This document shows, in pieces, positions 1 through 50,336 of a DNA stretch of 50,336 nucleotides. Each line of letters starts with the position of its first letter. The first letter of the stretch is position 1. Under the pieces are notes generated by a model that was not told the origin of the DNA, did no database searches, and worked only from the letters and a program-made list of their open reading frames with translations. The position numbers were made by a program, and so were the translations under genes. The DNA is taken from IMG/VR virus record IMGVR_UViG_2974574029_000001, positions 95,424 to 145,759 of that record; one strand, written 5' to 3'. This DNA is from a virus. Its lineage: Duplodnaviria; Heunggongvirae; Uroviricota; Caudoviricetes.

Positions 1-1
1 T

Positions 2-28
2 GTTAAACTGACTGGTACTTTCGCGTAA
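2..28 (+). CDS. 3' end of upstream gene (VKLTGTFA*), probably major capsid protein (partial)
   Basis: Open frame to TAA at 26-28, followed by a terminator; lies just before the head-fibre and neck genes. Confidence 0.45.
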   Translation, partial: VKLTGTFA

Positions 29-51
29 TATAGCTTAAAGCTACCTCTAAG

Positions 52-82
52 AGGGGAGGTGTTAATCACCTCTCCCTTTTTT
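52..82 (+). terminator. Rho-independent terminator
   Basis: ggggaggtg-ttaat-cacctctccc hairpin plus T-run. Confidence 0.75.
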
Positions 83-89
83 CATTTTA

Positions 90-117
90 AGATTAGCATG
101 GCTGTCTTAGATGTCAA
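90..117 (-). promoter_or_regulatory. Leftward sigma70-type promoter TTGACA-16-TAATCT with extended -10 TG
   Basis: Minus strand reads TTGACA tctaagacagccatgc TAATCT; same layout as 1417-1444. Confidence 0.55.
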
Positions 118-147
118 GTAGCTTTTCTGAGGATCAAAGGAGATTCT

Positions 148-651
148 ATGGCAAAACAAAATTATCGCATTTTCCCGAACAAGGTAGAGCTTTTCAAGTT
201 CTTTGGTGCATACATTCCTGAATTGAATATTAGCGCTTCAAGTCGTTTACCTCTGAACGGGTTCGCTCTTGGTAAGCAATTGAAAGCTTTCCGTTCTTTC
301 ATGGAATTCTTCCAAGAACTTGCAGATCTGTCTGGTCTCCCGGTAGATACAAAGACCTCTACTCTGAGAATGGGTAACTTCATCGTGTTCTTTAACGGTG
401 ATATCACACCCCCGTCAGATGTTAAGCCTGCTGTTATTAAACCGAAAGTGGAAGATAAGGCAGAAGTCATCGAGACAGCCTCTGCGGATGTGAAGGCGCT
501 TATTGCTGAGGCATCTGCACTTCTTGATGAAGCCGATAAAAAAGGCAGTAAAGACAAACTTGCTGAATTCGCAGCAAACAATGGTGTTACCCTGTCGAAG
601 AGCAAGACATTTGAAAATATGTTAGCTGACTTCGAATCCGCACTGAAGTAA
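148..651 (+). CDS. Conserved virion-region hypothetical protein (167 aa)
   Basis: RBS aaggag; phage-like codon usage; between capsid and head fibre. Confidence 0.75.
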   Translation: MAKQNYRIFPNKVELFKFFGAYIPELNISASSRLPLNGFALGKQLKAFRSFMEFFQELADLSGLPVDTKTSTLRMGNFIVFFNGDITPPSDVKPAVIKPKVEDKAEVIETASADVKALIAEASALLDEADKKGSKDKLAEFAANNGVTLSKSKTFENMLADFESALK

Positions 652-670
652 TAATCTTAGGAGATTTAAA

Positions 671-970
671 ATGGCAACATCTGGTGTAGCTGGACTGGTC
701 TACGGTACAAAACTGATTGACCTTGCAACTGGCGGGGTTATTTCCTTCGCTGATGTAATCGCTGCCGCAGGCGGCGGTGGAGCTGTGGCATGGGCTGACA
801 TTACTGGCAAGCCTACCACTTTTGCTCCCGTGGCTGCAACCACTTCTGTGGTCGGCGGTGTTAAAATGGCAGCAACCCAGGCCAACAGCGTAGCAACTGA
901 CGCCGCAGGTCTGGTAACTGACTTCAATGCTTTACTTGCCAAGCTGAAAGCTGCTGGCATTATGGCATAA
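671..970 (+). CDS. Head fibre/decoration protein
   Basis: RBS aggag; VAWADITGKPTTFAP repeat and C-terminal VTDFNALLAKLKAAGIMA motif typical of head-fibre proteins. Confidence 0.75.
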   Translation: MATSGVAGLVYGTKLIDLATGGVISFADVIAAAGGGGAVAWADITGKPTTFAPVAATTSVVGGVKMAATQANSVATDAAGLVTDFNALLAKLKAAGIMA

Positions 971-975
971 TAAAC

Positions 976-1002
976 AAGGCCCTTAGGGGCCTTATTTTTT
1001 TA
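976..1002 (+). terminator. Terminator, probably bidirectional
   Basis: aaggccc-ttag-gggcctt plus T-run; overlaps the stop of the convergent 992-1390 gene. Confidence 0.8.
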
Positions 1003-1390
1003 GTATCGGCTTGACGTTCGGGTTCAAAGATACCTGAAGATAAGGTTGGCGGCCATCTTTATAATATTTGCAGATGTAAGTCCCTGTTGCAATAACAGTA
1101 CCATTCACTATCCCCATATCCCTCGCTACTTGAAAACTATCTTCCTGTTCTTCCATCTCATCGAGCATACCTGTCTGCGTCGTCAGGGTGCCGGGAATAA
1201 ATGCCTTTCTGAATTCCGCATCACATTTCATCCCAGCGATCCGATGAATGGCCTCTGTTTTTTCTTCAGCCGATAACCAGCTTGAAGAAACATTATCGAA
1301 CTTGTCCATATTGGGATTGGTTTTCATAAAGTAGATAAGTCCGCCAGAGACAACTATGGCTGTGATAACACCTGCTATTACTGCTTTCAT
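992..1390 (-). CDS. Membrane-anchored protein, counter-oriented moron (132 aa)
   Basis: Start corrected to MKAVIAGV (RBS gaggag); N-terminal hydrophobic helix; own promoter. Confidence 0.75.
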   Translation of the reverse strand: MKAVIAGVITAIVVSGGLIYFMKTNPNMDKFDNVSSSWLSAEEKTEAIHRIAGMKCDAEFRKAFIPGTLTTQTGMLDEMEEQEDSFQVARDMGIVNGTVIATGTYICKYYKDGRQPYLQVSLNPNVKPILKK

Positions 1391-1416
1391 GGGATTCTCC
1401 TCAATAATTTTCTTTG

Positions 1417-1444
1417 AGAATAGCATCCTGTCATATGATGTCAA
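1417..1444 (-). promoter_or_regulatory. sigma70-type promoter TTGACA-16-TATTCT with extended -10 TG
   Basis: TTGACA tcatatgacaggatgc TATTCT upstream of the 1390 start. Confidence 0.65.
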
Positions 1445-1453
1445 GTGTTTTTG

Positions 1454-1482
1454 ATGACAAAATCGACGTTCTATGATAAGAT
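1454..1482 (+). promoter_or_regulatory. Rightward promoter ATGACA-17-TAAGAT
   Basis: tatgaTAAGAT extended -10; divergent from 1417-1444. Confidence 0.5.
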
Positions 1483-1514
1483 ATTGATAAATAGAAGAGC
1501 TTGAAGGAGCAAAA

Positions 1515-2033
1515 ATGACAGACCAAGAAATTGTTGCTTATATCCGCCTGCTCCTTGGGTCCATTTCCCCGGAAGTCTTACCCGACGAGATTATCCTTGC
1601 CTTTTTGGCAATCGAGAAATCAAAGGCTAATTACCCCGGTGATGATAACACGCCATGCACCGTTTACTACGTTATTTACAATACCCTTGTTGACGTGGTA
1701 CGTTGGTTGATTCTTCAGGAAGTGAACACAGGAGAGGCATCAATCACGGATCGCCTTGAAAAGATTGGTGATGAAACTATCCAGATCAAAGGTGGGTCTC
1801 CTTACCAGAATTGGAAAGACTTCCTCGACTGGCTGCTTGAAAACCCTGACTATGTCAATGATTGCTTAAGTGCGGTCAGGGGCCTTGTCATCGTTGGTGG
1901 TGTTCGTGAAGACGAGTTCAACCGTGTTAAATACGACAGAAACTCCCGTGGTCCTTTCGATGTTGGTGGCATAATCCCGCAGACTGGAGTTCCAGGAATT
2001 CCTCGTCGCTACCCTCGCCGTTGGCCTTACTAA
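1515..2033 (+). CDS. Head-tail adaptor/head completion protein
   Basis: RBS aaggag; position; N-terminus like adaptor proteins. Confidence 0.65.
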   Translation: MTDQEIVAYIRLLLGSISPEVLPDEIILAFLAIEKSKANYPGDDNTPCTVYYVIYNTLVDVVRWLILQEVNTGEASITDRLEKIGDETIQIKGGSPYQNWKDFLDWLLENPDYVNDCLSAVRGLVIVGGVREDEFNRVKYDRNSRGPFDVGGIIPQTGVPGIPRRYPRRWPY

Positions 2034-2051
2034 TTATCCAAACCTTTATCG

Positions 2052-2080
2052 TTGATTTTGCTAAGATAATGTGGTAAAAT
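2052..2080 (+). promoter_or_regulatory. Promoter TTGATT-17-TAAAAT
   Basis: tgtggTAAAAT motif shared with other structural-gene promoters. Confidence 0.55.
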
Positions 2081-2098
2081 ACCTAAACGGATGCAGTC

Positions 2099-2572
2099 AT
2101 GATACCAAAATTCACAAGTACGCAAGATCTTAGCCAGCTTATGAACTTCTTTAATGCGGTTAAGAAGCTTGATTATCGCCAGGTAAGCTACGGCTTTTTC
2201 GATGACCCTCACTATTCCGGCCTGAACACTGCAACCCTTGCAGCGATTCACCAAGAGGGTTGGAATAACCTCCCGGCTCGTACTTTCATGACTAGTGCGG
2301 GGGTTCTTTTCCAGAAAGAACTTAAAAAATTTCAGATCGACCTCTTCGGTCAATTGGCTGCGGGAGCACAAGACCCGACTCCAGCCCTGAAACAAATCGG
2401 TCAAGCAGGTGCAGACAAGATTCGATATGTCATCGAAGGTGGCCTGTTCCCTAATAACATCGTATCTGATGCATGGGCTGATGTCAAAGGATTTAAAGAG
2501 GCCATGTTCCACTATGGCGACCTGAAGTCATCTGCAACCTATAAGATTTCCACTGGGAAGGGGACTAAATGA
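2099..2572 (+). CDS. Neck/tail completion (virion morphogenesis) protein
   Basis: YGFF...A.LAAIHQEG...LPARTF motif; position. Confidence 0.65.
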   Translation: MIPKFTSTQDLSQLMNFFNAVKKLDYRQVSYGFFDDPHYSGLNTATLAAIHQEGWNNLPARTFMTSAGVLFQKELKKFQIDLFGQLAAGAQDPTPALKQIGQAGADKIRYVIEGGLFPNNIVSDAWADVKGFKEAMFHYGDLKSSATYKISTGKGTK

Positions 2573-3006
2573 CACCAGGCTATAGATTAATAGGCAGGAA
2601 TAAGCTGATTCCGAGAAAGACCTTCATCGGAAGACATCGTACTTTTTCTCAGCCAGACCCTGATAATCCATTCGAAAACCAAGAGATTGCTATTCAGTAT
2701 GAAGAGTTTGATGTCTTAGAATGCGTTGTCCAGCCTCTGACTGGCAAGGCAGCAAGAGATTACACCTCCCAGCTGACCGAAGCTGGCGGTAGACAGTATG
2801 ATTCCTTTACTGTATATTCGTCAACCCTCCTTAAAGGTCCTGTCGAAGGCTCTTTCCTGCTCGCAGACCAAATCCAGCTCATGAATTCTCGTGGGGAAAT
2901 GGAATGGTTCACCGTTATTAAGTCTGACCCGTATCAGACGACAGGCGTGAGCCGTTACAGAGCGTATGTGATCTCTACGCCTGCTGGTACAGAAGGAGGC
3001 CTATGA
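2569..3006 (+). CDS. Head closure/neck protein
   Basis: ATGA overlap; VVQPL..., YDSFTVY and D-W-F-V-Y pattern; position. Confidence 0.6.
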   Translation: MTPGYRLIGRNKLIPRKTFIGRHRTFSQPDPDNPFENQEIAIQYEEFDVLECVVQPLTGKAARDYTSQLTEAGGRQYDSFTVYSSTLLKGPVEGSFLLADQIQLMNSRGEMEWFTVIKSDPYQTTGVSRYRAYVISTPAGTEGGL

Positions 3007-3548
3007 TGGCAGACTTCGTAACAAACTCCGATGATATTTTTGACGCCCTCGCAGTTACGCTCGCCAGATTTTGCAAAGAAGTCACGGGGAGAAAAATAAT
3101 TGACGGGGACGGAGACGTCATATCCAAGGTAGAGGGTGAGTTCATCATGCTCAACCAAGTTACCGCTGACCAGATGGACTGGGCTGCGAACGAGTGGGTA
3201 GATGAGAGCGGTAACGCTGTAATAACTCACAACTACGAGGTGGTTTACAACCTGACAGCATTTCGAGGAAAAGCATCAAATGCATTAACTCGGATTCTAC
3301 AGGCCTTGAGCCTCCCCTACATCTGCGACAAGTATTTTCCAACCAATTCCCCATTTGCATATTCTTCTTCCTCAACGGTATCGCGCCAGAGAGTTCCGTT
3401 GAACATGCAAACCTTCGAAAACCGTGCAACCGTGCTTATTACCTTCAACGTTTGCGTTGGAGTGACAGATACAGGAGCTTTCGAGGATATCGAGAGGGTG
3501 AATGCAGAGATGGTTTATTACTATCCGGCTCCAGATGATCAACAATAA
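3003..3548 (+). CDS. Tail terminator/completion protein
   Basis: Directly upstream of sheath; overlapping start. Confidence 0.6.
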   Translation: MMADFVTNSDDIFDALAVTLARFCKEVTGRKIIDGDGDVISKVEGEFIMLNQVTADQMDWAANEWVDESGNAVITHNYEVVYNLTAFRGKASNALTRILQALSLPYICDKYFPTNSPFAYSSSSTVSRQRVPLNMQTFENRATVLITFNVCVGVTDTGAFEDIERVNAEMVYYYPAPDDQQ

Positions 3549-3580
3549 CTTTATGAAAGAAATAGAAGAAGAGGAAATCA

Positions 3581-5077
3581 ATGGCTTATAATGATAAGGT
3601 TGTTGACGTAACGGTTGTTCTCGGGACACAACCAATCGACACCGTAGGGTTTGAAACCCCTCTATTTATCGCAATTCACAACGTTTTCCCAGAACGAGTA
3701 CGTACATATACAGATCTGGATGAACTCGCTGCTGATGGTTTCGCTGTAGGTTCCCCTGCGTATACTTTTGCGACAAAAGCCTTTGCTGGGACTTTCCGCC
3801 CCCAAGCGCTTATGATCGGAAGACAAGCATGGGAATCAACAGTTATCGATTTCACAGGGCAGACTAACGTAGATCCTAATAACCCGGTAAGTTTCAACGT
3901 TGCAGCAGGTGCGTATACTAAAAGCATCGTTATTCCTGTTACTACCGCATCTACACCAGAGAGTATTGCAACAGCCCTGGCATCTGCAATCAACTCCGAT
4001 ACCACGCTTAATGTAATTGTCGGTGCAGTAGCTACAACTGGTGTTGTAACAATCACTCCGAAAGGTGATGGCTCTCTGCTAGCTACTAACAATGATGAGG
4101 TGGTTACAACCGAATCTGACCAAGGCATCATGGCAACATCTTCTGATGTTATCGGCGAGCCGTTTAGCATCGGTGTTGACTCCGGTGATTGCACACTGAC
4201 TAACAACTCAACTGAGACTGTAAGCGGTGTTCTACCACAGGTAGAAACTGCAAACAGCAACTGGTACTTCCTGAGCACAGAACAACATGTTTCTTCTGCA
4301 ATTCTGGGAGCTGCCGCTTATGCTGCTGCTAACTATAAGCTTCACGTCTATTCAACATCCGATCCGCTGTCAAAAGTTGTCGACGGAGATTCTATTGCTA
4401 ATCAACTGAAAGCACTTCAGTATGATACTAGCATTGGTATGTATGACCCGCTTGCTGATAGTGCATTTCCTGAAGGTGGTATCATCGGTGCAATGGCATC
4501 TAATGACCCATCCTATGGTGACTCAATCCACCTGAAGACAATGCCTGGTGTTATTGCTCCGACCCTGAGTTCTTCTGAGCGTCCAGCTATCTGGGGCCAG
4601 AACCTGAACTTCTATCGTATGATTAATGGTGTCGGCGCATTCTGGGAAGGTAAGTGTGCCTCCGGTCAGTATGTCGATGTTGTCCGTTTTGGTCACTGGC
4701 TGAAGTTCAGAAGTGAAGAAAGTATCTTCGCCTACATGTCTCGCCGTTCTAATCTTGGCCTGTCCATGAAAATGAGCGATGATGATCTGCCGAACCTGAA
4801 GTCAGTCCTGATGAACAGTCCTCTGAATGTCGGTATTACCAACGGCTCTATTCTGACCGGGTATGATTCCGTCAACAAAGTGTTCTACGATCCGGTTGTA
4901 ACAATCCCGCTTCGTGCAAACATACCATCTAATGATCTGGCATCTCGTACTCTTAACAACGTTAAGGTAGAGCTAGTCTACAACAGCGCCCTGCATTTCG
5001 TCAAGATCCGCATCTCTGTTCTGCTAGACAAAACCGGGTCTACTTCTTCCAGCGGACAAGTAACAGCAGGAGTGTAA
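3581..5077 (+). CDS. Tail sheath protein (DUF3383-like)
   Basis: VVDVTVVLG N-terminus; G.YVDVVRFGHWL; 498 aa; followed by tube. Confidence 0.85.
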   Translation: MAYNDKVVDVTVVLGTQPIDTVGFETPLFIAIHNVFPERVRTYTDLDELAADGFAVGSPAYTFATKAFAGTFRPQALMIGRQAWESTVIDFTGQTNVDPNNPVSFNVAAGAYTKSIVIPVTTASTPESIATALASAINSDTTLNVIVGAVATTGVVTITPKGDGSLLATNNDEVVTTESDQGIMATSSDVIGEPFSIGVDSGDCTLTNNSTETVSGVLPQVETANSNWYFLSTEQHVSSAILGAAAYAAANYKLHVYSTSDPLSKVVDGDSIANQLKALQYDTSIGMYDPLADSAFPEGGIIGAMASNDPSYGDSIHLKTMPGVIAPTLSSSERPAIWGQNLNFYRMINGVGAFWEGKCASGQYVDVVRFGHWLKFRSEESIFAYMSRRSNLGLSMKMSDDDLPNLKSVLMNSPLNVGITNGSILTGYDSVNKVFYDPVVTIPLRANIPSNDLASRTLNNVKVELVYNSALHFVKIRISVLLDKTGSTSSSGQVTAGV

Positions 5078-5080
5078 TAA

Positions 5081-5553
5081 ATGGATACTAGAATTTTAAC
5101 CCCGTATGCTTACGACCCACAGAAAGCGCGTCTCTATATGATGACTCAGCGAGTAACCGGGTTCGCAGCGGATACCAAGATCGTCGTTGCTCGCAACGAA
5201 GATAATATCATCCCCCACATGGGGTTGATGGTGAACTGTCAGCAGCGCTGTCTCGTAACCAATCTGGTGTCCTGACGGTCTCTCTACAGAACACTTCGGT
5301 ATGGAACGGATACTTGGCTAACTGGCAGAAACAAGCTTCCATCACTGGCCTGATTTTCTTCCCCGTCCTTCTTGAAGGCTCCCAAGGTATGGGTCTGAGC
5401 ACAGTTGGTTGGATTCAGAAACAACCGGACCTGACCTATGGTACTGAAGTAGGGCAAATGGACTGGGAAATCGGAATCCTAGATGCATGGTTAAGCCCGG
5501 ATACTCTGTACGCTACAGGCTTCGGTCTGGCTGGCCTTGCAGGTATCATCTAA
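5081..5553 (+). CDS. Tail tube protein (157 aa after restoring one G at 5221-5224)
   Basis: YDPQK motif; ORFs 5081-5275 and 5314-5553 join as HMGVDGELSAALSRNQSG... if G4 is G5. Confidence 0.8.
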
Positions 5554-5634
5554 TAGCGTTTCGTGTGCCACAAGGATGTGGCCTTTTCAAACACGCATGG
5601 ATATCCACACTTTAAAAGACGCAGGAGCGTACAC

Positions 5635-6114
5635 ATGATGAATTTTAGACCTACCACAGAAATTGATCTGGCTGGTAAGAACTTTGTAATCACACACTGG
5701 TCTCCGTCTAAGGTTATGAAAAACCTTCCGAAGATTGGTCGTTATATCGCAGTTCCAATGGCTACCATTAGTGGTGCATTGTTTACCGGAGGCTCTAACC
5801 TCTCTGAAGCACTACCTACCGCAATTCTATACCTGTTTGAGCAGATGGAGCAAGATGATATCGAAAAATTATTCGAACTCATTCTTGAAGATGTATCTGT
5901 GAACGGCATGGCTGGTAAGATTGATATTGACACAATCTTCCAGGACAAGATGTTGGATCTGATCAAACTGGTAGCGGAGGTTCTGAAGATTAACTACGGC
6001 TGTTTTTTCACGAAAGACGGTTTCGCAGACCTTCAGGGACTTCTGGGCAACTTCGGGATGGTTCACCAAGTAGCGACGGTGGATCAGGAACCGACGGAAG
6101 TGGCAGCGGAATAA
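5635..6114 (+). CDS. Tail assembly chaperone (gpG analogue, 159 aa)
   Basis: Start corrected to ATG 5635 (RBS aggag); between tube and tape measure. Confidence 0.8.
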   Translation: MMNFRPTTEIDLAGKNFVITHWSPSKVMKNLPKIGRYIAVPMATISGALFTGGSNLSEALPTAILYLFEQMEQDDIEKLFELILEDVSVNGMAGKIDIDTIFQDKMLDLIKLVAEVLKINYGCFFTKDGFADLQGLLGNFGMVHQVATVDQEPTEVAAE

Positions 6115-6389
6115 CACCGTCCAAAATTTCTAAAGTCGTCCAAAGAGCTATTGATTATGCAAGAAAAAATAGTTCCCTGACATGGTTCGACTATCTCTGG
6201 TGCCGTGCTCTGAAGAACTTCAAGGGAGAGTCCTATATTTCCCTTGAGTCTGCCGATATGGAATATTTGCTTAAGCTAAACGAGTATCTCGATGTCGAAG
6301 ATTTCATCAACGATGTTAACGAGAAAGAAGAGAAATCGAGAGCAGACGCCGAAGCAGCTAAACCCCGAAGCAAAGGCAGAAGAGGTTAA
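5635..6389 (+). CDS. Tail assembly chaperone -1 frameshift product (gpGT analogue, 251 aa)
   Basis: T TTT TTC at 6003-6009; -1 frame open to TAA 6387-6389; no separate start for the downstream part. Confidence 0.75.
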
Positions 6390-6393
6390 TCTC

Positions 6394-6428
6394 AAGCCAG
6401 GTTCCTTTTCAGGAGCCTGGCTTTTTTA
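6394..6428 (+). terminator. Terminator-like hairpin before tape measure
   Basis: aagccaggttcct-tttc-aggagcctggctt plus T-run. Confidence 0.7.
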
Positions 6429-6439
6429 TTGAGGAAATT

Positions 6440-8848
6440 ATGGCAAATATTATAGTGACTTCCACAGTCAACAAGGTATCATGGGACGTTGACAAAACGT
6501 CCTTTGGACGTGCCTTGAAAGCTGTGAAGCAAATTCGCACCGAATGGGAAAAGACCGGGAAGGCTTTCTCCTCTGCTAAAGCCGACCCCGCTGCTGCCCT
6601 GAAACGTTCTGCTATGCAGGCGAGAATGGTGAATAAGCGACTCAATCAAACTGAACGTGCAGAGTCTGCTAAGACCACAGCTCACAACATTGCAATGGCA
6701 AAGAAAGAGGCTCGTGCTCGTGAAGCCATTGATAAGATTGAAAAGGCACGCCGTAGGGCCGCTGTCTCTCGACTAACGTCTGGGCGGTCTCCAGAATCTC
6801 AGGCAAACTATAATGCTCTAAAGGCCCAGCTCCGTCAACAAGAAAAACTTGCAGCGAAGAACGGAATTTATGGAACTAATCCTTCCATTTCTGCTGCACG
6901 TATGGCAGCATATGAAGCGAGTCTGAAGAATAAGGGTGCTGGGGGCGGTGGTTCACCGATCCTGAACGCTAATACAACACCTCACGATCCTCGTCTTGCA
7001 GAGCAACAACGTAAGGCAATGGAACGCGACCACGCGCGTATGCGTCGTGAACAAGTCAAGCAGGAAAAAGCCGACAGCAAGTCCAGAGAAAAAATGATTC
7101 GCGATGAAGAGCGCGAGGCAGGGAGAAGAGCAAGAGCGCGTGAAGCAAAGATCAGCACAATCTCTAACGCCAACGTTCGTCTTCGTGCCAAGTATGGTGA
7201 TAAATATGCAAGAAAGATGCCTGGGTATGATTCTTTAGTCAACCGCTACATGAAGAGCGGAAACATGAAGGCATCAAACTTCCGTGCAGAGCTTGCCTCT
7301 ATGGAAACTGGACTTCGTAAAGCAAGCGCTAATACTCTTTCTCTGAACGATGGTCTGAGAACTCTACGCAGCACATTGATCAGCGTTACAGCTGCATACG
7401 GTGCTTTTAATGCCGCTGCAAGCGTTCTGAAAACTGGGCAGTTCTTCCAGGGTATGGAAGCAACAATGCTGATGGTATCCGATGACTCCGCAGAGGCTGG
7501 TAAGCGTATTGAATTTGTGAGAAACCAGGCGTATCGTTTAGGTCTCGACCTTAAGGTAGCTGCACAGGGTTATACCCAGATGTCCATCGCAGCAAACGGT
7601 GTACTTACTAAATCACAAAACGACCAACTTTTCAAGTCATTCTCTGAATATGCAACAGCCCTCCAAGTTGACCCGGTTAAATACCAACGTGGTATTACGG
7701 CTATTCAACAGATGATGGGTAAAGGCCAGATCATGGCTGAAGAACTTAAGCAACAGCTTGCTGAAGGTATCCCAGGCTCATTACAGGTGTTCATAAAGGC
7801 ATCGCAAGAAGCATTCAACGACTCCACCATCGACGTTACCAAATTGATGGATATGATGAAGAAAGGGGAGCTGAAGGCTGCTAAAGTGCTTCCGTTTGTT
7901 GCTAAATACTACGCAGAAGCTGCTAACAAGGGTGGCGCACTCCAGAAAGCTTTACAAGGTAACCGAGTTGCTATGCAACGCCTTACCCAGACTTGGATGA
8001 ACTTCCAGAACAAGATCTTCGAATCTGGTTTCGGCGATAAGATGACAGAGACATTTAACACTCTTGCCAAAATCTTGGATTCTAATGGTCCACTCGCCGC
8101 TGCCGTGGGTCAGTTTGTCGCAGGATTCATAGACGGATTTATGAAGATACCTTATGCTTTGTATAACGCCTTTATAATGGTCAATGCTATCTTAGAGAGA
8201 TATGTTCCCGTGTTCAGGAAGAATGGCGAAGAAATTTCTAAGACATGGAACTGGGTGGGTTGGGGTATAGGTGCTATATTCTTTGCTACATCCCTGGTCC
8301 GGGTGTTCAACATCCTAGCTAAGATCGCTGGCCTAGCTGGGGCGATCAAGACTATTGGTGCTGTTTTTGGTAAAGGCGATGGGGCCACACCTAAAGGTGG
8401 AGAGGGTGGTGGAGCTGGTCCTGCTAAGGGCGGTAGATTCTCTCGTGTAGGTAAGTTCTTTAAAGGAGCGGGTTCCTTAGGTGGACTGCTGTCCCTGTTC
8501 ACTTTAGGATCTGAACTTAACGACAGATATAATCCGTACAGCGACTTCAACGAAGAGCGTGGTAAAGTGTTCTCCAATGTGCATGATAGCATTGTCAGTG
8601 GAAAAACAGGAGGCTGGTTCTCTAACCTCTGGGGTCCTGATAAGGCAACCTTGGATTATCTGAACAATCAGATGCCTGGGGCGAATGGTAAGTCTTCTGC
8701 TACCCCTCCGATGGTTATTCCTACCGAGCCTGTCTCTGGCGAAATAACTATCAAACTGGATGCTGGAGAGCTGAAGGATATGATTGACCAGCAAATCGAA
8801 GCATCGAATATGGGTAACATCAATTTAATCCTTGGTGTCCCAGATTAA
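6440..8848 (+). CDS. Tape measure protein
   Basis: 802 aa, Ala/Lys-rich; tape-measure domain QMMGKGQIMAEELKQQLAEGIPG. Confidence 0.9.
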   Translation: MANIIVTSTVNKVSWDVDKTSFGRALKAVKQIRTEWEKTGKAFSSAKADPAAALKRSAMQARMVNKRLNQTERAESAKTTAHNIAMAKKEARAREAIDKIEKARRRAAVSRLTSGRSPESQANYNALKAQLRQQEKLAAKNGIYGTNPSISAARMAAYEASLKNKGAGGGGSPILNANTTPHDPRLAEQQRKAMERDHARMRREQVKQEKADSKSREKMIRDEEREAGRRARAREAKISTISNANVRLRAKYGDKYARKMPGYDSLVNRYMKSGNMKASNFRAELASMETGLRKASANTLSLNDGLRTLRSTLISVTAAYGAFNAAASVLKTGQFFQGMEATMLMVSDDSAEAGKRIEFVRNQAYRLGLDLKVAAQGYTQMSIAANGVLTKSQNDQLFKSFSEYATALQVDPVKYQRGITAIQQMMGKGQIMAEELKQQLAEGIPGSLQVFIKASQEAFNDSTIDVTKLMDMMKKGELKAAKVLPFVAKYYAEAANKGGALQKALQGNRVAMQRLTQTWMNFQNKIFESGFGDKMTETFNTLAKILDSNGPLAAAVGQFVAGFIDGFMKIPYALYNAFIMVNAILERYVPVFRKNGEEISKTWNWVGWGIGAIFFATSLVRVFNILAKIAGLAGAIKTIGAVFGKGDGATPKGGEGGGAGPAKGGRFSRVGKFFKGAGSLGGLLSLFTLGSELNDRYNPYSDFNEERGKVFSNVHDSIVSGKTGGWFSNLWGPDKATLDYLNNQMPGANGKSSATPPMVIPTEPVSGEITIKLDAGELKDMIDQQIEASNMGNINLILGVPD

Positions 8849-8851
8849 TAC

Positions 8852-8872
8852 AAGGGGCTTCGGCCCCTTTTT
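8852..8872 (+). terminator. Rho-independent terminator
   Basis: aaggggc-ttcg-gccccttttt (UUCG loop). Confidence 0.9.
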
Positions 8873-8874
8873 CG

Positions 8875-8903
8875 TTGTTTTATTTGAAGATTTATGATAA
8901 AAT
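8875..8903 (+). promoter_or_regulatory. Promoter TTGTTT-17-TAAAAT
   Basis: tatgaTAAAAT extended -10 directly after a terminator. Confidence 0.55.
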
Positions 8904-8929
8904 CATAACAAGCTTATTGAGGAGGTTTT

Positions 8930-9802
8930 ATGGCAGTTGTAGCAAGCAACCAGTCCAAACCGCAACAAGGTAAGGCTACAGCAAACGTTGAGCAAAAAGT
9001 CTCTACGGCTCAGAATGCCAGTAGTGAAGTTCAATATACTTTATTTGCAAGCGGCCTTAACAATGGCGGAAGGAATGTAGAATTAAAAAATAAAAACTAT
9101 ACGGACAATATTGCGATTTTATTTGATGTCGTTGAAGACCATACGTATACAAGAACTGTTGACAAAACCTCCTACGCAGTAGAGAATAAGGTCAAATACA
9201 GTGATCATGGTGTGATAGAGGATGGTAAATTCTCTTTCAGTGCGAGAATCAATAGCTCGCCACTCTACATGATTGAGAACAACTACATCGACAAAGACAC
9301 CGATCCTAACAACCCGGTAGAATCCCGACGCCCAGAAAAGGCCTTGGAGGTTTTGGAAAGGCTCATCACTGATCGCCAAATCGTTACGCTTGTAACGGAA
9401 GACCGCATCATTGAAAACTATATCTTGACTTCTTTGGAAGCAAGCCGCAGCAATTCAGATGGGGCAGCGCTGGTTTTTCAACTTGAGTTTACTGAGTTCC
9501 GTACTTTTACTCTTGGGAAGACAGCCTTGGCTACGGTGTATACAGACCCTAAAAAGTCAGGCGGAAAAACAAAACAGAAAGGCGCTGTTCAGTCTTCCGC
9601 CACTGACGATGAAGTAGAAGTCACCGCAAGGAGAACCAAGTTTGCCGGACCTAACCAAGATGGTTGGCAAAAGGTTGCAAACGATATGGGCATTGGGGAT
9701 TATACCAAGCAAGACCAAGTGGTTGGAACACTGACGCCGGACGGTAAACTCAAGGATCTGAATGGAAATACCCTCGACTATAATAAAGCGGTAGGTAACT
9801 AA
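8930..9802 (+). CDS. Baseplate/tail-tip protein following tape measure
   Basis: FDVVEDHTY...T.YAVE...SDH pattern; position. Confidence 0.65.
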   Translation: MAVVASNQSKPQQGKATANVEQKVSTAQNASSEVQYTLFASGLNNGGRNVELKNKNYTDNIAILFDVVEDHTYTRTVDKTSYAVENKVKYSDHGVIEDGKFSFSARINSSPLYMIENNYIDKDTDPNNPVESRRPEKALEVLERLITDRQIVTLVTEDRIIENYILTSLEASRSNSDGAALVFQLEFTEFRTFTLGKTALATVYTDPKKSGGKTKQKGAVQSSATDDEVEVTARRTKFAGPNQDGWQKVANDMGIGDYTKQDQVVGTLTPDGKLKDLNGNTLDYNKAVGN

Positions 9803-10155
9803 TGGCAGCGATCACATTTTCTTGGGACATAGACGGTTTTGCTGATCAGACGATGCGTGTGGTTCTGGACAGCCAAACTTATGAAATGCGTTTTCAATGG
9901 AATGAGAGAGACGAGTCTTGGCTCGTCTATTTCGGGGATGTTGGTTCTGATCCTACAATATCTTTCAAATTGACTACAATTTTTGATATATTTGCACCTT
10001 TCAAATATCTTGACAATATCCCCGATGGTCAGTTGAGAGTATTTTCTTTTACTCAATCCACTAAACGTATAGGGAGATACAATATTGGATTTTTGTCAGA
10101 CTTGCAACTACTTTACTCGTCTCCTGATGATGAGGTAACTACCGATGAGGAGTAA
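9802..10155 (+). CDS. Baseplate structural protein (117 aa)
   Basis: Y.MRFQWNER..W motif; coupled start. Confidence 0.65.
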   Translation: MAAITFSWDIDGFADQTMRVVLDSQTYEMRFQWNERDESWLVYFGDVGSDPTISFKLTTIFDIFAPFKYLDNIPDGQLRVFSFTQSTKRIGRYNIGFLSDLQLLYSSPDDEVTTDEE

Positions 10156-10158
10156 ACA

Positions 10159-11148
10159 ATGCCTGCTTACAGAACAAGAACCTATAAGCTAACGATAGGT
10201 AAACCAGTGTATGTTGGTGAAAAGCCTACCAATATATCGGACTATACCAACCAGAATGCTAAAGATGCGTATTATATCAGTAATGAAACTGGTGCCGCAA
10301 ACATCGAGTTCGAGGTCAAGAAAGACAACTCGAAGGAGCCTAATAAGGGTTATGTTACCATCTACAACCTCTCCGATGAGACGGTGAGCTACCTCGATGC
10401 TAACCAACGTGAGTCCATTGCGATCGTTCTTGAGGCCGGGTTTGATGGCGAGAATCAGACTATCTTTTCTGGGACCGTAGAGTTTGTTCAGGATAAGTGG
10501 GACGGCAATACCCGTCAGACAAAGATGATCCTCGGGGATGCAACAGTAAATATTAAAACGGCAAAGACCTCTCGCTCTTATAAGAAAGGTACGCCAATAG
10601 ACACGGTAGTCAGTGACCTTGCTTCTGATATGAAGCTCCCCATTGGGAAGATCGTCAAGTTTGGCGACCAAACGCTTCAGCACTCTATGTCCTTTACTGG
10701 CCTCGCCGCAAATAACTTGGAGAGATTAGCCAAGAATACAGGATCTACTTTCAGTGTTCAAGATGGGGCTGTATATTGGACCACGCAAGGTAAAAGATTT
10801 CAAAGGGCAGTTTTTGAGATCAGCGCGGAATCTGGTATGCATGATTCTCCAACGCCACAGAACCCCGAGCCTGCAAAGAGGAGACAGGAAAAAAGGGCCA
10901 AGTCTAAGAGAAAATCATCTAAGCCTCACGTACCTACTTCCGCAGAGATAAAAGAAGACGCTGGATTGGTGGTGGTAACAGAAATAAATGGTGCTATCAT
11001 ACCAGAATCAACGGTATTTTTAAAGAGTCAGAAATATACAGGTTTTTACAAGGTTGTATACTTAACTCACAAAGGCCAGCTCGAAGGTGGGGATTGGATC
11101 ACAGAGTTAGGACTTGCAGAAACCCGTGGTGGAATTGTGGAGGCCTAA
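10159..11148 (+). CDS. Baseplate hub protein
   Basis: F.VKK...EPN...TIYNLS and LEAGF..IFSG motifs. Confidence 0.7.
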   Translation: MPAYRTRTYKLTIGKPVYVGEKPTNISDYTNQNAKDAYYISNETGAANIEFEVKKDNSKEPNKGYVTIYNLSDETVSYLDANQRESIAIVLEAGFDGENQTIFSGTVEFVQDKWDGNTRQTKMILGDATVNIKTAKTSRSYKKGTPIDTVVSDLASDMKLPIGKIVKFGDQTLQHSMSFTGLAANNLERLAKNTGSTFSVQDGAVYWTTQGKRFQRAVFEISAESGMHDSPTPQNPEPAKRRQEKRAKSKRKSSKPHVPTSAEIKEDAGLVVVTEINGAIIPESTVFLKSQKYTGFYKVVYLTHKGQLEGGDWITELGLAETRGGIVEA

Positions 11149-11848
11149 TGGCAGCAATAACCCGTATGGATGCAGCCTTAATCAATGGTTTGCAAAACAG
11201 GCCAGAGATATTCACACAGGGCTAAGGGCAACGGTAGTTGATGTAGACTATAGCATCCCGTCTGCAACAGTTCAACCCCTTGCAAGTACAAACTTCCCAG
11301 ATGGCACCGTGGATGCCTATGGTTCTGTTTTTGATGTTCCCCTATCAATGCCTTCAGGTAATGGAGGAAAAGCCCGCCTAACGATTCCTGTGAAACCTGG
11401 TGATATTGTGGGTCTGAGCTTCTCAGAAAGAAATGAGAATGATAATAATGACCAGACAACTCACAATATGTTTCCTGGGTGGGCGATAATTGGTGTTCAC
11501 AGCGATGGGAATGCCATGACGATCGATCCAGACAATGTTGAACTTTGGAACGACAAGGTGCATTTCTCAATGACGCCTGCGGGTGATTTCACGCTGGAGA
11601 CGCCAGTAGGAAAATTAGTGGTTGACCAGTCTGGGAATTTCAAGTTCGATAATGGTGCGGCAAACCTGACAGCAGAATCTGGTGGTACGATTAAGATGAA
11701 TGGTGCTCAAGTTACCCCTGATGGCAATATTATTACTGCGCGGGGTGTAAACATGAATGATTTTTATGATTATTTTATTCGCCATACACATCACTATACT
11801 TGGACAGATGATGGTGGTCAGAACAATACCGATGCTCCAAATGCATGA
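11148..11848 (+). CDS. Baseplate central spike (233 aa after restoring one base at 11176-11179)
   Basis: ATG 11148 (MAAITRMDAA) joins the NQWFAKQ frame; PVKPGD.VGL.FSER; C-terminal HTH iron-binding motif. Confidence 0.8.
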
Positions 11849-11857
11849 GGGGAATAG

Positions 11858-12472
11858 ATGGCAACTCTTTATTCTGACTTCTTGATGGACCCTGTTACTG
11901 GAGATCTTGATGTTTCTACAGGTCTTCAGTTGATAGAATCCAATCAAGTAAGTCTACGACAGCGCTTATGGCTAAGGTTTAATGTGTGGGCAGGGGATTG
12001 GTATTTTGATGAGACCTTTGGATTTCCATACAGAACCTACATAAGTAAAAAAGTTATGAAGACGGTCCTTGATAATAAGATAAAGGAAATAACCCGTCTT
12101 GAACCGGATGTTTTAGAAATTGCAGATTTCCAGTCTGTAATGGACCATACAACAAGAAGCTATTCTGCCTTTTTTGAAGTCTTAACAAAAGAGCAGGAGA
12201 TTGTAAGAATAGCCTTCGTGGGTGCTGATGATTACTACTACCCGACGCCAAACCCTGAAACAACAACACTTTGCGGAGATGAGGGTTGGATACCTTGGGG
12301 GAATAAGTTATACTACCTTATCAATTTTAGATTACCTAAGACTGGTGATGCAACTTGGTGGAATACTTGGGCGGGTGATATGGCAAACCCTGTACCGCCA
12401 GGATCTCTCTTAACCAGAAAAAGTAACCCGGTAGTCACTCCCGCCGATAAGACGATAAACACCATAAAATAA
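11858..12472 (+). CDS. Baseplate wedge (gp25/DUF2634-like) with C-terminal extension
   Basis: QRL.LR...W.GDWYFD..FGFPY motif. Confidence 0.75.
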   Translation: MATLYSDFLMDPVTGDLDVSTGLQLIESNQVSLRQRLWLRFNVWAGDWYFDETFGFPYRTYISKKVMKTVLDNKIKEITRLEPDVLEIADFQSVMDHTTRSYSAFFEVLTKEQEIVRIAFVGADDYYYPTPNPETTTLCGDEGWIPWGNKLYYLINFRLPKTGDATWWNTWAGDMANPVPPGSLLTRKSNPVVTPADKTINTIK

Positions 12473-12550
12473 AAATTATTACAATTCGAGATTTCTTTTA
12501 GATCTGTGCTACCTAGCGGCAGACCTTTGTTCTTTTAAATCTTTGAAGTT

Positions 12551-12561
12551 TGTGGTAAAAT
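12551..12561 (+). promoter_or_regulatory. Extended -10 element tgtggTAAAAT
   Basis: Same motif as at 2070; no clear -35. Confidence 0.4.
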
Positions 12562-12593
12562 GTACTAATGTTAAGAAGAGGGGTAAATATAAG

Positions 12594-14159
12594 ATGCTAC
12601 AGAGTGTTAAAATTTCAGAGTTGCCAAGCGCGGGCACTCTAACAGAAGATGACCTGATCGTAGTTGATCAACCAGATGATACAAAGAAGGCAACTTTATT
12701 TCAAGTTCTAAATCATCTTGAAAATACCGTTGAACAGTCAACGCTGGTGGCCTTGGCACAGTCTGATGGCTATACGAAAATTGGCGGTTTTTTTTCTGCT
12801 GAAGGGGCTGAAAGCATTGGCGACGCTAATCAGTCTTTCTGGGAACGTATATTTAAGCGCGGGGAATTTGAAATTCACCAGATGCCTGGTGACCCAGCAG
12901 GCGTTGCTGGAATAGTATTCGGCGGCCCGAATAATAAAGCAGCACTAGTCGTAGATGAGCGCGGGCGTATTCAGACATACGCAGTTGTTGACGGTAAATT
13001 ATCTGCTGCACAGGTTGGTACTCCAATTGTCCAGGGAACCGGATATTTTAACAACGGATTTGAAGATAAGATCATTAGGTTCCCATCGGCTGGTGGCGAG
13101 TCTGACGACCTAAGCCCCGGGATCCTTATTACCACTAACGCTAATGGTATTATCGATATTTTCGTTGTTAGCCCCAACCAGTTTAACGACCTTGGATACC
13201 CTACTAGCTCATCTATCGATAAGCAGATGTTCAAGCTGGTAAAAAGTTTCGACATCGGCACATCATTGCAACGAACGATTGATCAATGCCCTACAGTTGA
13301 AAACTCATCAACAGCTCTTTACCACTTGTTTGATGTGAGTTACTCAGGGTTTGGGTCAAAAGTGGTCTCAGGTATTCTGTCAGTCGGTAACTATGTTAAC
13401 TACACACCATGTGTTTACATGGTCACGTTTAACCCACAGGCACTTGGTAACGCCCCCTCCATCAACCAGGATAGTGTCTATCAATGGCTAAAGGTAACTG
13501 CTCTACACGGCGGTCAGTCGGGCTGGGGGGATTCAGCATTAACGCCAGCGGTAGGATTGGTTAATGACCCCGATAATAAAATTGCAAAAATATTTCTGCG
13601 ATTACCGGCATACGGGCAAAAAATATCATTCACACCGATTAATGTTGCCAACCCCAATGTAGTGACGTTTTACTACAATGACTTGCGGAATAATGTAACG
13701 GTAGCTACTCCAAACTATCTGGTTTATTCATTTGCAGAGAAAATGGCAACAGATCGTTTTTACGTGAAAATGAATAACGGTGATGTCCGGTACTCCCCAG
13801 GAGTTGTAGTTCGCGTTTCCGGGAATGTGACTGACCGACTATCTGATAAATTATCAGACGGGGTTTTTGCGATAGGGGGTGCATATCATCTGGCGAATAA
13901 AGGGCGCGCCACCAGTATTACAGTCACCAACCCGTCTACAGGTCAGTACGTTATCAGCGGCTGCAATTTACGTGGAGACCACTGGAAAGTTTGCCCTCCG
14001 GTTGGATTTTCAGGCACGTCATTCGGCACGCCACCGTACATAGTAAACATCGTATCTCAGGGCACGAATACATTCACGATTGAGGTGAAAACGGCAGCAG
14101 GTTCGCTGGTGAATATTAATGGTTTTGACTGGCTCGATCTGCACGTTCAGCCGGTTTAA
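12594..14159 (+). CDS. Tail fibre/receptor-binding protein (521 aa)
   Basis: Start MLQSVKISELP (RBS gagggg); adapter-type N-terminus; beta-rich C-terminal fibre domain. Confidence 0.75.
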   Translation: MLQSVKISELPSAGTLTEDDLIVVDQPDDTKKATLFQVLNHLENTVEQSTLVALAQSDGYTKIGGFFSAEGAESIGDANQSFWERIFKRGEFEIHQMPGDPAGVAGIVFGGPNNKAALVVDERGRIQTYAVVDGKLSAAQVGTPIVQGTGYFNNGFEDKIIRFPSAGGESDDLSPGILITTNANGIIDIFVVSPNQFNDLGYPTSSSIDKQMFKLVKSFDIGTSLQRTIDQCPTVENSSTALYHLFDVSYSGFGSKVVSGILSVGNYVNYTPCVYMVTFNPQALGNAPSINQDSVYQWLKVTALHGGQSGWGDSALTPAVGLVNDPDNKIAKIFLRLPAYGQKISFTPINVANPNVVTFYYNDLRNNVTVATPNYLVYSFAEKMATDRFYVKMNNGDVRYSPGVVVRVSGNVTDRLSDKLSDGVFAIGGAYHLANKGRATSITVTNPSTGQYVISGCNLRGDHWKVCPPVGFSGTSFGTPPYIVNIVSQGTNTFTIEVKTAAGSLVNINGFDWLDLHVQPV

Positions 14160-14171
14160 CAGGAGTTACAA

Positions 14172-15797
14172 ATGCAATATTTATACGTAGACCCTTCCGA
14201 TGATGTAAATAAACCAATTCCGTCAGCATTTAAAACTGTTACGGCTGCTATAGCGGCAATCACCAGCTACCCCTTTTCAATACTAATCAGGCGCGGCACA
14301 GTATTGAAGGAGGCGGTTAATGCCCGGTTAGTGAACACGTCGTCTGACATGAGTTTTTTTGACACATACGGAGAAGGACCACCTCCTAAATGGCTGTCCA
14401 CCTCAAACTCAGCGGGGCAACTCGCATCGTGGAACGCCAGACGCATCACGGTACAGAATATTCACTTTATGGATAGGGATGATGGATTCCTGTCGTCAGC
14501 AACCAGCGTTAACCTCCAGTGCAGTGGTGACGCTAGTGGGCTTGCAGACGTTCACGTCAAAAACTGCTACTTCACTGGTAATGCGTATTCTGTCAGTAAT
14601 CCGACGAAAAACACCGTTGGGAGACACGTGCAGCTGTTCGCTGTCGCATATGATAACACTGCTACACCTGCACATAAACTTAGCGTAGAAGACTGCATGT
14701 TTAACATGGTCAACGCTGGGGTTTATATTCGCGGGAATACCTATGCTGCCGACACAACGGATAACCGAGGCGATGGTAGCAGAACATACGGTGCAAAAGT
14801 GCTGCGCTGCTCTTTCACTAACGTCGTGCAAGAAGGCGTGCTAATGCACACCTGTACCAGCAAAAATGACGTATACACTGATGACGAGTGGCAGAGCTGC
14901 GTCCGGGACTGCTATTACAGTTCATACCGCTGGGATAAATTCACCACGGCTGGAGTGTCGACGTATGACGCGCCGTTCTGGATGTGGCACTGTAATCGAG
15001 TCCTGTTTGAAAAACTTGAGGTGCATGGCTCATATCCAATGGCGCCTGACAACATGGCTGTTGACATTGATGGGATGTGCTGGGATAACGTTGTCAGATA
15101 CGTTTACTCCACTGGCTGCGCCCGTACAGTTATGTTTGTCTCTGCTGATAACGCAGGGTTGCAGTCAGCTCCACCTGCCGGGATGAGCAACTTTGAGTTT
15201 TATTACACACGCCGTCAGGGGAGTGGTAATAACGTAGTGGAATACTGTTTCGCGTTCAACGATGGCATACAGCGACTGCAAGGGCAGATTGGCACACCAA
15301 CAAACGACGCCTGTTCCATATCTCACCACCGCAACCAGTTCAATAATACTGTCCGTAATTGCGTGTTTATTGACACGTCCAGCGTCAAGCAGCGCCGTCT
15401 GATATCAACAAACGGGTACGACACTGAGAGTGCGTCTGTTCCGTCGCTGACGGTAGAGAACTGCATTTTCTACTGCAAGTGGATGACGGGGTCAGACATC
15501 ATTGCACAACTGTCGACGGGAACCAGAACGATTGCGCCAGCGTCTCAAATTATCCTCAACAATAACATCATCTGGTCTGATGCGTGGAGCGCGGCACCTG
15601 ACCTGAGCGCCCTCGCTACGCTGAGCGGCAATGTCTGGGCGAAACCGCAGTATGCGCTGTTGCCCCCCAGCCCACCGTCAACCCGTCGTGGGGCAATTAA
15701 CCTGGGTGTCCCGGCGAATGCAAAGGGGGTCGGTAAGTCAAACCTGCTGCTCGATATCAACGGGCGTTCAGGCAATAACATTGGCTGGTTACAGTGA
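14172..15797 (+). CDS. Right-handed beta-helix protein, putative polysaccharide depolymerase
   Basis: YVDPS...FKTV..AI N-terminus; repeated V..C.F/Y beta-helix rungs; RBS aggag; no phage anchor domain. Confidence 0.7.
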   Translation: MQYLYVDPSDDVNKPIPSAFKTVTAAIAAITSYPFSILIRRGTVLKEAVNARLVNTSSDMSFFDTYGEGPPPKWLSTSNSAGQLASWNARRITVQNIHFMDRDDGFLSSATSVNLQCSGDASGLADVHVKNCYFTGNAYSVSNPTKNTVGRHVQLFAVAYDNTATPAHKLSVEDCMFNMVNAGVYIRGNTYAADTTDNRGDGSRTYGAKVLRCSFTNVVQEGVLMHTCTSKNDVYTDDEWQSCVRDCYYSSYRWDKFTTAGVSTYDAPFWMWHCNRVLFEKLEVHGSYPMAPDNMAVDIDGMCWDNVVRYVYSTGCARTVMFVSADNAGLQSAPPAGMSNFEFYYTRRQGSGNNVVEYCFAFNDGIQRLQGQIGTPTNDACSISHHRNQFNNTVRNCVFIDTSSVKQRRLISTNGYDTESASVPSLTVENCIFYCKWMTGSDIIAQLSTGTRTIAPASQIILNNNIIWSDAWSAAPDLSALATLSGNVWAKPQYALLPPSPPSTRRGAINLGVPANAKGVGKSNLLLDINGRSGNNIGWLQ

Positions 15798-15810
15798 GGA
15801 AGTTGTGAAA

Positions 15811-16023
15811 ATGCTAACGTTTCCAAAAACCAATACGAATGATGACACCCCGATAAACTTACAGGATTATTTCGGGCCTGATTTCGAAATGAGGTCTACC
15901 CCTCCCGTTAAAATCGACAACGCCACCCTCGAGCTGGCAAGGGCGATTCTCGAAGGACGTGAATCGCTAATTCAAGAGCGTCCGTGGTGGGAGCTAAACA
16001 CCCCTAAAATGATGGACTTTTAA
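15811..16023 (+). CDS. Hypothetical protein (70 aa)
   Basis: RBS gagga; start MLTFPKT. Confidence 0.6.
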   Translation: MLTFPKTNTNDDTPINLQDYFGPDFEMRSTPPVKIDNATLELARAILEGRESLIQERPWWELNTPKMMDF

Positions 16024-16032
16024 AGGTGGAAC

Positions 16033-16278
16033 ATGAATTACTTCGAAGCAACACAGTCAGCTTACACGCGCACTCCGGTGCGCCTTCCTGAGTGGGTAGA
16101 TGGCAAATACGTATTCTGGGGGACGATCACAGTTACAACCATTAATACTGATGAAAATGGCATAGAATCACATGTCAACGAGGAATATACGGGGCTCTGT
16201 CTGGCAGATGGCGTAAAAATATCACCGTATATACAAACAGAAGGTGAGATTGTTTCAGAGGAGTGGCTGATAGCATAA
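16033..16278 (+). CDS. DUF2829/Tad2-like small protein
   Basis: MNYFEA...VRLPEW.DGKY start and ADG...PYIQTEGEIVSEEW end resemble the DUF2829 pattern. Confidence 0.55.
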   Translation: MNYFEATQSAYTRTPVRLPEWVDGKYVFWGTITVTTINTDENGIESHVNEEYTGLCLADGVKISPYIQTEGEIVSEEWLIA

Positions 16279-16357
16279 TCAGATAATAGTCAGGATTCCG
16301 ACCTGATTCACACATTGCCCTCGCTTCACTACACAGTGAACCCCGCGGGGGTAAGGC

Positions 16358-18788
16358 ATGCGAATGAACAACCTTTCAGACGTAGCGGCGGGAGCCTCCT
16401 ACGTCACTTCTATTGGCAGCGGTGGTTACTGGCTGTTGCAGCTTCTCGATAAAGTCACAGAGATCAAAAACGAGGCAGTTGAGGCAAAAGACCAGTCAGA
16501 GGATGCGAGAGATGAGGCCAGATCTTATGCATTGCAGGCCTCTGAGCTAGGGAACTTATATGCATCTGTTAGTGAAGGTCTTGCTGCAACTACGGATGGA
16601 CAATACTTCCAAGTACCTCAAGGAAGCGGCAGCTATGTAGCATTCAAAGTGTACAAGAATAATGCAGGGGTTGCTCAAGAAGTCGCGGCAGTGCCTGGCA
16701 CCGGGGCTATAATCGGGACAATCCGCGAATTTCCCACCCTGGCGGCAGCACAGACTGATGCTGACGCTGGAAATATCCTGGTTGGGTCAACAGCCTATTA
16801 CCGAAGCCCGGAGGACAACGCGCTTGCTATCGAGGTAATTAACAACGCAGGGACTTTGGTCGAAACCGGGCGAAAAATGCCCAGCTCTAAGCTAGTTGAG
16901 TCTGTGCTCAGTATGATAAGTGCAGATGGGATCACTCGGGATGCCTTCATGCAATGGGCTGATAAAAATGGGCTTATCATTGCTAAATGGCTTCAGTCAG
17001 ATGAAGGCGTTTCATTTTCATCTGCGTTGCTAAATTTTGGTCCTGAAGGGTTTATTGCTAAACTGGCAGGCATTGGCGCTGATAAAATATTCACCAGTTT
17101 TATTGAGATGATCAGCGGTGATGATTTTATAGTAAGTGACAAAAATGGACTGATTATATCTCAGATAATCAACAGCATCGTAAAACTACCTGGTTTTATG
17201 CTTAATATTCCTTTCCTGAATCTATATGCTAAAAAATTAAATCTTCTTCCTGGTATGACGCTAGGGGCTGACGATGCGACAATTACGCTCTCCGGCCCAC
17301 TTCAGACGGTAGACCAGAATGGGCTGATTGCTTTTTCTCAAGATGCCAAAGGGAAGGTTAAATTCTCTGATATGGGTAAGCGTGGCTCAGGAGGTGGAGC
17401 AGCCACGGGGGCCATGAAGGAGAGCCAGGTTATTGACCTGCTGGATGGGGCTGGTGCTGCATATGCATCGAAGCGACATAACCAAGTTAGATTCCCGGTG
17501 CCACGCGCGACGAATCTAAAGAAACTCACATACTGGTTTCTGGTAGGGCAGTCATTTGTTAATGGCGGGGGTAGTAGTTTCGCCATCCCTGACACAACGG
17601 ACATGGGCAACATCATGCTCGGTCAGTCACCTCGCGGCAGTACGTTCGTTAAGGGGCTTCCCTCCTATGATTTTACGCCGGTCGGCGGGAACGTGTTTTA
17701 CCCATTGCAGGAGGTCCGCCAGACCGACGCTGGGGTTATTTCCACGACCAGCGGCAGTCATGGGCAAACTATCGCCAAGGGGTTTGCTGATGAATTGAAG
17801 CGCCGCTATAACGAACGTACCCGGCAGCAAAATAACACCGACCATATCTTCGGCGTGGCCTGCTGCGGCGTGTCTGGTGCATCAATCGCCGATCTGACAA
17901 AAGGTGCTGCGGCGGGTTATTACAACCGGTTCCTGACGGCGCTTTCAGGCGTTGCAGCCGCGGCGGCCGCAGCGGGTTATGATTGGGAGGTTGGCGGGCT
18001 GATTTACATGCAGGGTGAGCAGGACAACGGTACAACCACCGAAATCTATTTGCCTCAGCTACAGACAATGCATGACAACATGATCGCTGATGCTATGGCT
18101 GCATCCGGGCAGAAGGCAACACCCATTTTCCTGATTAACCAGATCGGCAACAGCTTCATCTCGGGTCGCAACTTTGGTGTGGTCGAAGCCCAGCGCCGGT
18201 TCGTTGAAAACAACCCTCTGGCCTTTATGGTTGGCAGCTACACAGGTCTTCCCAATCCTGTCGATCACCTGTTTGCGAATTCATATCGCTGGCTGGGCGC
18301 ACAGTTCGCTAAAGTCGCGGACCGTGTAATGTGGGGCAACGATGAAGCTAACTTCCAGATGGTAGGTGCCTACTGGTCTGGTAATACTGCGTACATCGGT
18401 TTCTCAACCCGAGTCCCGCCGCTGACATTTAAGTCTGCTTATGTCACATACACTGAAACGATGTATGACGATAAAGGATTTACCGTGTCTGACGGCTCCG
18501 GGGTGCTTACAGGTTCAAATCTTACAGTTTCAATCGTCAGTGATAACGTTGTGAAGATTGTTGCGGCTCGCGAGCTAACCGGGACGGTGACTATCATGCT
18601 CGGTGACGGAACGGCGCACGCGGGGGGTACACAACATCGCTGACAGTGATACCGAGATCTCTGACTTCACCTGGGAAGCAGGCCTCCCCAACCAGCCTGC
18701 TACTGAAAATATCGCAGCCCTGAATAACAAAAACTATCCACTGGCAAATCGTGCATTAATTCAAAAAATCACCGCAGAGGAATTTTAA
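16358..18788 (+). CDS. Tail spike with SGNH/SASA-type O-acetylesterase domain and pinholin-like N-terminus (809 aa if G6 at 18622-18627 is G5)
   Basis: GQS, QGE and DH esterase blocks; REFPTLAAAQ.DADAGNI fibre segment; residues ~1-34 resemble phage 21 S. Confidence 0.75.
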
Positions 18789-18789
18789 T

Positions 18790-19563
18790 ATGTCATTAAA
18801 TATCAAAATGCCAGACAGTAATTTTACCCACGTATGCGGGGTTATCCCCGCAGTAGCCAGTGGGCTTGTTGGCTTTGGCTTGATGGGGAATAATGTTGGT
18901 GTCAATCTTTACGGAAGCACAGATGCATCAGCAGTCGGAACAATCACGCAGACTGGCGAACTTGTTTCAACGCTTGGCACCAATAAATATGTCCAGACCA
19001 ACCTTAAAGCTACCAGTGACCTGACATATCTGGTGGTGGCAAAATGCTATCTCCCTGCTTCAGGTGATAACAACCTCCTCATCGGCGATAACCTGAACGC
19101 GAAAACCGATGGGACTGTTATCAACTCTACAGGCATCCTCCTGACGACGACGCAGGCGATCGGTGTTGTTGGTGTACGCAATAAGTCCACGAATGCCAAT
19201 ACCACCTACAATGCCAATGGGGCTATAGGGTTACCTACCGGGGCAGCTAATGCGGCATGGAAATGTCTTTCCTTGCGTGTTGGTGTGGCCGGAATTTCAG
19301 GCCGGACAGAGTCAGTAAACCTGGATAACCTGACAAATAGTTTGAAAGTTACACGATCAACTTTGGATACTACCACTTTTGACAGACAGACTGATCTGAC
19401 TAAAACTATCAACGTTGGCTCGATGGTTGATAGCACGACGCAGAACAACAATTTTGATATCCTCGGATATGCCATCTACAACCGCGCTTTGTCTGACACG
19501 GAACTATCAGCGGCATATGCTCAGTTGAAGGCGGTGGCTGCATCACAAGGCATTACCATTTAA
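18790..19563 (+). CDS. LamG/concanavalin-like lectin domain tail protein
   Basis: C-terminal AIYNRALSDTEL motif; coupled to the spike gene. Confidence 0.65.
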   Translation: MSLNIKMPDSNFTHVCGVIPAVASGLVGFGLMGNNVGVNLYGSTDASAVGTITQTGELVSTLGTNKYVQTNLKATSDLTYLVVAKCYLPASGDNNLLIGDNLNAKTDGTVINSTGILLTTTQAIGVVGVRNKSTNANTTYNANGAIGLPTGAANAAWKCLSLRVGVAGISGRTESVNLDNLTNSLKVTRSTLDTTTFDRQTDLTKTINVGSMVDSTTQNNNFDILGYAIYNRALSDTELSAAYAQLKAVAASQGITI

Positions 19564-19572
19564 GAGACATCG

Positions 19573-19616
19573 CGATCTCCCCTCTCAATAAAATATGCAG
19601 CAGTTTTCAGAGGGGA
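19573..19616. repeat. Inverted repeat tctcccctct...agaggggaga
   Basis: 10-bp arms, ~23-nt loop, intergenic. Confidence 0.55.
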
Positions 19617-19657
19617 GACTATGCTTCGACAGTCGTATAAGGGGATGAGGGCAAAAT

Positions 19658-20494
19658 ATGGCAACAACTGATCTCTCTGTAATAAAGATAAAAAATCTTT
19701 CTAACAGGGCCTCGGTGTTGGAGACAGATGAATTAATCATCCAGTCCTCCACAGACACTGAAAAAACCACGATAAGTAAATTCATTACGGATATTGATAT
19801 CCTTAGAAAAAGTGAAATGACAGGCTCTTCCGGGGCTTCTGTTGTGGGAACACATTCCGGAGCAACTGTTCAACAAGCACTTGACAGTCTTTCAAATAGC
19901 TTACAAAACATAGCTGGTAATTATTATTTCTCTTCTTCAGGAAATGAGGTAGGTGCTAATGTAGACACGTTATCCTTAAGTCCTTCAGAGAGAACTTATG
20001 GAGTCCAGATATCTGTCCCTTCAGCGGCATTCTCTCCGAAAACAGACAATCGGATATCTAATGGTACTACTAATCTTAGATGGAGCCAAGTTTACGCAGT
20101 AAATAGCGTAATTTCTACCTCTAATAAGAAAAAGAAAACTAATCTCCGCCAGATCTCCATCGCAGAGACTAGAGCTTTTTATGAGATTGGGAAATTAGAT
20201 TCGGTTTGGCAATGGTTGGCTAAATACTCATCTGAGAAAGGCGCAGCAAGACTTCATTCTGGCCCTACCGTTCAAGATGCAATGAGGGTGATGCTAAAGC
20301 ATGGTCTCGATTGGACGAAATATTCAGCATTCTGCTACGACAAGTGGGAAGCAGATGGTGATAGGCCAGCAGGCGAGGAGTACGCCTTTAGAAAAGAGGA
20401 GTTGTTGTTCTGGGTATTGCGGGCAACTATTGCGATGCAGGAGGACTTGGATAAGCGCCTTTCAGTCTTGGAAGAGTCTTTGTCCGGCAACTAA
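19658..20494 (+). CDS. Short tail fibre with C-terminal intramolecular chaperone (peptidase S74-like)
   Basis: LRWSQVYA..SVISTS.K.KKTNL motif, then H.GPTVQ and Y.FR.EEL. Confidence 0.75.
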   Translation: MATTDLSVIKIKNLSNRASVLETDELIIQSSTDTEKTTISKFITDIDILRKSEMTGSSGASVVGTHSGATVQQALDSLSNSLQNIAGNYYFSSSGNEVGANVDTLSLSPSERTYGVQISVPSAAFSPKTDNRISNGTTNLRWSQVYAVNSVISTSNKKKKTNLRQISIAETRAFYEIGKLDSVWQWLAKYSSEKGAARLHSGPTVQDAMRVMLKHGLDWTKYSAFCYDKWEADGDRPAGEEYAFRKEELLFWVLRATIAMQEDLDKRLSVLEESLSGN

Positions 20495-20495
20495 C

Positions 20496-20518
20496 CACTC
20501 CGGGGTGTTTTTTTTTCA
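20496..20518 (+). terminator. Short-stem terminator
   Basis: cact-ccgg-ggtg plus long T-run. Confidence 0.5.
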
Positions 20519-20540
20519 TTTATGGCCTTCCCCCATCTAT

Positions 20541-20569
20541 TTGCAAAACACTGCTACGTATGGTAAAAT
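20541..20569 (+). promoter_or_regulatory. Promoter TTGCAA-17-TAAAAT
   Basis: tatggTAAAAT extended -10. Confidence 0.65.
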
Positions 20570-20604
20570 ATACAAAAGAATCATGGTCCTGAAAGGAGGA
20601 CGAA

Positions 20605-22098
20605 TTGGCAACTCAATATGGATTGAGCGATTACGGTTTCACTATCCCCTCTCTTGATGACCTTATCGCAGACACAAAACAGACCCTCATTAGAACTTTC
20701 GGTGAAAATTTCAACACGCAAGCTAACACAATTGCTGACAAGTTGACAACCATCTTTAACGAGAGAGAATACCAGATTATCCTTCTGGCAGCATCCATCT
20801 ATTCCGCTCAGACCCTTGCTGGGGCTGAAGGTATTTACCTTGATGAGTTGCTTTCCAGAAGAGGTGTTTATCGTCGAGGAAAAACAAAAAGTTCAGGGTC
20901 TGTTGAGATGACAGTTAACAATACTGTCCCTTACAATATGGTCTATTCCCAGAGCACGTACACCTTAGACAGTGGGACATTTGTTCTTAATGATGATACC
21001 CCCCTCGCAGGAAACATCTTAGCACAAAAGATTCTCAACAAGGATTGGGTTGTAGGAACTTATAGTTTTCAAATTAACAACCAAAATACTGGAACAACGA
21101 GTCAGACAACTCTCCAACTGACAAATAAAACCCCCAACAGCCCTCAACTTAACACCTTTTTGGCTGCGGTGAAAAGCTTTATCGTCAGCAATACCTCGGA
21201 ATTGAATGATGAAAGAATCCTCATTGACTCTCCGAATGGGGCATTGTATATTGGATATAATGCTAACCTTGAAATGATTGGTCTTAACAGCCGTGTTGAT
21301 TTTAGAACATCACCGATTGTTGGTGAGCGTACCATCACAATGGATGTTATTGCGATGGAAGCCGGTGAGTTATCGAGAGAAAAGGATACAATAACCTCTA
21401 TTTCCCCAACACCGGGTGGATTCATCAGCCTTAACAACATGAATGCCTTCGCAGAGGGTACAGACGTTGAGACTGACACCGAATACAAGGTCAGAGCTTC
21501 TAACACAACAGCATCGAGTGCTGCTGCGACCAGACCTGCTGTGATAAGTGCAGTTCTTGGGGTGAGTGGTGTAAGTAAGGTTAAAATCTTCTCAAATAAT
21601 ACTGGGGTTACTGATCAGAACGGCATACCCCCATACAAGTTTGAGACCGTAGTGTATGGTGGGTCTACAGAAGATATTAGCAAGGCACTTTATAATTCAA
21701 TCGCTTTGTCTAACGCTACCTATGGTAATGTTTTTTATGATGTCCCTACTGAGGATAATCAGACAGAACGAATTTATCACAGCAAGGCGCAGGCAAGGGA
21801 TTTGGCGATCCGTGTCCGTTATAAAGGAAAGGTTCTCTCAACCACTGAACAGGATACCATAAAGTCCGCCCTCAAAGGTGTTATTGACCCGCTTAACATT
21901 GCTGATACTTTATACAACATTCAGCTTGTATCTGCTGTAGGTTCTTCTATATCTGCTGGTAGATTTACGCAACTTTATGTGGATGTCAAGAACGTTAATG
22001 ACCCGGATTCCTCCTATACAACCGCTGATGTTGTTGCCGGTATGGATGAGGTATTCTCTATCGACACTGATAATATTACATTCCTACAGATAATCTAA
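20605..22098 (+). CDS. Baseplate J-like wedge protein (TTG start)
   Basis: RBS aaggagg; A.G..LD, G.DVETD.EY..R and GVSKV motifs. Confidence 0.85.
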   Translation: MATQYGLSDYGFTIPSLDDLIADTKQTLIRTFGENFNTQANTIADKLTTIFNEREYQIILLAASIYSAQTLAGAEGIYLDELLSRRGVYRRGKTKSSGSVEMTVNNTVPYNMVYSQSTYTLDSGTFVLNDDTPLAGNILAQKILNKDWVVGTYSFQINNQNTGTTSQTTLQLTNKTPNSPQLNTFLAAVKSFIVSNTSELNDERILIDSPNGALYIGYNANLEMIGLNSRVDFRTSPIVGERTITMDVIAMEAGELSREKDTITSISPTPGGFISLNNMNAFAEGTDVETDTEYKVRASNTTASSAAATRPAVISAVLGVSGVSKVKIFSNNTGVTDQNGIPPYKFETVVYGGSTEDISKALYNSIALSNATYGNVFYDVPTEDNQTERIYHSKAQARDLAIRVRYKGKVLSTTEQDTIKSALKGVIDPLNIADTLYNIQLVSAVGSSISAGRFTQLYVDVKNVNDPDSSYTTADVVAGMDEVFSIDTDNITFLQII

Positions 22099-22106
22099 GA
22101 GGGATT

Positions 22107-22736
22107 ATGGCAGATACGATAAAAGATGTCAACCACATCCATCCATTGGATGATTTCGTTTCAGACGGTATTGACTACCTGCCGGGGGATTTTTTACGGG
22201 AAAAAGAAAACCTTGTAAAATTTTTATCCGTGTATTTGGAACGAATGAAGGCTGTAGATGAGATGATGGTCAATCTTGCAGAAGGGCGTCTCCTCCAAAA
22301 TGCCGGAGGGGTCAACTTGGATGAGATTGGTGCTCAAGTAGGGATTGATAGAAATGGCTTGAGTGATATGAATTATCGTGCTATTATCACAATCCTACTC
22401 TCAAGTACGGCAAAACACGGTACAAGACCCGAGGTGATTGGTACTTTGAAGCAACTTTTTGGGGCTGAAAATTTCACTACTTACAAAGGCGATAATTACC
22501 GCTTCGATATAAATATTTTCAACAGTTGTTTTGAAATAGAGACCGCCATACAAGAGATAAAAGATATGCTGCCTATGCCAACATATCTCAGGCTGGTAAA
22601 GTCGGAGGGGTTACCTTTCGGTTTTAAAGGCGATTCTTATGCAATAGGCTTTGGGTCTGTAAGCACCTCTCGTACAGGCCCTGGTGGCCTGTCCAGTCTT
22701 ATCCACACCTCCGAAGAAGAGAACACACTATTATAA
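22107..22736 (+). CDS. Baseplate wedge subunit (gpI/DUF2612-like)
   Basis: A.G..LDEIG..VG..R....D..YR motif; follows J-like gene. Confidence 0.8.
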   Translation: MADTIKDVNHIHPLDDFVSDGIDYLPGDFLREKENLVKFLSVYLERMKAVDEMMVNLAEGRLLQNAGGVNLDEIGAQVGIDRNGLSDMNYRAIITILLSSTAKHGTRPEVIGTLKQLFGAENFTTYKGDNYRFDINIFNSCFEIETAIQEIKDMLPMPTYLRLVKSEGLPFGFKGDSYAIGFGSVSTSRTGPGGLSSLIHTSEEENTLL

Positions 22737-22745
22737 GGGAGAATC

Positions 22746-23782
22746 ATGGCAATTCCTACTATTCCTCTTCAGATATGGCTGAAAGTGACGTCATATTACC
22801 AAACGCCCATACTGCAAATAAAATCTCCCCTATTATCGACCTCTGGGATAAGGGGTGGGATTTGGGTGAGAAACCCGCTTGTGAAGAACTTAACTATGTT
22901 CTTAACATGATGACCTGGTGGATGAAGTACATCTCAGATGAGCAAATACCGGGTATGTCAAATGACTATTTAAGAAAAGACCAAAATTTAAATGATGTCT
23001 CAGATAAGACCGTTGCCCGTGATAATCTAGAGGTCTATAGTAAGACAGATAGTGACAATCGTTATGTGAACGTGGCTGGTGATGTGATGACAGGGGCTTT
23101 AACAGTCCCTAGAATCACTTTTCCATCAGATATAAGCGATACGGCATATATCACAACTACGGTAGGCGCTGATTTAACATACTTAGATTTTGTAATCGGA
23201 GATAACCCCGGTACGGCGGGCAGTGCTACCGTGGATTCCATGCGTTTTCGATTCTCACCCACTGATGCTTCTTCCATCTTTACCATGATGGAGTTGAATG
23301 CCACTGGCACAAATGCTGCGCTGTTAAGAGTACAAGGAAATATTACAGCCACCGGGACGATGACGACAGGGGCTTTAGCATCGACAACCATTAATAATGG
23401 TGGTAATATCAAGACCAACAGTCTAGGTGTGAATGCCACAGCTACTGTGCAAAATTTAGTGGTTAACTCCAATAATGCAACAGTTGGTAATCGCCAAATT
23501 GTAAGATCAGTAAATAATGCTGCCGCCAATGCTAATGGGGATGTTTTCATCAGTATCGGTGTTTCAGATATTCGCTGGAGTGGTGAGCAAAGTAAAGTCC
23601 AAGTGAATTTTGAGAACTATGGGACCAGCGGTCGTTTTGCACGCGGTCCTGATGGATCAGTATTGATTGGGTTGATAGATGCCAACGCCAGTGGTGATCT
23701 TTATCTTCACGACATTGATGAGATAAGATTTCGTTTTTTACAAAAAGCCCTTGATGGGGTTTGGTATACCGTGGGGCTATAA
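22746..23782 (+). CDS. Tail fibre (345 aa after restoring one G at 22777-22778)
   Basis: ATG 22746 with RBS ggaga joins as QIWAESD; GW..GEKP..EELNY anchor; LRKDQNL.DV.DK..AR.NL repeat. Confidence 0.8.
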
Positions 23783-24255
23783 TGAAAATAACAGATCTAA
23801 AATGGACAAGATATGTACCAGAGACCACCATTGTCCCGGGTGCATTATATCTTAAAAATGAAAAAGGTCAAGACTGGTATCAGTATGTATCTTCTATAAA
23901 AAAAGAAGGTACTTACATTCAATATGATGAGAATGGCCAGGTCTATATGGTAAATACGGATCCCACAAAATTTTTTCCTGAGGAATGCTATTTTAGGTCC
24001 GTAAAAAAAATTCCTGATGATTTTTCAAATAGAACATACATCTTTAATGGTGAAGATTTTGAAAAAATTGAATGGATGGAAGATAGGATTTTTGAAAATA
24101 AGAAGCAAGGACTTTTCCAAAGAGCCGCTATCCTTTTATCCACCTATGCCGCACTGGGAGAAGAAGGTAAGGTGGAAATGATGAAACAATATATCATAGA
24201 CCTCCGAGGTTGGTCCAAGGGAGAAACCCAGCCGGAACTTCCACAGACGGCCTAA
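23782..24255 (+). CDS. Tail fibre assembly chaperone
   Basis: YLKNEKGQDWY motif; TAATG coupling to the fibre gene. Confidence 0.75.
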   Translation: MKITDLKWTRYVPETTIVPGALYLKNEKGQDWYQYVSSIKKEGTYIQYDENGQVYMVNTDPTKFFPEECYFRSVKKIPDDFSNRTYIFNGEDFEKIEWMEDRIFENKKQGLFQRAAILLSTYAALGEEGKVEMMKQYIIDLRGWSKGETQPELPQTA

Positions 24256-24264
24256 GGAGGCGCT

Positions 24265-24579
24265 ATGTCTATCGACCTGTTTGCTATCCTGAAGGCGGTA
24301 TGGGGTGTCATTACTTTTGTTCTAATCGGGGTGTTAAGGGTAACATACTCCGACTACAAGAAGACCCAAGAGCGACTTGATGAGTTAGACAAAGATATCA
24401 TCCGCATACGGGCCGAAATGGTCACGAAAGAAAAGCTGGATGATATCTTGGATAAGAAGCTAAAAGCAATTAGGGATGATGTTTCAGACCTCAGAAAGGA
24501 CATCAAAGAGGATGTTGGTGATTTAAGAACAGACCTCACCAAACAATTCCAGATGTTAATGGAGAGATCCACAAAATGA
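24265..24579 (+). CDS. Single-TM coiled-coil membrane protein (holin/antiholin candidate)
   Basis: RBS aaggagg; N-terminal TM helix; charged coiled coil. Confidence 0.6.
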   Translation: MSIDLFAILKAVWGVITFVLIGVLRVTYSDYKKTQERLDELDKDIIRIRAEMVTKEKLDDILDKKLKAIRDDVSDLRKDIKEDVGDLRTDLTKQFQMLMERSTK

Positions 24580-25049
24580 TAAGCTCAGTGTTCTATTTTC
24601 TGTGCTTTATTGTTTTGTTGTTTCATTCAGATAAAGGTATAAGGACTATGTCTGCTTTTGGCATGGTCCATATCTTTCTTGAGAACACCCTTCTATGGTG
24701 GTTTTCTTCAAACACCCAGTTTTTCGACCTATCTCTTTATCTCAATCTTTGTTGGTTCCTGGATATCTCACTTATCTTTGGTGCTGCGTGTATATTATCG
24801 GGATGGAAGAAAAAGCTAACACTCTCTGTAGCAGTACCAATCCTCTTCTGCCAGATAATATCTATGCAGTTTCCGTTCATAATCCCCGAACTTCTTGACT
24901 TTGTAATAAACTCCTCCTACCAGACTTGGATGGAAGTTATCATACTTTGTGCAAATTTTAAAGACACGACGGTAAAGGAATGGATAAAAACGGCAACTGT
25001 CATAAGCTTATTGGTGCTTGCCAGAGTATTACCATTCCTCGCCCATTGA
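24576..25049 (+). CDS. Multi-pass membrane protein
   Basis: Several hydrophobic segments; ATGA overlap. Confidence 0.65.
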   Translation: MISSVFYFLCFIVLLFHSDKGIRTMSAFGMVHIFLENTLLWWFSSNTQFFDLSLYLNLCWFLDISLIFGAACILSGWKKKLTLSVAVPILFCQIISMQFPFIIPELLDFVINSSYQTWMEVIILCANFKDTTVKEWIKTATVISLLVLARVLPFLAH

Positions 25050-25062
25050 TCTCTGAGGTAAA

Positions 25063-25338
25063 ATGCCAACTCGAATAATGAAGTTCCTAAAGGACTTAGT
25101 CAGGTCTCCCATAGATCCTGACAAAGCCTCACATACCAAGTTTTGGAGCAATATAGGTCTGGCATCCATGACGGCTGTTTTCCTGTACTGGGGATTTAAA
25201 GGGACCCTTACAGAATGGTACATGTGGGTATATGCCCCTACCGTAGCAGCTCCACAACTTATAAGCAAGCTGATCTCACTTCGCTGGGGTTTAGCTATAA
25301 AGGCAGCGGAAGATGAAGATAAACAAGAAATTAAATAA
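25063..25338 (+). CDS. Putative holin (two TM segments)
   Basis: DLVRSP...SHTKFWSNIG motif; two TM helices; charged C-terminus. Confidence 0.55.
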   Translation: MPTRIMKFLKDLVRSPIDPDKASHTKFWSNIGLASMTAVFLYWGFKGTLTEWYMWVYAPTVAAPQLISKLISLRWGLAIKAAEDEDKQEIK

Positions 25339-25349
25339 GGAGACCTTAA

Positions 25350-27107
25350 ATGGCTGATACAACACAATTTGAACAGGCTGTGGATCAGGTTATCGAGGAT
25401 TCTGAGCGTCTCCATAAGGTGGTCAACGGATCGGCGATCGATACTGTTATTGTAGAAGATGGTAGCACTATTCCGACATTGCGTAAAGCACTTCTCGATA
25501 ATGTGTATTTTAAAACACCACCGCAACCTTGGGCTGCGGGGACACAGGCAACAGTTTTTAACCAACTGTATTCATTTACGTCTTCAGCCGGAACATTCTG
25601 GTGGTATGCCCCTGGTGCGTCACCATCCACACCTGTGACCTTACCTGCGGACCCATCTACAAGTACCGCCTGGAAAGTTTACAATGACTCCGTTGTGGTT
25701 TCTGAAAAATATGCACCTCTAAACACCCCTGCATTTGTCGGTTCTCCGACAGCGCCTACTCCGGCTCAGGGAAGTAATAGTGGTGCGATAGCGACAACTG
25801 CATTTGTCAACTTAGCTGTCGCAGCAGCAATCAACTCCCTTACGGGGTCTTCTCCAAATTATGCTGCTCTTACGGTAGTTGGTGCTTCAACCCTTAACAC
25901 ATTGGTTGTTTCGGGGACATCACAATTTGGTGGGACGATTGATGCCTCTGGTGTACTTGGTAAATTCCAGAAAATTTCGTTATCTGGACAAACTGCCACG
26001 CTTTCTTTTGATTACACCGCTGCATCCAACTATCTGAAGACTATCATATCCCCGAACTCTGTTCAAACCAACAATCTGACTTCCGCAATTATTGTGAATG
26101 GGACAGCTAGTGCAGACAACACCACAATGTCATTAACTGGTGTCGGTAATAACACCTTTGACTATGTGTACATCCGAGGGAACTCTTCCAAGGCCTCTAC
26201 GGAACCAAGGCTTAAGGTAACCGGAACGACAGAGCTTGAAAACGTAAGAGTAACAGGTTCGTTGTCCGGTGTCAACGTCGGTGTTGATGGCTTAGATATT
26301 CTTCCCAACTCCATTGTCACAACGACAACAGCGAGATAGGGTCTGATCTAACTGTAAACGGTGTAACAACTCTCGGAAGTACCTCTATTCAGAATTTAGG
26401 TGTGGTAAGCTCATTAACAGTAAATGGGAACAGCACATTAACTGGAGGATTTACAGCCGGAAGTGCTAGCTCTGTTGCAGGTAATCTATCCATCACAGGC
26501 CTGCTTGCAATTACTGGGGAAGCTACGGTAAGCACCAACCTTACAGTTACTGGAAACGCTAACCTGAATAATGGTGGGACAGGCACAACCACCGTAAACA
26601 ACCTTAACGTACTTGGTACTTTGACTGGTGTTTCAATCGATGTCAATGGGAAGGACATCAGCTAAATCCGTCTTGGCAACCACCACAATAGAGGCATACG
26701 GGTCTTTAAAAGGTGCATCTCTCGTTATTACAGGTGAGGCAACGGTTCCTAAGGTCACTGCGAATTTCGTGGGGACAACACCGGGTTCTGTTACCACACC
26801 TTCCGCAGGGACAACCTGGACACCGGGAGGAACAGGCTCCGATCTGACGAAGATGAATAACATCTATAACGTGGATGTGACAAATACTTTGACTATCGGA
26901 CCTTGGGCAAATCTTGGTAGTGCTTTTACTGCTACGATTTATCTGTTCCAGGATGCAACTGGCGGACATGCAGTCACCCTCGATGCGTCTTATAAAATCG
27001 TAAATGGCGGTACGATCAGCACCGCTGCAAATTCAGTTACAATTCTACAAGTGACCTATTGTGGAAGAGGGACTGTATATGATGTTGCTATCTATCAAAG
27101 ACCGTAA
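25350..27107 (+). CDS. Long tail fibre-like protein, broken by indels at ~26333 and ~26660
   Basis: LHKVVNG...IPTLRK anchor; AP...P.F.G.PTAPT...IATTAFV repeat; three ORFs join in frame. Confidence 0.75.
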
Positions 27108-27108
27108 T

Positions 27109-27140
27109 AAAAAAGGCTCCCAAATGGGAGCCTTTTCTTT
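27109..27140. terminator. Bidirectional terminator between late and early/middle blocks
   Basis: aaaaaaggctccc-aaat-gggagccttttcttt. Confidence 0.9.
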
Positions 27141-27565
27141 TATACAGCATTCTTTGCTTCGCCATGTTTCCTGTGCCACTCTTCATGATGAATAGGGCAT
27201 AGCCACATAATCTCTAAAGGTTTATCGTAATCACAATGATGAGCCTGTACATCTTGGCTTCCGCAAACTTCACAAGGTTGTTTAAATAGCTTGCCATCAC
27301 GGATCGCGTTTCCTGTCTTTATGTGTACAGACCTTTTCTTCGGATTTTTCTCGATATACTTACGCTTTGCTCTTGTAGCCGCCTCTCTTCCAATACCTTT
27401 TACGTATCGCTCTTTCATTGCCTTACGTTCCGGGTCTTGGTCTCTGATGCGGTCACGTTCCTTAAGACAAAGCTTACATGATGCTGTGAATCCATCCTTG
27501 GAGGCCCTTCGGATCTGGAATTGTTCAAGGGGCTTTTCAGCCCCGCAATTAGAACACCGTTTCAT
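27140..27565 (-). CDS. HNH endonuclease with Zn-ribbon
   Basis: CxxC..EKPLEQF; CEVCG...AHH.DY.KPL...WLC..HH. Confidence 0.75.
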   Translation of the reverse strand: MKRCSNCGAEKPLEQFQIRRASKDGFTASCKLCLKERDRIRDQDPERKAMKERYVKGIGREAATRAKRKYIEKNPKKRSVHIKTGNAIRDGKLFKQPCEVCGSQDVQAHHCDYDKPLEIMWLCPIHHEEWHRKHGEAKNAV

Positions 27566-27567
27566 TA

Positions 27568-28755
27568 TCAAAAGGGGATCTGGTCATCGAAGTCCATCGG
27601 TGGTTCATCAAAATCCATAGCCGGAGCCTCTTGAGCAGGAGGTGTCGTTAAACGCTCCTGAACGGGCTGTGGCGGGGTTTGATCGTTACCCTTGGCACTT
27701 TCACTAATGAACGTATAAAGAGGCTCAGAGAGCTTTGTATACACGTCTTTGGCTGCATCTAAGATCGCTTCTTCAGAGACATTCGACTTAGCATTGAAAC
27801 GGCTACATGCAACCAGGATTGCGTTACCTGCACTTGCACCGACCGGGTTAGAATCGACTGGCTTGCCAGTACGTTCTGCAACGAATGCTTTCATATCTAT
27901 GGTTGCCCGGTGAATAGCTTTCGCTGTTTCTAGCTCGTCCTTCACTTTGTAACCCGCACCCATCAGTTCTTTCAGACCGTTAATAGCATGGCCTGTTTCA
28001 ACACCAACTTGGTCGTATCCACCACTCTTTTTACCACCAGAACTACCGCTGTTCTGACCTGCTGGGCCATAAGCTTTGAATCCGTTCAGAATGTTGCCAT
28101 TAGACATGTCTACAAATGCAGTCAGTCGTCCACCAACAGATACCTGAGACAGCTGTTCATCGGAAAGAACTACACCACCAGGGCCATTCTTCTCATCATT
28201 AACAGTCGCAAGATTACCTACGATTTCGGTGATTTCTCCGAAAATCTTAACACCACCGCCAGACTGTGCTGCCGGGGCAGAAGACTGCTGCTGACGAGGT
28301 GCAGCCTGACCAGCTTTACTTTCATCCAGAATGCTGAATGTCTTACCACTCAGAGTGCCGTTGATATAGGTCTTATCCCCATTCTTAGTGACTTTCAGCG
28401 GGAAAGATACGACCATGCCAGTCAAAATATCCTTATATCCGGAATCAAACTTGACCTGAACTTTGTCAGTGTGGCTGGCTTGAAGTTTCTTCTCGCCCAT
28501 ACCTACCCATTCGCCCTGACCTTGAGGATCGATAACATTGTTGTTCTCATCAACGGCCTGCATCAGGAAGCTGATACTATGGGTTGCTTCGATTACCTTA
28601 GCAGGCTGACCGTTACGTGCAGGGATATGGGTACGCTTAACACCGTCCTGGTCGGCATTCTTCACAGGCTTGATGCTGATGAATTTGATGCTGCCTTTTG
28701 CGAAATGGTCAACTTTGCCTGTCGCTGGGTTTTTAAACTCAATTACTACGCTCAT
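27568..28755 (-). CDS. ssb: Putative single-stranded DNA-binding protein (395 aa)
   Basis: Start MSVVIEFK (RBS aaggag); acidic tail EPPMDFDDQIPF. Confidence 0.6.
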   Translation of the reverse strand: MSVVIEFKNPATGKVDHFAKGSIKFISIKPVKNADQDGVKRTHIPARNGQPAKVIEATHSISFLMQAVDENNNVIDPQGQGEWVGMGEKKLQASHTDKVQVKFDSGYKDILTGMVVSFPLKVTKNGDKTYINGTLSGKTFSILDESKAGQAAPRQQQSSAPAAQSGGGVKIFGEITEIVGNLATVNDEKNGPGGVVLSDEQLSQVSVGGRLTAFVDMSNGNILNGFKAYGPAGQNSGSSGGKKSGGYDQVGVETGHAINGLKELMGAGYKVKDELETAKAIHRATIDMKAFVAERTGKPVDSNPVGASAGNAILVACSRFNAKSNVSEEAILDAAKDVYTKLSEPLYTFISESAKGNDQTPPQPVQERLTTPPAQEAPAMDFDEPPMDFDDQIPF

Positions 28756-28768
28756 CTTCTCTCCTTTA

Positions 28769-29110
28769 TTACTCAGATTTTTCTTCAACGACTTGTGTAA
28801 CTGGTACAGCAAGCAGGTGATCAACCAACTTGTCTTCAACTTGCGCTAAAAGATTCTGCGCGAAGGTTGAAGCTCCACTCAATTGCATTACAGCATTACG
28901 CTGACCACGAATCCAGGCTAACGCCGTTTCGATAGTTTCGTGTTTGCCTTCACTGATTAAACGTTCCATTTCTTTTCTGACGGGTTCAGAATTGATATGG
29001 TCAGCCATCTGAACGCTGGCACTTGAGAGGAAAATCACAGTTCCGAACTGATTGGGGTCTAGCCCCAGGAATCGTGCTTCGTTGGTAGGGGTTACTTCTT
29101 TAGTCATCAA
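28769..29110 (-). CDS. Hypothetical protein
   Basis: RBS ggagga; downstream of a promoter. Confidence 0.7.
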   Translation of the reverse strand: MMTKEVTPTNEARFLGLDPNQFGTVIFLSSASVQMADHINSEPVRKEMERLISEGKHETIETALAWIRGQRNAVMQLSGASTFAQNLLAQVEDKLVDHLLAVPVTQVVEEKSE

Positions 29111-29132
29111 TCCTCCATTTTGTTAAGAGATA

Positions 29133-29161
29133 ATATTATCATTTTCCAATAATCTTGTCAA
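29133..29161 (-). promoter_or_regulatory. Near-consensus sigma70 promoter TTGACA-17-TAATAT
   Basis: TTGACA agattattggaaaatga TAATAT. Confidence 0.75.
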
Positions 29162-29342
29162 GTAGCGCAGAAAAACCAGCAACACAAAATATCCCAGTGA
29201 TCCCCACGACGAAAACACCAACCAAAACAGCCATTCCGAAATAGAATGGTAAGAGTACCCACCACCACGACCACGCGATTATACCGCACAGCTTGAGGGT
29301 TACAAATATACACCCCAAGATGGTTAAAACACCGATTTTCAT
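29139..29342 (-). CDS. Small membrane protein (LKL.G.IAWSWWWVLLP family)
   Basis: RBS aaggag; Trp-rich TM motif common in phages. Confidence 0.75.
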   Translation of the reverse strand: MKIGVLTILGCIFVTLKLCGIIAWSWWWVLLPFYFGMAVLVGVFVVGITGIFCVAGFSALLDKIIGK

Positions 29343-29352
29343 ATTTTTCTCC

Positions 29353-29592
29353 TTAATCACAAGAGCTTGAGCTGGAACCGCAGTCCCCGCTACTATAACT
29401 ACCGCCATCATCAGAAGATGAATAATACACCGAACTCATCGCGACATATACCATAGTGTCATCATCGTTAGATGAGGTTGTCCGGGAAGACTGCACGTTC
29501 CGAGAGTGAGATCGAGCTGCTGGCGAAGTATTTTTAACAATCTCCGCAATCCTGCGTTCTTTTTCCTTGTTAATTTCACTGAGCCTTTTCAT
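29353..29592 (-). CDS. Hypothetical protein with Ser/Asp-rich tail
   Basis: ATGA coupling; basic N-terminus, SSDDGGS...SCD end. Confidence 0.65.
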   Translation of the reverse strand: MKRLSEINKEKERRIAEIVKNTSPAARSHSRNVQSSRTTSSNDDDTMVYVAMSSVYYSSSDDGGSYSSGDCGSSSSSCD

Positions 29593-29738
29593 CGCTTCCG
29601 GTTAGGGAATTTAGGTAACACAGTGGTAACCTTGGTGGTTTGACTCACAAAGGTATTGTTGTTATTGCCTACGGTTACGATAGTGTTCGTTCCGAACAGG
29701 CTACATAGCCATTTGAAAAATTTTCGGATTTTAGTCAT
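29589..29738 (-). CDS. Small hypothetical protein (49 aa, MTKIRKFFKWLCSLFG...)
   Basis: Read by hand; RBS gagg; overlaps both neighbours. Confidence 0.55.
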   Translation of the reverse strand: MTKIRKFFKWLCSLFGTNTIVTVGNNNNTFVSQTTKVTTVLPKFPNRKR

Positions 29739-30042
29739 TCCAATCTACCTCTTCAAGAATCTCTCTCAGCGGAGGAACAAGAACCCCATTCGCTGCCAAA
29801 AGGTTCGCAAACTTCCGGTAAACATGCCGAGTTTCTTTTCCCGCCAGATGCCACAGTTTGATCGCCCGAACATCCACGGCCTCTTCAGAGTACATATACT
29901 CATAAGAGACTACCTTCGCTTGTTGTCGCGTTACACCAAGCAGTTCTGCGAAAACGGAGTGCGGATCAGCTTGTGGCTTACCATAGGCCTCTGCCCAAGC
30001 ATCTGGGACAAGGCTACGAACACCAAGTTCATCAATTAGCAT
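29731..30042 (-). CDS. Hypothetical protein (103 aa)
   Basis: Start MLIDELGV with RBS ggagga. Confidence 0.7.
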   Translation of the reverse strand: MLIDELGVRSLVPDAWAEAYGKPQADPHSVFAELLGVTRQQAKVVSYEYMYSEEAVDVRAIKLWHLAGKETRHVYRKFANLLAANGVLVPPLREILEEVDWND

Positions 30043-30316
30043 AAAATTCCTCCAATACATCCCAAATTGCTGCGCTTGGTCCACCAGACATAAAGCTCCA
30101 AATAACCATATCTTGGTATCCTTGACGACAAACGTCAGTCTGCCGGAACGCTTTGTGGAAAGATGTCGGATCGCCCCAATCAACCGGGAGATCATCCACG
30201 TTCTCCTTGAAGTATGCAAGCATCAGTTGCTCTTCAAGAGTGGGTTTCGAACCGACACGGGCCTCGTACATCTCTACAAACCTAGCCCCGGTACGTTCTT
30301 CACGAGTTAAAGCCAT
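30032..30316 (-). CDS. Hypothetical protein
   Basis: RBS ggag; overlapping operon packing. Confidence 0.7.
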   Translation of the reverse strand: MALTREERTGARFVEMYEARVGSKPTLEEQLMLAYFKENVDDLPVDWGDPTSFHKAFRQTDVCRQGYQDMVIWSFMSGGPSAAIWDVLEEFYAN

Positions 30317-30678
30317 TCTCCAGTCTCCATTTGTTTTGGTGTCAGAGTCCTTACCTGAGTATCATCAACAGGTGCAAATCCAACAACAGGTTTATAGCAG
30401 CGCTCTTTCTTTGCATCAAACACATAGAATGATGCCACCGCCTCTGGTTTTGCGCAAGTGGTATAATGGCGCTGATACATTCCGTAGCCATCTAAGTAGG
30501 TGCTTAGATAACTCATGCTTGTGCCAAAAATCCCAACAAGAAGAACATAAGTGAAAATTTTAGATTTCCAACTTTCACGAAAAGAATGCACACACGCCCA
30601 AATGGCAAGCATACCGTACAGAAGACAGCTCCCAACCCAGTTGTTGTGCATTGTAAACCATTCCCAAAATCCGATCAT
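30307..30678 (-). CDS. Membrane protein
   Basis: Two N-terminal hydrophobic segments; RBS ggagg. Confidence 0.65.
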   Translation of the reverse strand: MIGFWEWFTMHNNWVGSCLLYGMLAIWACVHSFRESWKSKIFTYVLLVGIFGTSMSYLSTYLDGYGMYQRHYTTCAKPEAVASFYVFDAKKERCYKPVVGFAPVDDTQVRTLTPKQMETGEWL

Positions 30679-30681
30679 CGA

Positions 30682-31365
30682 CTACCCTCCAAAATTGGTT
30701 GTTTCACGTAAATTTGAAATGTCTTCCAGTATACCGTCTACAACTTCCGTAAAGCGTTGAATCACTCGCCCATCCTTGTAGGGTTGTTTCTCATAACCAG
30801 TAAGCAAGCGGAATATGTTCCTGCACTTTTCTTTTTGCCATGCCAGATGGGCCAATTGCGGATTCTCATAGTAGCCAAGATTTTTATATTTATTCTCGAC
30901 CATTATGTAGGCTCTGTATTTCATTCTTGATGAAACCCAGCTAACTCCCAGTGGTAGCTCTTTAATATTCTCTTTTTGGTAAGATAGCACAGAATTCAAT
31001 GTTGATGGAACCAGAATGCAAGTGACAGGCGAGTACAGTTTACCATTCCCCAGTATGTCCTTGTCAAGTTGAAACTTTACTTCACGTTCTTTAATGGGTA
31101 AGTCCAGCTCTTTTAGCCATATATCGTGTTGTTTTTGACTCTGCACCCAAAGTTTAAAAGCCATGAATGAGTGCCAACTAGTATCCACAATACAACCCAA
31201 ATAGGATGGATCACTTTTACCATAACAACGTTTCAACATACTCTTCCACAGAACAAAGTAAGGGCATTTTTTAGCGTGTACTGTCCTGCCTGCCACTCTT
31301 TTACCCGGTTCGGTAACATAGGGGGCGTCATTAACGCCCACCCCGTACACTAGTTTTCTAGCCAT
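30682..31365 (-). mobile_element. HNH homing endonuclease (227 aa)
   Basis: YGVGVND, W.SML.RC, LDKDIL...YSP.TC..VP..LN, AP2-like GVSW; paralog of 41657-42280. Confidence 0.8.
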
Positions 31366-32059
31366 TCTTTCTCCATTTATACCAACCATAAAGAGAGTTG
31401 AGCCAGAATGTGACCCACATAGCCAAAATTGCAGAACCAGCTCCTTGATGATGAATCGTAGCTTGTACCCACATAACAATTGCAACAGTGTTCACCAGTA
31501 GCCAAATCAGCCATTGTTCTGCATAACGAACCATCATCAGATAGGTTGCCAGAACTGACAGGATTGCTGTCGCAGAATCGAGACCCGGCATACTCCCTTT
31601 CAGCAGACTAACGAACTCGGCGTATAATCCGATCGTCACCAATGTCCCAATACCAACAATCCAGCGCTGTTTTGTGGTTAGATACTTCTTGATGACATCC
31701 GCACGTTCACCATCCGCAGAGACTGTTAACTTCCGCGCCCAGATTACCCCTCCAATGACCTGCATCGGGGTGAATAATAGAGTGTACATAATCGTCTCGC
31801 CGTACAGCTTGTACGTGAAAGAGATATATGCATACAGCACCGTTGCCACAAAACCCCAGTAATAACTAGAGAGCTTACCTTTTGCCACCAGGATAGCCCC
31901 GATGATTCCGGTGACTGAAGAGATAAACTCTATCAAGCCACCACCCATAGTCAGAGATACAATTGCGATAGCTCCGGAGCAGATCAGAAGCCAAAGGTAT
32001 TCCAGTTTTGTCCAACCATAGAAGTCTGTCCAAGTTGTTTTTACGTATAGATTCATCAT
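31358..32059 (-). CDS. pnuC: PnuC-like nicotinamide riboside transporter
   Basis: Multi-TM; LVAKGK.SSY.WG; DSATAILSVLATYLM..RY.EQWL.W. Confidence 0.9.
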   Translation of the reverse strand: MMNLYVKTTWTDFYGWTKLEYLWLLICSGAIAIVSLTMGGGLIEFISSVTGIIGAILVAKGKLSSYYWGFVATVLYAYISFTYKLYGETIMYTLLFTPMQVIGGVIWARKLTVSADGERADVIKKYLTTKQRWIVGIGTLVTIGLYAEFVSLLKGSMPGLDSATAILSVLATYLMMVRYAEQWLIWLLVNTVAIVMWVQATIHHQGAGSAILAMWVTFWLNSLYGWYKWRKNG

Positions 32060-32083
32060 GTAATCTTTTCTCCTGTTACTAGT

Positions 32084-32311
32084 TTATAAGGTTACTTGCT
32101 CTAACGTTAAAGAGGTTAACCCATATTTTTCTGGTTGTCCAGCAAACTCTTCTTCTGTGTAAGAAAAAGACCATGAACTTCCACGAGCCTCAAACATATC
32201 GAACCGCGCAGAGTTAATATCCGCAGCCTCTATACAGACGTAGAAGTTTCCCAAGGACACTCCATCCTTCATCTGTTGGTTCATACCAAAGGTGAAGTAG
32301 TATTTGTTCAT
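32084..32311 (-). CDS. Hypothetical protein (YYFTFG family)
   Basis: RBS gagg; W.F.Y motif. Confidence 0.7.
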   Translation of the reverse strand: MNKYYFTFGMNQQMKDGVSLGNFYVCIEAADINSARFDMFEARGSSWSFSYTEEEFAGQPEKYGLTSLTLEQVTL

Positions 32312-32754
32312 AAGATGCTCCTCAGTCTTTTCAGAAGTGCTTCGATCTTTGGATTCACTGCATTGTTACCGTATAACTTATACTTCAGATCCAGAACTGC
32401 GTCAAGTAATTCCGGAGCCGCTGCAATAAGGGTTGCATCTTCAACGGTATTAATCTCTGAGCACACATCACAGTGACATGCTACCTCTTTGTTCGGCTGT
32501 TTACAAAAACATACAAGGTCTTTACCATCCAAGTCAAGCAAATCTTGCATGATTATTTTACCTGTACGGATCTGTTGCCATAACCAGACACGATATCTCT
32601 CAATTGTAGCCCCACGAGGCTCATCTTTAGATAGTTTGAATGGGTTGGCAAACTTGGATTGCTTCAGGCCAAGGTGGGGCATTGCTCGCCCCATATACTC
32701 AGCATTCTCAGGTATCACTTTACCGAGGTGGTAGAAGTTGAGTACCTTAGCCAT
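32308..32754 (-). CDS. DUF4326-like protein with appended LIAAAPELL segment
   Basis: YMGR...SKFANPF; IERYR.WL; GKDLVCFC...CHCDV. Confidence 0.75.
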   Translation of the reverse strand: MAKVLNFYHLGKVIPENAEYMGRAMPHLGLKQSKFANPFKLSKDEPRGATIERYRVWLWQQIRTGKIIMQDLLDLDGKDLVCFCKQPNKEVACHCDVCSEINTVEDATLIAAAPELLDAVLDLKYKLYGNNAVNPKIEALLKRLRSIL

Positions 32755-32959
32755 TTACAAGTTCCGGATGAAGGCGTTTATAAAGCTCACGAGTGAACTC
32801 GATGATCCACCACTTAACCTCAACACCCTCTATCTCTTCATTGGTTGAGAAGTCTGTCAGCCACTGTACGGCATTGATAATATGCTCATCAGACATATGA
32901 GTGATCCTGACTGGATAACCCTCTTGGGTCTTCCAAACCAGCACTTTAGTTTGATCCAT
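32747..32959 (-). CDS. Hypothetical protein
   Basis: RBS; HMSDEHI.N motif. Confidence 0.65.
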   Translation of the reverse strand: MDQTKVLVWKTQEGYPVRITHMSDEHIINAVQWLTDFSTNEEIEGVEVKWWIIEFTRELYKRLHPELVNG

Positions 32960-32960
32960 C

Positions 32961-33227
32961 TTATTCTCCTTTGTGTGAGGATATTTTCATCATCAGTTTG
33001 GCCCAGGCCTCTGAGTCGGCCTTGCGAACAATGCTAACACTGTAAGGCATACTGTCGGTGTCCCGAATGAAACGCTCACTTTGAGATTTCAGAATTGCAT
33101 CGGGATGAGAAACCATCAACATCAGGTTACCTGTTGACCCACGGTATTGACAAAGCTCTACAGACTCATCACCGTTCCACTGGCGAACCAGTACGAGATC
33201 GCCAACCTCAAGCTTTGGAAACCCCAT
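32961..33227 (-). CDS. Hypothetical protein
   Basis: RBS aaggag; operon packing. Confidence 0.7.
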   Translation of the reverse strand: MGFPKLEVGDLVLVRQWNGDESVELCQYRGSTGNLMLMVSHPDAILKSQSERFIRDTDSMPYSVSIVRKADSEAWAKLMMKISSHKGE

Positions 33228-33228
33228 C

Positions 33229-34301
33229 TTATTCTCCTTTAATATTCAGCAATTTACGGACAGCCTCTTCTGCTTGTTTGATCCTATCTTCGTAACTGTT
33301 GCCTTGAATGGCTACTACTTGGCACTTATTATAATAGTAGTTGACCATACATTCAAGCGTTCTGTTAGTTTCTTCTCGTTTTTCTGGCGTATCTTGTAAA
33401 CGCAGGGGATCTGCAACCCACGGAACCTCTGGGGTGAGGTACAGAATGAGATCATAAAAATTTTCTCCCTCTTCAAGATTCAAAGCGTGGAACAGTCTGT
33501 CTCCGTGCTCAATCTTACCCGCACAGATACCGGAGAAGTGCGTGATCAGGTTTGTGGTGTCGGAGAACATCACCCCGCGATCACCCCACCCAGCCACCTC
33601 CATCTCCTTCAGGCGATGCTCCATTGCAATACGCAGGTAATCCTCACGAGACATAGCGAACTCGCTGGAGTGGTATTCCCGCTCACAGATAAGCCTTCCG
33701 ATCTCCGGAATCCAGCCAGCATTAAAGGTACGGGCCAAGTGTTGCGTCAGGGTTGTTTTCCCTGTGCTCTCAACACCAATAATGGCAACCTTTTTCATGA
33801 AGCGTTTACGTGCAGGCCACGCCAGGTTGTAGAAGTTGTTGTACGGATCGTTACGGATCATTGTGGCAGAGATAGGCACTTCTTTACGCTCTGCGTCGAT
33901 CACAACGTGCTTCGCTTCAGGGAAGAATTCGTTGAAGTAAGACTCATACTCCGGCTCTGAAGAGAAGGCAAAATCGTACTTAACGAACGGTTGTTTTGCA
34001 CGGATCAGTTTCGCATAGGCAGCGCCACCTTCTGGATAGCCTGGGATTTTAGACTCATCAACGTAGTCTACCTTCACGTTGTCAAGTCCCTCGTCGGCAA
34101 TGACATCCAGCAGGTCACGATAACGATCAGCAAGTCCCAGCTTAGGACGAATCCACTCTGGTTGTGCGTCAACGAATTTTTGGTCATAGGACAGGAACAG
34201 ATACAAAGCACTAACCTGCTGTGCTGCCTGACGAATAAAGCAATATGCCCGTTAGTCAGTGGTGCAAACTTACCGAAGATAAGGCCGCGAGTCATTGTCA
34301 T
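33229..34301 (-). CDS. nadR: NadR-like NMN adenylyltransferase/ribosylnicotinamide kinase lacking the HTH domain (357 aa after restoring one base at 34237-34239)
   Basis: FGKFAPLTNGH (HIGH-like); ISATMIR; Walker A GVESTGKTT; FSDT; PWVADPLR. Confidence 0.9.
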
Positions 34302-34585
34302 TTGTTTTTCTCCATCGCTTCAAGGGCAATACGGTTTAACAGTATATCACGTTTCATTTTTGAAATCTCTAATTCCAGTTCTGCAACCTTCAGTTGCATT
34401 TCAGCCGTTTCTCTTTGTACCATGACCTTTTCAAGACCACGCTTGTATGACTCCAGTATGTCGCCCCGCGCCGCCTCGTCGATACTCTGGATTTTCATAT
34501 TAGCCAGATCATTTTCGGTATAAAACTCTGTGGCTTGTGTAGAAAAAGCTACCACCAATAGTGCAGCAAGAATAAACTTTTTCAT
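34298..34585 (-). CDS. Exported coiled-coil protein
   Basis: Signal peptide MKKFILAALLVVAFSTQA. Confidence 0.7.
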   Translation of the reverse strand: MKKFILAALLVVAFSTQATEFYTENDLANMKIQSIDEAARGDILESYKRGLEKVMVQRETAEMQLKVAELELEISKMKRDILLNRIALEAMEKNK

Positions 34586-34618
34586 TTCAATCTCCTCTTG
34601 AGATTATTTAGTTATGGT

Positions 34619-34825
34619 TTAGTAGCGAGACCACTTCACGCGACCACCGTCGCAGATTAGTTTGTTCTCTACGACAACACCATCAGCACTGTTTGCAAGG
34701 CGTTGTTCACCGTTAGGCTTACAATTATGGGTGACGGTATCAGCGATGTCAATAACAATAAACACCGCAACCACAATTATCCCAACGATCACCAGGGGTT
34801 TTACCCAAGGCATGTATCCACGCAT
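34619..34825 (-). CDS. Small membrane protein (68 aa)
   Basis: RBS aaggag; one TM helix; two Cys. Confidence 0.65.
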   Translation of the reverse strand: MRGYMPWVKPLVIVGIIVVAVFIVIDIADTVTHNCKPNGEQRLANSADGVVVENKLICDGGRVKWSRY

Positions 34826-34835
34826 TCTCTTCTCC

Positions 34836-35020
34836 TTACCAGTTAGATGCATCAACAATCATTGCACCAAAAATCAGTACAAAGAATTCAAACATGAACA
34901 TGCACAGACCACCACCAAGTATGTCGTTAGTTTGCTGTTGGTAGTTTGCTGTATACGCAAGACCTAAAGTTGTGAGCATGGTCAGTGCCATACCGCACAC
35001 ATAAAATGTGAAAGCTTCAT
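34836..35020 (-). CDS. Small membrane protein (~61 aa) with an apparent 1-nt deletion near 34995
   Basis: MKLSHFMC joins GMALTMLTTLGLAY...ASNW* if one G is restored. Confidence 0.45.
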
Positions 35021-35048
35021 ATCATCTCCGGGTTATTTAACTCCCATA

Positions 35049-35085
35049 ACAATAAAGCCCCTCAACCGTGAAGTCAAGGGGCTTT
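35049..35085 (-). promoter_or_regulatory. Promoter TTGACT-17-TATTGT overlapping a terminator-like inverted repeat
   Basis: aaagcccct/aggggcttt arms at 35054-35062 and 35077-35085. Confidence 0.6.
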
Positions 35086-35089
35086 TGAA

Positions 35090-35449
35090 TTATTTATTCA
35101 TATTTTTAATGCGGTCACTCAAGCCGCTTATCAGGGTGTATTTGCTGATCTCGTCCTGGGTAAGTGGGCGAACTTCCTTATCTTCGCCTACGTTATTATG
35201 ATAATTCCAGCTTTCATCCACATGAACAAGCACCAGCTTCCCAACATGGCTTTGATAATGGCTCTCCCTGATAGCCCTTTTACCATCAAACTGTGGCTTT
35301 AAGGCATCAATGAAGTTTTTCATGACCTTATTTTGAATAGCGTCAGCCAAAAATTCAATTGGCTGGGTTTTCACTATACGAGAAATCTCTTCCTCACTAA
35401 GTTCGATGTCAATACTTTTAATTACAGTTTGTTTTCCAGTTACTTTCAT
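35090..35449 (-). CDS. Hypothetical protein
   Basis: RBS ggagga. Confidence 0.7.
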   Translation of the reverse strand: MKVTGKQTVIKSIDIELSEEEISRIVKTQPIEFLADAIQNKVMKNFIDALKPQFDGKRAIRESHYQSHVGKLVLVHVDESWNYHNNVGEDKEVRPLTQDEISKYTLISGLSDRIKNMNK

Positions 35450-35460
35450 TTATCCTCCAA

Positions 35461-35490
35461 TACAAAAAGGCCCTTTCTGGCCTTGGCGGG
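35461..35490 (-). terminator. Terminator
   Basis: aaggcc-agaaag-ggccttttt on the minus strand. Confidence 0.6.
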
Positions 35491-35494
35491 TAGG

Positions 35495-35890
35495 TTACAG
35501 AGATTCCAGCTCTTTCAGGATATCTTCACGAGACATCGCCGCATCTTTCTCGTTATCCTTCTCTGCCAGCAGATCCAGAAGTTTACGCTTACGCTCAATC
35601 TTCTCTTTCGCTGCCTGGCGATCCGCGATCTCAGCTTTACGCACCGAGATGATGTACTTCAGGATATCCAGTTTCAGGTTTGCCTCACCATTTACAGCAC
35701 TTACTTCAACAACAAAACTTTCTTCAGCAGATGCTTTCACATCTTGGTTAGCCAGTTTGGAAACCGTATCCAGGCTGGTATTACCAGTCATCGGCAGATC
35801 CCACAGATCTTCTGTGGTCAGTAGACCTTTCGGACTTGCAAAACGCAGCTTTTTACGGGTAGCAATTTCGAACAGGTTAGTAATGGTCAT
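35495..35890 (-). CDS. Conserved phage protein (131 aa, LFEIATRKKLRF...EDLWDLP)
   Basis: RBS gaggag; coiled-coil C-terminus; host-optimal codons. Confidence 0.8.
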   Translation of the reverse strand: MTITNLFEIATRKKLRFASPKGLLTTEDLWDLPMTGNTSLDTVSKLANQDVKASAEESFVVEVSAVNGEANLKLDILKYIISVRKAEIADRQAAKEKIERKRKLLDLLAEKDNEKDAAMSREDILKELESL

Positions 35891-35918
35891 CTTTTATCTC
35901 CTCTATGATTTCAATATT

Positions 35919-35939
35919 AGCCCCCGAAGGGGCTGTTTA
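35919..35939 (-). terminator. Hairpin between the 676-aa and 131-aa genes
   Basis: agcccc-ttcg-ggggct; weak U-tail. Confidence 0.5.
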
Positions 35940-35940
35940 A

Positions 35941-37971
35941 TTAGAACTTAATCTTCAGGGTGCGGTTGAAAGAACCAGTCACCTTCACAACCAACTCATT
36001 ACGCTGGGTAGACGAGAAGCCCAGGCCGCTCAGTTGATCAGCGGAGTGTTCAGCTTTGAGCTTGGAACCCAACACTTCGAACACTTTACGATGCTCATGC
36101 AGCTCGTCACGCAGATACTCATTGTAGAAGCCACGAGTATCGTCAGGGTTAATGCAACCTTCCAGCATAAAGAAGTAGTGTTTGTTACCTTTGGTCTGAC
36201 CATCCCAGAAGTTAGGAGAATTCAGCACCAGAGAAACTTTCTGGAAGGTCTCGGTAGAGACGCCCCATACTCCTTTAGATTGCTTAGTATGCCCGATGCT
36301 GTCTACAATTTCAACACCTTTCGCACGAGAATACTTAAAGGTTACAACGGTCTGGCTCTTGCTATTACCCAAAGCTTGCGGGTATGCAAAGTTGAACACT
36401 TGGCCTTTGTATTCCATCTGTACTTCGAAGCCAACGCGATCAGTCATGCGCTTATTATAGTTGTTAACAACAACCTTGTAAACACCTTCCGTGATATTAC
36501 GCTCATTTTCCCACGTAACGTTCTCAACCGGATGGTGTGCGTCTGACTTGCCATAGGCATTCATATCCACATCCAGCGTACCCGTTGAGCGACCACGTTT
36601 GTTACCGAAGTAAATTTGACCGCCACCAGGCTCGAATACGTGCAGGTCGAGGTCATCACTGTTGTACCAGGACAACGAAACACGCAGGTCACCAGTCACG
36701 CTACCGCCAGCGGCTTTCACACGCTCCTTGATGGAGTCAGTTACTTCGCCATTATACGACCAGGAGAAGCCGTTATCCCATTTGAACAGGTTAGGAGCAC
36801 CTGCGTTTGCCGGGGCAACCAGGCTCATCAGGTTCGGTGTCAGACGACCTTCAACCAGCGCTTCGATAGTGTCCGCTTTCGGCAGAACGTTATTGATGAA
36901 ATCCTCAATGCTGATCTCTTCTACTTTCGACAGTGACTTCGGCGCGTTTTTGGTTGACGCTGCCAGTTGCTCGAATACGTTCATCTGGGCCTTTGCAGAA
37001 CGGTCAGCAAACAACACGTTGTTGATCGTCAGGTCAGAGGTCACCGCAAAGCGACGTGCCAGAGATTCAGTCAAGCCGAGGGCTTCAACCTTCTCTTGTG
37101 CTGCCTTGATCATGCCCGGAGTTACCAGAGCTGTAGTACGCTTGTAGTTGGTCCCTGAGACTTTGTCTTCAAAGGACTTCACTGCGGCTTCAAGATCAAT
37201 ACCTTCTGCCAGATCGCTCATCAGTGTACCGATGACATCATTACGGAAGCGGCCCAGTTTACCCAGCGTTTCACTTTGTTTCCAGCAGAAGTTCATTCGC
37301 TGATCTTCCGGCGTTTTGTCGTATGCACGTTTCGCCTTAATAAAGGCAGCAACAATGTGCTTTTTCTCATCACCACGGTACAGAGAGCCTTGGTTGATCA
37401 GGTCCATTACCGTTTCGGCAGAGTCCATATCGATATCTTTCAGAGAACGTGCCAGCACAGTTGCGTTGTCACGGTACTCACCCAGGGCAGAAGGGATATC
37501 TTCACCACGTTTAACCAGTTCGCGAGGCAGGGCCTGATGGAAGTGGGTCCAGGTTTTGGTTTTCCCATTTTCCAGCAGAGCTACGTTGCTCTCAGTACCA
37601 ACGCGGCCTTCGAAGTGGAAGAAGCGATCGCGGATCTCGGCGCTTTCAACACGCGCTTTCATCGCATCGGCAACAACTTGGTAGTAACCACCAACTTTAA
37701 CGTCCCAAATAGAGACCAGCTTTCCGTTGTGAATCGCGACTACTCGGCCCAGAGTACGGATGTAGCTCTTGCAGCAGTTACAGTCATATTCACGGCGCTC
37801 TTTATACATCAGGTTGGTGCCTTCCGGGAAAGAGTCGAGGTACAGATCGTACAGTTCATCTTTCGGTACATCGACCGTGTAAAGCGCACCCAGCGCTTGC
37901 ATGACAGCGAACTGAGCTTTCAGAGCTTTTACGAAGTCAGCGTAAGGTACGGTTTCATATTTTGCGGTCAT
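35941..37971 (-). CDS. Large conserved phage protein with CNCC motif and YfaP/DUF2135-like segment (676 aa)
   Basis: LRVSLSW...DDLDLHV.EP....IYF.NK...LDVDMN; RBS aggag; own promoter. Confidence 0.8.
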   Translation of the reverse strand: MTAKYETVPYADFVKALKAQFAVMQALGALYTVDVPKDELYDLYLDSFPEGTNLMYKERREYDCNCCKSYIRTLGRVVAIHNGKLVSIWDVKVGGYYQVVADAMKARVESAEIRDRFFHFEGRVGTESNVALLENGKTKTWTHFHQALPRELVKRGEDIPSALGEYRDNATVLARSLKDIDMDSAETVMDLINQGSLYRGDEKKHIVAAFIKAKRAYDKTPEDQRMNFCWKQSETLGKLGRFRNDVIGTLMSDLAEGIDLEAAVKSFEDKVSGTNYKRTTALVTPGMIKAAQEKVEALGLTESLARRFAVTSDLTINNVLFADRSAKAQMNVFEQLAASTKNAPKSLSKVEEISIEDFINNVLPKADTIEALVEGRLTPNLMSLVAPANAGAPNLFKWDNGFSWSYNGEVTDSIKERVKAAGGSVTGDLRVSLSWYNSDDLDLHVFEPGGGQIYFGNKRGRSTGTLDVDMNAYGKSDAHHPVENVTWENERNITEGVYKVVVNNYNKRMTDRVGFEVQMEYKGQVFNFAYPQALGNSKSQTVVTFKYSRAKGVEIVDSIGHTKQSKGVWGVSTETFQKVSLVLNSPNFWDGQTKGNKHYFFMLEGCINPDDTRGFYNEYLRDELHEHRKVFEVLGSKLKAEHSADQLSGLGFSSTQRNELVVKVTGSFNRTLKIKF

Positions 37972-38029
37972 TTCGTTCTCCTGTTTGTGAAGTTATTTTG
38001 AAGCGAGGTCTCTCGTCTTCATGTGATAC

Positions 38030-38058
38030 ACTTTAATGCTATTCGAAACGGCTGTCAA
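38030..38058 (-). promoter_or_regulatory. sigma70 promoter TTGACA-17-TAAAGT
   Basis: TTGACA gccgtttcgaatagcat TAAAGT; leader hairpin gaagacgag...ctcgcttc. Confidence 0.7.
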
Positions 38059-38066
38059 CACTATTT

Positions 38067-38294
38067 TTAAATTTCTTGCAAATATTCAATCATGGTCTCG
38101 AAGCTTTTATTCTTATAGCGTCTAGAAGCCAATGACCAGCCGGGGTACTCATTGTCGGTATCAGTAGTGTACACCATCCACTCACCTGCAACTTTCCTGA
38201 AAAAGCTGACATAGTACGCCCAATTACCGCCCGGAGTAGGATGTCCTGGATACATAAAATAATGGGTTGCTTCTTTAGGTTTGTTCGGAAACAT
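38067..38294 (-). CDS. Hypothetical protein
   Basis: RBS aggag; P..ATHY motif. Confidence 0.7.
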   Translation of the reverse strand: MFPNKPKEATHYFMYPGHPTPGGNWAYYVSFFRKVAGEWMVYTTDTDNEYPGWSLASRRYKNKSFETMIEYLQEI

Positions 38295-38302
38295 GGTATC
38301 TC

Positions 38303-38938
38303 CTATTGTGATAACAGTTTGGTCTTAGCTGCACGTTTTCCTTTGTTACGCTCTTTGCGAGGTATTCCGGTATAAGAAGACCAAGACCTTCCGGTGAAAA
38401 TGTTGCTGATAGTGATCTGTTTCACATCGAACATATCCGCGATGGCCTGCTGACTCATTTTACCACGTAGTTTCAGTATTTTGTCAACATCAGATTCTTT
38501 AAGAACCGCATGTTTACAGTTGTCCCCAGACCTATTTGAATAATCTTGGGGGCTATACTCATTGTTGTAAGAAGGAGTACACCATTCAAGGTTGTCAACA
38601 TGGTTGTTAAGTGGGTTTTCATCCTTATGGTTGACAAGAACAACCTTGTGACCCGCCTTTAAGCATTCGTCAATCAATTCTTGGCTCGGTGGAGCAAGGA
38701 ATGCTTCAGCTACAAGGCGATGCAAGAGCATAGACTTTGGTAAATTTCCAACAATCAATGATGCCTGAAGATACCCATGAGTGTCTTTTGAAGGACTAAG
38801 TATTCTCTCATCGTACACCTGAACCCAACTTGTTACCTGATTCTTATTAACCCTCTCATACCTATTTCTTCGGAGTCTCCCATAATTACTAATACTGTAT
38901 TTCCCCTCCGAAGAGGGGATCTCCTTCCATATTTCCAT
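38303..38938 (-). mobile_element. NUMOD4-HNH homing endonuclease with C-terminal HTH
   Basis: EIWKEIP...YSISNYGR; HRLVAEAF; VNHKDENPLNN.VDNLEWCT..YN. Confidence 0.9.
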
Positions 38939-38964
38939 AGAACTCCTTAAAAATCATAGACTTA

Positions 38965-41630
38965 TCAATGCGAATCTGCCACGTATATCCACAAAGATAT
39001 TCTCCTGTAATTAATACTGGGAGGTTCATAATTCGAGATGCCTTTTCAACACATTTGGTAGCAAGCTCCCCGACAGGGCAATGTAAGATCTTGTACTTAC
39101 CATGTTCGTCAGGTTCTACAATCACCTTCCCAGCTTTGACATAATGCCCATCAAAACAATGCCCTTTTTCGAGCATTTTGTCAACATACTGCTGCGCTAA
39201 CTCCAAGGAAGAATATTCTGTCACCTTTTTGAACTTTTCTGGCACTTGTACCTGAATTTCATCATGGTAATAAATTAATCTTCTGACACCTTCATCGTAC
39301 CATCCCCTTTTAACGATTTCCCAATGGAAAAGAACACCGACCAAGTCAAAAAGAGATGCACCACCATTCTGCTGATAAGCATTCAAAAGAGAGTGCTTAG
39401 AACGAGTCCAAATCTTACGACCATCGAGGCCAGGGATATAACGTTTACCAGTTGCTTCCCAGAAGTTTTCAAGCCACTCTTTACGACCTTTCAAACCAAA
39501 GTTACTATCCCAGAAAGCATCGATTACAGCCTGTGCCTTATCAAGAGAGATATCCAGCATCGATGAAATCTTTGCGGCCTGAGCACCATACATGATCCCA
39601 TAGGTTATACCTTTTCCCCCTGATCGTGTGACTTCCTTTCCTGCCGCAAGGGTATATGCTCTAGCATTTCGTTCATGAGCATCCTCTTCCATCATGATGC
39701 GAAGATATTCACCACCATCAAATTCAAAAGCCCCGGCAGCAGCGATCATACCTTCCAAGTTAGAACCGTCACAACCCATCAGATAATAACCTTCTGGAAC
39801 TGTCCACAAGCTGCGCATCTCTTTACCCAACAACACCTTAGGATCTGGCTTAGGCATGTTTGCACAAATGGTGTGCTTACAACGCCCGGTGTTAGTGATA
39901 CCAGAGAAACGAGCTGGAAGTTTTCCATCAATCGCCAGGCGAGGGTGATTCAACAGCCCTGTATCGTTTTTATCCTCGTCAATCGGGTCGAGAACAGAAC
40001 GACGGTTCCGTAATGACAGCCACTTAACAATCTGTTTAGCCAAGTGAACATCAATCACTTCAAGGTTAGGGCACAGCTTGCCAAAGTTATCCTTCAACTG
40101 TGGTGAAGTCGGCAGTTGACGAGCTTTGCGTCGGAACTTCTTGAAGATCTCCTCGTAAACACGATCAGAACCATGACGATGGTCGAACTTGTTTTCCGAG
40201 ATATTGAACTTTGCGTCACTATTATTTAAGTGCTCAAGAATCAGAGATTTATACTCAGACTCTCCAAGTTCTTCGATGTACTTACGCACCAGGCCATCAA
40301 CCTCCGCATCATCGCGGGTCTTTTTGAACTGGTCTTTCGTCACATCTTTAACACGCCAGAGCGTTGGTTTCCATCCCGCATCGCGGATCAGGTACTTCTT
40401 GATGTCGTCCTGGTTCGAGATCTTCATCGGAACCATCAGGTCTGGCATCTTTCCAGCACGAAGATCGGCAATTGCCTTTTCCATCAGGTCTGGTGGCAAT
40501 GGGACAAGGGTATTCTCTTTCTTTATCTGGCTTCTAATGAAGTCTGGCATCGCTGCCGGGTCTTCAACACCATTCTGGATACAGTATCTTTCCCCTGCTG
40601 CACTTACATCACCGTTACCTTTAAACGCCGTCTTCGGTGGACCTTTGAATTCCAGCGCTTCACGATTAACCGGATATCCCAGCTTGTATTCTAACCAATT
40701 CCATCCGTGATGGGAAATTCTTCCTGCGCCATCAAAAGGATTAGCTGGGAATTTTGGTTGTTGAGACTTTGTCATCTCTTTAAGCGGGAGTTGGGGTTCA
40801 ACCTCCTCTTCTACTTCTTTCATCATCACGTCGATACGATCGCGCAGCTGTTCAGCTTCATGTTTATTGAATGGAACACCCTGAATTTCTTGCTCAATCA
40901 TCAGGTAGTCAGTCAACATACGACGACGGAGGGCATTTTTCCAGTTGATCTGCCGCATCCCTTCCGGCTTATCTTTATACATGAACTGCTTGTCATCAGG
41001 CCAGCGAACACCTGTAGACTCATCGATCAGGGATTGCCATGTCAATTCGTTGATTAAAACGTCTTCCCAGACACGGTTAACGTATTCCCACAACGGTTGG
41101 TTACGCCAGTCATCGATCTGAACTTTCTTGTTTGCTACGCGGTAGCCCCAGGCTAACAAACCATGAGGACCTACACGGTCTCGCTTCCCGGTTACCGGGT
41201 TAACAACAGAATCAGGACAACCGTTAGGCAATGGACGGTCAGGATAAAGCACACGGCTCATAGAGAGGGTGTCGTAGAGATTTACCTGTGTATCTCCAAT
41301 CGTCCCCATGCACTTCGGGTCTTTGAACATATCATATTCAATGCCTGATAACTTCTTCCACAGACGCAGATCATAACCAAACAGGTTGTGACACGCAATG
41401 GCTCTACAAGTCTTGAGGAAGCTTTCCAGCTCGTCGTATGAACGAATTGTAAGGTTAGCATCCTTCTTGCTTCTAGCAAAGGCTACAGCGCTTTCATATT
41501 CAGGGTGTGCGGGATCTAAAAACAGATTCCAGTTGTTGACCCCAAATTCTTTCAGCAAAGTACAATGGTACTTCGTTACTTCGTCTAACAGGCCGTCGGC
41601 CTCGTTATCCAGTATAAACAGACCTTTAAT
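38965..41630 (-). CDS. Family A DNA polymerase with 3'-5' exonuclease (888 aa; ATT start, one G missing at ~38979)
   Basis: ExoI DNE; HNLFGYD; motif A GCDGSNLE; motif B R..GKGITYG; motif C YHDE; end W-A-D-S-H*. Confidence 0.9.
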
Positions 41631-41656
41631 GACTCCTCCTATTCAAGGCTGCTTGA

Positions 41657-42280
41657 CTATACTGTCGCAGCGTCTTGTCTCATTTTATAAGCAATGCCCT
41701 TTAATCTTGCAACAAGTTCGGGATTGGCATAATCCTTCCCTTCGTAGTCCTCAACCATCTCAGCCAGCAATTTAGATTTTGCTAGCAACCATGCTTTATG
41801 GGCCTCCAACGGAGTCGAAAATCTACCCAGTGTTTTGGAAGATGTTTGTGCTCGATAAAGCCCCCTATCCAAAGAAACACCCATTGGCAATCCATTCTTA
41901 CTTATGGAACAGTTAACCAACAAGGAATTTAGTTTTTTAGGGACAAATACACAAGTGTCTGGACCATAGACCCTGTTTCCCTCCACCAAGAGATCTTTAT
42001 CAAGGTCCAGCCCTTCTCCGTTGAGCCATGCCTCGTGGCATGGCTGTGACTGGACCCACTTTTTAAAACGCGAAAATACTAACCATTCTTCACAGATATA
42101 GACATCGGCATATGTTTTCCTCCTGTTTTTGAATTTTTTAGAAATACCCCTTTCCAACATACTTCTCCAAAGAGTGTGGTACGGGCATCTCCACAAGGTT
42201 ACCTTTTTTCCCTCTATTGTTACTGACTTGGTAACGGGATAGTCGGCATCGTTTATCCCCATACCACACTTATTGGTCAT
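41657..42280 (-). mobile_element. HNH homing endonuclease (207 aa)
   Basis: GMGIND; W.SML.R; LDKDLL..GNRVY.PDTC.FVP..LN; paralog of 30682-31365. Confidence 0.8.
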
Positions 42281-42291
42281 AATAAACGTCC

Positions 42292-44297
42292 TTAGAACGG
42301 AGTATCGTTATCAAAGTCCTGTGGATTAGGAAGTTGAACAGAAGCTTCTGCTACAGGCGCTGGGACATTGACCTTTCCAACCGGAGTTTCCAGGGATAGT
42401 TGATGGATCAAACTCTGAGGACGAAGCATAACTTCACCATTAAGCTTGAACATTCCATCTTCCCATTCCCAACCGGAAGCATCGGAGAACTGCCCGTTGT
42501 CATCCATAACCATTGTATCAGCGATGCCCAGTTTTTTGTGTGGGCGGTTCTTCAGCACCACGATACGTACACGTCCACGGGAGCGGTCAGGAAGCTCTTC
42601 TGGTTCAACACCCAGAACCACCCATGAGAGTTGTTCAAGGGCCGCAGAACCGCGCAGGTCTTCTTTACGGACCGGATACCAGAACGGTAATAGATTCCCA
42701 TCTTTATCTTTTGGAAGCTGAAGTTCTTTACGCTTCATGTGGCTGATTGATAAGATGAAAACATCGTACTTCTTACAGAAAGCTGCCAGCTCGGTCATGA
42801 TGTTATCAAGGTCTCGACGTTCGTTGTCGGACTTAAGACCAGAGATTACCATCGACAGGTGGTCGAGGATGATCCACTTACAACCATCAAGGAACACCAT
42901 CTGCTTAAGTTTCTGAATAAGCTGGTCTGTCGGGATAGAGCCGAAGTGATCAAAGATCTTGATCTTGTCTTCCCGAATCCAGCGTTGGTGAATCTCAAGG
43001 TGTTGCTCCTCAGTTAAGAACTGTTCCGGGTCAGCAACAAATGCCTTAGGGTCCACCTTCAGCTCTTCAGCATACAAGCTGTTTACAGACTCTTCTTCAT
43101 CCTCTTCAAGACGAATGATGGCTACTTTCTCACTCTCTGTCCAGCCATCGAGGCGGGGGATTGACATATCACGAAGATAATCGATGATCGCATATTCAAT
43201 CTTACGCGAGATTGTAGACTTACCACCACCAGACGGGCCTGTCAATGTCCAAAGTTCACCAGTACGAGGACCACGGGTCAGGTTATAGAGACCCGGCATA
43301 CCCGGCAATGGAACACCATCTTTTTTCTTCTTGCGAAGGTTTTCAATGGTGATATCCTTAAGGCCTATAAGCTTATCAGGAACATAGCGATCGTCTGCTT
43401 TGGTAAACATGGCGTAAAGCTCGCGTACCTTACCAGCATCATATATGTCACGAATGTCTTTGAAACCATCCGGGTCATTACGCTCGTTAGGATATCGCAC
43501 AACGTAAATGTTTTCTGAAAGCAGGAAGCTGGCTACATCGTCGGTTGCTTCTTTACCTTTCTTTATTTTCTTTTCTTTTTCTAACGCTGTTGCTTCATCG
43601 TTATCAAAACCTAAGACTACCTTCTCATAACTGCGAATGAACTTCTCGTTGTTTGCGAAAGTATCAACAGCGTTAGCAGTACCGCAGTTTAACCCGACAT
43701 AAGGTAGTGTCGGAAGGCCACCAATGTCCTCATCGTTCTGGATATGGCGAATACCCTTTAAGACACTGTCGGCCCAGTCCTTTACACCCTTGCTGGCCTT
43801 AGTGCTTGCAGACATGGCCTTAACCATTTCATACGCTGCCTGCCATGCGGCGCATACGTCACCTTCACCTTCCACGATATTGATCTGTTTACGACCAACA
43901 CCCATAGAGCTTCATGCTGCCCGAAGAACTGAGATGATGCCTTAACAGCACCAACAGTTGAAAAGTGACCTGTCTTTTCCTTCTGCAATGTCCAGTCACG
44001 TTTCTTGAATCCCGTCAGTTTCCCATACTTATCATAATAGGGCAAGTATGTTGCTACCGGGGTGATACCATCCGCCGGGGATACCGCAGAACGGATCTTA
44101 AAATACTGTGCTGCTTCAAGAGAGAGACTCATTTCGGGAACAGCCATGATGCGGGTGCCAGACAGCACTGATTCCAGGGTCTCTTCTACTCGATTGTTAC
44201 TATAACTCAACTTGCCTCCGCGATTACTTCCAAAACCTGCTCTTGGGTTTTCATTGCCACCTTTGCGATACGCCGCCCAATCCGGTCCATTACCCAT
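42292..44297 (-). CDS. DNA primase-helicase (668 aa after restoring one base at ~43908)
   Basis: TOPRIM IVEGEGD and FDND; Walker A GPSGGGKS; ILDHLS; LRGSAALEQ; KNR. Confidence 0.9.
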
Positions 44298-44856
44298 TAC
44301 ATCTCCTATTACGAACCTCTCTAATAGCAGGCCCTATTATGGTCATCATCTCTTCTACAGAAAAGAAATCACTTCTAGCCTTGTTGCAGACAGAACAACA
44401 CGGCAGGACGTTTTCAACCGAATGTCCAATAGAATTGTCGATACGATCAAGACCAACATCCCCCTTATCACCACAATAGATACAAGGGCTTCGTATAATC
44501 CTTCTGACATCTTCAAGGGTAAGATCAGAAACCCTACCCTTTATCTTGTCGAGACGAGAATAGTTATTGAACAACACCTTATCACGGTTAGACTCCCGAT
44601 ATCTTTTTCCTCTTTCCCTCCTTTTCTTGAGGTACTCAATATCATTTCTTGATGCTAAGTGTTTCTCTTTTTGGTCTTTATACTGACACGACCTGCAAAT
44701 GGAGGATACCCTATTACCACCTTTTGTATTTATCCTGAAATTCTTATGGGTACATTCCTTTTCCTCCCCACATTTCTTACAGACCTGCATTCCACCGTAT
44801 TCTTTTTTTGAAGAAGATTCGGTGAACTTTCCAAGGTCGTCTCTTTCACGAGTCAC
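44290..44856 (-). mobile_element. HNH-type endonuclease
   Basis: CxxC ribbon; CIYCG...GLDRIDNSIGH..ENVLPCC..CN. Confidence 0.8.
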
Positions 44857-45545
44857 TTATTTGCCTCATAAACTGCAATTGCCAAAGACCTCGGGGTACA
44901 ACTGCGTATGTTTTTTGTTTTCAAAGATTTTCCTCCGCATTTTTTCCATCCCGGATTGTCCTTGTATAAGGATGGCAACGGCTTTTTCTCTGGGCCAATA
45001 AAGTTATTTCCCCACCAAAGGCAAGTCTTTTTCTTGTACTGATCCCGTGGGGGATATATATGCGGGTAGAGTGGATGAACATCTATCAAAGGTAGCCAAC
45101 CACCAAGATCACAAGGATCAAACATGTAATCAGGTTTTCGATACATTGAAGAGAGAACACCGACAGGGTTTTCAAAGGCCCACGGAACATTATATAAATC
45201 TCCAACCTTCTCTACCAATAGGCAAAGTTCCATTGCTTCTTTCTGGAAGTTAGGGTTTGCTGCTCTTTTCTTAGCCCAATGACGTGAACCTGCATTGGTC
45301 AGGTGAGTACATTCCGGGAAACCAAAGACGATGTGAACATTGTCACCAACCATTTCTTTGATCTCTTGAGCTTGTTGAACGGTCTTGTCGTGGAAGAACC
45401 ACATCCCGACTTTAACAAGGTCACCCTCGCGGGTGACTCCTGGTGAATGTTGACCATCAAAAGTCCAAACTTCATAGCCAGCCTCTAACCAAGGACGGGC
45501 CATGACCGAAGTGTAATCATAAAGAATGATCACTTTCTTCTTCAA
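44853..45545 (-). CDS. DNA cytosine-C5 methyltransferase (TTG start)
   Basis: GFPECTHL catalytic motif; ENPVG; KKTCLW; RBS ggagg. Confidence 0.75.
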   Translation of the reverse strand: MKKKVIILYDYTSVMARPWLEAGYEVWTFDGQHSPGVTREGDLVKVGMWFFHDKTVQQAQEIKEMVGDNVHIVFGFPECTHLTNAGSRHWAKKRAANPNFQKEAMELCLLVEKVGDLYNVPWAFENPVGVLSSMYRKPDYMFDPCDLGGWLPLIDVHPLYPHIYPPRDQYKKKTCLWWGNNFIGPEKKPLPSLYKDNPGWKKCGGKSLKTKNIRSCTPRSLAIAVYEANK

Positions 45546-45555
45546 ACGGCCTCCC

Positions 45556-45774
45556 TTAGTGGAAACTGACCCCTTGGTGATCGGCATTTGTTACCGTACC
45601 CGTCATGGAAATTGGAATAATTTTAACTAGGGTGTAGGTCAGATATCTAGCGCTTTCAGATTGCCCTGCGATAGTATATCCTTCATCAAGATGTTCTGCC
45701 AACACTTTAGCCACGTAATTTGGACCACTGTGGTTATTGAATTCGAATTCGACGACTTTAACTTCGTGTTTCAT
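45556..45774 (-). CDS. Hypothetical protein
   Basis: RBS gaggag; TAATG coupling. Confidence 0.65.
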   Translation of the reverse strand: MKHEVKVVEFEFNNHSGPNYVAKVLAEHLDEGYTIAGQSESARYLTYTLVKIIPISMTGTVTNADHQGVSFH

Positions 45775-46058
45775 TAAAACTCCTCCTCTTCCTGGAAGCA
45801 ACCTACAATTTCAAGATTGCGAATATACTCGCGTAAATGATGGTATAGGACATCATCTGGAATGTCAACGTAGATCTGTTTATCTCCAGAGAATACAGCA
45901 TAATACTCCAAATCCTGGAAACCGTTGTAATCTACATCGCTTTCACGACTGTTACGGTCGCCTTCCATCACAGAATAAAGTGCTTCGACGGTGACGACAC
46001 CCGCAGTAGGGTGGTCATAACTGAATTCGATCTCTACAGGAAGTGCGGCTTTACTCAT
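45774..46058 (-). CDS. Hypothetical acidic protein
   Basis: RBS gagga. Confidence 0.7.
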   Translation of the reverse strand: MSKAALPVEIEFSYDHPTAGVVTVEALYSVMEGDRNSRESDVDYNGFQDLEYYAVFSGDKQIYVDIPDDVLYHHLREYIRNLEIVGCFQEEEEF

Positions 46059-46287
46059 TAAGTCCTCTCGCTTCTAAATTAATTACGAACGCGCCTTCTC
46101 CACGGCGAAGCTCGGTATCATCACGCCAGTCACGGAACATTCCCCCGGCGCGACCATGAAAATATATGCACTTATCGGTTATCCGGGTAATCTCCCCGAA
46201 TTCCCACTTTTTTGCTCCAGCATTGCCTTGAGAGAAGGCGATCTTGTCGCCAACTCTCGCCTCATTCCCAAAACAATCTTTGATCAT
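46051..46287 (-). CDS. Hypothetical protein (D..G....VGD family)
   Basis: SH3-like N-terminal pattern. Confidence 0.7.
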   Translation of the reverse strand: MIKDCFGNEARVGDKIAFSQGNAGAKKWEFGEITRITDKCIYFHGRAGGMFRDWRDDTELRRGEGAFVINLEARGLNE

Positions 46288-46766
46288 TTAGACTCCAGTT
46301 CGGCCTTTAATTCAATATTCTGGTCAATCAGTGCCTCGATAAACTGAATTGCATGGACTGCTGCACTATGACAACCGTCATCAAACAACTTCCGGCTCAC
46401 ATCATTACGTAAAGCGGCTGCATCACCATGCAGGCGAGTTTCCATATAAGTGCTTATGGTATTCCACGCGTTAGCACCAGAACTTAGATATTCCAGAACT
46501 GCCAGCACATTCTGAGGGCAGGCAGTCGCAATGTATGTTGCATCCATATCATTGCGCCAAGCCGAAAGATTACCTGTGTTCTCATGGCGCACAACCGGAC
46601 CCATATTCCCGTCTGTCACAAACACTGTTTCCATGCCAGCATCTTCCGTTGAAAATGCAACCATAGCATGACCATGTGAATCTATCCACCACTTACCTGG
46701 TGTTGCTTGTCTTGCGATGCGCTCCAAATCATCAATAAGCTTACAAATATTTTCACGATTTTTCAT
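46284..46766 (-). CDS. Ead/Ea22-like protein
   Basis: A..ATPGKW and DATYIA.A.PQNVLAVL motifs. Confidence 0.6.
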   Translation of the reverse strand: MKNRENICKLIDDLERIARQATPGKWWIDSHGHAMVAFSTEDAGMETVFVTDGNMGPVVRHENTGNLSAWRNDMDATYIATACPQNVLAVLEYLSSGANAWNTISTYMETRLHGDAAALRNDVSRKLFDDGCHSAAVHAIQFIEALIDQNIELKAELESK

Positions 46767-47067
46767 CTTCTGCACCTTCATAACGAGTCAGGGTCAATTT
46801 AGTAACTGTCAGGCTTACACATTCTGAAGTTTCTACCACAAAAGTATTCCAAGCGCCATCAATAACTACGACAATGAAGTCACCAACCGCAGGCGGCAGA
46901 TCCGCAAGTTTCAGGGCAACCACTGCCTCTGCGTATTCACCATCATTGATGACTCGTATAGCGATATCATGTCCAGGACCTTGTTCTGTGAAGTCAAATA
47001 CCCGAACTTCATTTTCTGTGGTTTCATCCTCTTTGGCAAAGAGCCAGTTAATTAGACGTTTGAACAT
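46753..47067 (-). CDS. Hypothetical protein
   Basis: Start MFKRLINWLF. Confidence 0.65.
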   Translation of the reverse strand: MFKRLINWLFAKEDETTENEVRVFDFTEQGPGHDIAIRVINDGEYAEAVVALKLADLPPAVGDFIVVVIDGAWNTFVVETSECVSLTVTKLTLTRYEGAEDEKS

Positions 47068-47230
47068 TCTTCGCCCTCTTGACAATTTCATGAATTATGT
47101 CTTGGAGTCTTTCCCACGCTTCCAGTTCAGCTTGCTGCATCTCATCGTGATAATCTTGAGCGATATCACGGAGTTTCATTAGCTTTTCTGTTGTTACCTT
47201 ACTCAGGTCAGTGAAGTCTTCAACCTGCAT
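47048..47230 (-). CDS. Small coiled-coil hypothetical protein
   Basis: RBS gaggag before MQVEDF. Confidence 0.6.
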   Translation of the reverse strand: MQVEDFTDLSKVTTEKLMKLRDIAQDYHDEMQQAELEAWERLQDIIHEIVKRAKNVQTSN

Positions 47231-47678
47231 TTTTGTTCTCCTCATAGAACTTAATCCACTTCTTAGTTGATTTGATACCACCTTCCAAAGACTTGTCCCT
47301 CTGAACCGCCACCTGCTCAACAATACGGTTCTGTAGAGCAAAACTCATGCGATCCCCCAACCTACGGAATGGATTCCCCTTGTACCCATTGCCATTATGG
47401 ATGCTAACTGCATCCTGTAACGAGATAAAGAATGGGCGACAAAGCTTTTTACATCGAGGGAATGCAAGCTGGTAGCCAAAGCGACCATCTTTAACTTCTG
47501 GGAAGTTAGAAAGACGACGAGGGACATACCCATAAGCAGACATCATCTCGTCAAGAGAGGCCATTTGGATGTGGGTAGTGTCCATAGCTTTTTCAGAGCG
47601 AGGAACCTGCCATTGATTCCATACTTCAAGTTCTTTGCGGAACTTTTCTACCAGCTCCAGACGAGAATATGATGCCAT
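47220..47678 (-). CDS. Hypothetical protein
   Basis: RBS aggag. Confidence 0.7.
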   Translation of the reverse strand: MASYSRLELVEKFRKELEVWNQWQVPRSEKAMDTTHIQMASLDEMMSAYGYVPRRLSNFPEVKDGRFGYQLAFPRCKKLCRPFFISLQDAVSIHNGNGYKGNPFRRLGDRMSFALQNRIVEQVAVQRDKSLEGGIKSTKKWIKFYEENKNAG

Positions 47679-47687
47679 TATTTTCTC

Positions 47688-48995
47688 CTAAAATTTTCCT
47701 GGGAATGTGTCTTTGTAGAATTTAACAATTCTTTGGTCTACGATAATATCACGTTCTTTAACCGGACGCAACAATCTTAAACCTTTTGTAGAAGTGGCCC
47801 TGCTAAAGGCAACATAGGCCATCCCAGGAGCAAAAGCTCCATAACCAAAGTCTATATTAACCTCTGGCAAAGTCAAGCCTTGAGCTTTGTGAATGGTCAC
47901 TGCATAACCAAGGCGAATGGGTAAGTTTGTGTATGTTCCAACAACAATCTTTTCCAATTCCTCTTCAGTCTTACCATTCTTGATAACCTTTCTTGGGAAG
48001 TATTCAACATTTTCCCAGACATTCTTTTCGATCTCTACAACCTTGCCGTCTTCCAGTTCTACATCTACCGAAAACTTCCTTAGGGCCTTGATGATACCCC
48101 GTGTTCCGTTTACAAATTTAGGACCGTCTTCATCTGGATTCTGATCATTAACGGTGATCATGACACGAGTCCCTACCTTGAGGTGTAGACTCTCAGCAAC
48201 TGGACGCTGGGCAAAATCTCCTGTTTTGGAGGCTTTGTAAATAACCTCTTCACCCTGTATCTGATCGTAATGCTTTTTGTTGATACGCTCCGCTGCGGCA
48301 TTAGTTGAAGTTAGGGTAATCGCATTCAGTGCTGCACCTTTTGAATAGCACTGATTGTTGAGGAATTTAACTATTTCATCAATACGCTCGCCTTTCCTCA
48401 TATGATTCAATAGCGATGAAAAATGCACGCTGTTTTGACGATAAATCTTGTCAAGAAGTACAGGGTATGGATTTATCTCTCTCCAAGTGTCTGAGAAACA
48501 CGACAATTCTGTGCTGTGGAGTTCGAAGTAAGCGTTTTCTTCAGAATCTGTCAGAACTGGAGGATTCTGAAAGAAATCACCAAACATGATGACCTGAAGA
48601 CCGCCGAAAGCTTTCTTAGGCTCCCTTCTCGCAACACGTAGTTTCTGATCCATTTCCCACAATTTGTCGGCTCGCACCATAGATATTTCATCAATAATGA
48701 TACGCTCAAGAGATTTGCTTTTTAAAAGTTTTTTAGGTTTAGTTTTTACTGTCTTACCATCATCTTCTGTGGCTATCCCCATTGATAACCCGAAAGCTCG
48801 ATGAGTTGTCATTCCATCAACATTAAGTGAAGCGACCCCTGTCGGGGCCACTGTCAATGTTGAGCTGGAGTACAGGGATTGGATAGTTTTGATCAGATGA
48901 CTCTTACCACTACCACCCGGACCTGTGATGAAAACGTTCTTGCCTTCGATGATAGCACCTAAGGCCTCTTCCGTTCCCACTCCAAAATCAGACAT
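47688..48995 (-). CDS. PIF1/RecD-like SF1B DNA helicase
   Basis: ITGPGGSGKS; APTGVA; IIDEISM; FGDFFQ..PV; YAVTIHKAQG; YVAFSR. Confidence 0.9.
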   Translation of the reverse strand: MSDFGVGTEEALGAIIEGKNVFITGPGGSGKSHLIKTIQSLYSSSTLTVAPTGVASLNVDGMTTHRAFGLSMGIATEDDGKTVKTKPKKLLKSKSLERIIIDEISMVRADKLWEMDQKLRVARREPKKAFGGLQVIMFGDFFQNPPVLTDSEENAYFELHSTELSCFSDTWREINPYPVLLDKIYRQNSVHFSSLLNHMRKGERIDEIVKFLNNQCYSKGAALNAITLTSTNAAAERINKKHYDQIQGEEVIYKASKTGDFAQRPVAESLHLKVGTRVMITVNDQNPDEDGPKFVNGTRGIIKALRKFSVDVELEDGKVVEIEKNVWENVEYFPRKVIKNGKTEEELEKIVVGTYTNLPIRLGYAVTIHKAQGLTLPEVNIDFGYGAFAPGMAYVAFSRATSTKGLRLLRPVKERDIIVDQRIVKFYKDTFPGKF

Positions 48996-50224
48996 TAATC
49001 CTCCTTATCGAGATAAATTTCATCCAGGATTGCACCTTGTACGCCAACAACAATCACATCTGGAGCACCTTCAGGTTTTTCTTTACCTGTCAGAACTTCA
49101 TAGCGGCAGCAGCGGCATTTCTTGTTATTGTAGTTATATGGTACGCTAACAATGTCTGCTGGGTCAACAGAGACTTCAACAACGTTTCCATAACTACGGG
49201 CATACTCCGCAGCGGCAATATGCAGACCCTGGCTACAGGCTTTTGTTGGGTCATCTTCAACCATGTTTCTTGGCATAGTGACTGTAGTGTTAGCCCAGTT
49301 GGGGACCAGTCCTGTATACCAGTCGCGAGGGCCATGCTCAGTACGCTTCAATCCCTTATAGGCCAGAATGTTACCATTCTCAAGGATCGTGAATTTGTTA
49401 TGCTCCAGGAAATCGTACAACATTTCAACCGATTTGTAAGAAGGGTTGAGCATCAGCTTACGCATGAACTCGACATAACGGTTATCGAACTTCCCGGTCT
49501 CGATATCGGAAACAATACGGCGAGCAATACCGCTTTCTTGTTTGATGCCGTGCCAGTACAGAACACCATCCAGCAGCTTCATATCCGGCCCAAGATCGAT
49601 TGCCACTTCAGCTTTTGCAGCGATTCCCGCCTCAATAAGCGCTACGGCTTCGTCGATCTTGTTGTTTAACAGCAACATACCAACGTCGTTAAAGATTTCG
49701 CTGTTACTGCCCAGAGTATGAATGGTCCCATCGGGAAGTGTGATGGAAACGTTGCCCGGTGTCATGATGACAATGGGATCAGCTTTCGTATCATCAACAA
49801 CCGAAATGTTAATAGGCACAGATGTAGGCTCTGGAAGCTGAGGAACTATAACGCTCACTTCTACATCAGAAACTACGAACACTACTTCCCAGCGCTTACC
49901 GCGCTTGCCTAAGTCCTTAACCACCCCGTAGTTTACTCCGCGAGGACCCTGAGCATGGTCAATGATCTTCGCATTCTGTACAGTCTTAGAGAATGCTCGG
50001 GCTTCCCCACGACTACCAAAGAACATAGATGCAGTTGGTGCAGGGTAAGTTTCCATATCAAAGGAAATCGTCTTTTCCGGCGAAGCACCAATACTGTCTT
50101 TGGGGACAACCATCCAACGCCCCTCTGCCAGTACCGCCGGAGATACACCACGGTCCACAACTTTCATACCACGACTTGCAGCACAAACACGAGCATCTGC
50201 ACGGGATTTAAAAAGATTACTCAT
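48995..50224 (-). CDS. rIIB: rIIB-like protein
   Basis: NPS..SV..LYDFL; ILAYK; V.MPR..V.DDP...CSQGLH; DP.DIVSVP. Confidence 0.85.
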   Translation of the reverse strand: MSNLFKSRADARVCAASRGMKVVDRGVSPAVLAEGRWMVVPKDSIGASPEKTISFDMETYPAPTASMFFGSRGEARAFSKTVQNAKIIDHAQGPRGVNYGVVKDLGKRGKRWEVVFVVSDVEVSVIVPQLPEPTSVPINISVVDDTKADPIVIMTPGNVSITLPDGTIHTLGSNSEIFNDVGMLLLNNKIDEAVALIEAGIAAKAEVAIDLGPDMKLLDGVLYWHGIKQESGIARRIVSDIETGKFDNRYVEFMRKLMLNPSYKSVEMLYDFLEHNKFTILENGNILAYKGLKRTEHGPRDWYTGLVPNWANTTVTMPRNMVEDDPTKACSQGLHIAAAEYARSYGNVVEVSVDPADIVSVPYNYNNKKCRCCRYEVLTGKEKPEGAPDVIVVGVQGAILDEIYLDKED

Positions 50225-50336
50225 TATTTCTCTCCTTTACTATCAATAAATTTACGGTACTCTACAACCTCGGGTGAGTTAAAATGCTGCATCGGGACGT
50301 GTTTCAGTAACGGGTAACGATTTTTTACCTTGCTAA
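50224..50336 (-). CDS. rIIA: C-terminus of rIIA-like protein (partial)
   Basis: ...KNRYPLLKHV...GEK*; coupled to the rIIB start. Confidence 0.6.
   Translation of the reverse strand, partial: SKVKNRYPLLKHVPMQHFNSPEVVEYRKFIDSKGEK

Follow-up and report, generated by a model that had tools for sequence, protein, structure and literature searches.

How does the gene of a tail-spike esterase come to begin with part of a phage lysis gene, and what would become of its product? The question is raised by one ORF in the window, a stretch of 50,336 nucleotides that makes up the rightmost third of a virus record of 145,759 bp. Proteus phage Mydo, Klebsiella phage KpS11, and a 137-kb Logan contig, all of the Vequintavirinae/Mydovirus group, share 90-95% identity with the backbone of this record. 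The recipient of the foreign DNA described below is a large Klebsiella-type, Vequintavirinae/Mydovirus-like phage (145.8 kb). An earlier note on this DNA had described a spike ORF that starts like a pinholin of the phage 21 type and then switches to a coiled-coil neck. The ORF was found to be as read (16358..18643, + strand, 761 aa, P0001), with a holin-type N-terminus followed by a neck beginning TEIKNEAVEAK. The ORF and the leader in front of it are made up as follows.

16288..16357, + strand: holin leader of the donor, with two conserved hairpins, containing the CCCCGCGGGG palindrome
16358..16456, + strand: pinholin-derived codons 1-33 of the ORF, with the Met-Arg-Met dual start, the N-tail, and the SAR-like helix TMD1, but neither TMD2 nor the C-terminal tail
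16458..18643, + strand: spike body, made up of a coiled-coil neck, middle domains, and the SASA/SGNH esterase, and matching residues 161-883 of a 936-aa ortholog at 97% identity

The spike ORF begins with a fragment of a pinholin gene

The HMM comparison proposed in the earlier note, using the family of the phage 21 holin S (PF04971, Phage_holin_2_1), placed a match at residues 7-35 (profile positions 1-29 of 64), so that a holin match is present. The score was above the cut-off of 26 bits both for the whole protein (26.2 bits, E 8e-6) and for residues 1-45 alone (31.9 bits). Residues 3-33 of the spike agree at all 31 of 31 positions with residues 1-31 of the class II holin of an E. coli prophage (P0004, L004:2577-2801, 74 aa), and this donor-type holin matches PF04971 over profile positions 1-63 with 108 bits. 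When the N-terminus was aligned with the S21-type antiholin/holin (S71/S68) of phage 434, 19 of 39 residues were identical, in agreement with the estimate of the earlier note that about half of the aligned residues match phage 21 S.

At the nucleotide level, a BLASTN search of E. coli genomes with 16214-16470 revealed 90.5% identity over 16288-16455 to a prophage intergenic region and the 5' end of a class II holin gene. About 30 prophage-like viral contigs (25-50 kb) were 78-95% identical over the 70-nt leader and the holin 5' end, and the shared stretch always begins at 16285-16289 and stops at 16455-16457. The homology thus ends just 5' of the codons for SPSQW and TMD2, where the earlier note had placed its end, and the junction mapping that it had called for yields the same position. 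Identity at the nucleotide level excludes a chance match. No other PF04971 match, and no full pinholin, was found anywhere in the phage genome; the holin piece is therefore of external source, and an intragenomic origin was ruled out.

The protein cannot be a holin, because it covers only positions 1-29 of the 64-position profile and lacks TMD2, which is the pinhole-forming helix of a two-helix pinholin, as well as the charged C-terminal tail. The gene also has no adjacent SAR endolysin gene as in a lysis cassette; in the donors, a lysozyme gene comes after the holin. Ten of the 23 residues of TMD1 are Gly, Ala, or Ser, a composition consistent with a helix of the SAR type. The Kyte-Doolittle maximum of TMD1 is 0.93, compared with 1.82 for TMD2, and TMD1 alone falls below the usual transmembrane thresholds.

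The translation-initiation region came with the fragment. The leader has a predicted folding energy of -41.3 kcal/mol (z -3.2), and its second hairpin sequesters the Shine-Dalgarno sequence GGGGGTAAGG. The start ATG CGA ATG (Met-Arg-Met) is conserved in the donor prophages. Both the Met-basic-Met dual start and the CCCCGCGGGG element, which had been described as retained, proved to be native to the donor holin leader, and the chimeric ORF carries a dual-start motif of holin/antiholin genes with two putative starts. The leader may provide an sdi-like control of this dual start and may also be a conserved right-hand recombination arm for spike exchange. A scan of 12400-19800 for sigma-70 promoters and terminators gave counts not above those in shuffled sequence.

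In the prophage-like contigs themselves (about 30, L012-L041, around positions 2930-3000), the 70-nt leader is highly conserved although the spike genes upstream of it differ, and the leader hairpin GGATTCCGACC is invariant.

The esterase body is intact but its virion-attachment region is missing

A Pfam search of P0001 located a SASA esterase domain (PF03629) at residues 490-653 (34.4 bits, cut-off 24.8). The GQS, QGE, and DH blocks are visible and are identical in the ortholog, and the spike body is a predicted SASA/SGNH carbohydrate esterase with intact motifs. Residues 36-757 were assigned by PHROGs to tail-fibre families, and the residues following TMD1 form a long acidic coiled coil.

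The best protein match, P0006 (936 aa), is identical at 715 of 745 positions from the junction to the point at which the reading frame shifts in the window (~97%). Its gene occupies the corresponding locus of the related 137-kb phage contig, where the gene order is the same. P0006 starts with a conserved fibre N-terminus and carries PF18668 (Tail_spike_N, TSP1/Gp66) at residues 95-152; gp224 of Proteus phage Mydo is laid out in the same way. In TSP1 of phage CBA120, the N-domain of the PF18668 type has been described as the virion-attaching part (PMC3966878).

P0001 gave no PF18668 match even at E<=10, and a search of the whole genome with residues 1-165 of P0006 matched nothing beyond a generic N-terminal motif in two other fibres; the anchor is absent. 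All close homologs inspected have an additional N-terminal region ahead of the neck. In the comparison of orthologous spike N-termini that had been suggested, P0006 keeps a 160-aa attachment region with PF18668 and has no holin N-terminus. Since this region is absent here, the spike has lost 160 residues and gained 33. From the loss of the anchor and the analogy with CBA120 TSP1, the chimeric protein is probably not mounted on the virion.

The esterase body has a dN/dS of 0.14 relative to the ortholog, with no inactivating change and no visible decay; the event may simply be recent. The spike gene is followed by the gene of a 257-aa protein and then by a Peptidase_S74 fibre gene.

18790..19563, + strand: 257-aa gene, beginning 1 nt after the true stop of the spike and travelling with the esterase module (dS 0.05, against 0.5-0.8 for the backbone)

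When window positions 16460-19563 were compared with positions 10484-13583 of the closest relative (L007), the esterase and 257-aa genes showed a dS of 0.05-0.09, as against 0.3-0.8 for flanking backbone genes. Judged by these values, the module of the two genes has recently been shared or exchanged among Mydovirus lineages.

The fragment lies at the right end of an imported cassette

Relative to the intact 137-kb phage, backbone homology is lost at 12761 and returns at 16442. The following features occupy or border this interval.

12594..14159, + strand: chimeric fibre, whose N-terminus is of the Mydovirus gp226 type and whose C-terminal part is that of a LASTA-like fibre
12712..12784, + strand: left crossover zone, 73 nt matching both the Mydovirus backbone (to 12784) and the LASTA-like/prophage cassette (from 12712)
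14172..15797, + strand: 541-aa receptor-binding gene (depolymerase candidate), equal in length to LASTA_00012; nucleotide identity 86% to LASTA and 88% to bacterial contigs
15811..16278, + strand: two small imported ORFs (~15811..16023 and 16033..16278), homologs of LASTA_00011 and LASTA_00010
16445..16457, + strand: right crossover, microhomology CTCGAT(A/G)AAGT(C/T)A, with 11/13 nt common to donor and recipient

Positions 12712-16213, comprising the fibre C-terminal part, the 541-aa protein, and the two small ORFs, are 86% identical to Klebsiella phage LASTA, and the left crossover zone falls in the N-terminal part of the fibre gene, which is conserved. Assembled genomes of bacterial isolates include contigs that span 14100-16457 unbroken and then go on with GCCCTAGCCAGTGGGCGGCG..., which encodes SPSQWAAIGV, the rest of the holin. 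One of these contigs is 23.7 kb long at ~88% identity, and another covers 16014-16457 with 8 differences. As the contigs run from the cassette into the holin, the order in the donor prophage is depolymerase, two small ORFs, leader, and pinholin. A search of genome contigs with the 541-aa cassette protein itself returned no confirmed match.

The right crossover could be placed to the base: donor-specific bases end at 16455 and recipient-specific ones begin at 16458, with the junction at 16456-16457. At the protein level, LLDKV of the holin (codons 29-33) met LLDEV of the spike (codons 156-160). The proposal of the earlier note, recombination within a prophage holin gene that replaced the anchor of the spike, is hence borne out by the intact ortholog, the donor contigs, and the backbone break at 12761/16442.

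Several observations concern the neighbours of the fusion. The 541-aa protein has no Pfam match and no fibre-type N-terminus. Its homolog in LASTA comes after a T7-like fibre, and the chimeric fibre 12594..14159 may accordingly be its docking site. The 81-aa ORF at 16033-16278 (homolog of LASTA_00010) had no Pfam match at E<=0.01 in a quick scan, and a DUF2829/Tad2-like reading of it is therefore unsupported. In the E. coli prophage L004 (311-2500), the gene directly upstream of the holin is annotated as a sialate O-acetylesterase. This adjacency looks coincidental, because the prophage protein is only 29% identical to the spike over 84 aa, and an origin of the spike esterase from the same type of prophage as the holin was ruled out on the same value.

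Sequencing errors and the status of the junction

The 3' end of the spike gene is interrupted by a single-base difference.

18621..18626, + strand: G6 run (G5 in the ortholog), which shifts the frame
18627..18788, + strand: last 53 spike codons in the shifted frame; they match the ortholog C-terminus at 98% identity and show no synonymous change

Compared with the closest relative (L007), unbalanced single-base indels also occur at 5225, 11177, 22777, and 26332 (besides 18627), mostly in short homopolymers, and break conserved genes; that at 5225 (G5 to G4) splits the tail tube gene into 5081..5275 and 5314..5553. Because similar 1-nt indels interrupt the tail tube gene and other conserved genes of the same record, the G6 frameshift is probably a sequencing error, and its interpretation as pseudogene decay was rejected. 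The record probably carries sequencing errors, and its frameshifts are therefore not to be read as biology.

The fusion was seen in this record only. The exact 30-mer across the junction had 0 matches in viral contigs, and of 33 viral loci with relatives of residues 1-110 that were scanned, none had the fusion. None of the sequencing runs searched had the junction, and none contained more than 0.42 of the sampled words; contigs from the runs either stop at 16457 and go on into the holin or begin after 16605. The runs searched thus gave neither independent support for the junction nor contradiction of it.

The single-base errors and the absence of the junction from any independent run would agree with an assembly or library chimera, in which template switching or an in silico join linked the holin piece and the spike, and an assembler could also bridge the 73 nt common to both sides of the left junction. 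However, the 11/13 nt at the right junction are too few for a k-mer or overlap join, the contig is back in register with the same locus after 3.7 kb, as is expected of a double crossover, and the junction is in frame. We took the junction as real on account of the short overlap and the regained collinearity, and we consider an artefact very improbable.

Origin and fate of the fusion

Sequence comparison establishes where each segment came from and where the junction lies, and it shows that the anchor was lost and that the esterase body is intact. In the mechanism that we propose, a Mydovirus-like phage swapped 2.7 kb of its receptor-binding locus for a 3.7-kb cassette of a temperate phage or prophage. 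It thereby lost the larger part of the gp226-type fibre, a small ORF, and esterase-spike codons 1-160, and gained the C-terminal part of a fibre, the 541-aa depolymerase candidate, the two small ORFs, and the holin gene from its leader through codon 31. The left crossover passed through 73 nt of real homology, and the right one was illegitimate, at the 11/13-nt microhomology and in frame by happenstance. The esterase body would now be translated from the pinholin start, with its Shine-Dalgarno sequence within a hairpin and its Met-Arg-Met, and the pinholin N-tail and TMD1 stand in for the virion-attachment region. If made, the product would be an off-virion esterase, either located in the cytoplasm or loosely attached to the membrane by the weakly hydrophobic TMD1, and would be freed at lysis.

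We hold it rather probable that this recombination scar is a tolerated recent by-product that gives an anchorless off-virion esterase. We put this reading first because the fusion occurs as a singleton and needs no cause beyond the cassette swap, of which it is collateral. Counted against it are the frame of the fusion, which chance would preserve in 1 of 3 cases, the retention of a complete translation-initiation region, and the undecayed esterase body. In addition, TMD1 of S21-type pinholins is reportedly a SAR-like helix, which makes a targeted product conceivable. Related statements on S21 68 have been published (PMC9025707).

The same features would gain a function if the product had been exapted, an outcome that we regard as unlikely though conceivable. 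The pinholin TMD1 would then be a SAR-like signal or a membrane tether, and the esterase, placed at the inner membrane or in the periplasm or acting as a free enzyme, would de-acetylate capsule or O-antigen, either on the infected cell itself or on cells nearby, with a receptor-destroying or exclusion role and two forms from the dual start. In favour of this reading are a Gly/Ala/Ser-rich, weakly hydrophobic TMD1 (0.93 vs 1.82 for TMD2) of the SAR type, which in the native pinholin is oriented N-in/C-out, an in-frame fusion that has the leader hairpins and dual start of the donor, and a set of intact esterase motifs with a PF03629 match. However, the fusion is a singleton with no conservation, the long acidic coiled coil and the ~770 residues of a trimeric spike make an unlikely Sec substrate, TMD1 alone lies under the usual transmembrane thresholds, and the cassette swap accounts fully for the event. 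A single-sequence AlphaFold model of residues 1-200 (pLDDT 43.7) was uninformative. That TMD1 acts specifically as a SAR-like export or tether signal, so that a capsule/O-antigen O-acetylesterase reaches the envelope of the infected cell by a route separate from the virion and possibly in two forms, seems to us less likely still. The spike might also still be mounted on the virion through the retained neck (residues ~35-190) or the downstream 257-aa protein, with the holin peptide as a harmless extension. The neck module does recur in many spike families (PHROG matches at residues 36-190), the alignment with phrog_4201 starts at residue 46 and at profile position 5 of 676, and the esterase and 257-aa genes are conserved together. 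But every close homolog inspected has an extra N-terminal region before the neck, and the 160-aa PF18668 region of the direct ortholog is missing from the whole genome, which leaves mounting quite improbable.

The locus is a well-documented recombination scar and probably not a new export device. It offers an unusually clean, base-resolved case of a lytic phage rebuilding its receptor-binding locus from prophage DNA, with one homologous and one microhomology crossover and collateral damage to the resident spike. It is also a warning for annotation, since a 'holin' Pfam match or a 'tail spike' label can be a scar, and it draws attention to conserved holin leaders that flank variable spike genes in a temperate phage family. 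As a natural TMD1::enzyme fusion, the ORF could be used to examine whether pinholin TMD1 alone targets a large cargo. If the export or tether reading were true, a helix of a lysis protein would in nature have become the targeting device of a receptor-modifying enzyme; a product that is no more than a relic would be of modest wider significance.

Comparison with known systems

The earlier note knew of no holin-TMD::depolymerase fusion, and none was found in the open-access literature searched, nor was a description of an in-frame pinholin-TMD1::spike product. The fusion resembles the phage 21 S pinholin and other class II holins in its N-tail and TMD1, its Met-basic-Met start, and its conserved leader hairpins, and differs from phage 21 S in lacking TMD2, the charged C-terminal tail, and an adjacent SAR endolysin. 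With SAR endolysins (R21, P1 Lyz) it shares an N-terminal, weakly hydrophobic, Gly/Ala/Ser-rich helix before an enzyme domain; however, the cargo is a trimeric spike of ~770 residues instead of a small muramidase, and it has no homology to any endolysin. Its neck, middle domains, and SASA esterase are those of a Mydovirus gp224- or CBA120 TSP1-type spike, and its position and downstream genes are the same as those of P0006, but its first 160 residues (PF18668) have been replaced by 33 holin-derived residues.

Module swaps among tail-spike proteins have been described for the Ackermannviridae (PMC8432352). In an evolution experiment, Mydoviruses (H variants) gained a receptor-binding protein together with a partial gene fragment, probably from a prophage (PMC12654880), and the gain of receptor-binding proteins by lytic phages from prophages is therefore in itself a known process. 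The present locus is alike in having a receptor-binding block accompanied by partial gene fragments from a prophage-like source, and differs in that here an in-frame fragment of a lysis gene has been fused to the resident spike and its anchor removed.
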